A stretch of 62,924 nt of DNA, from contig BCGN01000001.1 in the NCBI GenBank assembly GCA_001599295.1, positions 2,418,001 to 2,480,924 on the forward strand. Reading direction: 5' to 3'. Shown here piece after piece: positions 1 through 62,924 of the stretch (its first letter is position 1; every line of letters starts with the position of its first letter). The notes beneath the pieces are model-generated. The model was not told the DNA's origin. It was given only the letters and a program-made list of their open reading frames with translations, and searched no databases. The stretch is from Sporopachydermia quercuum. Its lineage: Eukaryota. Both the position numbers and the translations under genes were made by a program.

Positions 1-1
1 A

Positions 2-2848
2 CCAGCAGAAGCTNCCATATCTCCTTTCTTGAGCTATATCCATGTGCCTCCTGTGTTCGGGAACACTCCGCCAAGCTCGGTGTTTGCTCATACTTCTGTA
101 CTTCTCGGCAATTGTATTTATACATTTGGAGGCTTAAAAGGAGTCGAAGACGTGAAAGCATCCGAAAAAACTCGTCCGAGTTTTCGTGTCCGAAGTAGAA
201 GACTTCGTCGACATCGGCAGAAGAATCANCGGTTCTTTTTCTCGTCTCAAATAGGGTTCCATCCTGTGTACCCTCACGAACACATTGCTTCTGAAATTTA
301 TGAAACTGCTTATGATGGTCCTTCTAATGTTCCTTTACCGTTAAATACTAGGATCATTTCGGCTTCTCATATCGAACCTCATAAAGGTATGGAAGTTCTC
401 AACTCACAGACAAATCTTTTAACAGAAATGAAAGTCTCAGGAGATATCCCGCCCAATATTCTGTATGCGTCAGCATGTAAAATTTCGGAGAAGCATATAT
501 TTTACTTTGGAGGGTTTGAGCTTCGGACAAATATGACTCATGCAATTCCCCTTCGGCTTAGATCTCTAACACGAGAGAGAAGATCTCAGAAACGCAAGCC
601 TACTGTTATTAGGTTTTCGAAAGAGTTAGTTCCGAACCGCCGGGGATGGATTTTTGATTCTGAAACAGGGAAGTTTACTATAGTAGAAATTACACCGTAC
701 AGATCTCAGAACGGGAAAACTTCGGGAACCGAAAACATCAAAGCTAGATTCGGGCATTCCTGTGTATGTTTTCCGTTTGAACCCGGTGATCTAGGTGACC
801 CAGACTTGGATCTCGGCTTATCCGAGTTTGCCGATAAGATTTCCGATCCGGGTACCGATTTCTCTCCTGTGTTCTCCGGTCAAGGTGATTATTTCTCTCC
901 AAGACCAGGCCTGAATCCGGATCACCATGGATCGGGAAATATAAGCTTGCCAAGTTTTCCGAGCTTTTCAGTATCTAAATCCGAGTCAAGCATACTTTCC
1001 ATTGATTCCGGTGGTTCGGAAGACAGCGCATCTCGAGTTTCCGAACTTTCCGTTCATTCAGCAAGAAACCATGCTATCGTTTACATTTTCGGGGGTTACT
1101 CAGCTGCCGAAATTCCAGGCCAAACGAACCATTATAAATATAATGCACTGTCTGATATGTGGAGAATCGTCATACCGGTAAAACATAGTAGCAGAAGAGG
1201 TGGCAGCTTTACCTTTTCATCTAGATGTACAGCATATAAAATTGGTGATAAAGAAAGCAAGCCAGGAGAAGCATGGCCGGAAGCAAGAGCGTTTGCAGGT
1301 GCAACATTATTTGATAGGAGGCTTGAACATGGAGATGGATCATCAAGCCGAGGTTCAATTCCAAAAATCCGGCAGGGCTTAAGACCTCGGAGTAAAACGG
1401 GATCAAAAACCGATACTCGGCATGATTTTTCTCGTCGAACCGGTTTATCGGCTTACAAGTCTTCATACTCTTCTCTATTACGAGATATCCCAAAGAAACC
1501 CCGTCAACGGGTAGATTCCGATACCGAAGTGGAATCCACCACCGATACTCCCTCTCCGTCTATCTCCGGTAACGTATCAGCGTATAGCTCACGATCTATA
1601 TCGACAGTTCGGTATACATTAGCTCTTCACGGGGGCACTAATGGAGACAGGATTTTAGGAGATCTTTGGTCGTTTAACTTCGAAGCAGAAACATGGACAC
1701 TTCTGGATCAATTTGGATTCGCGGAATTATTAGGCAAAAATAATAAACTAGAAGATGAATTAAAAGATGCCGAAGAAATGGAGCTATTGAATATGGAAGT
1801 TAAGCGAGCTGGCCATCAACTATTAGTATCAGAAAGATACATTTTATTGATAGGAGGGTCAATTGAAGCCGACTTCAATCTAGTTGATGAAACAAAGGAA
1901 AAGGAGGGTGATACAGTGGACATAACGCAAATATCGCTTTCATCACCAGCAAGAACGTTACAAGATTTAGATTTTATAGGGAAAAACGTGAGAAACACTC
2001 ATAAAGGTCAATTGTTCCATCAATATCATGCATTTGACCTTCAAAGTCAGTTCTGGGTACTACTCAAATATTACCATCATTTAGATGAAGTATTTATAGA
2101 TAGATATGGTTTAGGGACAGAAAAACCGGTTGGAACTAAACAACATCTATCACATGTGAATCCTAAGCAGAAAATACCTTCTGATAGTGATTACTATGGA
2201 GATACAAAGCTATACAGTGAAACAGCCTCCGAGACGGATGTTGCATCTACAATCTTACTTCAGCAAGAAACCAAGTTCAGGAAACATGTTGATTATAATC
2301 AAAATGAAGATCTTGATGAAAACGCAAAATGCGAAAGTGAAATCGAAGTCACGAACAGTGACCAGTATGAGGAGAAAGCCTATAATAGATCATCAGTAGT
2401 TGATATTGACGAAGGACTCTATCAATACTCTTATGAAACCAAAACATTACAACTACTCAATCGACCTCAACAATTCTCATTTTCACAATTTGCTATTGTG
2501 GACCATACCGTTGTTGCTTTTGATTCAAGGCTTTATATAATAGGAGGTAGAATATTACCTAGATTCAAGTATTGGGACACTGGTGAAGGACATAAGAATG
2601 AAGAGCGATTTGGACGAAGGGTTTTAAACATTACAAGTCTTGAGAAAGAAATTAGTCATCTAAATTTGTTTCCTGATGAAAAAACCAAAGTTAAAGTGTT
2701 AGAACGGATCAAGAAAGGAAATCCCGTGAAAATAGACTTGAAGCTGGATAATGCCCAGTACGGAGAAGAAGCTGTTTTAACTGGTGGTATTATGCTGATG
2801 GAAATACCTTTAACTGGTGTTCCAATGTTTCCTTCAATGGCTGCGTGA
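2..2848 (+). CDS. GPB2: Gpb1/Gpb2 (Krh2/Krh1)-type kelch-repeat regulator of Gpa2/Ras-PKA signalling; 5'-partial
   Basis: Frame is open from position 2 (CCA GCA GAA...); the TTG at 29 is not a real start. Kelch GG motifs (YTFGGL, FYFGGFEL, YIFGGYS, LHGGT, LIGGS, YIIGGR). The segment GDIPPNILYASACKISEKHIFYFGGFEL...KARFGHS resembles Gpb1/Gpb2 as I recall them. I cannot tell the two paralogues apart. Confidence 0.75.
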   Translation, partial: PAEAXISPFLSYIHVPPVFGNTPPSSVFAHTSVLLGNCIYTFGGLKGVEDVKASEKTRPSFRVRSRRLRRHRQKNXRFFFSSQIGFHPVYPHEHIASEIYETAYDGPSNVPLPLNTRIISASHIEPHKGMEVLNSQTNLLTEMKVSGDIPPNILYASACKISEKHIFYFGGFELRTNMTHAIPLRLRSLTRERRSQKRKPTVIRFSKELVPNRRGWIFDSETGKFTIVEITPYRSQNGKTSGTENIKARFGHSCVCFPFEPGDLGDPDLDLGLSEFADKISDPGTDFSPVFSGQGDYFSPRPGLNPDHHGSGNISLPSFPSFSVSKSESSILSIDSGGSEDSASRVSELSVHSARNHAIVYIFGGYSAAEIPGQTNHYKYNALSDMWRIVIPVKHSSRRGGSFTFSSRCTAYKIGDKESKPGEAWPEARAFAGATLFDRRLEHGDGSSSRGSIPKIRQGLRPRSKTGSKTDTRHDFSRRTGLSAYKSSYSSLLRDIPKKPRQRVDSDTEVESTTDTPSPSISGNVSAYSSRSISTVRYTLALHGGTNGDRILGDLWSFNFEAETWTLLDQFGFAELLGKNNKLEDELKDAEEMELLNMEVKRAGHQLLVSERYILLIGGSIEADFNLVDETKEKEGDTVDITQISLSSPARTLQDLDFIGKNVRNTHKGQLFHQYHAFDLQSQFWVLLKYYHHLDEVFIDRYGLGTEKPVGTKQHLSHVNPKQKIPSDSDYYGDTKLYSETASETDVASTILLQQETKFRKHVDYNQNEDLDENAKCESEIEVTNSDQYEEKAYNRSSVVDIDEGLYQYSYETKTLQLLNRPQQFSFSQFAIVDHTVVAFDSRLYIIGGRILPRFKYWDTGEGHKNEERFGRRVLNITSLEKEISHLNLFPDEKTKVKVLERIKKGNPVKIDLKLDNAQYGEEAVLTGGIMLMEIPLTGVPMFPSMAA

Positions 2849-4336
2849 AACAAGAATTTACAATATGAATAGGCCCCAATGTTTTGATTTTGTAATTGTT
2901 TCGCTATTCTATCTCGCCATACCAAGGTTTCCTTATAATATTAAAGATGACATAATCCGAAAACTGAACTCTGAGGGTAAGCTTTGCTATCGGAACAGTC
3001 GAATTCTACATAGTGTGTTAAACAAAAAATTATGATGCACAGATAGACTACTAACATATTTGGATGCTATTGCAATAAATGCCTATCATTCTCTGCTAGC
3101 ATTTGTATATCTTCAAGCATAACACTTTCCTTCTCTTTCTAACTCTAGAACGTGCCAATAGCATTCTTTGTTATTGCTCGTTGTTATGGAGATAGAATTG
3201 CATATAAGATTAATGCATAATCTCAAACCATACATGAATANTCACAGTAAATCATGCACTTTCAAGCATTAGCATATTGCAAGCAACGCATTGCCTTTAC
3301 AACCGTTTGCCTATTTCAGTCAAACCATCTCGATTGGGTGCAAACCATAACAAACATTCCGATGCACATTAATGCATACATGCATAAAGAGTCTAACAAA
3401 TATACACCAACATACTTTAAATATGCGTCACTAATACATATCTATACAGTATCACCCCACTCATTAATACATACATGTTAATAATCAAGCCCTTAATTCC
3501 CGTTCCTTGTTTAGTATCTCATCTTGTTTTGTGTATGAGTGTGTATAAACGAGAAAAATCTGTATTGTTATTGATCCATCAAACATAGATAGATTTACTT
3601 AGCAAAGAAACCATAGAAGCACGTTGGAACAGCACACTAATATTATTGACTATGCGATCAATTGTTGAATTGAGTATCTATTGATTCAGTAAACATATTC
3701 TGTCGTGGGCATATTTTAGTATATAATATTGAGCTGTTTGTATTGCAGGTACAATAACCAAACAAGCATTTATGATTGGATCAATAGGTAAATAGAGGCT
3801 AATAACAATAAGGCCAAACATTCTAGTTGAACAACTTGATCAAGAAGCGACCAACCAGCAGACTGCTCATCAAGTGCAAGAACATTGGTCGCAGGATCTG
3901 AATTTAACTTATTCACTCATTTTACAATCTAACGTTCTACGAGAACATACCAGTTCGCATAACCATTGGATGAATAGCCGTTGAAGCGTCTATTTCACCC
4001 CAGATGATCTGTATTCTTTTGTATGGTTTTTGAGCTTGTGATAAATCAAAAATCTGGTTATTTCTTTGAATGGTAAACTAAATTTTGATCAGTACTTGCT
4101 ACAAATATAAATAGGGGAACGAACTAAAACCAACTGAGGCCAGACAAATCGAAATCAGTGACCACCAATTATTTTAACTCATTATTTCAACATCTAGTTA
4201 CTGGTTCATCTATAAATTTGATTAGAGCAAAAAAAAAAAAAAATTAAATAAAACCTCAGGATATTCATTACAAGCATCTTGATACCAAATTTTGGTTCAT
4301 TCGAGATAATAGAAGGTTCCTCACTCCATCCCCCAC

Positions 4337-7300
4337 ATGGATACATTACCTGATACTTTCTCTCAACCCAGCAGAAATGCTGGAACCGGAATAACTGCTT
4401 ACGAAGGATATACAGACTCTGATACCAACACAGTTGTACAGAACGATGGTTCAATCACTGACTTTAGTACTGGCCCAAATGTTGATAAAGATCTACGCGC
4501 TTCTGACTGGGGTATTGAACCGCCAACTGATTTGAAGTATCGGGACATGACCACTCCTATGTCAACATCAACGTCAGATTACAGCAGCAAGTTCTCACAA
4601 GGATCCACAGTTGTTGGCTCAGACTCACAATCATTTGCATTTCCCATATCACCTTCTGACATTTATCCAAATTCCAATTCTAATCTACATTTCAGCAATA
4701 CAAACAGCAATTGCCATCTAATGAACAATAACTACAATAACAACTATTATTCACCTAATCAATTTAGCACCTCTGCATCTCAGACTTCAACTCCGGTAAC
4801 AGGACAGTTTCAATTTCCATTGAAGAGCTCTTCTGAACAGTTCATCCCTTTCAATAGTAACAATACCAGCAACAGCATTAAAAATATCAACGTGTCAAAC
4901 TCTTCAGTTAGTTCTAGCATTCATTCTCATTCAGCATCAGTAACACCCGGTTTGGAATATCTGCGTCATTTTCGAACCCCCTCATTAATCCCATCAGAGG
5001 CATTTGATTCCGTCTCTGCAGTATCTGCAGCTTCTGCTGCGTCAGCAGGTTTAACAGGTTTGAACATGAAAGACGGCTCAAGTCTAGAATCAATAGATGA
5101 GGCGACATACAATCGTGCTCCCTCTCTGAAGACATCGAGGTTAACATTAAGGGCATCTCAAAGCATTAAATCGTTAAATAAACAACAGCAAATGCATAGT
5201 CATAAGCGGTCACCCTTCACATTTCAAAGGTTCTCATCCTTCTTTTCTCGAATTCTTTCTAGTTCTCCTACAAGAGATGAATCTATCGAGTTTACTGACC
5301 AGTTTAGGTACATATTGGTTACTAGCCAATTACTGGAAGATAATATATCACCAATGCATATAGCTCTAAGGAAATTTAACCCGACAGGAGTTACAGGATT
5401 AAATGATCCAATGAAGTCATCTAAACGATACTTTTTTATATCATCAAATATAAGGAAATTGGAGTCAAAGTTTTACATGGAAGGAGGTTTAGGTAGTGGG
5501 ACAATCATTCTAGTTAGTCTACTACTCAGCTGGGCTATTAAGAACTCTGATAAAATGACCACTTCGAGGAATAACACTATAAGCAAGATTATTGACGGGA
5601 CATCACGAAAAGCAATGACATCCACTTTACATAATGATACAGGGAAAACTGGTTATCATTATCACAACTCAGCAGGAGCAACTATTGAAGGAATGACGGA
5701 AACAGTAACTGATGCAATAGTTAAACATCCAACAAGAGCTGCAGTTGTATTTGTTGCTTCTATCTCAATTGCAGTGTTTCTGTTTGCTCACTCTCAACGC
5801 CAGAGAATAAGAATCGTCAGAACTAACAGTCTGCAATGGACAGGAACATTTATAACTCATAGCCATAGATTTGATAGTTACCTATCAAATGCTATTGACT
5901 TAGTTAGAAACTCTGATGTTCTGAGTAAAGGAAGAACAGATTTTCCAGGCTTGAGCTTGGAATTAGAAACAATATTGGCTGCTGGTGGGAAACAGGCTTT
6001 TCAAAGGAATAAGAAAGAAATCAGACGGTTGAAACATCTAAGAGCCTCTGTTTCTGCCTGTTTGTATCTTGCAATGACCAATATATTTGGAGCCGTCACG
6101 GTATTATTAGAGATTTGCGACGGCTTTGACTTAGAAAAATACTGTGATATCTATGAACTGAAGCTTGAAGACCTAGATCATCTGAGTTTTTTCTGGGATG
6201 ATGACATTAGTGTTGACGACGATTCCTTTGATATGCGTAATAAAAGAAATTCTACATTCTCGGGGAGGAGTTTCCGAAATTCTCAGATAATTCCTGACTC
6301 ACCACGTGATCTATCATTTTCTGATTATAATACCAGCATAAGTGTATCAGATGATAGAAATGATGTGAAATTGAAAGATTTTATGCTAACAAAAAGTCCT
6401 CAATCCAGTAGAAGAAACTCAAGACTACTTTTGCCGTTAACCAACGTATCTCGATCACCATTGGAGTTTTCTAAAGGATTTCCTATCACTGGAGAATCAA
6501 TCAGCATATCATCACGAAATATCATGAAAAACATATCTAACATGCTACAGGACAACAGAGATAAGTTCCATGGTACGTTTGGGGCTAACACTCCTTTGCC
6601 TCAACTACAATATTATTCAAACAAGTTTTATTTAGCGAGGAAACTGATGATTTGCTGCCTATTAGCTGTTCGCGTCAATACTTCTGAACCAACAGAACCA
6701 TTTGATAACAACGCATTGTCAGGTCCAATAAATCAACGTAGTAAATCATCTAAAACAAAAAGCAGACCCAAGTTTAACGATTTTCAGAAATGGTACAAAG
6801 TGAGCAAATATGTAGAAAGAGTCAGCAAGGCTTTTGAAGCTCTTTCGAACGACTTGGCAGACGCTTGTGAGGATTTCATTGTAGAACCAGAAGATGCTTT
6901 AGATGGTGAAACAACAGATGCTTCATTGTTTGCTCCAAACCTTGAAGAAATGAAGCTTAGAGTGAAAACTGTTAACGGACTTGCCGTGAGAATGAAAGCT
7001 CTTGATACCAGAATGCATATGATTAAAGGAGCATTATGCGACATTGATGAAGGATCGGATGAATTCTATCAGCAGTTTGAACAAATAGGCCAAGAACTAC
7101 AATCATTAATGGGCTGTTGGAAAGTATCAAAGAGGACCCTACTAAGTAAAACGACCAATAGTAACAACATTAATAGGAAGTCTGACTTATGGAGCTCTTC
7201 AGACAATATTTTCAATATATCCTTACCGATATCGCACGATGTTGGATCAGGTCTCACTGAACATGAGGATGAACATCTCTATCATGGTACTGATGATGAA

Positions 7301-7729
7301 GATGAACAAGAATCAGATGAAAATGAAGAATTAAAGAAACGAAGGGAAGCTATCAGAAAGACTCAACTGGCATTAATTGGTGAAATTGATTTTGAAGATA
7401 AGCCAAATCCTGATATTGAAACAGATACGAATTTGTATCAAAAGGGAAGTGAGGAGCTTGAAAGATTTCAGCGTGATTTGGATTCAAGACTTATAATGAA
7501 TGCAGTACCATTGGAACAAGCTACTAGAAAAAGAGATGATAATAGTAGGAATAGCGATGCTGTGAGCAATAACAGAAAATCTTTTAGACAGGAAAAACGG
7601 AAGATATCTAAAGATAATGAGCCAATATTAGAAACAGATAACAGTCAATTTCTTGATGAGCTTGAAAGTGTATTACGAGCAAACACATCAACATCGAGCC
7701 TTGGTATTCAGTATCATAGATTAGAGTGA
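4337..7729 (+). CDS. INP2: Vezatin-domain (myosin-binding) membrane protein, Inp2/VezA-like
   Basis: 1130 aa. FTDQFRYILVTSQLL matches the fungal vezatin/Inp2 N-terminal motif. Two hydrophobic segments (IILVSLLLSWAI; AAVVFVASISIAVFLFA), Ser/Asn-rich N-terminus, coiled-coil-like acidic C-terminus. Confidence 0.65.
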   Translation: MDTLPDTFSQPSRNAGTGITAYEGYTDSDTNTVVQNDGSITDFSTGPNVDKDLRASDWGIEPPTDLKYRDMTTPMSTSTSDYSSKFSQGSTVVGSDSQSFAFPISPSDIYPNSNSNLHFSNTNSNCHLMNNNYNNNYYSPNQFSTSASQTSTPVTGQFQFPLKSSSEQFIPFNSNNTSNSIKNINVSNSSVSSSIHSHSASVTPGLEYLRHFRTPSLIPSEAFDSVSAVSAASAASAGLTGLNMKDGSSLESIDEATYNRAPSLKTSRLTLRASQSIKSLNKQQQMHSHKRSPFTFQRFSSFFSRILSSSPTRDESIEFTDQFRYILVTSQLLEDNISPMHIALRKFNPTGVTGLNDPMKSSKRYFFISSNIRKLESKFYMEGGLGSGTIILVSLLLSWAIKNSDKMTTSRNNTISKIIDGTSRKAMTSTLHNDTGKTGYHYHNSAGATIEGMTETVTDAIVKHPTRAAVVFVASISIAVFLFAHSQRQRIRIVRTNSLQWTGTFITHSHRFDSYLSNAIDLVRNSDVLSKGRTDFPGLSLELETILAAGGKQAFQRNKKEIRRLKHLRASVSACLYLAMTNIFGAVTVLLEICDGFDLEKYCDIYELKLEDLDHLSFFWDDDISVDDDSFDMRNKRNSTFSGRSFRNSQIIPDSPRDLSFSDYNTSISVSDDRNDVKLKDFMLTKSPQSSRRNSRLLLPLTNVSRSPLEFSKGFPITGESISISSRNIMKNISNMLQDNRDKFHGTFGANTPLPQLQYYSNKFYLARKLMICCLLAVRVNTSEPTEPFDNNALSGPINQRSKSSKTKSRPKFNDFQKWYKVSKYVERVSKAFEALSNDLADACEDFIVEPEDALDGETTDASLFAPNLEEMKLRVKTVNGLAVRMKALDTRMHMIKGALCDIDEGSDEFYQQFEQIGQELQSLMGCWKVSKRTLLSKTTNSNNINRKSDLWSSSDNIFNISLPISHDVGSGLTEHEDEHLYHGTDDEDEQESDENEELKKRREAIRKTQLALIGEIDFEDKPNPDIETDTNLYQKGSEELERFQRDLDSRLIMNAVPLEQATRKRDDNSRNSDAVSNNRKSFRQEKRKISKDNEPILETDNSQFLDELESVLRANTSTSSLGIQYHRLE

Positions 7730-8210
7730 ACCTCTAGTTAGTATCTTTATCTTGGTTTATATATTATTGCAGTAGACATCAATTTTGGAGACGAGAAGAT
7801 GAAATGATAGTAGGATAGTATACTATAGTATTAGGGGGGATAGAATAATTTAAAAGGAGAAGGCTACATGAGCGCATTTTCTAGGTTTATGTTATTAGAA
7901 GCAAAAGGTGACTCAAGCTTGGGATAAATTAGATATAATACTACAATTCATAAACATCCAAACAAAATATTCTACTATATAGATAGATATCAAGCGAACT
8001 GAGTTTATAGAATGCTTTTTTCAATAGTAATCAACAATAGTGAAGTAAGTTTCTCGTAGAAGTAATCAGTTACAGGTTCCAGAGAATACTGATAACTGTC
8101 TTTATCATTTTATCGTCATACATATTCAAATCTGAATGGTCAAATGATTAACGATGTATAGGAATGCAGTTCAAGCCGCTCAAAAACCAAACGATCTCCT
8201 TTTCATTCCT

Positions 8211-9632
8211 TCAAACAACAGTTTTCTCAGCTAATTCTTTACCATTTACAAACTCTAATCCTTCTCCTCCATAACTTGTTAATGGACTCACTTCCACAAC
8301 CGCTCCCTCAGGTATAATCGCACCAGCCTCGATACACCATTTGGTAGTTTGAGCCAACAGATCTTTTCTAGAAGTTGTAGGATTATCGGTGGCAGCACTA
8401 TCAGAGTTTTTTAACGGTGAGAATTCTTCGCTTCTCAACACTTCCAACAAAGCAAACTTTTCAATAGGTACTTGTGGGAAAACATCAAAAACAAACTGTT
8501 CCAATTTGATTCCATTTGGTTCAGATGGTTTCACTATCTCCCCAGTTTTTGCATCAACATATGGAATCTTCTTATGAGCCATATGGAATGGTAAATACTT
8601 CCTCATTTCCCAAGTTGGGATTCCAGCAAGGAACTTTATAGAATAATAATGATTGACAATATTGCCTGCACGCAATGCTAACAGAGATTCATCCTCTGGA
8701 TCTTTCTTAGCAGCTAGATCATCAGACAGTTCTGAGTACTCAATGACCATTGGCTTTCGAGTAGATTTGTTCATAACAATCAGACCAACGGATTCGTTGG
8801 GGATATTCTTTCTCACTACTTTTGTAGCAATATCAACGTTCTTTTTGGCAGCATAAGCAATAAACAGGGGATCAGCAACTTTCACTAAACAGTTATCTAC
8901 ACAGTAAGCATGTAAATGTTTCAGTCCTCTTTGCTGCATATCCTTAAGTACTCCACTGACGTCTAATGCCTTATATAGACCGCCATTACCATCAGGAGCT
9001 ACAGCAACTCTATCAGGAGTCTCAAGTATAACACGAGAACCATCAAAAGAAAAACAGGGTAAGACTCCTTGTTCAAAGAAGATCACATTCTTTGGATCCA
9101 AGCCGAAATACCCTTTGGCCTTGAAGAACTCTTCAGTTGGACCCCTTGTTGGACGTGATGTCATAACATACCAGGGTATTATTCCGTTGGTCAATTGTTG
9201 TAATCGTGAAATTCGTTCAGCTTGTAATTGAAATAATGTTTTGTGAGATGGCAATCCAACGTCATAACATCCTTTAGGCGCAGAGGATCCTAATCTTGTT
9301 CCTTGGCCACCTGCCATAAGGATCACGCCGACACTGTTTTCGCCAATAAGTTTGAGACCTTGCTTAGTTAGATCTTCAATTTCCTCTTTGCTGAAGTTTG
9401 CAATGGAAGCAGAAAATTCGCTTGGAATGGCACCTATGTCAGATTGTGAAATAGCAGCAGCTGATTGTGATTGAACAATTGCTTCTTCTGCAACGTCTAT
9501 CAGTGTTTCTGGTGATGGCAGTTCTTCCAATTGTTGTACTAAGTTCGCCTTTTGGTCATCAGATAATGTAGGTAAAAACTGAACCACGTGTGGTTGAAAA
9601 TTTTCCCATTTACTGATAATTTCGCTGCTCAT
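8211..9632 (-). CDS. QRI1: UDP-N-acetylglucosamine pyrophosphorylase
   Basis: LMAGGQGTRLGSSAPKG signature, PDGNGG, YCVDN, KLEQFVFDVF, EFSPLKN. Confidence 0.96.
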   Translation of the reverse strand: MSSEIISKWENFQPHVVQFLPTLSDDQKANLVQQLEELPSPETLIDVAEEAIVQSQSAAAISQSDIGAIPSEFSASIANFSKEEIEDLTKQGLKLIGENSVGVILMAGGQGTRLGSSAPKGCYDVGLPSHKTLFQLQAERISRLQQLTNGIIPWYVMTSRPTRGPTEEFFKAKGYFGLDPKNVIFFEQGVLPCFSFDGSRVILETPDRVAVAPDGNGGLYKALDVSGVLKDMQQRGLKHLHAYCVDNCLVKVADPLFIAYAAKKNVDIATKVVRKNIPNESVGLIVMNKSTRKPMVIEYSELSDDLAAKKDPEDESLLALRAGNIVNHYYSIKFLAGIPTWEMRKYLPFHMAHKKIPYVDAKTGEIVKPSEPNGIKLEQFVFDVFPQVPIEKFALLEVLRSEEFSPLKNSDSAATDNPTTSRKDLLAQTTKWCIEAGAIIPEGAVVEVSPLTSYGGEGLEFVNGKELAEKTVV

Positions 9633-10932
9633 TTCTCTACCTACTTACGGAATTGGAATTAAACTTCTATGACAGATGTGTATTCTCTTGATGTGGAGAA
9701 CAACAGTGATTAGACAAGAAAAAAACTCAGACCAGATCAAAGTGAGAAGCCTTGAATGGGACAAACAGTTAGTTTCGCAAATTTCAACACTTTCAGTCTA
9801 TTGACAACGCTGTTTGATTCTTGGTTTCTAATCAATAAAGGGCTATCTGACAGTCAGTCCAGTTCCTTCCCTTACGCTTGGTTGCAATGATGGAACATAA
9901 AACTGGGATCAATTCAAATCGCACTGAGGATCGAATTCCATGCACAAAGTTTATTACATAATGAGATGCCAACACAATTAGTACTTTGTATTGAAGTTGT
10001 ACAAATTGGGTAAATTATATGTAGTTTAACCTACGGTCTTTAGAGAACCCCACCGGAAAGTAATTATTTCCGGAATTGGTATGTTGAGTAGGAAAAGAAC
10101 ACCCAATTCAAATATGTGAGTGTGTGAGATATAAATATTGAGGCAGAATTATTGTTAGCATTTTGAGAGAATTCGGCTTTATTAGGGGATTAAAATGTGT
10201 TTTTTGGTGGCTGTTTAGGAAGGAAGGAAAATCATCTGTTGATCTTCTGCGGCTAAATGAGGGGTGCGAAATTATCAGGATTTGTGCTTGGTACTAGAAA
10301 GAAATAGGCACTGAACTTTTTCACAACAGTAAATCCCTTAATGAATAGACTTAAATTTCATTGGAACTAATCGTTCTCTTCAGAAGCAAATACGATTAGA
10401 GTAACAGATCAGTTACTCCGACTCAAAACATGTTCTCTAGAAATAAGGTCATGATTCTCTGTAGTTATTTGCATGCGGCAGGGTAAACTTTCATAGATTC
10501 AAATGCGTTAATGTATGGAACGTACGTACTATTCCATTCTTTACACATGTGTAGAGCTTCATTGTCAGCTTTTGAAAATTATATTAGAATAAACAAACAC
10601 TACAAATGTTTGAACGAAGTCTACTCCGAATCAAACACAAGATTCTGAATTTAGTAAGAGACTGTTATTGAAATAAGGTTTACTTGTTTCTTTCTTATAA
10701 CGCAGGTACCAAACCTTAGTCCGAACTTTAAACATAACCCTACAGCTTTTGCTTAATTTTCAGGAAGCGGTTTGACTGTTTTACTTGAAAGACCTTTTTG
10801 ATACTGTAAGCAGCATCACGTTTACTTTTGAAATAATATAAATTACCACAATTTTATTAAGCTGTCGACGCTTCTACTTAAAAGGCTGAAAGTTAGCGTT
10901 CTATACCTATCAGCACCCAACTTAGTCCTTAC

Positions 10933-13900
10933 CTACCATACAGTGTCACTGAACTTCTGTAGTTCCTGTGTACCCTTCTCCACATCCTTCTGAGCTTTCT
11001 TTCTCATATAAAATATGGTACAATCCTTATTTGAACAAATAACATCCTGATGTAAAGATCCTTGACACCTCTGACATTGAGTCCATAACTTCGCAAACTT
11101 CTCTTCTAATTCATTCACCTGCTGAAGATTCTTCAGATAAAGCCAACCTGCCTTTGGAATACAATTCTCACACAAAGCGCCTTTGTTCGACGATTTCAAT
11201 GGTGTTTTGCAACCTTTACATGTTTCAGTCTTTTTGGCAAACGCCATTAAACCACCAGTCTTAGGAGCGGATACAGTAACAGTTCTTGTATGAGCTCCAT
11301 TCAATAACTGTTTAGCTCTACGTTCACCTAAAACAGGATCAAAGATACGCATTAAAGGATTTGCCAACTGATTTTCCAAATAATACTTGGTATCAATAGG
11401 CAATGAGTGATCCAGTACATACAATGGATCTTCTGATTTTTCATAGTTCTTGTCACCAGTTCCTGCCTTGGTAATAACATAAGCAACACGATCACCAATG
11501 TTAGGTGCAGAACCAGGATCACGCTTATGCATTCGTTCTGCAAGTTCAACGTGAGCTTGTTTTGCTGCATAATCGGCTCGTGATAGTTGCTTGGTAATAA
11601 CCAACTGTGCTAAATCAACCTTGTCTTGAAGCAAATCCGCAATCATTCCCTTTACATACGACTCAGCTCCTTCAACATCTCTATCCATAAGAATCTTTTT
11701 AAGAACAGTTTCAATCACTACTTGGACTAATCGACAATTATCTCTACGAACAGTCTCAATACCTTTGGTATCCATCTTATCAAACTTATCAGGCTGAGTC
11801 CATAATAGCCCAGCATATCTCTTCTTATTAATCAGTAGGTAAGGGAAATACACTTTCTCGAATTCCAGCTTGATAGGTTTTATGAATTTGTCTGAAACAA
11901 AGTCAGCAGCTTCCTTACCTAAATCCATGCATGTTTCAATATCCGAGTGACCAAACTTCACTAGAACAGAATCTGTATCACCATAGATAACTTTGGCATC
12001 AAACTTATACCCATTGGCAATACAGTAGTGTTTTTCAACTTCATTCTTTGTCTGTTCAATCATAATACGACCGAAAGCGGTAACCGAACTGGAAATAGCT
12101 AAACATGGTAGTTTTCCAATAGTTGCACCTGTGAACCCATAAACAGAGTTGGCAGAGATCTTTAGTGCTAATTGTCTACCATTGAGAACATCCCTTTTGA
12201 AAGGGTCCGTCTCCTTCTTTAAATCTACCTTGGCTTTCTTTCTTGCACCAATAAGTTCTTCTAGAATAATAGGTAAAATTCCTTTCCTCACATGTGCTTT
12301 AACAAAACAGTCACCACTTGGAGCTTTTGTATAATCATCGCCTTCTTTCAGGTCTAGTTTTTCAATAGTGTTAGCGTTCAGCAATGTTGTGTAACATAAA
12401 TTATGAGCCATCATAATACTAGGATATAGAGAAGAGAAATCTAATGTTGAGATGGGTACATCATAGTAACCTCTGATTGGCTCAATAACAGTAGCACCTT
12501 CGTACTGTTCCTCAGTGCTACCTTCTTGCCGTAGATTAGGAGTCACAAGGCCTAGCTGATAAGCTTTACGGAACAACTGGGAAATGACTTTAATCTGTTG
12601 TCCTCTAGCTAATAAATATGAAAACGGGACACCTGTTACTCTGGCCATTTCTGTATAGTTAACTAGACACATCAATTTCTCCATCAGTCTCATTGGTAAG
12701 TAGGCATCTTTCAAACAATAAACAGCTAACCGACGACGCGATTCCGCATTACCATTTTGTAGCTCAGTAATAATAGAATGTTGAACATCTTCTTTTTGTT
12801 CTCCTAAGAAGTGTGCTGAAACCGAGTTCAATGTATACGACCGTAGTTTATATTCTCTTTGGATGAATTGCAATAAATCAAGCTGCACACGACCATCAAT
12901 ATTGATTACCTTGGATTCACGAGTTCCGTAAGCACGTGAGGAGAATACGGAATCCTTTGCTTCTTGTTTGATATGACACAATCTTCCAAAATATGGAAAA
13001 TCATTGACCTTGAGATGCTTTGCTCTATCCAGTAGATAGGGTAAATCAAAGTTGCAAGTATTATAACCAATGATTACATCAGGATCAGCTTCTTTGACAA
13101 AATCTCTCCAATTTCTAAGCAATTGTCTCTCATCAGAATGCTCATGAATATCGGAACCGACAATTGATGAACATGTATCAATAGTAAATACATTCCTTAT
13201 AAACGGATGACCGGCACCATATTCTGATACAACATTGGCAATTTGAATAACAGGATCTTTATCAGGTTCAGGGAAGATACCTTTACGTCCAGCACACTCA
13301 ATATCAAACGATAGGATCCTCAAAGGAGCCATTTTCAACCATTCACCATCAGGTTCATGTGAGACCAAATCTTTATAATTAATGTTCACTTCCATTTGAC
13401 AGTTGGATACTCTAGTCTTTTCTGAGACGAATGTGTATTTTCCTTTGGGTAACGTCATCCAGGACATACCAGTAATATTACAATCAATCATAAGACGTAA
13501 AACATATGCAATATTGTCATAAGTCATAGTGTCTGAAGTGAAAAGATTATCACATCTAATCTCTCCTCTTTCAAATGCCGATCTTAGCTTTGGGATGCTT
13601 TTGCTATGTTCTCCGACAACCTTAATGAAAGGCGATCTAAAATTACCATTATATCCCCATAAAGATTCCCTGAACACAAGCTCAGCATGATCAAATCCTT
13701 GGTAATTGGATTTCACAAACCGTGATAAAACTGGCAAATGTCCTTCAGTAAAGCCTCTTGGCGCTGGAACATAGAAATAATGCAAAAATCCTGTAACATT
13801 ACATAGTAAGGAATGTCCTTCTTCTGTTACACCAAAAAATCTCACAATAGATCCTCTATCTAGCGTACTTTCTTCTGCATCTAACTGTTGAAATGATATA

Positions 13901-14130
13901 TCTCTGTCTTCTGGCTTGAATGGTTTGACTTCTGGTCTTCCTCTTCTAGGTTTAGCGGCACTACCCATGCTCTTAGCAGCTTGGGTCATTTTGATAAGCT
14001 CAGCTTCAAAAGAGCTTGGTTCTGTTTGAGCCATAGCATCTAATCCCTTCCTAAGTTTCTTTGCGACTGGATGTTGGCCAATTTCGCTCCCAGTATCTTC
14101 CTTCCTCTCATTCTTTACTTTACCTTCCAT
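10933..14130 (-). CDS. POL3: DNA polymerase delta catalytic subunit
   Basis: Exo [31 protein letters not shown]-terminal CysA/CysB clusters. Confidence 0.98.
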
Positions 14131-14370
14131 TGTGGCTAATTACAGACCTGATTACTTGATACCCTTGATTAAACTATCATTCCCATCCGGAGAATTTCCC
14201 TTTAACTGAGGCTTGAATATCAATTAACTACCTTTCCCAATAACAATCCAATAGTTTCACTCTTCTGCATCTATAAAAACACGTAGGTTTTCATACATAC
14301 CTGCCACTAGCAACCATAACATACACATTGACTACGATAACTACTTGCTTGCTCTAATTACAACAGAAAG

Positions 14371-14417
14371 ACGCGTAATAGATTGCGTACTAAGTGTAAC
14401 AAGATCACTCATCGCGT
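14371..14417. promoter_or_regulatory. MCB elements upstream of POL3
   Basis: ACGCGT at 14371-14376 and TCGCGT at 14412-14417, about 240-290 bp upstream of the POL3 ATG. This is typical of MBF-regulated replication genes. Confidence 0.7.
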
Positions 14418-15119
14418 CCCTCTTATTGGACACTAAGATCTCAAAATCTCGTCGTTCGTCCCATAATAGGGGAACCGATATTCAATGCTTACAAGGGTAC
14501 CCACTTGTCCCAATACAAGGGCATGATTAGTCCCGCTTCCACTTCAGTAAATCAGTCTCGCTTGGTGGTGTAATATTTGTTGCAAAGGTGTTTTTTCTGC
14601 CAACTCTACTGAAATGACCAGACACATATGTTTCAAGGAGAAACCACTTGATAGCATTGAAATTCAGTAAAAGAAGAGAACTATATGTTTTTTGGCACGA
14701 ACTGAGAGAAGTAGTCTGAACATCAGGATTTGATAGAATTCACGAGCGGTGGAGCTGCAGATTCAAGTTTTGGTAGAATAGGAAGGGTATGTGCTATTAA
14801 TATAGAGGTAGAACAAAACGACTTAAATTGATACTGGTGATCAAGTCAATGACAGGGTGGATACCGTGGAGAAAATTATTGCAAGTTGGTTAAACATCAT
14901 TTGATAGGAAATTCGGACAAGCGGTTAAACGTTTATTGTGGGATATCGGTGGATGATACAAAGAAGGAGGCGACGAAGGCGAGCGAAGGAAGGAAACAGG
15001 GAAATAGCAAAATCAATACAAGAACACACCTGGATGGGAAAAACGACAGTGATCTGAAGAAAATTTATCACTAGATACTGTACCGAAAGTATTTTACGAT
15101 AAGAAATTAATAGAAGATA

Positions 15120-16204
15120 ATGAGTTCAAGTACAGGCTCAAGTTCTTCCACAGATCACCCTCTTGCTGCTAAGCATAAGAAAGCAGTCGAGAGGATTTTA
15201 AAATGCAAACCAACAGCTTATTATAGCATTTTGCAAGTAGAACAAACGTCAACAAGTGACGAAATCAAAAGATCATATAGAAAGATTGCTATCACAGTGC
15301 ATCCTGATAAAAATACTCAAGATGGATCAGCAGAAGCTTTCAAAAGTATGTTACTTTTTAATTTTTATATTTTAATTTTTATCATGCCATTTCAGAAAAT
15401 GCATTATTTTGTTACAAAAATACTAACTGGTTTGATAAAATAGTGGTTTCCAAAGCATTTGCAGTGCTATCTGACCCAGATAAAAGACGAGTTTTTGACC
15501 AGACAGGCGCCGATCCTGAACAAGCAAGAACGCAAGCTGGTGCTGGCTTCCCTGGAGGAGAAGGTTTCGCCAGAGCAGACCCCGGTGGACCTCAATTCAT
15601 GAACCCGGAGGATATTTTTGCTAGTTTCTTTGGTGGTGGTAATACATTTGCTTTCAATAATGGTGGATTTTACTCTTATGGATTCCCAAATGGACCACGA
15701 AGGGCTAGAAGGCCACAGCAGCAACAACAGCAACGACAACAAGAAGGTTTCAAAATGAACCTACAAGTAGTCCTACTATTGTTAACCGTTCTTCTGCCAA
15801 TGATTTTACCATATCTTTCATCTGNTTTGTCTTTTATCTTTGGTATCGTTGACGATGGTCCTGTGTCATCTAATGGAGTGGCACCAGTATTTGCATTCTA
15901 CCAAGATGCCTCATATAATAAGGAATTGAAATCACCCAAGCTTGATATTCCTTATTATGTGAACGAAAAGAAGTACGAGAACCTTCCCCAAAAGAGGAAA
16001 GATAAGATAGAAACTAATGTCGATTACTATTACCTCCAAGACTTGAAACAGCGTTGTGATAATGAGTATTTATCCAAAGCAAGAATGATCGAACACTATA
16101 GAAGATCCAATGATGATAGAAGCGTATTGAAGTATATTGAAGCCATTAATGCCAAGGCTCCTTCTTGTGAAAGATATGTGGAGCTTAGTCAAAAACTACT
16201 GTAA
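15120..16204 (+). CDS. HLJ1: ER membrane J-domain co-chaperone (Hlj1/DNAJB12-like); join(15120..15345,15444..16204), 328 aa
   Basis: J domain with HPD is split by an intron; splicing gives AEAFK-MVSKAFAVLSDPDKR. G/F-rich region, poly-Q, TM segment, lumenal C-terminal domain. Confidence 0.88.
15346..15443 (+). other. Spliceosomal intron in HLJ1 (98 nt)
   Basis: GTATGT donor at 15346, TACTAAC at 15421-15427, TAG acceptor at 15441-15443. Removal restores the J-domain frame. Confidence 0.93.
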
Positions 16205-18855
16205 GAGAGAAATTATTATTAATCGAGGGATAATTGAGCTTGGTGCCTTTGATGTAGTGTTAAACAGAATGAAGTTTCATTAAGTATTAATCATATCTTT
16301 AATTAGTAGACCGTCGTAATTATTAATAAAGCGTGTTTTATAAGACTGTAGAATAAAGCATAGTAAAAGGTTTTCTAATTTTGGTTGTGCAATAACATGC
16401 CGATATTAACGTTGAGTATCGCCAAACAATAAATCAAAATCTCGGGCCCAATTGTTATTATTTCTTGTTTGCACAATTTTCTTTTTTGAACCTCTATTAG
16501 TCATGTAAATATGCACAATTTCAAACCTGAATAGGCATTGTTGATAGGCGTCATGAGGTGCTGACCACTGAAACCCCCGACTAGTCAATGCTTCAATGAA
16601 TCATGGGCGAAGGTTCAGGTACAATCAAAAGTACTCATGCTGATTGAATCAATAGAATGATCTAGATAACTTGGGAAATCATCATTATTCAGCGACAATA
16701 ACAATACTAATCTGCTGAAAACAACTAGTAAAACGAATCCTATGCTTGACCATATTGAAGTCTCCTCTAATAAATAGGAATTAGTAGATTTATTTAATCC
16801 TAGATATAAAAATACTAAGAATAATCAAGAATATATAAAAGGCTGAAATTAAGAATAAATAATAATCGAAAAGAATATAATTGAGATCATTTAAATAAAT
16901 TTTATATCATGAGTTAATAAGATATGCTTTAGTAGCTTTAGGAGTTCACAAAAAATAATTCTATCGATATCAATAGATTCCTTACCTCAGTTAACAATCA
17001 ATTATATAACCAATATGGGATGGAAATAAACACCAGCTCCTCAAGAAGAAGTATGACTAGCAAGCCGACTATTTAGAACTTCTTTATCTCATCTCGTTTG
17101 TCAGCATATCAACTCAATCAGTCTTACGCAGATTGTCCGAGTAGAGCCCAACTGAGGTCAAACGTAAAAGTGAAAATCATGTTTAGGACCTGATGCTAGA
17201 AAGATAAAAAAAAAATTGCTATTCTAGCATTATATATAATCATCTCTTCTATTTATTCAAATTCCAACAATCATCACTATCCTGCGCTACTCCTCTTTTA
17301 CAGACTTTTACAAATAAATGACAGAGTTGTACTCCTTTGCGAACAATCGTTACTCACCATACGATCTTCTACATTCATTATCAATTGCATGAATAATGTA
17401 ACTTAATTATTATTGAATACCATATTTTCAAAGGAGAGCACTATTTCTGTATAATATTCTAGCAAATAAGTTGAATTACTTTGACTAATTCTAAATACTT
17501 CCAGATGTAATTCTTCTGACGAAATCAAATTTTAATAATTAAAATAAAGTTGGACAACCTTAATATATTTCAACGAACAGTTGCATGAAACTTGGCGGTA
17601 GGTTAAACCTAAACTCGAGCTTTTCTCCTTGTTGGGTGGAGAACAAGGTGTATTAACCTTAAACTGCGATGGTTTCTGATTTTCAAACAAGTAAAGTTGG
17701 AACCTTAATTCAAAAAGCCATTAAGCTAAAAATCTTGTATCAAACCAGAGCAAACAATTTGGTATTTCGAGCGATAGAGCAATGCAGTGTTGAAGTGTAA
17801 CTCAATAACAGTTTGACAATATGTTTATTCCACACAATAAAAATAGAGCAAGAGTGTTTCTTTTTCTATCTCTTTCTTTTTTTATTCTTTTTGTTTCATG
17901 AACATATATGAAGAACTGACAAAACTGCTTGAAGCAATTTATTAATAGACCTCCAAGCATAGAATTATTAACGTATTAAAGTTGGAACTTTCTTGAAGTA
18001 ATACGCATAATATCGTGGAACTGCGCCCAACTCTAATATTTCTTCCGTTTTGAATTTGTGTTTGTTTTTCCTCTATTTCGTATTATTCAAAACCATCGCA
18101 ACAAACACAGTGAAGAATCAAAACAGAGAAAAGCAGCAAACATCCAATCTTCTAATGTTTATTGTTCCAACACTTTTTGTCATCCTTTCCACTGATATTT
18201 CCTACAAACCCCTCTGAAAAGTGTTTTGTTTGAGCAAAAATCTACTTATTCTAGTCGATAATTCGTGTTCATCATATTAACCAAATTATCATCTTTTTTT
18301 TTCTTTTTCTTTTCATTCGTTCTCGTTTGTTGCTTGTTTCCTTGTCCCCTAGGATAGTAACTCATGGGTTCTTTGCATAAATTGGCGTTTCATTACTCAT
18401 CACAATATTAAACAAACAACTATCCATTATATAACATTCTCATATCATCGTTTGATATTGGGGTTAGACGAAAGGAGGAATAGAGGCTATATTTGAATTA
18501 TATGATTCATCTATTTCGAAGGTTGATTGATGCGCTAGGCGTTTATTAGAGGAGTATTCATTATCATCAGCATTGGGATAGCATATCACATTTGCATAAA
18601 AACTGATTATCCTTTACATTTGTTTAACGGTGTTTAAAAACTGAAGAATTTGCATTGACCTTTAGGTGTCAGAATTTCATATTTATGTCATCCAATAATC
18701 AGGATCGATCAACGGCAAAAACGGCACATAAAAGCTACTAAGCAAGGGGACTATCATGAAACATTAAACTAAACCAAAACAAATACGACAATATCTATCG
18801 AGAAAAAGATACAAAAAAGGCGAAAACAAGATACTAGCATAGAGTAATTACAACA

Positions 18856-20517
18856 ATGCTTCCAATATTCTTTCTCACATTACTGGCGTTTTGTTCCGCG
18901 TTTGTTCCCATAGAAGAACAACGATTCATAAGTAAGAATCATGGAGAAGCTGTGTCGTCAATTACAAAAAAGCCATCATTTACAGATCTTTTAAGAAAAA
19001 CTAATCAGCACATAAAATTCTCAACCAGTAAAACTACTACTTCAATTGAAGCTGCACCCGATGTGATATACCTAACCGAGGGTACCTCGCTCATATCAAC
19101 TGACTCAAATCGACAAAGTTATTTCACCAATATCACAATTCAGGGACAGGAATTTCCCTTGATAATTGATACAGGTTCCATTTACCTTTGGGTATACTCT
19201 TCACAATGTAAACAAGCATCAGATGCCTGTAAAGAAAGCTACTCTTCCAAGGTGTTTTTTAATCCTGATGATGAACAGGACGGCTATTCGGATTTAAATA
19301 ATTCATTCTCACTAACTTATGCATCAGGTGTTGTCAATGGCACTGTTTTTAATGGTCCAATCTCCATCGCTGATTCGAATATTAGATTAAACTTTGGAGT
19401 AGCAGACGCTATTCCATCATCCTTCGGCCCTTTTCCCATTTCTGGTGTTTTGGGTTTACCATCAAGAGAATACGACAATAGTAATGACACCATTGAGAAT
19501 GTGGTCTCCGTCATGGCAAAAAATGGTGATATCAAAGATAAAGTATTTTCTGTTGCTTTAAGTACTAATTCTGAAAATCCTTCCAATCAAGGTGTTATTA
19601 GCTTTGGCAGTGAACAAATCGACCCTCAGCTATACACGGGATCAATAAGCTACGGCAGCATTGTGGCTTCGTCAAACCTTTGGAAGATTGTTATGGATAG
19701 CGTATACGTTTCTGCCAAAGGGGTTAGTTTTCGAATAAATTTCGATGAAGAAACTACACTACCTGATGACACTAAATCAAGAACTGATCGTATTAGCATT
19801 GTTGATACTGGATCTACTTTGTTACTATTACCTTCAGCAGATGCAAATACTTTACACTCTTTTTTTGATTCTGCTTTCACAGATGGTGTCAATTATGCCA
19901 TTCCTTGCGATAGTGCTATTGAATTTGAGCTTTCAATTTTTGGCAGAAACTTCACCTTGAAGCCTGAAAACTACATCGGTGCAAAATATGAAGATGATTC
20001 ACAATATTCCGGATATTGTGTCTCTAACATTCAAGCATACAATAACCTTGTATCCAATAATGAATGGGTAGTAGGAGGTGTATTTTTAACTACAGTTTAT
20101 TCTGTTTTCAATATGGAAAACAGTACTTTGGGTTTTGCTGATAGAAATCACAACGTAGTATTTGAGAATGCTCCCAGAGCTGCGCAAGGCAGTAGTGATA
20201 CTGTAAGCAACGGAAACGGTTCTACAGCCTCTGATAGTAACTCTGAAACTGAATATGATTTCACAACGGATTTCATCAAAACTCGTCCATACTCACTCAC
20301 AACTTTACCAACGGAAACATTAGGTCAAAATGGAATTCCGATTTATAATAGTAGTTCTACTTCAGTTCAAACATGGACAACGTTGACTTCTACGGCAAAT
20401 AATGATAATGACAGTAGTGCATCAGAATCAAGTTCTTCTAGTAGTGATAATGGTGGTGATAGATTATCATTAGGGGTTCTCTCCTTATTGGGAGGCATAG
20501 TATTAATGTTAATATAG
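18856..20517 (+). CDS. Secreted, probably GPI-anchored pepsin-family aspartyl protease (yapsin/CtsD-like)
   Basis: Signal peptide, two catalytic motifs (IIDTGS, IVDTGS), Ser/Thr-rich tail, hydrophobic C-terminus LGVLSLLGGIVLMLI. Confidence 0.9.
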   Translation: MLPIFFLTLLAFCSAFVPIEEQRFISKNHGEAVSSITKKPSFTDLLRKTNQHIKFSTSKTTTSIEAAPDVIYLTEGTSLISTDSNRQSYFTNITIQGQEFPLIIDTGSIYLWVYSSQCKQASDACKESYSSKVFFNPDDEQDGYSDLNNSFSLTYASGVVNGTVFNGPISIADSNIRLNFGVADAIPSSFGPFPISGVLGLPSREYDNSNDTIENVVSVMAKNGDIKDKVFSVALSTNSENPSNQGVISFGSEQIDPQLYTGSISYGSIVASSNLWKIVMDSVYVSAKGVSFRINFDEETTLPDDTKSRTDRISIVDTGSTLLLLPSADANTLHSFFDSAFTDGVNYAIPCDSAIEFELSIFGRNFTLKPENYIGAKYEDDSQYSGYCVSNIQAYNNLVSNNEWVVGGVFLTTVYSVFNMENSTLGFADRNHNVVFENAPRAAQGSSDTVSNGNGSTASDSNSETEYDFTTDFIKTRPYSLTTLPTETLGQNGIPIYNSSSTSVQTWTTLTSTANNDNDSSASESSSSSSDNGGDRLSLGVLSLLGGIVLMLI

Positions 20518-20964
20518 CACTGGCTTTCAAAAAATAAAAACGGCTAGCCATTATTTTTTATCGTGTTTTTATTCAACATCATTGCTGGGAAAATGATGAT
20601 CGAAGAATTTTCTGTAAGTGAAGAGAGTATGGAAATGGGATTGGAAGAGGGAATTAAGGAATAAACATCTTACATCATATTTAAACATTTTTTATTAATG
20701 GGGAATACAGCACAACTAATATCTACAAATAGTAAATCATCTATCTTATACGTATATTGATAATTCATCTATAGAATAATGAAAGCATTGAAGCAAGTAC
20801 ATATATCAAACTACAAATGACATTATTTTCCTAAATATTTACACACGTATTCAATAACGACGTGCCAAAAGAACCTTGAAGAAGAAATGATCAATTAGTT
20901 AATCGTCTGAATATGTATCATTATAGTTTATATCTACATATGTGTTTTTTGATTATAAGTTGAG

Positions 20965-22625
20965 CTAATACCATACGTTTTCCTCTCTATCAGGATCCGC
21001 TGCTTTAGCGGCTCTTTCTCTTCTTTTCTTTCTTTCCAGTTTACTGATTTCTACTAAATCATCCTCACTGGGTTCAAAAATATGCCATACAACATAATGG
21101 GGTAAACCCCAAACAGAAAAGTCCATTCTTTTACACATTTTACCGAAAGCTTCTGTTTCAGCATGATTTTCNAATGTAAATGCAGGGAAATTAGCACCCT
21201 GTCGGAATACCTTTGCCTTTGCTAGAATAGAAACACCTCCAATACCATCCAATGGCATGATAGCATTAAGAGGCCCATTTTCGTCTCTGATGTATGCTAG
21301 ATGAACTCTCCAAGTTGGATATTCAGCATATCCTTCAACAATTACTTCATCTTCATCAAGTTGTTTAGCTAATTCAAGCCCAGCTTCAGATTCTTGCCAG
21401 GAATTTAAATCATAAGGTTGCTCTTTACCTAAGAAGCTCGGTAAAGGTCTCCACACATTGGGAACAACAACATCTTGATTATGTTGCATCAAATCCTCTA
21501 GAACTGTACCAGAACACATTTCAATATCAGCATCTCGCCAATATACCCAGGAATGATATGCTTTGATAGCGTTAGAAGCCAACCAGTTTCTTGCTCTACC
21601 CATAAGCTTCCGTCTTACACCCTGAATTCTTACACCATGTCGATCACTGAACCCTTGACCAATTACTTGACCAAAGTCCTTTTCGTATATAGTAATAGAT
21701 CTGAATGGTTTTCTATACTCTGAATGTCTTTTTTGGTTTTCTGCTTTGATTTGTTCATACCTTTCAGTATCCATGTAATTCATATAAATATCTCTGTTAG
21801 CACGAATAATATTTGAATTTTCACTGATTTTGGTTTGAGACATTATATCCCAGATCAATTTATCTTCATCTTCAATAACATCAGCTAAAGTTCCATTCTG
21901 TAGATAAACGGAGTATTCAAATAAATGATCCAGTGTGCGATCGTTTCCTGTGCAATCACTAACCAAAAATGCCAAATCAATCAATTCATGAGGATATGTA
22001 AGGTTCATTAGATGTCTGAACATTAGGGGTAAAACCTTTTGAGCATTTCGTAATGGAACAAGCATCAAAACTATTTCTTTATTTTCTTTTGCCGATTTTC
22101 CGTATGCATTACCCGTGAAATCATTTAAATCATAGTAGGAAACAGAATTATGGTATTCTTCTTCTAGTTCAAGTTCTTCTGTAGATTTTGAACCTGTTTT
22201 TGAGGTACTATCTTGCGCATCAAATTCGGCTGATAGTTTCGGTATTTGGTTTAGAGTATCTAAAGGAATATTTGTCGATTGTGATTTTGGTGAATTGATA
22301 ATGCTTTCAATATGAGGAACGTCTTGAGATCTTTTAGGAATGGACGTTTCGTCTAATGCCGATGAACTGCCAAATAAACTGCTGAGAAGATAAAGAAAGA
22401 ATATAATTCCAGCAATAGCAAGTAATTTTTTTGATCTAACAATCCGTCTCAGGTTACTATATTGCGCTGGTCGAAATAGTTTGCCATGTGATTTGTGATG
22501 TCTATAGACACAAATGATGTTAAAAACAAAAACTGGAGTCTAAGGGGTAGAGCAAGAAGGAAAGAAAACTGTACTTACATTGGGAGATCTGATTTTTTCC
22601 CTTGTGTGTCTAAAGATGAAAACAT
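20965..22625 (-). CDS. VAN1: Golgi mannan polymerase I subunit (Anp1/Van1/Mnn9 family); complement(join(20965..22501,22579..22625)), 527 aa
   Basis: KDFGQVIGQGFSDRH..IQG.RRKLMGRARNWL, WRDAD, ENHAETEAFGKM. The spliced N-terminus MFSSLDTQGKKSDLPIHHK... leads in frame to a type II TM segment, LLAIAGIIFFLYLLSSLF. Confidence 0.88.
22502..22578 (-). other. Spliceosomal intron in VAN1 (77 nt)
   Basis: GTAAGT donor, degenerate branch TTTTAAC, TAG acceptor. Joins the ATG at 22625 in frame to the Anp1-domain ORF. Confidence 0.82.
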
Positions 22626-23441
22626 TGTGAGAAATGGATGTCGAAAGTATTCTTATCGTGGTGAAGATGTTTGATCTGTTTAGTTTCTTGAGAGCAGTTT
22701 AACAGTGAAAAATAATGGAAGAAAGCAATGAAATGAAACGGAAGCTTTCTCTACTTATTCATCACTTCTGATTACTTTGTTATTGTTGATCAAACCTTCT
22801 CAAAACAAGACTGGAATTGACAACAAATATAGCTAATGTAACTTGAACGTCGCTCGATGAATGACCAGCAACTGTCATATAGTCCAAAAGCAAGGATCAA
22901 ATAAGGTATAGGATGATCAACTACTCGTTAAATAGCTTCCAGTATGATGCATCCATCAGCTCGAATCAAATTAACTCGACTCACAAGCAAGCCAAAATTT
23001 GTAATATGCCAATTACAACCAATGCTAATGAATACAGTTTTATCTTTAATCTATCTTCATTCAGAGACAATTCAATCAAAAGAGTGCGATACTATCAAAA
23101 CACGCATACGAACTACGTGATTGTTTAGAACTTTTCAGGCTTTGTTGTACAGAAGGTAAAGAGTACTGTACATAGATAGGTAAACAGACGCAAGTAGTAG
23201 ATGAAATGAACGAGACGAGATGTGATGTCCTCTAACATATATGATTAGATTTATGGGTGTACTTGTTTAAAGTGTAAACTTAGCCGTACCTGCGTCAATA
23301 TGCATAACATATTCGAAGTTTATTAGTCTCCTATTCAATTAGTTGATTGATGTATCCCATAAATAAAGGACTGTATGATATATAAGCGTAGTTGTAAGTT
23401 GCTTCATATAACAACACTTCACATACAATTCGATTTTTTTC

Positions 23442-25504
23442 TTAATGAGTCTGTAATCCACTTTCTCCTGGTTTAAACCATTGGGAAGCAAACGTTTCCC
23501 AAGCCAGTTTCGCCAAAAGCTCAGCCTTTTCCTCACTGGAGTCAACAGCTTCAATATATATCTTCAACTTTGGCTCAGTACCACTTCCGCGGCATGTAAA
23601 CCGGACTTGAGACAAGTCGCCCTTCTTGGCCTTACCAATAGGGTCTAAAATACCTGTTATCATCTGCGATGATGCAGAAACAGGAAGCAAAGGTTTATGA
23701 TCTCTTGTACTGGAGTCATATCCGACTGTTAAATCTCTCCAGTAGACTATGTTAAAGTTTTCACCAAGAGTCTTTGGGTAGCTATACTGTTTGCTGTCAC
23801 TCTTCTCACTACTATCACCAAGAGCTCTAATAGTATTGAAAACGGTCTCTCCAACTTCTGGACTAGGTGTAAAATAGTAATCATTATACTCGGCAAAATA
23901 ACCATACTTTGAATAGAGTTGATCAAGTTTTTCCAAACAATTGATGCCATCTATTTTCCATTGTAGAGCCATTTGTAGAAACACAGCAGCTGCAGATATA
24001 CCGTCTTTATCATGAACTACAGAAAACATAAACCCAATAGCTTCCTCATAGGCAAAAGGAACATCATATCCTTTGGACTCATACTCAATGGCCTTATTTC
24101 CAATCCACTTGAATCCGGTCAATGTATCACTACTAATAAAGTGTTCTTTATCAGCCATTGCCTTCAAGGCTTGTGATGATACAGTGGAGTTGAGAAAAAC
24201 AAGATTTGATACATCACCGTCATGCGATTTTGCGTATTGAGTGAAAATATAGTCAGCAAATAACAAACCTAGCTGGTTACCTTTCAATTGGACCCATGTT
24301 GACGATAATGCATCCTTAATAGAGGCAGTAAACCTATCAGCATCGGGATCATTTGCTAGAACAAGCTCAACATTTTGTTCGTCTGCTTCTTCCTGAGCTA
24401 TTTTCAAAGCCCCTTTTTCTTCAGGATTAGGAAATTTCACTGTTGGAAAAGCAGGATCTGGATTTGCTTGTTGCGATACAATTACTACTTGATTGCTGAC
24501 AGCTTTAGGATCTTCCAGTAACACATCTAACAGCTTCTTCATTGAATGTAGGCCGACGCCATGCATTGGTGTATAAACAAACTTAAAATTAGCTGGGATC
24601 TTCTGTTTACCTCCTATCAGTTTTTCCTCAATATCTTTGAAGTACTGAGACTCCAAATCTTTGACAGGGTCTTTCAGATCTCCGGTCTTTTCAGCGCTTT
24701 TAAGGGATTCGACAATTTTTTCATAATCCCAGTTTTGGTTCCAAGGTTGTAAATTCTCTTCCAGCTCAATTGTTTTTGCAATTCCACTATCATGCGGCGG
24801 TATTATCTGACAACCGTTACTCCAATATACTTTATAACCATTATCCATTGCTGGATTATGGCTAGCTGTTATCATCACGCCGACAGCCGCCTTTAGAGTA
24901 TCAACACCAAATGGGACCAGTGGAGTATGCACAAATCTTTTTTTATTTTCATGCTCGTTATCTGAAAATCCCAGTAGATAAACCTCAAATCCACGGCTCA
25001 GAAAGGTAAATGCAGTAATGTAGGCAAAATGTTTTGAAAGGTATCTATGATCGAACCCCACCACTAGTTTTTTCCCGATACTACTGGGATTTTGTTCTTT
25101 AGTTAATTGGGTTTCCACGTATTGACAAAGACCCTGTGATGATTGTAAAACTGTAACTGCATTCATTCTGGAAAAGCCTGCTTCCATTCGAGCTCTCAAG
25201 CCTGCAGTACCAAAAGCAATTCGTTCACCCAAACGTCTTTCCAGCTCTTCTGACTTTTGCTCGTTCACCAATTTCATGATTTCATCTCTTGTCTCGTCAT
25301 TCTAATTATCCTGTTAGTAACAGAAAGGCAAGATACATTCATAGGCTCAAGTTTTTATAGTAGCCATAAATGAGCTCTACAACCTCCAGCATGTATATAT
25401 ACTATGAAAAAAAAAGTCCTTACATTATCTATGGCCAGCCATTGTTGGACAAGGCCTTCAACCCTGGGACTCAGAATCCGCAAACTAGTTTCAAAATCTA
25501 CCAT
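23442..25504 (-). CDS. PRM15: Phosphoribomutase/phosphoglucomutase; complement(join(23442..25301,25424..25504)), 646 aa
   Basis: FGTAGLR, ITASHNP catalytic Ser, DPDADR metal loop, RGSGTEPKLK. Exon 1 (..VQQWLAIDN) joins NDETRDEI, giving the family W..D...TR.EI motif. Confidence 0.92.
25302..25423 (-). other. Spliceosomal intron in PRM15 (122 nt)
   Basis: GTAAGG donor, TACTAAC branch, TAG acceptor; phase 0, in frame. Confidence 0.9.
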
Positions 25505-25938
25505 TATTAAAACTTGATAATAGTATTAATGATAACAGAGATTATCTATTCGGCGGTTTCTCCGATTGATCAAAAGAAACTACAGAAACCTGTCACTTAT
25601 CACTTCAATATAAGGCAGATTTCTTATATCTGATCCAGATATGGTTAAAGATATCTGTAGTAACGTGACGTTACTCGTTAATTATGTCATCATTTATTCC
25701 TACTCCTATACTGTCTTATCACACATCAATTTATGTGATCCGTTAATATGATCTGAGATGATAAACACAACTTAGCTTGCAAACAGTATCATCAGCTTTT
25801 TTTTTTCTTTCCTTTTATGACATCAGTTGTCATGCTTACTAATAGTTAGTTTAGTTCGGTTTACGTCTGATCAAAATAAAGCGTATCCTGTGAAGAATTT
25901 TTCCTTCGATTCTCTACCCAAACAGGCGGTTGATTGAC

Positions 25939-25946
25939 CCGGGTAA
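25939..25946. promoter_or_regulatory. Reb1-type site
   Basis: Exact CCGGGTAA, about 200 bp upstream of the ATG of the hAT-derived gene. Confidence 0.55.
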
Positions 25947-26145
25947 CAACTGGAATCCTCTCCTGCTTGGCCATCGGCTCATTTCTCATTGTATTTCGCG
26001 AGGTTTTTTATTTTGAACCGATCTTTTACTTATCCTCATTACAGAAAAAAATTAATTCGGATCAGTTCATAATCATAGATCACCCAGACTCATAAAACGG
26101 CTCTTGATAAATAAGGGTTGTTTAGATCAATTGCTTATCACTACA

Positions 26146-28113
26146 ATGTCTAATTCTAAAGCTAATAATGCAAACAATATAGAGCCAGATATCACTAGTA
26201 TCATGCTCTTTCAAAACGATAACGCTCGGTCAAGAAGCCTCAAACGCACCAAAATATCTGCAGATTCAGAATCGTTATCCGCAGAGCAATTTGATGAATA
26301 TCTTAAAGCAAGAAAAACAAGTGATGTTTGGAAGTATTTTGTTTTCTCGTTGGATCAAGGTCGAGTCTTTTGCAAGTTATGTACAAGAAGTTATAAGTAT
26401 GAAAAAGGTCAGAGCACCTCTAATATGTTAAAGCATATAAAATCCAAGCATGATTATCATTCCGACTCTACCAAATCTGTTGACTTGGCTTCATCATCTG
26501 CGACTACATCCAATGGAAATCCTAGATCTGTAGTCTTAGGTGCTGCAGCCCTCTTAAACTCTACTCCTAGTTCCAAAGCACGCGTAGGTAGTAAGAAAGA
26601 ATATTCAATGAGAGAGACTCCTAAATCTGAAAGTAGGAAAAGAGAGGTATTGGACATTGTTATTGGATTTCTAGTGGAAAATACTCTTCCAATATCAATA
26701 ATATCATCTCCTTCATTTAAAGAATTTCTTCGAATTTTCAAACCCAGTGATACTATTTCTTCATTACCTTCTGCTGAGACATTGTCGGAAACTATCTTAC
26801 AACGATTTACAGAGAAGAAGACAAATATCTTGAAGATATTAAAAAGTCAAGTATCAATAGGCATAACGTTTGACACTTGGAAATCTGCTAAATATGGTAT
26901 GTTTATTGGTTATGCTGCCCATTTCATCGCTGAAGATATGACTAGTGTCTCTATTCCTTTAGCTATACAAGAGCTCTACGCACCTATCAGTGAAGAAGAG
27001 TTTAGTGGATTCCTAGAGCAAGTCCTGGATGACTTTCAAATTAAAAATATAATAATATCCATTACATGCAATAATTTGCTAATTGATTTCCAAAGACTGC
27101 CTAAATTAAATTTCGGCCAGGAAGTGTGTTTTGTTCGCAGTATTACTAATCTGGTAGACGACTTCTCGATCAATGTTTTGAGGGTTATCAACTCTGACAC
27201 TGAAGGCTTACCTCATATTATCAAAAGGCTGCGTGATTTCTGTAGACGTCTTTGGCAAGATGAAGAGCTGAAGGCAAATTACTTAAGTTTCCATGGAGAG
27301 GCGACTTTACCTGTCTATAGAAATAAAACAAATTTGGCATCCACTTTGACATCACTAGAAAGTCTCTATACTGAAAGAAATAGTTTGAACCAATTTATTG
27401 CTTTAAGAGGCCAAGAATTAGGTCTTGATGATTTTGCATTATCAGATTCTGATTGGAAAAGCGTGTTTGACGTTTATAGATTACTACAGTATTCTAAACA
27501 ATTGAATGAGTATTTATCCAAAGAAAATTCTGGCAGTATTACTTTCTACGTCAGAGCCCTTTCTTTCTTTAGAAACCAACTAGAAGAGTTCTTATCTTCA
27601 TCTATCAGTGCATATGTTTCTGAAGCTATTACGGTTTTGATCAATGAATTAGATGGGTTTTTACCGTTGATGGAGGAAAATACAAAGCTACAAGTCTGTA
27701 AATATTTACTTCCTGGTGGTAATATTGAAAACTCAGGTGAAGCTATTGAAGTTTTAACTGAAGCTGCTAGTCCTTTTTTCGAATCAGCGTTGCCTTTGTT
27801 GAAAGATGGTGCAATTTCAGATGATAATAATATTTTCACCAAGATTTATAAACCTAGAAATCCTAATACGATTGGTCGAGAAGTAGAAAGATACTTTACT
27901 GAGTTCCAGCAAGATCCTATGACATTTTGGAAATCTTCTACCTCTTATCCATCTATTAAGAAAGTAGCAAGAATATATTTAGCTATTCAAGCTTGTTCTG
28001 GTAGTTCTGAACGTTTGCTTGATAAATGTCAGCAAATGGCAAGTAAGAGAGATGAAATGGACGTTGAATTATGGCATGCTATTATTCTATTGGAAGGATG
28101 GAGGGTTGTTTAA
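26146..28113 (+). CDS. hAT transposase-derived BED zinc-finger protein (655 aa from the first ATG), probably catalytically dead or domesticated
   Basis: BED finger (RKTSDVWKYF..CKLC..STSNMLKHIKSKH), LPISIISSPSFKEFL segment, first catalytic ITFDTW, hAT C-terminal dimerisation domain (DPMTFWKS..YPSIKKVARIYLAIQACSGSSER). The second Asp, CxxH and TRW motifs are degenerate. No TIR or TSD was seen. Confidence 0.85.
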   Translation: MSNSKANNANNIEPDITSIMLFQNDNARSRSLKRTKISADSESLSAEQFDEYLKARKTSDVWKYFVFSLDQGRVFCKLCTRSYKYEKGQSTSNMLKHIKSKHDYHSDSTKSVDLASSSATTSNGNPRSVVLGAAALLNSTPSSKARVGSKKEYSMRETPKSESRKREVLDIVIGFLVENTLPISIISSPSFKEFLRIFKPSDTISSLPSAETLSETILQRFTEKKTNILKILKSQVSIGITFDTWKSAKYGMFIGYAAHFIAEDMTSVSIPLAIQELYAPISEEEFSGFLEQVLDDFQIKNIIISITCNNLLIDFQRLPKLNFGQEVCFVRSITNLVDDFSINVLRVINSDTEGLPHIIKRLRDFCRRLWQDEELKANYLSFHGEATLPVYRNKTNLASTLTSLESLYTERNSLNQFIALRGQELGLDDFALSDSDWKSVFDVYRLLQYSKQLNEYLSKENSGSITFYVRALSFFRNQLEEFLSSSISAYVSEAITVLINELDGFLPLMEENTKLQVCKYLLPGGNIENSGEAIEVLTEAASPFFESALPLLKDGAISDDNNIFTKIYKPRNPNTIGREVERYFTEFQQDPMTFWKSSTSYPSIKKVARIYLAIQACSGSSERLLDKCQQMASKRDEMDVELWHAIILLEGWRVV

Positions 28114-28753
28114 TTGGAGTATTAGAAATTCAATAGCTAGTGATTCAAAAGGTGTCAGACAATAGGGTTAGATTTATCGTACTGTTGTTTTGGTTCACGA
28201 CCGATTTCATTTAATGTTGTCACTTGATATAGGAATCGCCGGGTCACTATCAAAGGAACTGTCTGTCTCTCTTTCTCTTTCCCTCTTGATTATACTATCT
28301 AGACTGACAGAGCATGTATTTGTTCGGTTAGCATTTTATGGCTTCTAAGAATATTGACAGTAGTAATTAAATGAGTCTGACGAGGGAATCTGTTCAATTA
28401 ATCATACTATTATTAAATAGATTGATTGTATATGCATGAATTATGAACCATTATATAAATACAGTTATATTAATACACCTGATTGAACTGTGCATATGGT
28501 AGTTATGAAGTTATGACATATGATACATTATTCTGGTACAATGACAATGCAGGCAACAAAAAAAACTGAACTTGTAGATGATATTCAATTCAAAATATCT
28601 GAGCTACCTTTACCTCTTTCCAAACCAAAACAGCGCTTATACCCATACGTACAATGCTTTATTGTGTGTGCTTTATCATCCTATACTAAGTTCTTAATAA
28701 CCACAACAGTTATTCATCGTATCATGAAAATTCTTTTGCTATACAAATTTCAT

Positions 28754-31540
28754 TCACTGGTCTTCAGGCACGTCGTCATCATTCTCATTAGCTGAGTCTT
28801 CAAACTCTTCTAAAGCATTGAGTTCTGCATCCAATTCTTCTGCTAAAGCTTCTTCATCAAGGTCATCTTCGGTAGAAACATCATTTGAATCAATAGGATC
28901 AACAGTTTCTTTCACTATTGATTCCGAGTTTGGAACATTGTCAATCACATCAGCTCCATTAACATCTCCTTCTGTATTTTGTTCATATGCTTCTTGATCA
29001 TCAACCAATCCGTTCTCCCTGTCATTTTCAGTGTCATTTCCATCATCATCGTCGTCATCGTCGTCATCATCATCATCATCAGATTCTAGAAACTCATCAA
29101 GTTCTCTGTTCACGTCATTCCAATCTAAACCTTCTGTTATGGAAAATCTATCTTTAAAATCATCACCAGAATCATCATTTGATAATACATTATTTGTAGC
29201 AATAGAATTACTATTGAAACCATCATCAATCTCATTAACTACATAATCTGACTCTGGAACTCTCCTCCAGTTGCTCATACAAGCAAATAGCCAATCTGGA
29301 TGAACTACTTTAACTCCCGGAACTTTCTTCCTTGTTTCTCTCACTTTGGCTGTCCCTGTATTAGTGCATATGATATGGGTAATGTCATAAGTAGGCCTAG
29401 TTTCCACAATAGCACCGAATGATGTAGTCCAACGGACAATACCTGCTGAATGTATATTAATGCCTAATGGTAGCAATCCTGAAAATAGAAACACGCATCC
29501 TTCGAAGACCTGTCTTTTCATAGAAGGAATTATTTCTTTGACATCAGGAATAAGAAATTCCTGTCCTGGATTTTCTTTGTTCATTCTTTCATATTCTTCA
29601 TAGAATCTTTCATGAATTCTTAATAATGCTTTCCTTAAACTGCATAACTCAGTATCATCGTCAACTAACAATCTGTAATCATCAGGATTTTCAGAATGAG
29701 AATGATTTGTTTGGTTGGTAGTAGGGCTCGACGAAGACAAGTTAGGCAAGTCTGTTGATATTGTATTGTTGGCTAAATCATTTGATTGTAATGATGCACT
29801 ACTGTTTTGATGTAGATTTTCTGCTACAGCCTCGGCCTCAGCTTCAGCATCTTCTTCCTCTTGAACCAATCTATCAAGATTCTTCTGTAACTGAGCTAAT
29901 GGACGTTCGCTCTCCTGAGAAACAATAATTTTAGACCTTTGAGTTGATTGTATATCTAATAATTGATCAGCGCTCTTGACATTCTGAAAGTCAATAGCTT
30001 GAATGTTTTTATCTTCAATAAGATCGTCAGTTTCTAGTGCCAATTGCACATTTGATGTGCTACTTCTCCTTCGTCTAAATGTGTGAGCAGAATTTGAAAG
30101 CATGTCTTCATCTGAGTCGCTACTCACTGCTGTCTCTGAACCAGCTGATGATTCTAAATCGTTATTAGATGATTTCCTCATTCTTTTCAAATATTCTGTA
30201 TGGCTCTCATTATTATCATTAGGTCCGAGAGAAGAAGAAGGCTTTCGTTTCTTCGTAGGAATGAGATTATCGTTTGGTAAATTCTTTGATCCATTGAACT
30301 CGTTATTAGTAGTAATGTCTATCCTATCAGTACTGTTATTTCTAGTTTCCGGCCCAGTTTCTCCATTATTGACTGTACCGCGTTCTCCCTCGACTTCTTC
30401 TTGCACTACTGATAATCTGTTCTGCTGTTCTGCTTGTTCTTGTAGTCGTTTCTGCTGTAAAGCAACAATACTCTTCCTACCTCTTGTGGGACCTAAAAGA
30501 ACATCCTGTCTGGGTAAAAAGCCCGAGTTAATATCACCGATTCCCACGAAGAAATCATACGGAACTACTTTCACCAAGTTAGGACTCCATTTCCATACGT
30601 CTCCTCTGTCATCAATAATTACAACCATTGAAGTATCAATTGGAAACAATCGAGCCAGAAATTTTTCAGTAAGAGAGCCTGATTCATTACGTGATAATAT
30701 TCTATCACCAAAAAACTTCCCTGACGGGTCAACGATCTTTGCTATCTCTATAGCATAAGATCTAGTTGCCATTGTATAAATATGTAGTTCGTATTTTTCA
30801 CAAATGGTTTCCAGAAATTCAGTTACTCCAGGTCTTAGTTTTATGTAATAAGAATACACTTTTTCAGTTCCGTTTATCTTTTCACCTAGATTAAATTGTC
30901 TTACGTTTTTGATAGATTCATAATTTGGACCATTAGGATCTTTCATCCATTCTCCAACAGTTGGATCAACAGTAGCATGAATGATGGTTTGATCTAAATC
31001 TACTACCAGGACAAGTTTCCTTTCTTTTAGCAAATTCTCTTCTCGTCTTTTTTCAATCTTGGTTGCTTCAGAAATTGATACTTTGAGATTAGAATTATCA
31101 TGAGTCATGGTAATAGGTGCCCTTTCTGAATATTTGAACCCTGAGTAATCTTCTTCATCATCCACGTTTTTCCCACAGATAGCACACATCCCACCATATT
31201 GCACTGGATGAGCGCATGGTTCCTCAACGGTTGCTATAACAAATGAAGCATTTTCTATCACTTGTCCAACCTTTACATCCAATGATACTATTTTCCCAGA
31301 GATCGGAGATTCAAACTTGTTGACGTATTCAATGGGCCTTTTATTGTTTTCAGCATCAAAATCTTCTTCTTCCTCTCCTTCTTCTCTTTCTACTTTGATT
31401 GTCTCAATGAATTTATATGAAAGAAGTGATTCATGTTTACTAATCCCATCACCAGTTCGCTTCAGTACGGAGACAATAGTAACAGGAAAAGGCACTGAAG
31501 AAGGTAAGGTAATTGGTGTTGGGTCCTGACTCATTTCCAT
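28754..31540 (-). CDS. FCP1: RNA polymerase II CTD phosphatase
   Basis: LVVDLDQT HAD motif, C.H...GGMCAICG, DDRGDVW, BRCT domain (WLFACMSNW), acidic C-terminus. Confidence 0.96.
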   Translation of the reverse strand: MEMSQDPTPITLPSSVPFPVTIVSVLKRTGDGISKHESLLSYKFIETIKVEREEGEEEEDFDAENNKRPIEYVNKFESPISGKIVSLDVKVGQVIENASFVIATVEEPCAHPVQYGGMCAICGKNVDDEEDYSGFKYSERAPITMTHDNSNLKVSISEATKIEKRREENLLKERKLVLVVDLDQTIIHATVDPTVGEWMKDPNGPNYESIKNVRQFNLGEKINGTEKVYSYYIKLRPGVTEFLETICEKYELHIYTMATRSYAIEIAKIVDPSGKFFGDRILSRNESGSLTEKFLARLFPIDTSMVVIIDDRGDVWKWSPNLVKVVPYDFFVGIGDINSGFLPRQDVLLGPTRGRKSIVALQQKRLQEQAEQQNRLSVVQEEVEGERGTVNNGETGPETRNNSTDRIDITTNNEFNGSKNLPNDNLIPTKKRKPSSSLGPNDNNESHTEYLKRMRKSSNNDLESSAGSETAVSSDSDEDMLSNSAHTFRRRRSSTSNVQLALETDDLIEDKNIQAIDFQNVKSADQLLDIQSTQRSKIIVSQESERPLAQLQKNLDRLVQEEEDAEAEAEAVAENLHQNSSASLQSNDLANNTISTDLPNLSSSSPTTNQTNHSHSENPDDYRLLVDDDTELCSLRKALLRIHERFYEEYERMNKENPGQEFLIPDVKEIIPSMKRQVFEGCVFLFSGLLPLGINIHSAGIVRWTTSFGAIVETRPTYDITHIICTNTGTAKVRETRKKVPGVKVVHPDWLFACMSNWRRVPESDYVVNEIDDGFNSNSIATNNVLSNDDSGDDFKDRFSITEGLDWNDVNRELDEFLESDDDDDDDDDDDDDGNDTENDRENGLVDDQEAYEQNTEGDVNGADVIDNVPNSESIVKETVDPIDSNDVSTEDDLDEEALAEELDAELNALEEFEDSANENDDDVPEDQ
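29042..29080 (-). repeat. Coding GAT/GAC trinucleotide repeat (poly-Asp, 13 residues) in FCP1
   Basis: (ATC/GTC)n on the plus strand. Confidence 0.9.
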
Positions 31541-32820
31541 TATTTATTATTCGTGTTTATTCTCTTGGATATAAAAAATGCTTTAATCGTAGAAACAGTT
31601 TCTAAAATGCATAGACAAGGTTCTTGAGCTTGTAGTTACCCTCAGTTCTTAACTGCTGCGAAGCGAAACTGAGAGATCTACAATGTTTTGAGTATCAATT
31701 TTGATTGTTGTTTCAAATGGTCGTCTGCAAGAGGTATATCTGGCTCATCATAATATACACTACTTAAGATTTTCCAACTATTCCTTCTCCGTTTCTTCTC
31801 ACAGCAATGTAAGAGAATAGAACAGCTTTAGATCGTTATAACTATCTACCAAGTGTCTCTTCTTCTGTGATGTGTCGAAACAGTGGATTAATGGGTAAGG
31901 TTAGCCTAGTATCAAATCAATATTTGAGGATGAAAATATTTCATTCAATTCTTTCGGTAAGGATAAATTTCAGCCAATTCTGGTGATTCAATCTGTCATT
32001 CAAGTAGCACGTTATTACTGCAAGTTTATTACTTGCTTTTCCTTACTTACTTGTTCTCACTTTCTTACTTAATCTCAGTGATAATAACAATGACTCGTAT
32101 ATTCTTGGAATCAATATAATGTATGACAGATAGAAATGTAACCACAGTTTAAACAGTGTCCGGTTTCGACAGTTTCCAACTCTACTGAGCATATGTCCGG
32201 GACAGTCGTGTGCTCATCAACTGAAATAATATGCGAGGACAAAGGGATAAAGTAATCTGCAAGGGTATGCATAAATATGCATATAGTACTGATTACGCGT
32301 ATTCAATAATTAGATATTAAGAATAACAATTGAGGAGTGCGACTATATTATGATAATGTTTGCCTATTGAGAAGCAATGGTTTTATGTCAGAAAAGTAAA
32401 TTGTTAGTTTTCAATAATTGTAATTCTATTGCTCTGAATCACAGTTGGTAAGTTGATTTGATAACCGGAAGCACAAAGGGTTCAAAAGAAGGATAAACTA
32501 TCATTGACTGAGTCAGGTGATTTGGATGACCGAAGATTATTCGAAAAGAACAATCAAAACAACCAAAAGCCTTTATCCTGATAAGGATGATGAGAGATGA
32601 CCAGAGTTCTATAGACCATCAAAATTTATTAGCAGATGCAAGATTGCTATATAAAATAAAGAGCATGATGAAAAGATATAAGTTAAAACATGAGGAATAC
32701 ATAATAAGAGATTATAAAAAAATAAAAAATAAAATATAAAGTAAAACTAAAATAGTACAAGGTCAAATCATCGAATGACATACGAGTGACGAAATCGATT
32801 GAAATGAGATTATCATACAC

Positions 32821-33983
32821 TTAGGATAAATGNCTGAGTTGCAAAAGGGATTTAGCAGCACCCATACTTGCTGGAGTACCTTCAACCTTTGTTGGTGAGG
32901 AGTAAGGTTGAGACAGTAGTTTTTCATCATTTTGTCTATGAGTTAAGGACTTTTTGGATTTGCTAGGAGTAACGAACAAATCCTCTTTTGAAGGTTTCGG
33001 TAAACTTGATGTATCTTCATGAATAGTGAAATTACCCTTTCGGTCTATTGAAAGTGGTGTAGAGTATGGAACAGAGGCTGATTGAGATGAGGGGGCTGTA
33101 GTTCTTATAGATTGTGGAGATGTTGATGCATTAAGCAGGTTGTGAAGGTTGAGTTTATTGTTGGGTTTATTGTTGTTGTTTTTTCCAGAGTGTATGGGAG
33201 TTGGGATACTGGAAAAAGAATTTGATGGTACCACAGATCTGAACTCTGATTTCATTGAGATGGATTTAGACTTTGGTACTTTCGTGTAGGATTTTGAGAT
33301 AGAGAATGATGGTTTCTTTTGAGTTTTGGTTCCAGGTGTAAATGAGTTGGATTTTGTTATTTTTGGTGCTCTGATAGGATTTAGTGAGGTTCCGAATTTA
33401 TTGGATCCAATTGAGGAGTTTGACCTTGTCAGAGCTAACTTTTTCTCCAGCAAAGATTTTTGCCTGGAGAAATTTTCGGTTGTTACTAGAGTGCTAAAAG
33501 TAGTTACTCTAGAAGGGAGTTCATTGAGAGATTGATAGACATTTGAAGATAACCGGGTGAGGGGGATATGTGTCTGATTTGTGCATAGTTTAAAATAGGC
33601 TAGCTTCAACCGAGTTTTCAATCTATCAGCGTGCTACATTATGGGTGTTAGTTCAAGGTCTTCTATCAGTTTGTTAAAGAAATGAAGACAAACGAGTTTT
33701 CACTTACCAATTTGGGATCAAAGTCTAGTTCCAATTCTGATTCTGTATGATCACAGAACGATGGTTGTTCAAGTCTGAATGCNNTAATAGGTCTTTCTTT
33801 GCGATCAGAGTTGTCTTCTTTTTTTGTAATTGAAAATGGCACTTTAATTGGACTTTTCAAAGGGCTTTTCTGAGGTGATACAGTCAAGGTTATTTTGTTG
33901 TTGGACGACGGAAGAACATTGATTTGGTTAAGCGAAACCTGCCCGAGAGGTATGCGATTAGGACTCATTGCTACAATAGACAT
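32821..33983 (-). CDS. NRM1: MBF co-repressor Nrm1 (Whi5 family); complement(join(32821..33633,33708..33983)), 362 aa
   Basis: N-terminal D-box RIPLGQVSLNQIN, Whi5/Nrm1 domain HADRLKTRLKLAYFKLCTNQ, several S/T-P CDK sites, C-terminal AAKSLLQL. It neighbours LRO1 as in S. cerevisiae. Confidence 0.85.
33634..33707 (-). other. Spliceosomal intron in NRM1 (74 nt)
   Basis: GTAAGT donor, AACTAAC branch, TAG acceptor; phase 0. Fuses the 105-aa and 266-aa ORFs of the track. Confidence 0.9.
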
Positions 33984-35414
33984 ATTGGATTACTCCTTAG
34001 ATTTCAACGAGCTCTATTTTGTCTGAAAATCGGTGAGAATGATTGGTGTCAATAGAGATTGACTATGCTCGGGAGGAAGATCGCTGTTGCTCCAATCTAA
34101 GTTTATGTGTTGTTGATCTGTTGATTCGTTAGCATTAGGATTTTTGATTTATTGTCCTTAATCTTGACTCACAGACCAGAGTAGAGGTACATTCGTGAGG
34201 CTATTCAGCTCTGATCTGGGCTTGAATGAGCTAATCACTGACGGATATATTCAAATGGCGTTCTTGGAGGAATCAGAGTTTACTTACTATTTACAAACAA
34301 TCTTATGCGAGTCCGTTTTTGAGTATTCAGCAATTCTAGTTATCCAACAACACATAAGGAAAGGAAACATGCAACGAATGCTTTTTATTCGAAGAAAAGC
34401 ATTAATTTTGCTGANTGGCAAGCGCGATCATAGAATGAACACTTTAGAACCCCATATTAAAGAAGAACCATTACACATATATGAAGAAGGCATTTATTAT
34501 GGTGTTTATAGTAAAAAATAACAGTGAAATATTCCTTTAACGGTTCCATAGAAACCAGAGTCTGTTTGTCCTGTTGATGTTTGTCATGCTCATGTCTTGG
34601 ATTATGGAGTCATATATTTCCACTGTTCTGGAATGACATTGACCTGTAATGGAACATTACATCTATCTACTATCAATTATTATAATTTCAACAGAAGTAA
34701 TTAAAAAGTTGTTTTATCTATTGTTTTATTTATTTACTTGGATTTTTGTTCTAATTGTTAATAACTTGAGAGTATTTCTATTGAATACTCCGCATAATTA
34801 ACTGTTTCGTTATTGCAGTATCCACATTGACTCGACATAGTAAGCAAAATGTATGTCATGTTAATTGGACCAGATCACCAACATTCCCCTTAGACTGTGA
34901 AAATAATCTCTCGGCATATCTGAGTGAATGACATACAGGGAAGTTAAAAAACAATATACCATGTCATGGAAATTGTTCCAAAATGGTAGTCCTATTCTAG
35001 CATACATACATCTTTTGTTTCATACAAATAAATGCATTGTATGTTGTATGCACCGAGTCTGTCACGCTAATACTCTTCTCTAGGTGTATGTCAGAGTTTG
35101 ATAGTTTGAAAATTTCATTGGCAACTTGACCCCAGTTCGCGTATACATCTCATTCATTTATACTATCTTCGAACCAGTAAGTAAATAGGATCTTTAATTG
35201 CAGTAAACCATTTCTTTCAAAATAACAGGTCAATACAAATTGTTTGACGGTTTCCAGTTTAATCTTCAAAAGACTCATCAAGAGAGTACAAAACCGTTAA
35301 ACCCTTCCTTTAACTCCCTTGTAGTCATGTCAGTCATGCAAACTTTAAGGCTATTATTTTACTTCCTTTTTCTTCTTTTCAGAGTTTAAATTCTGATTGA
35401 CAATTAAATCACAG

Positions 35415-35511
35415 CGCGAAAATAGAAAAGCACGTGAAACAAATGCATACGCGTCAATGTAAAATATTAAAGTTGAAATTTAAACTTGCGGCTAATTACC
35501 TAATTGGGAAA
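35415..35511. promoter_or_regulatory. Cluster of cell-cycle elements (SCB, E-box, MCB, Mcm1)
   Basis: CGCGAAA 35415-35421, CACGTG 35431-35436, ACGCGT 35449-35454, TTACCTAATTGGGAAA 35496-35511. Confidence 0.65.
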
Positions 35512-35771
35512 TGTTGCGTCATGGTAGAAATTGCTTAAGTGACTATCTTCTCCGAAATTATAACTAACTGATTAATGCTGATTACGATATGTTAGGGAAT
35601 TGAAGCCCTACTGAGAGAAGAGTAATAAATTCGAATATCATCTGTGTCTTATAGCAAATGGTTCTACTTGATCTTGGGTTACAGTTTGCTACTAAATTTT
35701 GGAATCTCTTATTTCAGTAAATCAAATGCTATATATATATTCTTTTGCTATCTGTCAATTCTTTAATTCTG

Positions 35772-37865
35772 TTAGAAATCCATCTCTTTCACCCATTCAC
35801 TTAAACTTGTTTGAATCTTCTCTTCAATCTGATCACCATGACCACCAGCAATCAGTAGGATTAATTCATTGAGAAATGCACTACCCAATATATCAACGTG
35901 TTCTGCTGTTTTGGCACCACCTCTCAAATCAAACCTACCAGGTTCATGTTTTATCTCAACAATCCTGACAGGAATTTTAGCTGGGTTATAAATGTTTCCT
36001 TCCTCTTTCCACTTGTGACACATGGAATGAGTTAATAAAGAAACAGTGCCGTCACCTTCAGAGAAAACAACAGTATTCCCTGTTCCAAATTCCATTGTAA
36101 TATTCAAGTTAGCCGCTTCTGGGTTTGTTTCCTCTTTATAATAGTAGCTTCGTTCAGTTGGTTTTCCAAAACCATAGAAACAGTAAATCTTCATGTCAGG
36201 AGCATTGGGAAGAGCAACTTCCAAGGGATTTGTCCATTTGGTATGATCTAATTCGTTTTGCTTCAATTCCTTTGCGGTTCTAGCTATGCCATATGAATAA
36301 CGATTATACGTCTTATCTGCATAATTAGAAGGTGTGGCGTTGTTAAAAAAATAATCTATGCTTTCATCTATAGTTAAATTTTTCGCTGAATGTTTGCCAA
36401 CTGTCTCTCTAAATCTAATGAAATTTCCATATGAAACATGCTCAGGGTTATCTTTCTCGGTTTTATCATTACCATTGTTGTCAGAACCATCATTAATCAT
36501 TTGTCTCGTTTTGTTGAGCATATATGGATCATCAGGTGCTGAATTCTTATCACCCCAAATAATTTTACCACCTTTAGGAAGCATACTTGGAATTCCACTA
36601 AATGATCTCATCATATCAGCTCTCTCTCTTCTTGAAAAAAACTTCTCAAGCCCGTACACAGCTAAGCTATTCAGTTGAATAGTATCTTTCATTTCACCAC
36701 TAAGCAATGCAACGACTGCTTTTGGGGTTCCTAATAAGCAGCCAGAGATATCAACAAATGCTTCAATATGATCATTAACCCAAGATTTTCCTCCATTTCC
36801 AAAATTAGGTCCTGTGGCTTCAACCCATTTCAAAAAATAGAAAATAATCTGAGCACCCATTGAATGGCCCGTAAGAACAGCTTTCTTACCAGTCGTATGT
36901 TTAAAATGCTCAATTTGGGATTTAAACTTACTAAAGTATCCATCTCTTACTTCTAAATCTAAATAGGAAAGTCTCCAATCATAAGCTGCAGTTATCATTG
37001 TATTAGGATCGTATCCAATAGCACTCAAGTTTTCGACAACTTTATTCCATATCCAGTATCCAGGAACAAAGAAGTCAGCAGATTCAAATCCTGATGCTGA
37101 TCTAAGCTTGTAGTAAGGTGGATCAAGTCCTGTTTCCTCATCTAACATTACATGCTTCAACCAACAAGCTTTATCTAAGAACATTGTTTTCAGCATATAC
37201 ATTGATCCCCATAGTCTCTTCCTATAATGTGGCTTAGATGGACAATCCGTTGTACCTGTTAGACCCCATGATTCTAAACCTGTTGTAACTACCCCAGGAA
37301 CTAGTATCACAGGATGTTCCGCCGTTAGATTTCTATCCTTTCTCAAAGAAAGACCTACGGCAAAAGAATCAGTAGTCTCACGTAATTTATTTCCCGAAGG
37401 TTTTGACGTATCGTCAGAGTCTTTATAATATTCACCTGTCTTGCTTGTCTTTTTCAACAAAGTTTTGATTCCTGGTGGTAAATTGAAATCATCCCAAAAT
37501 TGAGTCATGGATTCAAGGTCAAAGTCTGAAAAGTCAGGAAGATTTAAAAATGATAAATCAACATCGATTCCTGGAAAATCTATTGAGTCTTTAGCCTTGT
37601 TAATGGCTTTCAAAGATGCTGGATCATTGGCAACATAGGCCATTAATCCTACCACTAGCGATACTAGAGATACCCAAACATAGATATTGGTCCATGAGTA
37701 TTTCAGTTCACGATTTTCCTTCGTCTCAAAGACTTTCTTTCTAGAATCTTTTCTCTCTCGATCAGTATGCTCATCATCTGTCACAAATTTTCCAACAAAC
37801 CCATTCGAAGAGTTTCTTCTTCCTCCGTTTGGTCTCTTCTTATTGCTTCGTTTCTTGAGAACCAT
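35772..37865 (-). CDS. LRO1: Phospholipid:diacylglycerol acyltransferase (697 aa from the ATG at 37865)
   Basis: Basic N-terminus plus TM segment, VPGVVTTGLESW, YDWRL, GHSMG lipase motif, EGDGTV, HVDILG. Confidence 0.95.
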   Translation of the reverse strand: MVLKKRSNKKRPNGGRRNSSNGFVGKFVTDDEHTDRERKDSRKKVFETKENRELKYSWTNIYVWVSLVSLVVGLMAYVANDPASLKAINKAKDSIDFPGIDVDLSFLNLPDFSDFDLESMTQFWDDFNLPPGIKTLLKKTSKTGEYYKDSDDTSKPSGNKLRETTDSFAVGLSLRKDRNLTAEHPVILVPGVVTTGLESWGLTGTTDCPSKPHYRKRLWGSMYMLKTMFLDKACWLKHVMLDEETGLDPPYYKLRSASGFESADFFVPGYWIWNKVVENLSAIGYDPNTMITAAYDWRLSYLDLEVRDGYFSKFKSQIEHFKHTTGKKAVLTGHSMGAQIIFYFLKWVEATGPNFGNGGKSWVNDHIEAFVDISGCLLGTPKAVVALLSGEMKDTIQLNSLAVYGLEKFFSRRERADMMRSFSGIPSMLPKGGKIIWGDKNSAPDDPYMLNKTRQMINDGSDNNGNDKTEKDNPEHVSYGNFIRFRETVGKHSAKNLTIDESIDYFFNNATPSNYADKTYNRYSYGIARTAKELKQNELDHTKWTNPLEVALPNAPDMKIYCFYGFGKPTERSYYYKEETNPEAANLNITMEFGTGNTVVFSEGDGTVSLLTHSMCHKWKEEGNIYNPAKIPVRIVEIKHEPGRFDLRGGAKTAEHVDILGSAFLNELILLIAGGHGDQIEEKIQTSLSEWVKEMDF

Positions 37866-38719
37866 TGTACCAGGTTTTCTACATTTAATGTTTTTACTCC
37901 CTCTGTCTTCCGGAACTTGCAATTGATCTTGCTTATGATAGTCAACTTCAACTATCCATAACCCATCTAAAAAGTATAGATCCAATAAAGAGTTGAAAGA
38001 ATAACTTCTTCTTCATTTTTGAGTTGCTGTCGGTGTATTCGAAAGTTGGATAGCTCTCGACATTGCATTCTACATGCATGAAAATGCATAATGCTGCATA
38101 GTGTTGCATCTTCAACGTCCCTTTGAGACTGTCTGAAATTAATCGTTGTTTCGCTTCTCCGATCATGTGGTAATCTTCTTAACACTCTATTCAATGATCT
38201 TCTTAGCGGATAATAGGGAATATTTAAATAGTACTTGCCAATCCTAATGCTCGTGTACAAGCTACGATATAATTGATTTTCTGAATAGTAGTTTATTATT
38301 AATACCAGGTTGAAAAAAAAGGTTATACAAGCTATAGGGCAAGATATCCCCTGTAATCTATAGCATTACAAAAAAGAATTAAAAAGGAGGCAACAATGAA
38401 TTTACGATTGAATTGATAGGAGAAGTAATCATTGCTTCATTAGGCAACTTGGATGTCACACACCATCGTATTTCATACGGTTGACATTCTTTCAAGATTG
38501 TTTTACATACAGCTTGTGATCTCCTAATAATTCTTTTGACGGACTATTCCTCAGTGAGAGCTTTCTCAGCAAAACAGCTTAATTGAGTGGCAAGCTTTCG
38601 TGCCTAGGCACCAATTAGATAAAATATAAATTTTTTGAAGTTCGAAGCTAAGTAAATCTTGCTCCCTAATTGAGCAACAGCTTAAGACCATAATAATAAG
38701 ATGTTTATTAACAATCTCG

Positions 38720-39703
38720 TCAATAAGCATCCATCGTGTAATCATGTTCAATACCAGGAGTAACACTTGAAATAAATTTAAGAAACACCACTAGGTATTT
38801 ATCAACTCTGAAAATATTATCATCCGACTCTGAGTCTTTTAATCCCTCATGCCGTATTTCTTCCCAATCTTCAGAATCAGCTACTCCAAGTTTCGCTNTT
38901 CCTTTCGTTAGCTGTACATCTGTTTCAATATTCTTACCTTCCCTCTTCTTACGCATATTTGCCACAGTCCTATCCATCAAAACTTTCATAACATTAGCGT
39001 GTCGACACGGATGAATTGATATCATAGTTGAATTGTCAGCAAATGGAGCTTTTTCTATTGTAACTGTTTTATCCTTGTAGTCTCCAATTATATCCTCGTA
39101 CATTTGATCAGGAACTAAGGGTGTACCATCAGCATTGAATCCTTCCAAATACATCTTTGGAACGCGATAACTGGTTGAATACGTTATGTATATGTTGTAT
39201 GTTCGGCGATCCTTCAAGTCTGAGTTTTCTCGTTTTGTCTCCGTTGGTCCTTGAAATACATCGTCGTCGTCTTCGTCTTCTTTTATCTCTTCCATGTTCA
39301 ATAATTCATCAATATCATCTAGGTCTCCAACCCCAGTTGAGTCGTCTTTATTCTCATTGTTACTCCTGTCCTTCGGATACTGCTCAGTTGACACCCAATA
39401 TTCACTGTCTTGAAATTCCCCATCAAATGCCTCATCACCTTTCTCATCTTCCCCTGTTATTCTGGCAGCACGAAAATATGAAGGAACATGTTTGGTTACT
39501 AATACCTGTTTATCTGATGGTAAAAAATTTCGCGCTTTATTCTTTGGAACTCCTGACCAAGTCCACGTAGGGAACCTATATACTAAATAATCACCTGCTT
39601 CAACAAATTCTTCTGGCGAGATTTGACCGGTATCTCGATAGTTCGACCGGTTGTCTACTGGAGTTAAATATTCCTTCAATGACGAAAATGTTGATCTTAA
39701 CAT
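38720..39703 (-). CDS. ATG3: Autophagy E2-like conjugating enzyme
   Basis: [21 protein letters not shown], catalytic HPC, Atg8-interacting motif [21 protein letters not shown]. Confidence 0.96.
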
Positions 39704-40742
39704 TTTTGCTGGTATGAGTATATTAGTATTATTAGTGTTAGCATCAGTTTAAGCACTTACTAGACATAACATCGGTGTTCTTTTCCTTGGTTGCAGTCTA
39801 ATAGGGATGCAACTCCACNGATCTAGTCCGTTCGTTTCTATTCTCGTTTTGGACACAGTTTCTATGAGACAGTCGACTTTATCGGACAAATGGTTTTNTG
39901 ATGGAAGACCGGAAATGGCAGCCAAGGGAAATTGCCGAAATGGGACTCATGAAAAAGGTGGGCAACTTAGTACAGAAAACCATAATGATTCCAACATCAT
40001 TTAACTGGAATTATCAACTCTTGTTGTAATATCAAGTCCAATAATTCTTGTACTTCGTTGATATTGAATATATCACAACATTCTAAGAACCACTGCTATA
40101 GAGCTTCCCCAGTCAATACTGTATATATTTTATGACCGTTTGGTAGTATTTTCCGTTTGAAAATACGCACCCCAGTATAAGAGATTGAATGCAGAGTCTA
40201 AGAATCAGAACCAGGATGCGTGAAGAAAACATCAAAATAAAGACATTTGATAGGTGAGGATGGCGCCTCGGATGATGTGTTAATATTAGAAAAGTTGTAA
40301 TGCGTGCTTGCAGTAATGCGAACACTAAGTTCTGAACAAGAAAAAAGGCTACCGAGGTAGTTGAAACTTGGTAAGAAATGAGGTAAAAATGAAGCAAAAG
40401 GGATGTGGGGATTACCAGAAAGCAACGGACACAATTCTTCCTAGTTTTAAAGTGTAGTGGAATAGATAAAATATTCGGTACTTTGAATAATGAATGGCAA
40501 TCTGTGAGCTTTTTCTATCCGTCATTCATACCTGAAGAAATAAATAATAATAATAAAAATTTAAATAAATAAAGCTTCTTCATCTAACTTAACAATACTC
40601 AGATCTACCAATAAATAAAAGCTCTAAACTCTTTGTAATATTCAGAGTAATTGANCCTGTTGATATGTCATACTAGTTTGAACGAAGATAATCGATTTCA
40701 AATTGGGGCAGATATTTCTTCTGTGATTTGGGGATCATCCAA

Positions 40743-41951
40743 ATGGGAATCACTTCCAATTTGCTTACTGAGGAGCAAAAAAGAATTCTGGTATGAACAA
40801 TTGATTGTTAATCTTGATTTATTTATTGAACAGTAGTGGAACATGTCTATTTATAAGTATTTATTGTGCTGGTGCTAACCTTTTGACTTGCAAAGAATGA
40901 TAAGAGAAATAAGGCATTACAGAAGTTGAAAAAATTCAAAACTTCTGGTAACACTTCAAATGTCTCTGCTATAGCATCATCATCGAAGTCAATTTCAGCT
41001 AATGAAAGACAAGGGGAAAAGCAAGATGACAGTGAACGACCTCCAAAACGGCAAAAGGTTATAGAAAATGAATTCAATGGTGATAAAGGGTTAAATCAGA
41101 ATAGCTCAAAACAACCCAGTATTCAGAAAGATCTTCAAACGGAAAAGCTGGATCCTTTATCAGTAGAAGGAATCCTTAAAATAGGTACAGATGTAAGACT
41201 GAATAAGAATGCTAACGATACTCATTTTTCAAGTAAACCTCTGAAGCCTGCCAATGAAAAGTTTCTGAATTACATTGAATATGACTTTGATAAAATGGCT
41301 GACTCAAGAGGAGGCTTTGTTGTAAATGAGGAAGACTTAAAAGAACAAGAACTTACACTTGAGGAATGGCAGAATAATCAAGAGCTTGAGAAAGCTCCTA
41401 TATCTATTGATCCGTCTCAAAATCCTCGATGCTATGAATGCGGCACAATGGATATTGATTATCGATTATATGTCATATTCAAATGCAGAGTTTGTAAGAG
41501 CTGCAAGAATAAGCTTCCTGAAAAATACTCACTATTAACGAAAACAGAATGTAGGGAGGATTATTTGCTTACCGATCCTGAACTAAACGATCGAGATCTT
41601 TTGCCGCATCTCGAGAAGCCTAATCCACACAAAACAAGTTATAATAATATGATGCTGTACATACGTTACCAAGTTGAAGAATATTCATATAAGAAGTGGA
41701 ATGGCCCAGACGGGTTGGATGCCGAGTATGAACGAAGAGTGGAGATGAGGAAGAAGAGGAAAGATAAGAAATTTCTATTGAGACTTAATGAAATGAGGAA
41801 AAAGACGAGGGCTGCAGAAATAAACAGAAAGAAGAAGAAAAACGGAGATGTCCATGAACATGAATGGGGTAATGAAACAAGAGGTGAAGATGGTATGGTG
41901 AAGCGTGCATGTGTAATATGTGGATTTGAAACAGAAGAATTTGTTCTTTAA
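40743..41951 (+). CDS. RAD14: Nucleotide excision repair damage-recognition protein (XPA); join(40743..40790,40896..41951), 367 aa
   Basis: YIEYDF..M.DSRGGF, C4 zinc finger (CYEC..CKSC), LLTKTECREDYLLTDPEL, HEH..CVIC. The spliced N-terminus LTEEQKRIL-NDKRNKALQKL resembles the Rad14/XPA N-terminus. Confidence 0.92.
40791..40895 (+). other. Spliceosomal intron in RAD14 (105 nt)
   Basis: GTATGA donor, TGCTAAC branch at 40873-40879, first downstream AG is AAG at 40893-40895; phase 0, in frame. Confidence 0.78.
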
Positions 41952-42314
41952 GTGATATGGATAGTTAGATTGCAATACTTGATTGTCAATACAGAATTGA
42001 ATAGCTTAATGAGCCTCAAAGCAAGTAATCAATGAATTAACGAAATGAGTATGACTGGTCACGTGATAGGATACGTGACAAGTGTAGTTTTTTGTCGATA
42101 CTTTCTTGTAGAAATTCCCTCTGAATGTAATTAGAGAAAAAGATACTTTTGAGGCAACGAAAATATAAGCACCACTCCCTTCTCACATAATTGAACAGAT
42201 GCTGATTCAGCGACTATACATTAAATGTACCAAAGCTACAGTTATTGGTTTCACACCAACAAATTAATCAGTAAGATAAACTAATGTGGGTTTTATCCCA
42301 CGTATACTACTAAA

Positions 42315-44348
42315 TTATAGATCAAGCAAAAGTACTTCTTCCTTATCTGAACGACTTTTCGTGGCTGTTGGTTGCTCCTCATTCCTTGGTTGAGAAGAAC
42401 TAACAAAACCTGGATTTGATGTTGATGAGATTGTTGGGTTTAATATCGGTGAATTATATGACTGCGATACTCCATATTGACTTGGAGGCTCTGAAGGTTG
42501 AGCCCCAAAGTTTGTTAGTCCGTTATTTTCTCTAGGTGGTTGTGAAAATTGTTGTTGGTCTTTGAAACCATGTTCTGATGGTTGTCCTTGATAATTATGA
42601 GATGGCTCCGATGGTTGTATTGAATAGCCAAAAGAAGGCTCTGATGGCTGTCTAAACTGAGAAGTTTCAGCTGATACAAAAGGTGCATTAGAGTATTCAC
42701 CTGGCTGATATGAATAGTAAGGATTCACTGGTGGGTTCTCGAAATTGGGATTACTAGGAGTGCTAACTGACCCTGTAGAAAAACTGCTTCCAGCATCAAT
42801 AGGAGGTCTTATTGTCAATGGTACTGTACCATAAGAGGGATTTGAACTAAGATCTGCCCCTTTACCAGCATTTGATGATATAGCTTGAGATTGACCTGTT
42901 CCTTGATGTGGAATTTGCTGATATGTTTGGCTTTGATAATATGGAGTAGATCCAACGGACATACCTCCATAAGCTCTTGCTAATCTTTCTTCTAGTAAAG
43001 CATCATAATACCGTAAAGCCGTATTCAGTTTTCCATGCATATCAACATATGTATCGTAACGCGATATAGATTCAGCCAGAGATCTGGTAATTTTGGGTTT
43101 CAAACTCATAACCTTCTGGTGTAATTCCTGAGCTTTGTCGTCATGTAATATAGAACCTGGAGGTTGAGTCTTCAATGATTCTAAGAGATTAGCGAATAAA
43201 TGAACTGTTTCTTCGTCGGCAAATGAAAGAGTATGTCCTTGTAAACTGTTACCACTAACTGACGGTATGCCAGCTGAAGATTTTGCAGGGTCAGTATTAA
43301 TATTACTGGAAAGGTAATTGACAGATCCCGTATACGGTGTAGATGATGAGACAGTAAGTTTACCAGAATTATATAGAGATGAAGCATTGGTATCCTTTCT
43401 AACAGCTCTTTGTTCTTCTATGTCTCTTAAACTAGCTTCGATAGCCGCTCTGAGATCAGGATCATCATCAAGCTCGCCATTTTCAAGTTTACTATTGCTA
43501 GTTGAAATAACGCTTGAAGATGTAGTGGGATTGGAATCTTGAAGGCTTAAAGCAATGGCTCTTTTGAAATCATCGTCTTCTTCCTCGTTATCCTGACTGG
43601 GTCTATTTCCACCGTGTAATTTTCCACTAGAAAGATGAGATTTGTGAGAAAAAGACTTGCTGTTCATTTTGTCATAACAATCATCACAAACGCGTACTGG
43701 TTCGTTGATCCCTAAGGATGGTAATTTGCTAGTTTTAGACGAACAATCTTGACAGAAAACACCACCGCATGATCTACAATGATGTTTTCTATTCAAAATA
43801 CCAAATTGATTATTGCACTTCATACATATATCCGAATCTATCCATTCTGGAGGTGCTGATGAGTCAATAAAAGTAGATGATATAGGTTTGGAAGTCTTGT
43901 CAGGAAACTCAAACCCTTCAGACTTTAGTTTTTCATACAGTTTTCCCATTTCAGCCAATTGAACCTGTCCTTCAAAAGCAGATTTCCAATCTTGAATGTA
44001 TTGTAAAAGTTCTTTCTTTACATCTTCATTCAAATGAACGTTCCTAACTACAGTTCCCAGAACATCGATAAACTCTCTTGATGTTATCTCAATCAAGAAA
44101 TGAAACCCTCCATTCTTGATACACGTATCCACTAAATGAATAGTCGCAAGTTGGACGTTTGGGTTTTTGTTTAAAATTCGTTTTCTCAGCGATCTCATAG
44201 CATCTTTAGGTGCAACTGTTTTACTTCTGATTAAATCCGATATTTCCAACGCCATTGGGAGATCAATCTCACCAAAAGGTATTGATTCAGATGTAGCCTT
44301 CTCAATTTGAGAGTCTATCTGAACACCTGACGCTGAGAACCAAGACAT
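42315..44348 (-). CDS. VPS27: ESCRT-0 subunit
   Basis: VHS domain, FYVE finger (RKHHCRSCG), two UIMs (RAIALSL, AAIEASL), PSEP motifs, C-terminal clathrin box LLLDL. Confidence 0.96.
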   Translation of the reverse strand: MSWFSASGVQIDSQIEKATSESIPFGEIDLPMALEISDLIRSKTVAPKDAMRSLRKRILNKNPNVQLATIHLVDTCIKNGGFHFLIEITSREFIDVLGTVVRNVHLNEDVKKELLQYIQDWKSAFEGQVQLAEMGKLYEKLKSEGFEFPDKTSKPISSTFIDSSAPPEWIDSDICMKCNNQFGILNRKHHCRSCGGVFCQDCSSKTSKLPSLGINEPVRVCDDCYDKMNSKSFSHKSHLSSGKLHGGNRPSQDNEEEDDDFKRAIALSLQDSNPTTSSSVISTSNSKLENGELDDDPDLRAAIEASLRDIEEQRAVRKDTNASSLYNSGKLTVSSSTPYTGSVNYLSSNINTDPAKSSAGIPSVSGNSLQGHTLSFADEETVHLFANLLESLKTQPPGSILHDDKAQELHQKVMSLKPKITRSLAESISRYDTYVDMHGKLNTALRYYDALLEERLARAYGGMSVGSTPYYQSQTYQQIPHQGTGQSQAISSNAGKGADLSSNPSYGTVPLTIRPPIDAGSSFSTGSVSTPSNPNFENPPVNPYYSYQPGEYSNAPFVSAETSQFRQPSEPSFGYSIQPSEPSHNYQGQPSEHGFKDQQQFSQPPRENNGLTNFGAQPSEPPSQYGVSQSYNSPILNPTISSTSNPGFVSSSQPRNEEQPTATKSRSDKEEVLLLDL

Positions 44349-45111
44349 TATTAAAGTGTTGTCTCTTCTTTTAATATATTAAACAAAAATTGTCTTGTTT
44401 TTTTCTTGCTTTACCTTAACTTGCTGTTTGTATCGCATGTAATGTGATTGAGCGTCTTTTATATAACTATCGCTTGCTTGGTAATTTTCCGCACTCCTGA
44501 CTTTCACTCGTCAAAGTCAGATAATCATCACAATCAATAATCCATCAATCTTAAATATATCTTATTAAATTAATACTATACTATAATATTAGCTGAATAT
44601 CTCCAAAATCGCCTTCCTTCTATCAGTTCAATAATATGACAGTAGATTACAAACTCTGTTTGTAGATTTTGGCAACCTGTAACGGGTTGTACCTGGCTAA
44701 TCTATGATTATGTAATCTCTGCCAATAGTATGTCTTGCCTCTTCGCTGTTCAAGCCGAAGTCTATTACAAATGGACCAATTGAATGTGAATTACAATGAA
44801 ATAATAAATAATGAATACAAGATAGCAGTTGTACAATTAGAATAGCATGTTCTCTATAAGTTAGGACAAATGTTAAATTACACTGCTCCTTCAGAGTGCA
44901 TGATGCTATCTATAAAAGAAGTTGAGGACTATCTATCTGATTTCGAGAAAGTGGTCGGATAAGATAAATTGAGTAAACATGCTGAAGGAACATAGATACA
45001 TTCCCATGCAACACTAGAAGTTGGAAATATATATAAAAATCGTTTATTGATTCAGTTAATTCAATATTGCGTTACCTAAGAAAGTACATAAAACAATCCG
45101 GTAGAAAGAAA

Positions 45112-45849
45112 TTAAATAATAAAAATACCAAGAGACCCAACAGCAATTAATCCCACACTGAGCCACCACCAAAAGTTATAATCAATCATACTAACTCTAA
45201 CCGCATTAGTCTTACCTCTATTTTCAAGACTTCTCCTAACTCTTGTGACCAAACTTCTTTTATCATGACTAGAAGTTGGAGCCTCTGTAGGATTCAGCGT
45301 GATGGTTGGTAACATCATAGGAGGTCTGTAAGAAAGATACATAGGACTCAAAGGTGAACCATCATGTGCATACAAATCTAATCTGTATCTACCGTGATAA
45401 TTATCAATTGAAACTTCGTATGATTTGAAAATCTCTGACTGGTTATAGCGAGTGTATGTAGAAACACCATTATCGGCGCATGGATCGGATAGTAATTGTC
45501 TACCATCAACAATTATAGGAGTCAATATTAAAGTACCATTATCTAAAACTTCATAGGTGCCATGCTGATATATAAGTACAGCAGAAGGGCATTGTGGTGT
45601 TTTTGGGTTTCCGGTAACTTGATAAATAGCTTCCTCCCAATGACCATCTTCTGTAAAAGAGTATGATAGACCTGGTAATGCAGGTTCTATCAGCAACTCA
45701 TCAACGGGATCATAGAAGCCTGGACCTGTGAAGATTGTGTTCGATTTGGTAGACCAAGTACCAACTATTGTCAATTCATCATCTTGCGCTTGTACGACAA
45801 AAGTAAACATCAAAAAGAATGAACTGAATATTAAAGTTAACGAGATCAT
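45112..45849 (-). CDS. ROT1: ER chaperone Rot1
   Basis: Signal peptide, GTWSTKSN..TGPGFYDPVDELLIEPALPG.SYSFT, RPPMMLPTITLNPT, C-terminal TM segment. Confidence 0.95.
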   Translation of the reverse strand: MISLTLIFSSFFLMFTFVVQAQDDELTIVGTWSTKSNTIFTGPGFYDPVDELLIEPALPGLSYSFTEDGHWEEAIYQVTGNPKTPQCPSAVLIYQHGTYEVLDNGTLILTPIIVDGRQLLSDPCADNGVSTYTRYNQSEIFKSYEVSIDNYHGRYRLDLYAHDGSPLSPMYLSYRPPMMLPTITLNPTEAPTSSHDKRSLVTRVRRSLENRGKTNAVRVSMIDYNFWWWLSVGLIAVGSLGIFII

Positions 45850-47198
45850 GTTTGCTGTGAAGGTGTTGTGAATGTGGTGTTCTTCCAGCGATCTTCGCCC
45901 GTTATAATATACCTATCAACCTTCAAACACGTACTAAGCTATATGTTCTTGATGCAGCTGCAAATAATGGTTTGTGCAGTAATAATAACTTCTCTATAAC
46001 AGCTTAAGCAACCAAATGAGTACTATACTGATCCTGTTGAAACTTGCTGTACCAGTAACGGAATGTTATATTGTGATGTTGGCTTTTCTAGATCTTAAAT
46101 AACTCGCTTTAAATTCAGAGTATTGCTTCTTCTATCAACGCTCTGATGATTTTTCAGTTCTTAATCGTGAACAATGATTTTGGATTAACAATCTGAGCTA
46201 GGTGTTCCGCAAAGGATAAACCGCAAAATACTTTACCACGCTTCTAGCTCGGTAAATGACACCTATCTATCCAAAGATATCACCAAGAAATCAGTTCCTG
46301 TCAAACAGATGTATGGTTATATAAGGTCAACTAATTTTATTAACTGGATCAACCGAATATCTACCTATTTCCATGTTTTAATACACTATGTTTCAACGAG
46401 AAAACACCAGCAAAGTAGACTATTACAAGTTATGTCCATCACTCTCATCAATTACCTAAATGAGGCTTTGTTCATAAAAGTAGAAAAATCTTAGAGGGTC
46501 TTCTTGGACTACTTCAAAAGAAGAGAAATACGATCCATGTAAGGGACTATAACTTCTAGTATTTTGAAACTCCGACTTTATGTAAGTAAACAACGAATTT
46601 TTTCCTGTTTAAAAAAAATAAAAATATTTGAGTAATTTCTAAATCAGATAATAGTAAAAAATTATGTAATATCTCACATCTTTCAATTCGTTTCAACAAT
46701 ACCTGGTATGCATCTAAACTGTGAACAGACCCTTTGCTCCACTAAAAATAGAATTACCTCCAGAAAGCCATAATATAATATGCACATTCGCAAACCTTAT
46801 TTTATGTTACATCTCATCCCACGCTTGTTGAGTTTCTTAGAAGTTTGGCATGTAGTCTTTTTGGTGTCCCAGCAAATGTTACTCGGAGAGATGGGTACTT
46901 ACATGCAGCAGTAGGATCATGAGAAATACGATAATTTAATGGAATATGTCTATGCCTTTTTAAGATAGTGGTGGGCAGAAGAAACTTGGGAGTTTGTTAT
47001 TGAAACTGCTTCAGAGNTGTGAAGTGCGTTCTTGTCGCTATTATCACCAGGTTTAGCCTTCGACGAACATTGAAATTATCAAAGAGAAATAGGTATAATC
47101 AATAAGTTGAGTTGGTTTATATATCTACTAATTGAAGGCTCAGCAGTTCTTTGTATCAGAAAAGCTGGGAAAACTAGATTGTTGGTAGGGGGTTTGAA

Positions 47199-48008
47199 AT
47201 GTTATTATCAGCAGCCCCGTCTTACAGGGGGTTGACTAACTCCGCCAAAAATATACAATATCAAAAACTTATAACTTTCTCCAATGTACTGAAGTTAGGA
47301 TTCGCCATCGTTTTGGTATCACTGTGTTTTCTTATTCAGTACTCTTTTGAAACGATAGACAAGGTGAATACAGTATTGGGTATGCAAAAGATAGAAAGTC
47401 AGAGGTTATTTGATGCTAGGTATTCAGTTCATGTTATTACTCAAGATTGTGGTAGAAACACCGATTCTATCTTAGAATATTTTGCTGATTATGCTATTAT
47501 TCATAACGATACTGAGTGTATTTTGGCTTCAAAGTATCCCAATCTTGTATATGCTAACCCATCTGAAAGCATCCCTGATGGAGATGAAGGAAAATACAAA
47601 GTGAAGTATGCTAATGTGATAGATGCATGTACTACCGGTTCTCGTATGTTATGCATGGTCCTGGAAGATGATATTGAATGGATGTACTCGCGGGAGGATA
47701 CTGTTCATGAAACTGTGATAAATTCTATTGCGACTTTCACTAATGATGATACTTCTTGGGATTGTTCCAAAGCCGGAACTGGCTGGAGGAACGTCAATCC
47801 TGATGGAAACAAGGCTCAGTGTAGAATCATCTCCAAAGAAAAATCTGCCTGTATGGCAAAGTTTATCAAAGCATCTAACGCTCCTTGTGATATTGCTCTG
47901 GCAGATTCAATGCCTTATTGCAATGTCTTCCAAAGAAACTTCCTTATTGTTCAACACACTGGCGCCAAAAGTACTTTACACCATGAACCCATTGCCGACC
48001 CTATGTGA
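47199..48008 (+). CDS. Uncharacterised type II membrane protein, GT-A fold / GT25-like glycosyltransferase candidate
   Basis: 269 aa; single N-terminal TM (LGFAIVLVSLCFLI); MVLEDD motif, then CRIISK..A, PCDIAL and IVQHTGAKSTL; 10 Cys. Confidence 0.6.
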   Translation: MLLSAAPSYRGLTNSAKNIQYQKLITFSNVLKLGFAIVLVSLCFLIQYSFETIDKVNTVLGMQKIESQRLFDARYSVHVITQDCGRNTDSILEYFADYAIIHNDTECILASKYPNLVYANPSESIPDGDEGKYKVKYANVIDACTTGSRMLCMVLEDDIEWMYSREDTVHETVINSIATFTNDDTSWDCSKAGTGWRNVNPDGNKAQCRIISKEKSACMAKFIKASNAPCDIALADSMPYCNVFQRNFLIVQHTGAKSTLHHEPIADPM

Positions 48009-48754
48009 GTCATTAAAAACAAATGTGAAGCATAAAAATTTCGTCAATATTTCACATAGTGTTGATGATCTTTTCAAGAGATAATTCTTCCATGTCCTCT
48101 TTGAAACATCTTTGGTAATAGACTCTTCCTTATCGTACTTGAAACTGGGGTTGCGTTATCCGATTATCAGCCTTCGTCAGCGCATCTTCCACTCTCCTAA
48201 CTCGTTTATTTACACTGCATCCTACTTTATCAATGCTAATTAATTTAATCGTATATGCTGTCAGTACAGGCAACAGTTTAGTATAATTGAAATGTTTGAT
48301 CCTATGCATCTATTTACCTTTGACTAGAATTGGACTTAGAATAAAACAAATAATGATGATGTCATATTAAATCGATAGGCATTGTGATAATATAAAGTCA
48401 GAACACAATCAATTTTGTTCGACTTCAACTACATACAAATGTTTTGGCCAGAAAATCCTCATGAAACCTATTCAGAAAGAATAATATGAAAGAAAAAATG
48501 AATAGAAAATAGAATAAAGTAGAAGTAAAAAAAAAAAATTAGTCAAGAAATATATACTCATTTTATATGAGTAAGGAATTGTTTATATTCTTAGATCATC
48601 AGTTTCATTGCATTACTTCAGGCATCACCGTAGAAACACTGTACTATTACATGTACGTCCGTATATTTGACTAAAATGGTGTCTCCTAGAAATAATTCGC
48701 TGTGTGATTGAAACGAAACAACTTAACTCGTTTATAAATTATGGGGACTATAAG

Positions 48755-48774
48755 ATATATATATATATATATAT
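48755..48774. repeat. (AT)10 microsatellite, probable TATA region of the AIM34-like gene
   Basis: Seen directly, about 160 bp upstream of the ATG at 48932. Confidence 0.85.
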
Positions 48775-48931
48775 GTATGAAAGCTGTGATATTGAAATGA
48801 TGAGAATGTTAGGAAGATAAAGGCTCAGCAATAAATATCCAATCGATTAACAATATTGGCTATCGTTCTCATTGTTTTGCTTGTTTATAGTCGTTGATTT
48901 GTAGCTTTGTTGTTATTCAAGAGTACGAGCA

Positions 48932-49660
48932 ATGATGAGCGGCCAGAGGACATTAAGAGCAGTAAGGTCATTGCCTTCACTTCGGGTTTTGGCTGAAAAC
49001 CAGACCGTTGGAACAGCTAAAACAAACGTCAACTCTTGGGGACAGTGTGACTTCCGAAAACAGATTCATACCTCTACTAAGAAGGATCTTGTTGGGATCA
49101 TAGGCAAACCTTTAGGTGATTTTGCTATGATGAACGTTAATGCGTTAAAAGCAGAATGCAGAAAGAGAGGATTGGCAGTTTCTGGAAGAAAAGCTGAGAT
49201 TATCTCTCGCTTGCAAGCTTTTGAAGCAAATCATAAGACAATCAATGTTCTACCTCCAAGAGGTCAGGGTAATCCATTTGAATCTAAGAAGATGTTTAGT
49301 ATGAGTAGAAAAACTGAAGCAAAAGGCGATGATTCTAGTATTGATTACTACAAAATTCCTACAACTGTATTATCTGAACCAGTCGTTGAACCTCATGTTA
49401 AGGTCCCCCATCTTTCTTCTTCTGGTAATTATCAACCACCAAGAGATATTGCAGGTACCGACGTTGACGCAAAAGTTGTCGCTGCTACAAATGTGAATGT
49501 TCGAATTTCTACAATGAATGAATCTGATATTACTGCTACCAAGATTGGTGACGAGGAAACAGAAGAATCTGAAAGTCCCAAAAATCTTTCTAAAAGAGAT
49601 AAAACACTTTTGAGTTCTATGGCCGCTGTTGTGGCTGCCTGGTGGATATTCAATCCATAA
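48932..49660 (+). CDS. AIM34: Mitochondrial SAP-domain protein, Aim34-like
   Basis: Arg-rich presequence, SAP motif MNVNALKAECRKRGLAVSGRKAEIISRL, C-terminal hydrophobic anchor ..VVAAWWIF. Confidence 0.7.
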   Translation: MMSGQRTLRAVRSLPSLRVLAENQTVGTAKTNVNSWGQCDFRKQIHTSTKKDLVGIIGKPLGDFAMMNVNALKAECRKRGLAVSGRKAEIISRLQAFEANHKTINVLPPRGQGNPFESKKMFSMSRKTEAKGDDSSIDYYKIPTTVLSEPVVEPHVKVPHLSSSGNYQPPRDIAGTDVDAKVVAATNVNVRISTMNESDITATKIGDEETEESESPKNLSKRDKTLLSSMAAVVAAWWIFNP

Positions 49661-49883
49661 TTTACATTACGCCGATTCTCCAAATCTTTGTGGGGCACAC
49701 CAATTTTATTTCCTCGTTGTATTTTCAATAACCTAACAGTGTGTTATATTTATGGTGCTGTGTCTCCTTTCTTTTTTCACGTATATAGGTTAATATAACT
49801 TAGACCCGCTAGGTACTTATCAACAAAGATTCTATTATGATTTGTTATCAATCTCCTTTCTCTGATGAGTGTTTGCATGAAAC

Positions 49884-50759
49884 CTATCTCCATAGCATAT
49901 ACGTTACAATACTTGCAAATCCTAAAACTGCTGCACTTATTGCGGTTCTATTATCTGTTTTATTTCCATGACGATTTTTGCTTCTTGTAAATCCTTCGTA
50001 TGGATCTGGGTCTTGCTTTTTCACTTCCGCTTCAGTCACCGTTATACGTCTTTTATGTAATCTTCTTTTGACTATTTCTTCCGCAGTTTCATTGGCAAGA
50101 CTGCCATTTTTCCTCTCCTCAAATCGAATATGCTGTACAAAATGTTTGTCGAAATCGAAATGTGGCACATCGTAATTTGACCCACTCTTCGGTCGCCCAC
50201 TTAAAGGATTATCTTCATGGCTTTGTTGGTATTGAAAGCCACCGGCTCGGTGTCTCGTTCTGTTGAGTCCACTTTTTGATCGGGAGTATTTCACGGAATC
50301 TTCAGCAAAAGGGTTATTCTGATAGTTTCCATGGTGTTGTGCATGTGAGTGACGAGACCCGTTTCCATGTCCGTGTCCGTGCCTGACAGCCCGCTGTTGA
50401 TGTATCAAATCATATTCTTTTCTTTTCCTTGCATCAATCAGTACTTCATAAGCATCTTTTATCTTGAGGAATTTCTCATGTGCCTTCTTTCGTATTTCTT
50501 CGGAGTTTTTTGTGTGTCTATCGGGATGATACAGTTTGGTTAACTTCCGAAACTGTGACTTAATTTGTTTTGCTGTGGCTGATGATGGTAAACTTAATGT
50601 TTCATAATGATTAGAGAAGCTATTGGATAATTGAATTGAGCCTGACGAAAATGATCGATGAGTGGTAGTGTATGAAGAAGAAAGTGTAACTGGTCTCAGA
50701 TCCCTAGCTGAAAATGTTAGTATATAGCTGAGGCATGGTGTCTGTGAAATTAAATGCAT
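49884..50759 (-). CDS. Mitochondrial J-domain protein (type III, Jid1-like)
   Basis: Presequence-like N-terminus, J domain with HPD (NHYETL..YHPDRH..IKDAYEVL), His/Gly-rich linker, C-terminal TM segment. Confidence 0.8.
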   Translation of the reverse strand: MHLISQTPCLSYILTFSARDLRPVTLSSSYTTTHRSFSSGSIQLSNSFSNHYETLSLPSSATAKQIKSQFRKLTKLYHPDRHTKNSEEIRKKAHEKFLKIKDAYEVLIDARKRKEYDLIHQQRAVRHGHGHGNGSRHSHAQHHGNYQNNPFAEDSVKYSRSKSGLNRTRHRAGGFQYQQSHEDNPLSGRPKSGSNYDVPHFDFDKHFVQHIRFEERKNGSLANETAEEIVKRRLHKRRITVTEAEVKKQDPDPYEGFTRSKNRHGNKTDNRTAISAAVLGFASIVTYMLWR

Positions 50760-51683
50760 CCTAGTGCATCGCTTATCTTATTTGATTTCAAATGTATTTA
50801 TAATATTTCTGGCAGGTTAATTTCATCCTTCTTATTTCATCAGGTAGAAATAAAACGGTTACTATTCCCTAGTTTTATTTCTTTATTAGTATGGTATTAC
50901 TATTGCAATGATAGATCTAATAAGAGGGTACATAAGGTCTCATCTTTATCTTAAGACTCTTACTAGTTGTGAGTGTTACTACAGAGCGTGGAACATATGA
51001 AATAGATGATGATATCATGTAAGAACTGCCAGTTAATTTTAAGAGAGGCCTCCTGGATAGGTGAATTCAATGAAGACAACTCAACTTGCTCAAGTTTTGT
51101 TTAATAATTTATTCAAGTATATTGATTCTGTAATTGCAAAAGATCTACTGATTTATCAAAACTTAATAAGTGCGAAAGTAGAATAGAGGAATGAAAATCG
51201 ATTGTTTACCTTTAAAGGAAACTTTTGCTCAGCCAGTTTGCTAAGGATCACATTCAAAGAAGTGAAATGTAATTGATCTACAGCAAAGCCTTTCTTTAAT
51301 GGTCAAATTCAGATGGTGTGAATTACGTCCGAATTATGTTAAATGCTTAAGCTTAGATTCGATATTTTAGATGAACTGTAAACAGGGCGAAACATTTGAG
51401 TGAGAGCGAAAAATTACGGAAGTTTCGATACTTGTTACGACATTTTATAATCCATTTATCCAAAAGCTTATCGTGTGCAATAGAACTTATAAAATAATAA
51501 ATAATACTTCATTTAAACCCAGATGTCATAATTTAAATGGTTCTTTATAGTTATTGTTTCTTTTTCATACCAATACTCATCAATTCGCAGGCAAATTACA
51601 CCATACTTTAAATGTAAAACTTAGGAATCCTCTTATTAACCTTAAATTGACTTAAGCTTTGCGGGTTGTTCAAGTTTAAGTGA

Positions 51684-51761
51684 CGGCCCGATGGCGGCCC
51701 GGCTACCTAACACGGTGATGTTGGATAATATTCTTGGATAGTCTCATTCTACGATTAGTAA
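51684..51761. promoter_or_regulatory. Yap1-type site and CGG/CCG repeats upstream of the aldo-keto reductase
   Basis: TTAGTAA at 51755-51761; CGGCCCG twice, at 51684-51690 and 51695-51701. Confidence 0.45.
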
Positions 51762-51933
51762 GAAAAAATAGTTGGGAGGAGGGTGAAGTTAGTACATAAG
51801 GCCTGCTCGGTCCCAATGTTGAACCGCAATTGTCTCTCTAAGAATTTCCGTTCATCAATTGATAAATCTTTGAGAAAACCTTGAGAATAACATAAAAATC
51901 GCAATTGAAATCAACTACAAAACGAAATCTAAA

Positions 51934-52839
51934 ATGACATTAGAATATTTTACTCTTCAATCTGGAAATATTCCTTCCGTTGGATACGGCACTGGAACGA
52001 AGTGGTTCAAGTACGGTAGAGATGAACTTGATAGAAACCTCGTTGATAACTTAGTGAGAGCTTTGAAAGCGGGATTCACTCATATTGACGGAGCAGAGGT
52101 CTACAATACTGCTTCAGAAATTGGAACAGCTATTAAGGAATCTGGTATTCCTAGAGAATCTCTCTGGTTGACTGATAAGTATTTTGCTGGTGATGGTACG
52201 TATAAAGTACACTCCAAAGAAGCAAATCCTTATGAGGCACTGAAGGCTTCATTGAAACAATTTCAAACAGATTATGTTGATCTTTATTTATTACATGCCC
52301 CATTCATTAAGAAGGAATCTCATGGATTCACATTGGAAGAGGCTTGGGGCTATTTAGAGAAACTTCAAAAAGAAGGACTTGCTAAGAACATTGGAGTTTC
52401 AAACTTCACTGTTGAAGACTTGGAGACGATTTTAAAAGTTGCCGAAATCAAGCCACAAGTCAATCAGATTGAGTTCAATGCTTACTTACAAAATCAGACA
52501 CCTGGAATTGTTGAGTTTTCTCAAAAAAATGGTATTCTAGTTGAAAGTTATTCTCCTCTTGCTCCTGTATACAAAGGGGGGAAAGGACCTTTGAATGAAT
52601 ATATAGATGAGTTGATTAAGAAGTACGGCAAAACAGACACTCAAATTTTGTTGCGATGGACTCTTCAGCTAGGTATCTTACCCATTACTACAACTTCAAA
52701 GGAGGGCAGATTGAAAGAGATTTTGGGTATTTATGATTTCCAGCTGGAAGAAAGTGAAGTTAACAAGATAAAAGAGCTTGGAAGTCAACATGGAACTGTT
52801 AGACAATATTGGATACCTGAGTTCTCTAAGTACGATTAA
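51934..52839 (+). CDS. NADPH-dependent aldo-keto reductase (YDL124W / conjugated polyketone reductase-like)
   Basis: GYGTGTKW, catalytic tetrad (IDGAEVY, TDK, LYLLH), IGVSNF, NQIEF, YSPL. Confidence 0.92.
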   Translation: MTLEYFTLQSGNIPSVGYGTGTKWFKYGRDELDRNLVDNLVRALKAGFTHIDGAEVYNTASEIGTAIKESGIPRESLWLTDKYFAGDGTYKVHSKEANPYEALKASLKQFQTDYVDLYLLHAPFIKKESHGFTLEEAWGYLEKLQKEGLAKNIGVSNFTVEDLETILKVAEIKPQVNQIEFNAYLQNQTPGIVEFSQKNGILVESYSPLAPVYKGGKGPLNEYIDELIKKYGKTDTQILLRWTLQLGILPITTTSKEGRLKEILGIYDFQLEESEVNKIKELGSQHGTVRQYWIPEFSKYD

Positions 52840-53112
52840 ATAGGTTGGACTAATCAATTTGTATAATTTAGTGTTTTATTTCATTGACTTCTATTTTAGT
52901 ATCTTTTAATTGAATAGCTTTTTTAACGATTCATCAATTGACAAAAGTAAAAGCTGTAGATAATGTGATATCCTCATTCATGTAGGTAACGTTAGTAGGC
53001 TCGCAGATAAAGAGTACTTGCCTATTCGTTTTATCTGCCTTCTGTTTAATTAATGATTATCTGAACATTTATCTCTCTTCCTCACCACTAGCCATGTGGT
53101 TTGATCATAAAA

Positions 53113-53125
53113 GAAATTTCTAGAA
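53113..53125. promoter_or_regulatory. Heat shock element (distal)
   Basis: GAAatTTCtaGAA, three contiguous inverted nGAAn units upstream of HSP90. Confidence 0.75.
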
Positions 53126-53562
53126 TAAATGCGAAACTACATTTCTATGTCTGCAGTATTTGGTTAAGTTCAAAGAAGTTGATAGAAGTCCATGGAAACT
53201 TCAATATTTACATGTCATTTTCTTCATATTATTGTTAATAGTTAATGATTTAGTTGTTGACAAATATGGAAACACGTAGACATTGGAATAGATTTCAAAA
53301 ACTAGTAGTGATGAATGAATAATGTGTGATGGATTATTCTAAGTGATCTATCTATGAATAATAATAAAAAGTTGATTAAAAAAACAAGTAAATAAGCTAT
53401 TCAATAAAATAATAAATAGATTATTTCATAGTAGAACCTTTTATTGTTGAGATTTTAAATTCAATTTGGAAAGTGCCATGTCATCGCTTTGATAAGAGCG
53501 AAATTTTAACCATAGTTTTTGCCATTGGAACTGGTAACAATTTTCACCTTAAAGTTTGTGCT

Positions 53563-53575
53563 TTCTTGAAGGTTC
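53563..53575. promoter_or_regulatory. Heat shock element (proximal)
   Basis: TTCttGAAggTTC, about 60 bp upstream of TATAAA (53632-53637) of HSP90. Confidence 0.8.
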
Positions 53576-53768
53576 TGTAAACGCCCATTTTTTTAACGAT
53601 GAATAGTATTCGGTAACTGAAGAATTATATATATAAACGAAGAATCCCCCTTTAGTGTTTTTTTTTAAGTACTACTTAACAATAACAATTATTGTTACTG
53701 AGGACGTATATTATCATTAAAAGTTTTAGAGTATCATCTATTCTTTTATCAATAACATATATTACAAG

Positions 53769-55862
53769 ATGTCGAAGAGTGAATCATACGAGTTTCAAGC
53801 TGAAATCACCCAGCTTATGGGGTTGATTATCAACACTGTCTATTCTAATAAGGAGATTTTCCTTAGAGAATTGATCTCTAACGCTTCTGATGCACTAGAT
53901 AAAATTAGATATGAATCATTGTCTGATCCCAAAAAGTTAGAAACAGAACCGGAACTATTTATCAGAATCACTCCCAAACCAGAACAAAAGGTTTTGGAAA
54001 TCAGAGATTCTGGTATTGGTATGACCAAGGCTGATTTGATCAACAATCTTGGTACCATTGCCAAATCTGGTACTAAAGCTTTCATGGAAGCTTTATCAGC
54101 GGGTGCTGATGTCGCCATGATCGGTCAATTTGGTGTTGGTTTCTATTCACTTTTCTTGGTTGCTGACAGAGTCCAAGTGATTTCTAAGAACAATGATGAT
54201 GAACAATACATTTGGGAGTCTGATGCTGGTGGAAAGTTTACTGTTACTCTAGATGAAGTTAACGAGAGAATCTCCCGTGGTACCATTCTTAGACTTTTCT
54301 TAAAAGACGATCAGTTAGAATACTTGGAAGAAAAGAGAATAAAGGATGTTGTTAAGAGACACTCAGAATTTGTCTCATATCCTATTCAATTAGTCGTCAC
54401 CAAGGAAGTTGAAGAAGAAGTTCCTGAAACCGAAGAAGAAAAGAAGGAAGATGAAGATGAAAAAAAAGACGCCAAGATCGAAGAAGTCAAAGAGGATGAA
54501 GAGGAAAAGAAAGAAACAAAGAAAATCAAGAAGACTGTTTCAGAAACTGAAGAACTTAATAAGACCAAACCTTTATGGACCAGAAATCCTAGTGAAATTA
54601 CTAAGGAAGAATATGCCGCCTTTTATAAGTCTATTTCAAATGACTGGGAAGACCATTTGGCGGTTAAACATTTCTCTGTTGAAGGTCAGTTAGAGTTCAA
54701 GGCCATTTTGTTTATCCCTAGCAGAGCTCCTTTCGATCTTTTCGAATCTAAAAAGAAGAAGAATAACATCAAACTTTATGTCAGAAGAGTTTTCATCACT
54801 GATGAAGCTGAGGAATTGATTCCAGAATGGTTATCTTTTGTTCGTGGTGTTGTCGATTCCGAAGACTTACCTTTGAACTTGTCACGTGAAATGTTACAAC
54901 AAAACAAGATTTTAAAGGTTATCAGGAAGAATATTGTCAAGAAGCTCATTGAAACCTTCAACGAAATTGCGGAAGACAGGGAACTCTTCGATAAATTTTA
55001 TACAGCTTTCTCCAAGAACCTTAAGCTCGGTATACACGAAGATTCTCAAAACAGAAATGCCTTGGCTAAGTTGTTGAGATATTACTCTACAAAGTCCACT
55101 GAAGAAATGACGTCTTTAACTGACTATGTCACCAGAATGCCAGAACACCAAAAGAACATCTACTATATCACTGGTGAATCTATCAAGGCCGTTGAAAAGT
55201 CACCTTTCCTGGATGCCTTGAAGGCCAAGAACTTTGAAGTCCTCTTCTTAGTTGATCCTATTGATGAATATGCTATGACACCACTTAAGGAATTCGAAGG
55301 AAAGAAATTGGTTGACATCACCAAGGATTTCGAACTTGAAGAGACTGAGGAAGAAAAGAAAGCTAGGGAAGAAGAAATCAAAGAATTTGAACCTCTCACC
55401 AAGGCTTTGAAGGAAATTTTGGGTGAACAGGTTGAAAAAGTTGTTGTTTCTCATAAACTTCTTGATGCCCCTGCTGCTATCAGAACTGGTCAATTCGGTT
55501 GGTCTGCTAATATGGAACGTATCATGAAGGCTCAAGCTCTTCGTGATACCTCTATGTCAGCTTACATGTCATCCAAGAAGACCTTCGAAATTTCTCCTAA
55601 ATCACCCATCATCAAAGAGTTGAAGAAGAAAGTTGAAGCCGATGGTGCCCAAGACCGTACTGTTAGAGATTTAACTACTCTGTTGTACGAAACTGCTCTT
55701 TTGACATCCGGTTTCACCTTAGATGAACCCAATTCATTTGCTACTCGTATCAACAGATTAATCTCTCTAGGTTTGAATATTGATGAGGAACCAGAAGAAG
55801 AAACAAAGATTGAAGTTGAGGCTGAACCAGTTGAGGAGTCTGCCATGGAAGAAGTTGATTAG
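53769..55862 (+). CDS. HSP82: Hsp90 chaperone
   Basis: [34 protein letters not shown]-terminal MEEVD. Confidence 0.99.
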
Positions 55863-56133
55863 AGGAACAAATAATGATCTAATAGACTCTTTTAAAGAGT
55901 TTGCAATGTAATAGTAATAGTTGCTTGTAAATAAAAATTCATCCCTCTGTAGGTAGCTTTACCTGAGTAAGTTCACTCGCTAATGGCATTTCTAATATTT
56001 TCTTCTATATGTTTCTAAGTATACCCTAAACGGATATCAGAAATTTTTTATATTACAGGATATCTGAATAGCATCTTGAGTTGATTCCTCTATTGAATAT
56101 GAACTATTAAATTGTTGAATTATTGTTTAGCAT

Positions 56134-57819
56134 TTAACTTCTATAATTTAGGTTTACTCTTTGCCTAAGTCTAGCTTTTTTGGTTTCTTGTAACTTGCGA
56201 ATCTCTTCTTCGTTATCAGATTCTAAGCTACTTTCATCTTCACTTGGTTTTCCTAAGTGATTTCTTTCTTCTGATCCTTCTGTATGTAGAGAACTATTGT
56301 CCAGGTCTTCCGACTCCACCATGATTTCAGGTATGGTGAACTTCCGATTGATTTTTTCTGTGGCAAGTAAAAGTTCTGGGGTTCCTTCTTGGTTCCCGTT
56401 GAGGGTACCAGCAGATTCTGATTGGTTCCTGGAAGGTTTGTGGCCACTTTGTCTTCGAAGGGACTTGACAATAGAGGAAGATTTTAAAGATTCGAGGTTG
56501 AGAAAAGAAAACTGTGAGCTGGTTTTCTTTTTCGAAGAATTCATAGGTTCAGTTTCCAGATTAGGGGTCCGTTCCTTCTGCAGCGAAACTCGTCGTGTAT
56601 GTGCTTCGTCAGGTAGTTCTCTTACCCATTGTGATTTGACAACCATATTTGAAGATCTATGTCTTTTCAAAAAGCTTGGTGTGTTTTCATAAACAGACGA
56701 AGATGTGTGAGATATTCCTGTATTTAGATTTTCACTTGAGCTGACTCCAGGCGTACCCGAATCATTGCTAAGATTGGGTGTTTGATTATTCGTGTTCGAT
56801 AAAACATTGTTACGTATTTGAGAGGTTGAAGGGTAACAACGTACTGTTGATATTGGTGATGAGGATGAGGAAGAGGATGATGATAATAAAGCTAAATCTA
56901 GTTTTTCATTTAATTCTCTCAGGTACGTCATTGTGACAGCGGTGAAGTTCGCGATCTGAAACACATCTTGAAGGTCATGGACAATTCTTTCGTTCAAGGA
57001 TTCACTGATTTCAACTAAAGAGTCACATCCTGGTTGACTCTCGTCAATATATGTCGATGCTTTAGCTAATTTGACAAGTCTTAAGATAAGACGCTTTCTC
57101 GAATTGAAATTCGAAGATGAACTTAGGTTTGACACAAAACTCCAATATTCCTCCAGTAAATCACTTATATCATTGTTTGGGGATTTACTAGCTATACGGA
57201 TGAATAGCTGTGTCACTGTCTCCAAGAGAAAGATTTCATGCAAAGGAGAACCTTGCAAGATTGGATGTACTGAAAGCGTGCTGTCAAAAACTTGAAGAGT
57301 GTGAGTTAAAAGTGTAATCAATGACTCATCATAGTCGTCTGTTCGTTTGCTCGATCTACTGTAAATTCTCATCAATATACTCAGAATTGCAATATTGGCT
57401 TTGGCAAAGATATTAATTAGCCTTTCTTCACTGTCACAATTACTCAAAATTCCTGGTACATTTAGATATATACTTTGAGGAGTCTGTTGCTGAAGCACCT
57501 GTTGTAAAGCATAGGGATAATATAAAGATAGAAAAAACTCTTGAATGGATTTCGCAAGAGCTAAATAAAAAAGACATTCATCCTGAGAGAGATTACTCAA
57601 GTCCACACAAGGTTGCTTTAATAATTCAGATGTCTTCTCTGATTGACTTGAATAAAGCAGGAAGTGGATTAATTGATCTGCGTTTGAAAGTAATTGATTT
57701 GATTCACTTTTCACTAATTCTTTTAAAATGATTGGATCAACATTGACTTTTTCAGTATCTGTGTCAAGGACCTGGTGCAAGATATTGCCCTCATCTAGTA
57801 AACTCAAAAGTGCCTCCAT
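56134..57819 (-). CDS. Hypothetical protein, 561 aa (Leu-rich helical N-terminal half, Ser-rich disordered C-terminal half)
   Basis: Long ATG-initiated ORF convergent with HSP90; I recognise no family. Confidence 0.75.
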   Translation of the reverse strand: MEALLSLLDEGNILHQVLDTDTEKVNVDPIILKELVKSESNQLLSNADQLIHFLLYSSQSEKTSELLKQPCVDLSNLSQDECLFYLALAKSIQEFFLSLYYPYALQQVLQQQTPQSIYLNVPGILSNCDSEERLINIFAKANIAILSILMRIYSRSSKRTDDYDESLITLLTHTLQVFDSTLSVHPILQGSPLHEIFLLETVTQLFIRIASKSPNNDISDLLEEYWSFVSNLSSSSNFNSRKRLILRLVKLAKASTYIDESQPGCDSLVEISESLNERIVHDLQDVFQIANFTAVTMTYLRELNEKLDLALLSSSSSSSSSPISTVRCYPSTSQIRNNVLSNTNNQTPNLSNDSGTPGVSSSENLNTGISHTSSSVYENTPSFLKRHRSSNMVVKSQWVRELPDEAHTRRVSLQKERTPNLETEPMNSSKKKTSSQFSFLNLESLKSSSIVKSLRRQSGHKPSRNQSESAGTLNGNQEGTPELLLATEKINRKFTIPEIMVESEDLDNSSLHTEGSEERNHLGKPSEDESSLESDNEEEIRKLQETKKARLRQRVNLNYRS

Positions 57820-59376
57820 TTTTCGTTTCTCTTGTTCATACTAATTGGACAAACGCGCCAAACGAACAAAACAAAACAAAGCAATTTGATTGCCAACACC
57901 TTGACTGTGACAATAATTTTTATATTAATAGTTCACTTTTGTGTTTTTCAAAGACTTAGGACATCCTCCGTGTGTTTCACCTGAGAAATCCATAATCGAA
58001 GCAACCACATGTGTAGTTGATTATTTGCACTTAATTCCCTCAAGAATAAAATAGTAATTAATGACAATTCAATTGTTTATTGGGAGTTGCTATTGCAACT
58101 TCTGCATTTCTCTGATCAAAAGATTATGTAATCTCAAATAAATAGCATTCTGGAGGTGATGAGAAGCGTGATTTGAATAGCCAAACTCTATTTTGCTCAA
58201 TTATCCCATTTCAGGTTTGGCTCATATTCCTTGAATAGATAAAATAGGTTTGAAGATATGGTTTGGTTACTTGTTGTAATAGACAAATCGCCACTATGAG
58301 TGATTCGATTAAAGTAGAATTATAAATAATTCCTTCAATGCATAATAATCAAATCTAAATGAACCCTTACCTATTACCGATTTATGAGTCAGTTGAAACT
58401 AGCAGATACATTTATTGCAATAGAAGTATCACGAATAACAGCTGATATACAAGTTGCAGGTTACTGATTTCTTTCATTTGAACAGTAAATTTTGATTAAG
58501 ACAAGCAAGTGTTCGTTTAAATCATAGATTCTGGGCAAATTTCCCCGAACAGAAATAAAACTGTATCTCCTTCTGTCGAACTAAGCAATATTCACGAGTA
58601 TGGAAAAGAAACGAAATTGATATTACTGCAATCACAGAACACTGGATATACATTAGTTGTATTCATATATATACAGAGAAAAGAGAATGAGGTTAACGTG
58701 ACATTATCCTCCCACTAAGCTGATTGTTCACACTATGCAAATGAAAATATATGTTGGACAATGATTACCTTACACGGAGAAATCAATACACCTCCAAATT
58801 GTAAGCATATGTTACTGAAAAATTAGTGAACATTCACGAGTATATAGACATCTANCAATGATTACTGGACTTTTAACCAACTACTTTTGCCAGTTATTTT
58901 GGTCTAACTAGAAAATTACTTAGAAATGAAATCAATTACAACCGGTAATCAAATCAAATCTGTGTGAAGCTTATTCATAGTTAGCGAGCGATACAGAAAT
59001 AAGGTGAATACTTGATAATCTCATAATTTCATGTTCAAAAGTTTCATCTATGATTAGCGTGGGAATAGCAAATCCTGTAGAATAATCATTAGATTGGCTG
59101 TTCCCAAACTTCTACATGAACCCATTAATTATAACCTCAAGCAGGTTCGAAATTCCACCTTTACACTCTGGCATTACTGTATTTAGTAAATTTCAACTAA
59201 GTATTGAGTTGAAAAATTAATCCTATTCCCCAAACCATAAACCCAAATGTTAGTTATCCCATCTCATGTCGAAGAAGAAGAGTCAGCAACGCTTAGAGTG
59301 ACTGCTCAATATCAGAAGACTCCAGGAACCAGATTACTTGGGGTAAATTAGTATAATAGTCCTACCCAGTAACAGC

Positions 59377-59410
59377 AACACAATGGTCGAACACAATGGT
59401 CGAACACAAT
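59377..59410. repeat. 13-bp tandem repeat AACACAATGGTCG x2.6
   Basis: Two perfect units plus AACACAAT. Confidence 0.9.
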
Positions 59411-61963
59411 AGGCCATATAACTATAGATATCGCATTGTATTAGTAGCGTATTGGTCCATTTTCCATGTTAACAAAAATTGACCAGCTTTGATTTGTTCC
59501 TGAGCAACAAAGATGGAACTTAAAATAGATAGAATACCTAAAATGGCAATGAAGATTGTTTTTAAAAGTGTACGTATCACTCAGTATGTGACCTGGTATA
59601 CCACAGCAATAAGCAATCATGAGACAGGTTCATGGCAATTAAATGCTACCCCATTAGGCAATTGAAATTTAAGGGTTTTTCTCTGTATAAACCCTAAAAA
59701 AATATTCGCAGAATATACCAATAGTACATTCAAGTGTGAGAACAATTGCACCATGGATATTTGAGCAAAAGAGAATGACTATTGAATCATTTTTCACTTT
59801 AATAACATTTTTGTTTTCCTTTTTAATAGAAATTACCCTCTGTGAAAGCTACACTGCAACTTTTATGATATCCATAAGTTAAGATTTATTTCCATTTTAG
59901 CCGTGAGAATTAATAACTTGGGATCAAAAAGTAAGTTAGCAACCATAATTGAAATTTATGTATAATAATTTACTAGATATTCTTAGATTGGAAACTTCAA
60001 TGTCAATGGCCGATACCAACACTGTTCTGGAACACAACTTAATACCTTCGAATGAACCTTAGTGATGAATACTTTATTTTCTTTTCCAGGGGTATAAGTA
60101 TGGATTCTCCTATGCGTTTGGCATTGGAACGCAACAATATCAATTACAATTTACAATTTAAGAGTCCGTTCGATTTCCATTCTTTTACGGCCTATTGAAA
60201 TTGACGACCACCAGAACGTATAATGACGCGAAACTCTTTCTGCTTCCTAAAGGCTTCCATATCGCCTTTGATACTGACTGGAACATGAGTTGCATCAAGT
60301 GTACCCAATCAATTACGCAATAAAGGTGAGCCTTCTACCAAACTACTAATACTTGGAACGGGCAATCTAATCCATTTTGTTACAGATTTTCTGAAGTACA
60401 TGCACATCTCCCGGAATTTTCAGACTCTTCGGATATTATATCTGGTTCAGACTTAATAAATACTTTCTGACATGAATGTAGTACACATTATGATGTATTA
60501 GATTGTGTAATAATAATGAGAAATTTGTATTTATGGGCTCTTTCATGGCCTGACAGCTATCATTCAAAAGTGTGTTTGCTGATAAATGAAGATTATAAAT
60601 GGATTGAATTGAGACTTGATGTAAATATAGTTACCCGTCCTAAGTAAGATTTGATCAGAATGAACAGATAAAATCCCAGAATACCTGAAAATAATAAGAA
60701 AAACAGTAACCGAACAGAGCACGAACCTGCTTAAAGTGTTCAACATAACTTAGCAATTACAACAAGCTGAACTTGATAAATTGACAAAAATACTGGTTGC
60801 TTTGAGCTAGAATATAATTCCTTTTTGTGTGTTCTATTTTTGATGATTCTACAAAAATCTTTGAAGCCTTCCAGGGTTGTTTGACGGCAGTTCAATAGAT
60901 AATTACCCTTTGATAGTAGAAATAATCATTCTGCGTCTTCTCAACTAGAGAAGAATAAATAGTTTACTGGAGGAGTTATTTGGCTGATTCATTAATTGAG
61001 AATCATCAATTAGTTGCTGGAAATTATTACAATTGAAATAGTGCAATACTAGTCATTATAGTTGTTATAGTTGCTAAAGTTGTTGTCCTTCCGATGATTA
61101 TTACTTCTCAACCCTTCGATTAATAATAGAATAGCTCGAAGAGTAGTAATAATTTAGTGGTTATGTATCGTTGCATCGCGGTTTGCAAAAGTAAATGTTT
61201 TCAATATGAGTCCGCTTTGGGTAGTAATCTCTAACTTTCCCCAATTGTTTGCATAATAAATGACTAAATCCCTAAGTAACTACGTCTTAGGTGGTATTCT
61301 ATTTAAACGAATTAGAGTTAACAAAAACTAATTGGCCCAACTTGCTTGTTATGTAGCAACAATAGTGATTCGTCGCAGCCAGATCTAGCTAAACTTAAAA
61401 TGAATTCCCATTAGGGCAATTGGTTTTCTGTTTATCTTTTGAAAAGGGTAGCTCAATGTGTTGCGAAAAAAAAGTGTGTACTTAATCTGTATATTTTCAA
61501 AATGATATACATCCATTATTGGGACAATAAAAAGCTGAACAAATTATAACAATAAAAGTTTATTTGCTTTGTATTAATAAATTGTCGAAGAAGTTAGACA
61601 TCCTGAATTGATTTATGAAAGTTGACAATTGAATTATTTCATTGATTTCAGTGAGGGTAATCATTCTCTAATGTGCCTGCTTTTGTTTATCATTATTTTC
61701 ATTGGTCTATAGATCCAAATTGGGAGACTAGTTTGCTGGTTTGCCAAAAACCTGAACTATAATTAAGTTTCAACGGTTTTATACGTAAGTATTTTAATAA
61801 AGTTGCGGAAAATGGGAATGAAATCTGGTTCTTCATTGCTATTCTTGCTACAAGTGATTTCTCCACCAGAAAGTCTTAACTTTACACATATATAATTTTT
61901 AACGATTATATTGTGACAATAATATAATGCTCCCCACTATGACGAAGCTTCTTTTTCAAATAC

Positions 61964-61983
61964 ATATATATATATATATATAT
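61964..61983. repeat. (AT)10 microsatellite, probable TATA region of the adhesin gene
   Basis: About 200 bp upstream of the ATG at 62181. Confidence 0.85.
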
Positions 61984-62180
61984 GGTGGTAGATGTCACCA
62001 TTGTGCCTGAGATTTCAATAAATGTAGATTTATATATTCTATGCTCTCTAATATTGTAAAGACATTCACTTTCGGCCGTACTAATATAGGGTAGATCTAC
62101 AAATAGATCAACATCCATATAATCACTCACACATACGCATACTCTCTCTACTAGTTTTTCCTAACGTATATCCAACCACA

Positions 62181-62924
62181 ATGTTTGGAAACACAGTACT
62201 GACGTTTGTCAGTATTCTGTTTTTCCTTACGCTTTCTCAGAAATCAACTGCTGTGCCAGTTGCGTCCTCTCTTGAAAAGCGTGGTTCATCATACTATCCA
62301 GAACCTGAGCTACCTAGTATATCTGGTTGCGACTTCATCAACAAATGCCCTAATGTTTTTTTTCCCAACCCTCCCAACAGCGGCTTATTCTTCACTATGA
62401 CACCAGTAGATTATAAGCAAATTCAAGGACAAACATTCGATATCACCATCCGAGTTCAGATGCCTGGTAGTGATCTTACCTTGGCTGATGTCAGAGAATT
62501 GAAATGGGTCACTCCCTCTAAGATGCTTTTCTCTCGTCAAAATTCAAATACTTGTAAAGTGAGCCAGAGCTCAAATGAAGTTTCCACATTGACTGACTTT
62601 GAATCTACTATCACGGTTGACTTAAATGATGATGGTGATAGATGGTGTTTCCCAGAAATCATGCTTCAATACGACTTTCAATATGGTATCTGTCCTAACG
62701 GTGATGTTGATGAGACTCCGCTTCAAGCAACTGGAACAGCTTCAGGCGATCCTTCTTTAAACTGTAACGCTGATAATATGAACAAAGGTCAAAAGAATTC
62801 TCCGCAATACTGCATTCCAAAGAGTTGCGGTACCACAGCTCCATCCAGCTCTGTGCCAGCTTTTTCTGCCTCTAGTGCAGCACCAGCTGAACCATCCAGT
62901 GCAGCACCATCTAGTGCAGCACCA
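62181..62924 (+). CDS. FLO11: Flo11-domain cell-wall adhesin/flocculin; 3'-partial and not in the ORF track
   Basis: Open for 248 codons to the window end. Signal peptide MFGNTVLTFVSILFFLTLS.., LEKR, then CPN..FTMTPVDYKQIQGQTFDITIRVQ..LKWV..LFSRQN..TDFESTITV..WCFPEIMLQYDF..CNADN..PQYCIPKSC, which follows the Flo11 A-domain pattern. SSAAP repeats follow. Confidence 0.78.
   Translation, partial: MFGNTVLTFVSILFFLTLSQKSTAVPVASSLEKRGSSYYPEPELPSISGCDFINKCPNVFFPNPPNSGLFFTMTPVDYKQIQGQTFDITIRVQMPGSDLTLADVRELKWVTPSKMLFSRQNSNTCKVSQSSNEVSTLTDFESTITVDLNDDGDRWCFPEIMLQYDFQYGICPNGDVDETPLQATGTASGDPSLNCNADNMNKGQKNSPQYCIPKSCGTTAPSSSVPAFSASSAAPAEPSSAAPSSAAP
62871..62924 (+). repeat. Start of coding minisatellite TCYAGTGCAGCACCA (SSAAP)
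   Basis: Three 15-bp units at 62871, 62895 and 62910; runs off the window end. Confidence 0.85.

Follow-up and report, generated by a model that had tools for sequence, protein, structure and literature searches.

The gene on the forward strand at 26146-28113 encodes a 655-aa protein whose ancestor was a hAT transposase: a BED finger, an RNase H-like core with a helical insertion, a PF05699 region and the fold of Hermes were recognized in it. Four of six key residues are lost in the protein (the second Asp, the CxxH His and the Arg-Trp pair), and by comparison with Kat1 and Hermes mutants the combined losses very probably abolish catalysis. The product of the gene is likely, by analogy, a non-cutting nuclear and probably dimeric BED DNA-binding factor that would act on promoters or chromatin in a Vid22-like manner. 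The gene is an insertion into the old gene pair of FCP1 and a PGM3-like gene, adjacent in the reconstructed yeast ancestor, and probably represents a separate capture.

The gene and its surroundings

The window, i.e. the whole 62,924-nt stretch, is budding yeast DNA of about 35% GC with intron-poor genes (POL3, FCP1, ATG3, VPS27 and HSP90 by Pfam) and belongs to an assembly of 16.4 Mb in 15 contigs. The CTG codon is read as Leu, as over the displayed part of the alignment with the S. cerevisiae protein the CTG codons of POL3 are matched by Leu. No match to a GMC oxidoreductase was obtained, which suggests that the source yeast is a non-methylotroph. No tRNA or Rfam matches were obtained in the window; a UPF3 family search resulted in no match anywhere and was uninformative. 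The features are collected in Table 1. The PGM3 subtype of the left neighbour was assigned from its position, its length and the absence of a PGM1-type structure match.

Table 1. Features of the hAT-derived gene and its flanks (positions in the window).
Feature	Position	Strand	Basis or remark
hAT transposase-derived gene	26146..28113	+	655 aa, uninterrupted, single copy
BED zinc finger, aa 59-102 (W62, C76, C79, H97, H102)	26320..26451	+	Pfam, conservation
Three-helix region, equivalent of the Hermes intertwined dimerisation domain, aa 160-232	26623..26841	+	predicted structure
First catalytic Asp D243, kept (with W245)	26872..26874	+	alignment
Position of second catalytic Asp, now N309	27070..27072	+	alignment
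CxxH region CFVRS, aa 328-332, His lost in both registers	27127..27141	+	alignment
TRW motif, now TNL, aa 395-397	27328..27336	+	alignment
C-terminal hAT region, aa 588-652 (Dimer_Tnp_hAT)	27907..28101	+	Pfam, alignment
Left neighbour, phosphoglucomutase family, PGM3/PRM15-like (subtype inferred), divergent	23442..25277	-	Pfam
Right neighbour, FCP1-like CTD phosphatase (NIF + BRCT), convergent	28754..31540	-	Pfam
Reb1-type motif, ~200 nt upstream of the ORF	25935..25946 (motif 25940-25946 on -)	.	consensus match, not above chance

The uninterrupted 655-aa ORF with hAT architecture that had been described in the first-pass annotation was borne out by the absence of stops, by Pfam and by the Hermes-like predicted fold. 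Each of the remaining five frames is interrupted by 20-78 stops, and the longest open stretch in 2000 base shuffles of the ORF was 164 codons. An A is present at -3 of the ATG. The GC3 of the ORF was 0.28 and its codon fit 0.142, inside the range of 0.06-0.22 determined for 19 neighbours; the gene uses host-like codons. The ORF was letter-identical in the contigs of two DNA runs, which are possibly the source of the assembly, so that the comparison checks sequencing error only. Polymorphism within the ORF was not detected across four DNA runs, and two other organisms gave short pieces only. A 37-nt piece resembling 26454-26490 with 4 mismatches was observed on another contig in two DNA runs; it was not found in the DNA search of the genome and is probably due to chance.

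Domains and predicted fold

Pfam matches above the cut-off were obtained with zf-BED (aa 59-102, E 1.4e-8) and Dimer_Tnp_hAT (aa 588-652, E 2.7e-6). Both parts had been annotated as kept: the zinc ligands C76, C79, H97 and H102 are in place, and the C-terminal dimerisation domain was confirmed as a sequence match. S92, N93 and K96 of the BED recognition helix correspond to S66, N67 and R70 of Hermes, which make base contacts (PMC10368747). The C-terminal hAT region retains E622, R623, K634 and R635; the changes are F625L, S626D and a Glu, E637, at the position equivalent to Hermes R588. Basic patches were found at aa 33-36 and 150-166 and would fit a location in the nucleus.

The AlphaFold2 model, built with a 78-row alignment, had a mean pLDDT of 79 and was confident except for the N-terminus and the 109-156 linker. 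The top Foldseek match of the model was Hermes of Musca domestica (E 2e-15). With VIA-align, six Hermes entries reached Z values of 24-28, and the next family 11.6. The best superpositions (Z 26-28), with the same fold and domain order (PDB 4D1Q, 6DWW and 8EDG), had an rmsd of 2.9-5.7 A across 394-422 residues. The structure prediction that had been proposed as a check thus resulted in a Hermes-like fold. A profile of relatives built without the query detected the 655-aa protein at E 1e-76, and a PDB sequence search with the protein alone gave one weak BED match only (E 0.4). The region of aa 160-232 was confidently modelled, yet its identity to the nearest intact relative was only 19%.

Insertion site and origin

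FCP1 (YMR277W) and PGM3 (YMR278W) are the consecutive ancestral loci Anc_8.839/8.840 (PMC2675101), and the 655-aa gene was therefore inserted between old neighbours. VID22/ENV11 corresponds to Anc_4.221, after ROM2 and ELO3 (PMC2675101). On contig C5 of the S. quercuum genome, a ROM-like gene, named from its best CNH match, has kept an ELO gene as its neighbour, and a C2H2 finger gene follows; no match to the hAT profile was obtained at this locus in six frames over 30 kb. Due to its place between the equivalents of Anc_8.839/8.840 and the lack of a hAT match at the ROM-ELO site, the 655-aa gene is not the positional orthologue of VID22/ENV11.

Judged by sequence, the nearest relatives of the 655-aa protein appear to be intact hAT transposases of Candida boidinii. 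Among the best 150 of 2319 phmmer matches, the best full-length relative was OWB64652.1 of [Candida] boidinii (E 1.5e-40), with D, D, E, CxxH and TRW all intact; two rows with a stronger or similar match are multi-BED repeats that match the finger only. With OWB64652.1 as the query, 69 matches were obtained among 8000 candidates, and the top four rows were all from C. boidinii, namely the query itself and three proteins at 74-80% identity. A Saccharomycetaceae name was absent from the named rows of the 69 matches, which gives a weak hint only on the separation from Rover/Roamer. The family comprises one more intact copy, OWB76091.1, and two groups (OWB73188.1, OWB57158.1) under four strain tags; one recurring group has three BED fingers and TKW. 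A paper on the 655-aa gene or on the C. boidinii family was not found in a literature search with most subscription journals outside its scope.

The 655-aa protein shares with this family 23-26% identity over the whole length, the length class, the architecture and lineage motifs. In contrast to it, the family keeps D, D, E and CxxH, has TRW in two intact members and occurs in several copies per strain. The two were sisters in two of the three trees. Support for the grouping was 99/99 in a 24-row IQ-TREE, in which the long-branch row of a 968-aa protein was omitted. With this row included, the support was 99 in a 67-row FastTree and below 80 in a 25-row IQ-TREE; the 24- and 25-row sets were our own pick from the 67 rows. 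The 968-aa protein is the product of the second hAT-derived gene of the genome, on contig C8 (G000:C8:832578-835481). A word-indexed search of 5.8 billion proteins with it resulted in 0 of 7999 candidates passing.

A shared origin, in which the 655-aa gene would be the same kind of protein without a separate capture, either a relocated VID22/ENV11 relative or an old duplicate of the 968-aa gene, is unlikely. A clade of the 655-aa and 968-aa proteins was not rejected in the AU test (p 0.45), and it was the presence of the 968-aa row that lowered the C. boidinii support. However, the two proteins, both on long branches, barely align (best E 0.02), whereas the 655-aa protein scores 167-175 bits with the intact C. 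boidinii copies (126 with the next relative) and shares their particular motifs. The grouping values of 99/99 and 99 and the ROM-ELO locus, which has the Anc_4.221 context and no hAT match, stand against a shared origin as well. The independent domestication proposed in the first-pass annotation is thus favoured by synteny and by the intact sister family, while the AU test keeps a common origin with the 968-aa gene in play.

Copy number, ends and upstream motif

Genome searches with the own protein, the own DNA (25300-28750) and an intact C. boidinii relative gave one full match, one match and one match, respectively; the counts are lower bounds, and by them the gene is single-copy. Near-identical copies, for which a copy-number check had been suggested, were not found.

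Ends were sought as 12-nt inverted repeats flanked by 8-nt direct repeats, which resulted in 3 candidates, compared with 2-6 in 8 shuffles. The best pair, 25397/28433, is AT-rich, with 10/12 inverted and 7/8 direct positions matching, and the distance of 3037 bp would suit a hAT element. Of 200 dinucleotide shuffles, 2.5% matched the pair by its own thresholds and 6.5% by the summed score; among 239 real spacer pairs, the corresponding numbers were 6 and 17. It was read as probable chance, since neutral ends should not outlast the 1.5 substitutions per column accumulated in the protein, and no convincing TIR is present. The earlier claim that TIR and TSD are absent is nearly borne out, with the reservation of this one marginal pair. 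Two metagenome scans yielded no TIR of the parent family, as none of their 129 and 118 candidates was confirmed.

The upstream motif was called with the Reb1 consensus. Three such motifs occur in the window compared with 2.1 expected, and 36 of 100 shuffles reach 3; moreover, the motif is located in the 868-nt spacer common to the ORF and the divergent PGM3-like gene. The host-type Reb1 site noted earlier is thus present but not above chance, and it is not evidence for a host role. Two TGACCCGG motifs (25935 and 28239) had been considered as TIRs; they form an 8-bp inverted pair that was absent from the TIR and TSD scan and were assigned as two Reb1-type motifs.

The absence of family members in the genome bears on the idea that the host keeps the protein for transposon control, as a dead subunit that binds the ends or poisons the multimers of its parent element and is maintained as immunity. 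The whole architecture is kept, including the equivalents K634/R635 of TIR-contacting residues (roles according to PMC4763223), hAT enzymes act as multimers (PMC10368747), and another yeast still has intact members of the parent lineage. However, an intact or fragmentary copy of the family was not found elsewhere in the genome (lower bounds), and the identity of 24-26% would make mixed multimers with the known relatives unlikely. Such a role is improbable.

Selection and decay

The 655-aa protein keeps 32 of the 58 columns that are conserved at a level of at least 80%, compared with a median of 91% and a worst value of 73% among the relatives. The losses are spread through the catalytic and insertion domains, and outside the BED finger apolar and polar conserved columns were kept to a similar extent (16/27 and 13/26, p 0.59); the erosion is broad and goes beyond the cutting residues. 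The branch of the protein measures 1.5 substitutions per column vs about 0.9 to the C. boidinii tips, and this length fits relaxed constraint.

The expectation for neutral decay was determined by simulation of point mutation with no indels under an assumed mutation model, in which changes before immobilisation are not separable. At 10% amino-acid divergence, 8 of 2000 runs retained an open frame, and none of 2000 did so at 20% or above; at 30% divergence, 14.5 stops were produced and 0 of 2000 runs were open. In 1000 neutral runs from the nearest intact relative to the observed loss (24 of 60 shared conserved columns), the mean was 21 nonsense changes and the minimum 5. As about 20 stops are expected from neutral decay of such degree and none is seen, the simulation suggests that selection has kept the frame open. 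The conserved columns of the BED finger were all kept, 7/7 vs 29/53 elsewhere (Fisher p 0.035), as occurred in 1.2% of neutral runs. In the hydrophobic core, 79 of 85 columns stay hydrophobic vs 72.4 in the neutral case (3.6% of runs); both tests are of modest significance and were among several tried.

No orthologue was obtained with phmmer, in the metagenome scans or in a word-indexed search of 5.8 billion proteins, in which none of 8000 scored candidates passed. By exact look-up, none of six proteins, the 655-aa protein and five neighbours, was found in the protein collection. The species is therefore poorly sampled, and the missing orthologues mean little. Domestication is recognized from a coding sequence that is intact, the absence of transposition sequences, an orthologous locus in relatives and purifying selection (PMC4316626); the first two were found here, with one marginal end pair noted.

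A neutral relic, open in frame by chance, would also show broad erosion of conserved columns, a long branch, no TIRs and no orthologue. It is nevertheless very improbable, as 0 of 2000 runs stay open from 20% divergence, each of the 1000 runs carries at least 5 nonsense changes, the BED finger and the hydrophobic core are kept better than in neutral decay and the model is confident over the core. The first-pass view that the cutting residues were lost while the frame, the DNA-binding and the dimerisation parts were kept agrees with the open frame and the spared BED finger; it does not agree with the broad erosion outside the finger and the low identity of aa 160-232.

Active-site residues

A phmmer search against 1.84 billion representatives resulted in 2319 matches at E 0.001, of which the best 150 were used. 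From 86 proteins of 550-760 aa, 77 were aligned; the 9 omitted were 8 without at least one motif (by regular expression) and one near-duplicate, which inflates the contrast with intact relatives. Among the 77, none of the six key residues was lost in 64, one in 7, two in 5 and three in 1, compared with four in the 655-aa protein. An alignment with an intact DDE/CxxH, which would have spoken against degeneration, was not obtained with these relatives or with Hermes.

The catalytic triad of Hermes is D180/D248/E572. By the alignment profile of the relatives, D243, W245 and E622 correspond to D180, W182 and E572 and are all kept. N309 corresponds to D248, the CFVRS block to C265xxH268 and N396-L397 to R318-W319, with the second Asp, the His and the Arg-Trp lost. 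Equivalents are also present for Hermes R573, K585, R586 and the BED residues S66 and N67; F575, S576 and R588 are changed in addition to the four residues above. The overall identity to Hermes was about 17%, and transposon ends, unlike in Hermes, are missing. Most of this had been annotated correctly: D243 and E622 are kept, the second Asp is lost and the Trp of TRW is L397, with the preceding Arg also gone. The roles of H268, W182, W319 and K585/R586/R588 were taken from PMC4763223.

The annotated change of CxxH to CFVR is right as to the His, and its register differs between methods: C328..R331 results from the big alignment and from the HMM, F329..S332 from BLASTP with the nearest relative. 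No His is present between aa 260 and 356, and the CxxH His is therefore lost whichever register applies. In a 12-row L-INS-i alignment the CxxH block was misplaced, and this alignment was not used for CxxH. A-to-I editing was considered as a rescue of the active site and rejected, as the codons allow the restoration of N309 only and not of the His or the Trp.

The least probable of the alternatives is a domesticated nuclease of the Kat1 type that has a changed active site and uses D243 and E622, for example for nicking only. D243, W245, E622 and R623 are kept despite the general erosion, and according to PMC4763223 the CxxH mutant of Kat1 nicks without producing hairpins and Kat1 W576A, the W319 equivalent, still cuts, so that loss of the Trp alone would not kill the enzyme. 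However, single DDE mutants of Kat1 were inactive, with no joining (PMC4763223), and the losses are combined here. The canonical place of the second Asp, at the end of strand 303-308 in the model, has lost its acidic residue, and the closest ones, D296 and D314, are located away from it. The retention of D243 and E622 also has a parallel in ZBED genes, which keep DDE for unknown non-cutting reasons (PMC3606216).

Discussion

The preferred reading of the gene as a non-cutting DNA-binding factor would imply the following course. A hAT element of the lineage still intact in C. boidinii would have been inserted between FCP1 and the PGM3-like gene, would have lost its ends and been retained by the host. 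The zinc-bound BED helix would read a short motif in the major groove, and the Hermes-like body would fold and probably pair, by which two fingers would be presented. The RNase H-like core without the second Asp, the His and the Arg-Trp would perform no nicking, hairpin formation or joining and may still grip DNA due to the kept W245, R623, K634 and R635. In the host, the protein would regulate promoters or chromatin, similarly to Vid22, Rsf1 or ZBED. The co-option as a host DNA-binding or chromatin factor suggested in the first pass has good indirect support in the open frame after deep erosion, the single copy, the lack of ends, the host codons, the fold and the BED finger; the Reb1 argument has to be withdrawn.

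The best functional analogue of the 655-aa protein would be Vid22/Env11 (YLR373C/YGR071C), likewise a fixed host gene of probable hAT origin with a BED finger and an RNase H-like domain (PMC2675101, PMC8682794). The analogy has limits. Vid22/Env11 is located at another locus, the ROM-ELO site being empty in the S. quercuum genome. In the rows of Sarilar Table S3 that were considered, the YGR071C homologues are mostly without PF05699, whereas the 655-aa protein has it. As the BED ligands are dispensable for the binding of G4 DNA by Vid22 (PMC8682794), a kept BED finger does not fix the binding mode.

Captures of hAT transposases in yeasts are already in print, and the kind of event is not new; it is known also from plants and vertebrates. 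RSF1 and VID22/ENV11 are described in PMC2675101, KAT1 of Kluyveromyces lactis, derived from Roamer, in PMC4763223, and fixed TIR-free Rover copies together with 52 further singleton or family matches in PMC4316626. Kat1, the TIR-free Rover copies and RSF1 are, similarly to the 655-aa gene, yeast genes from hAT elements at fixed loci without TIRs (PMC4316626, PMC2675101, PMC4763223). In contrast, Kat1 keeps DDE and CxxH and cuts DNA (PMC4763223), and neither is intact in the 655-aa protein. Roamer proteins average 860 aa, those of Rover are 629-1170 aa long and RSF1 is truncated to 376 aa, all of them in Saccharomycetaceae according to these sources. What is added is a probable further and separate capture outside Saccharomycetaceae, whose insertion site can be dated and whose sister enzymes in C. 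boidinii are intact.

The insertion site in an ancestral pair and the intact C. boidinii sisters allow tests of what a host retains of a transposase, and of whether different transposon lineages have convergently given rise to Vid22-like chromatin roles in yeasts. A wider and more doubtful proposal, which we put forward tentatively, is that this yeast outside Saccharomycetaceae has no VID22 at the ancestral site and instead possesses two hAT captures of its own, the 655-aa and 968-aa genes, in addition to several BED-only genes. The 655-aa gene would then be a convergent Vid22-like chromatin factor from a hAT lineage distinct from Rover/Roamer, with both intact and apparently fixed, partly worn members in C. 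boidinii. If true, an intact enzyme, early-worn copies and a disarmed host protein could be compared within one family.

ZBED genes provide a parallel outside yeasts, as hAT transposases have repeatedly and independently been domesticated in them as BED-bearing regulators (PMC3606216). The DDE triad is conserved across the ZBEDs according to the same source, whereas it is broken in the 655-aa protein. In the ESM Atlas, no match of 0.9 or above was obtained among unnamed clusters, and the top look-alikes of the protein were vertebrate ZBED genes.

Other hAT-derived and BED-finger genes

A second hAT-derived gene was located in the S. quercuum genome. Its protein retained the DSWT and CGDH motifs, the later motifs being worn, and was scarcely alignable with P0001, the 655-aa hAT transposase-derived protein of the window. 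No relative of it was detected in the protein-collection search, where none of the 7999 scored candidates passed. The N-terminal motifs of the ORF pair on C8 were alike and of the CCH-H type, and the zf-BED cut-off was passed by one of the two.

Positions of the features in the window and on contigs C2 and C8 of the S. quercuum assembly (G000); L011, L014 and L015 are stretches cut from these contigs
Feature	Position	Strand	Remark
hAT-derived gene, 968 aa	L011:3578-6481 (G000:C8:832577-835480)	+	weak BED and PF05699
BED-finger gene, 507 aa	L014:4199-5719 (G000:C2)		transposase core undetected
Two adjacent BED-finger ORFs	L015:2-706, L015:3924-5786 (G000:C8)		transposase core undetected
Perfect 7-bp inverted repeat, 3-nt spacer	window 25659-25675		divergent promoter, PGM3-like gene/P0001 gene
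Reb1-type 8-nt motif, two identical copies	window 25935-25942, 28239-28246	inverted orientation	flank P0001 gene
TA-rich TIR + TSD candidate, marginal	window 25389-25408, 28422-28441		bounds 3037 bp
Short or N-truncated ORFs	window 15120-16204, 20965-22065, 32821-33983		DUF1977/DnaJ-type, Anp1, two small ORFs

The sister hAT family of [Candida] boidinii, nearest to P0001, included two groups (P0157, P0225, P0231, P0232 and P0159, P0234, P0236), each repeated under four strain tags. Three BED fingers were present in one of them, with TKW replacing TRW. These recurrent groups are possibly fixed, early-worn copies alongside intact ones. C. boidinii is a methylotroph, whereas alcohol oxidase is probably absent from S. 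quercuum because no GMC oxidoreductase match was obtained in its whole genome. P0001 may be related to the C. boidinii family either by vertical descent or by transfer.

Sequence surrounding the P0001 gene

The inverted repeat could be a site for a dimeric factor. The downstream Reb1-type motif lies within the convergent spacer between the P0001 gene and FCP1. The TIR and TSD candidate was equalled by 2.5-7% of controls. In two DNA runs, a different contig carried a 37-nt piece resembling window 26454-26490 (4 mismatches), which a DNA search did not recover from the assembly.

The Anp1 match began at profile position 25 and the window contained 15 single N bases; together with the short or N-truncated ORFs, the Ns suggest introns or single-base assembly ambiguities.
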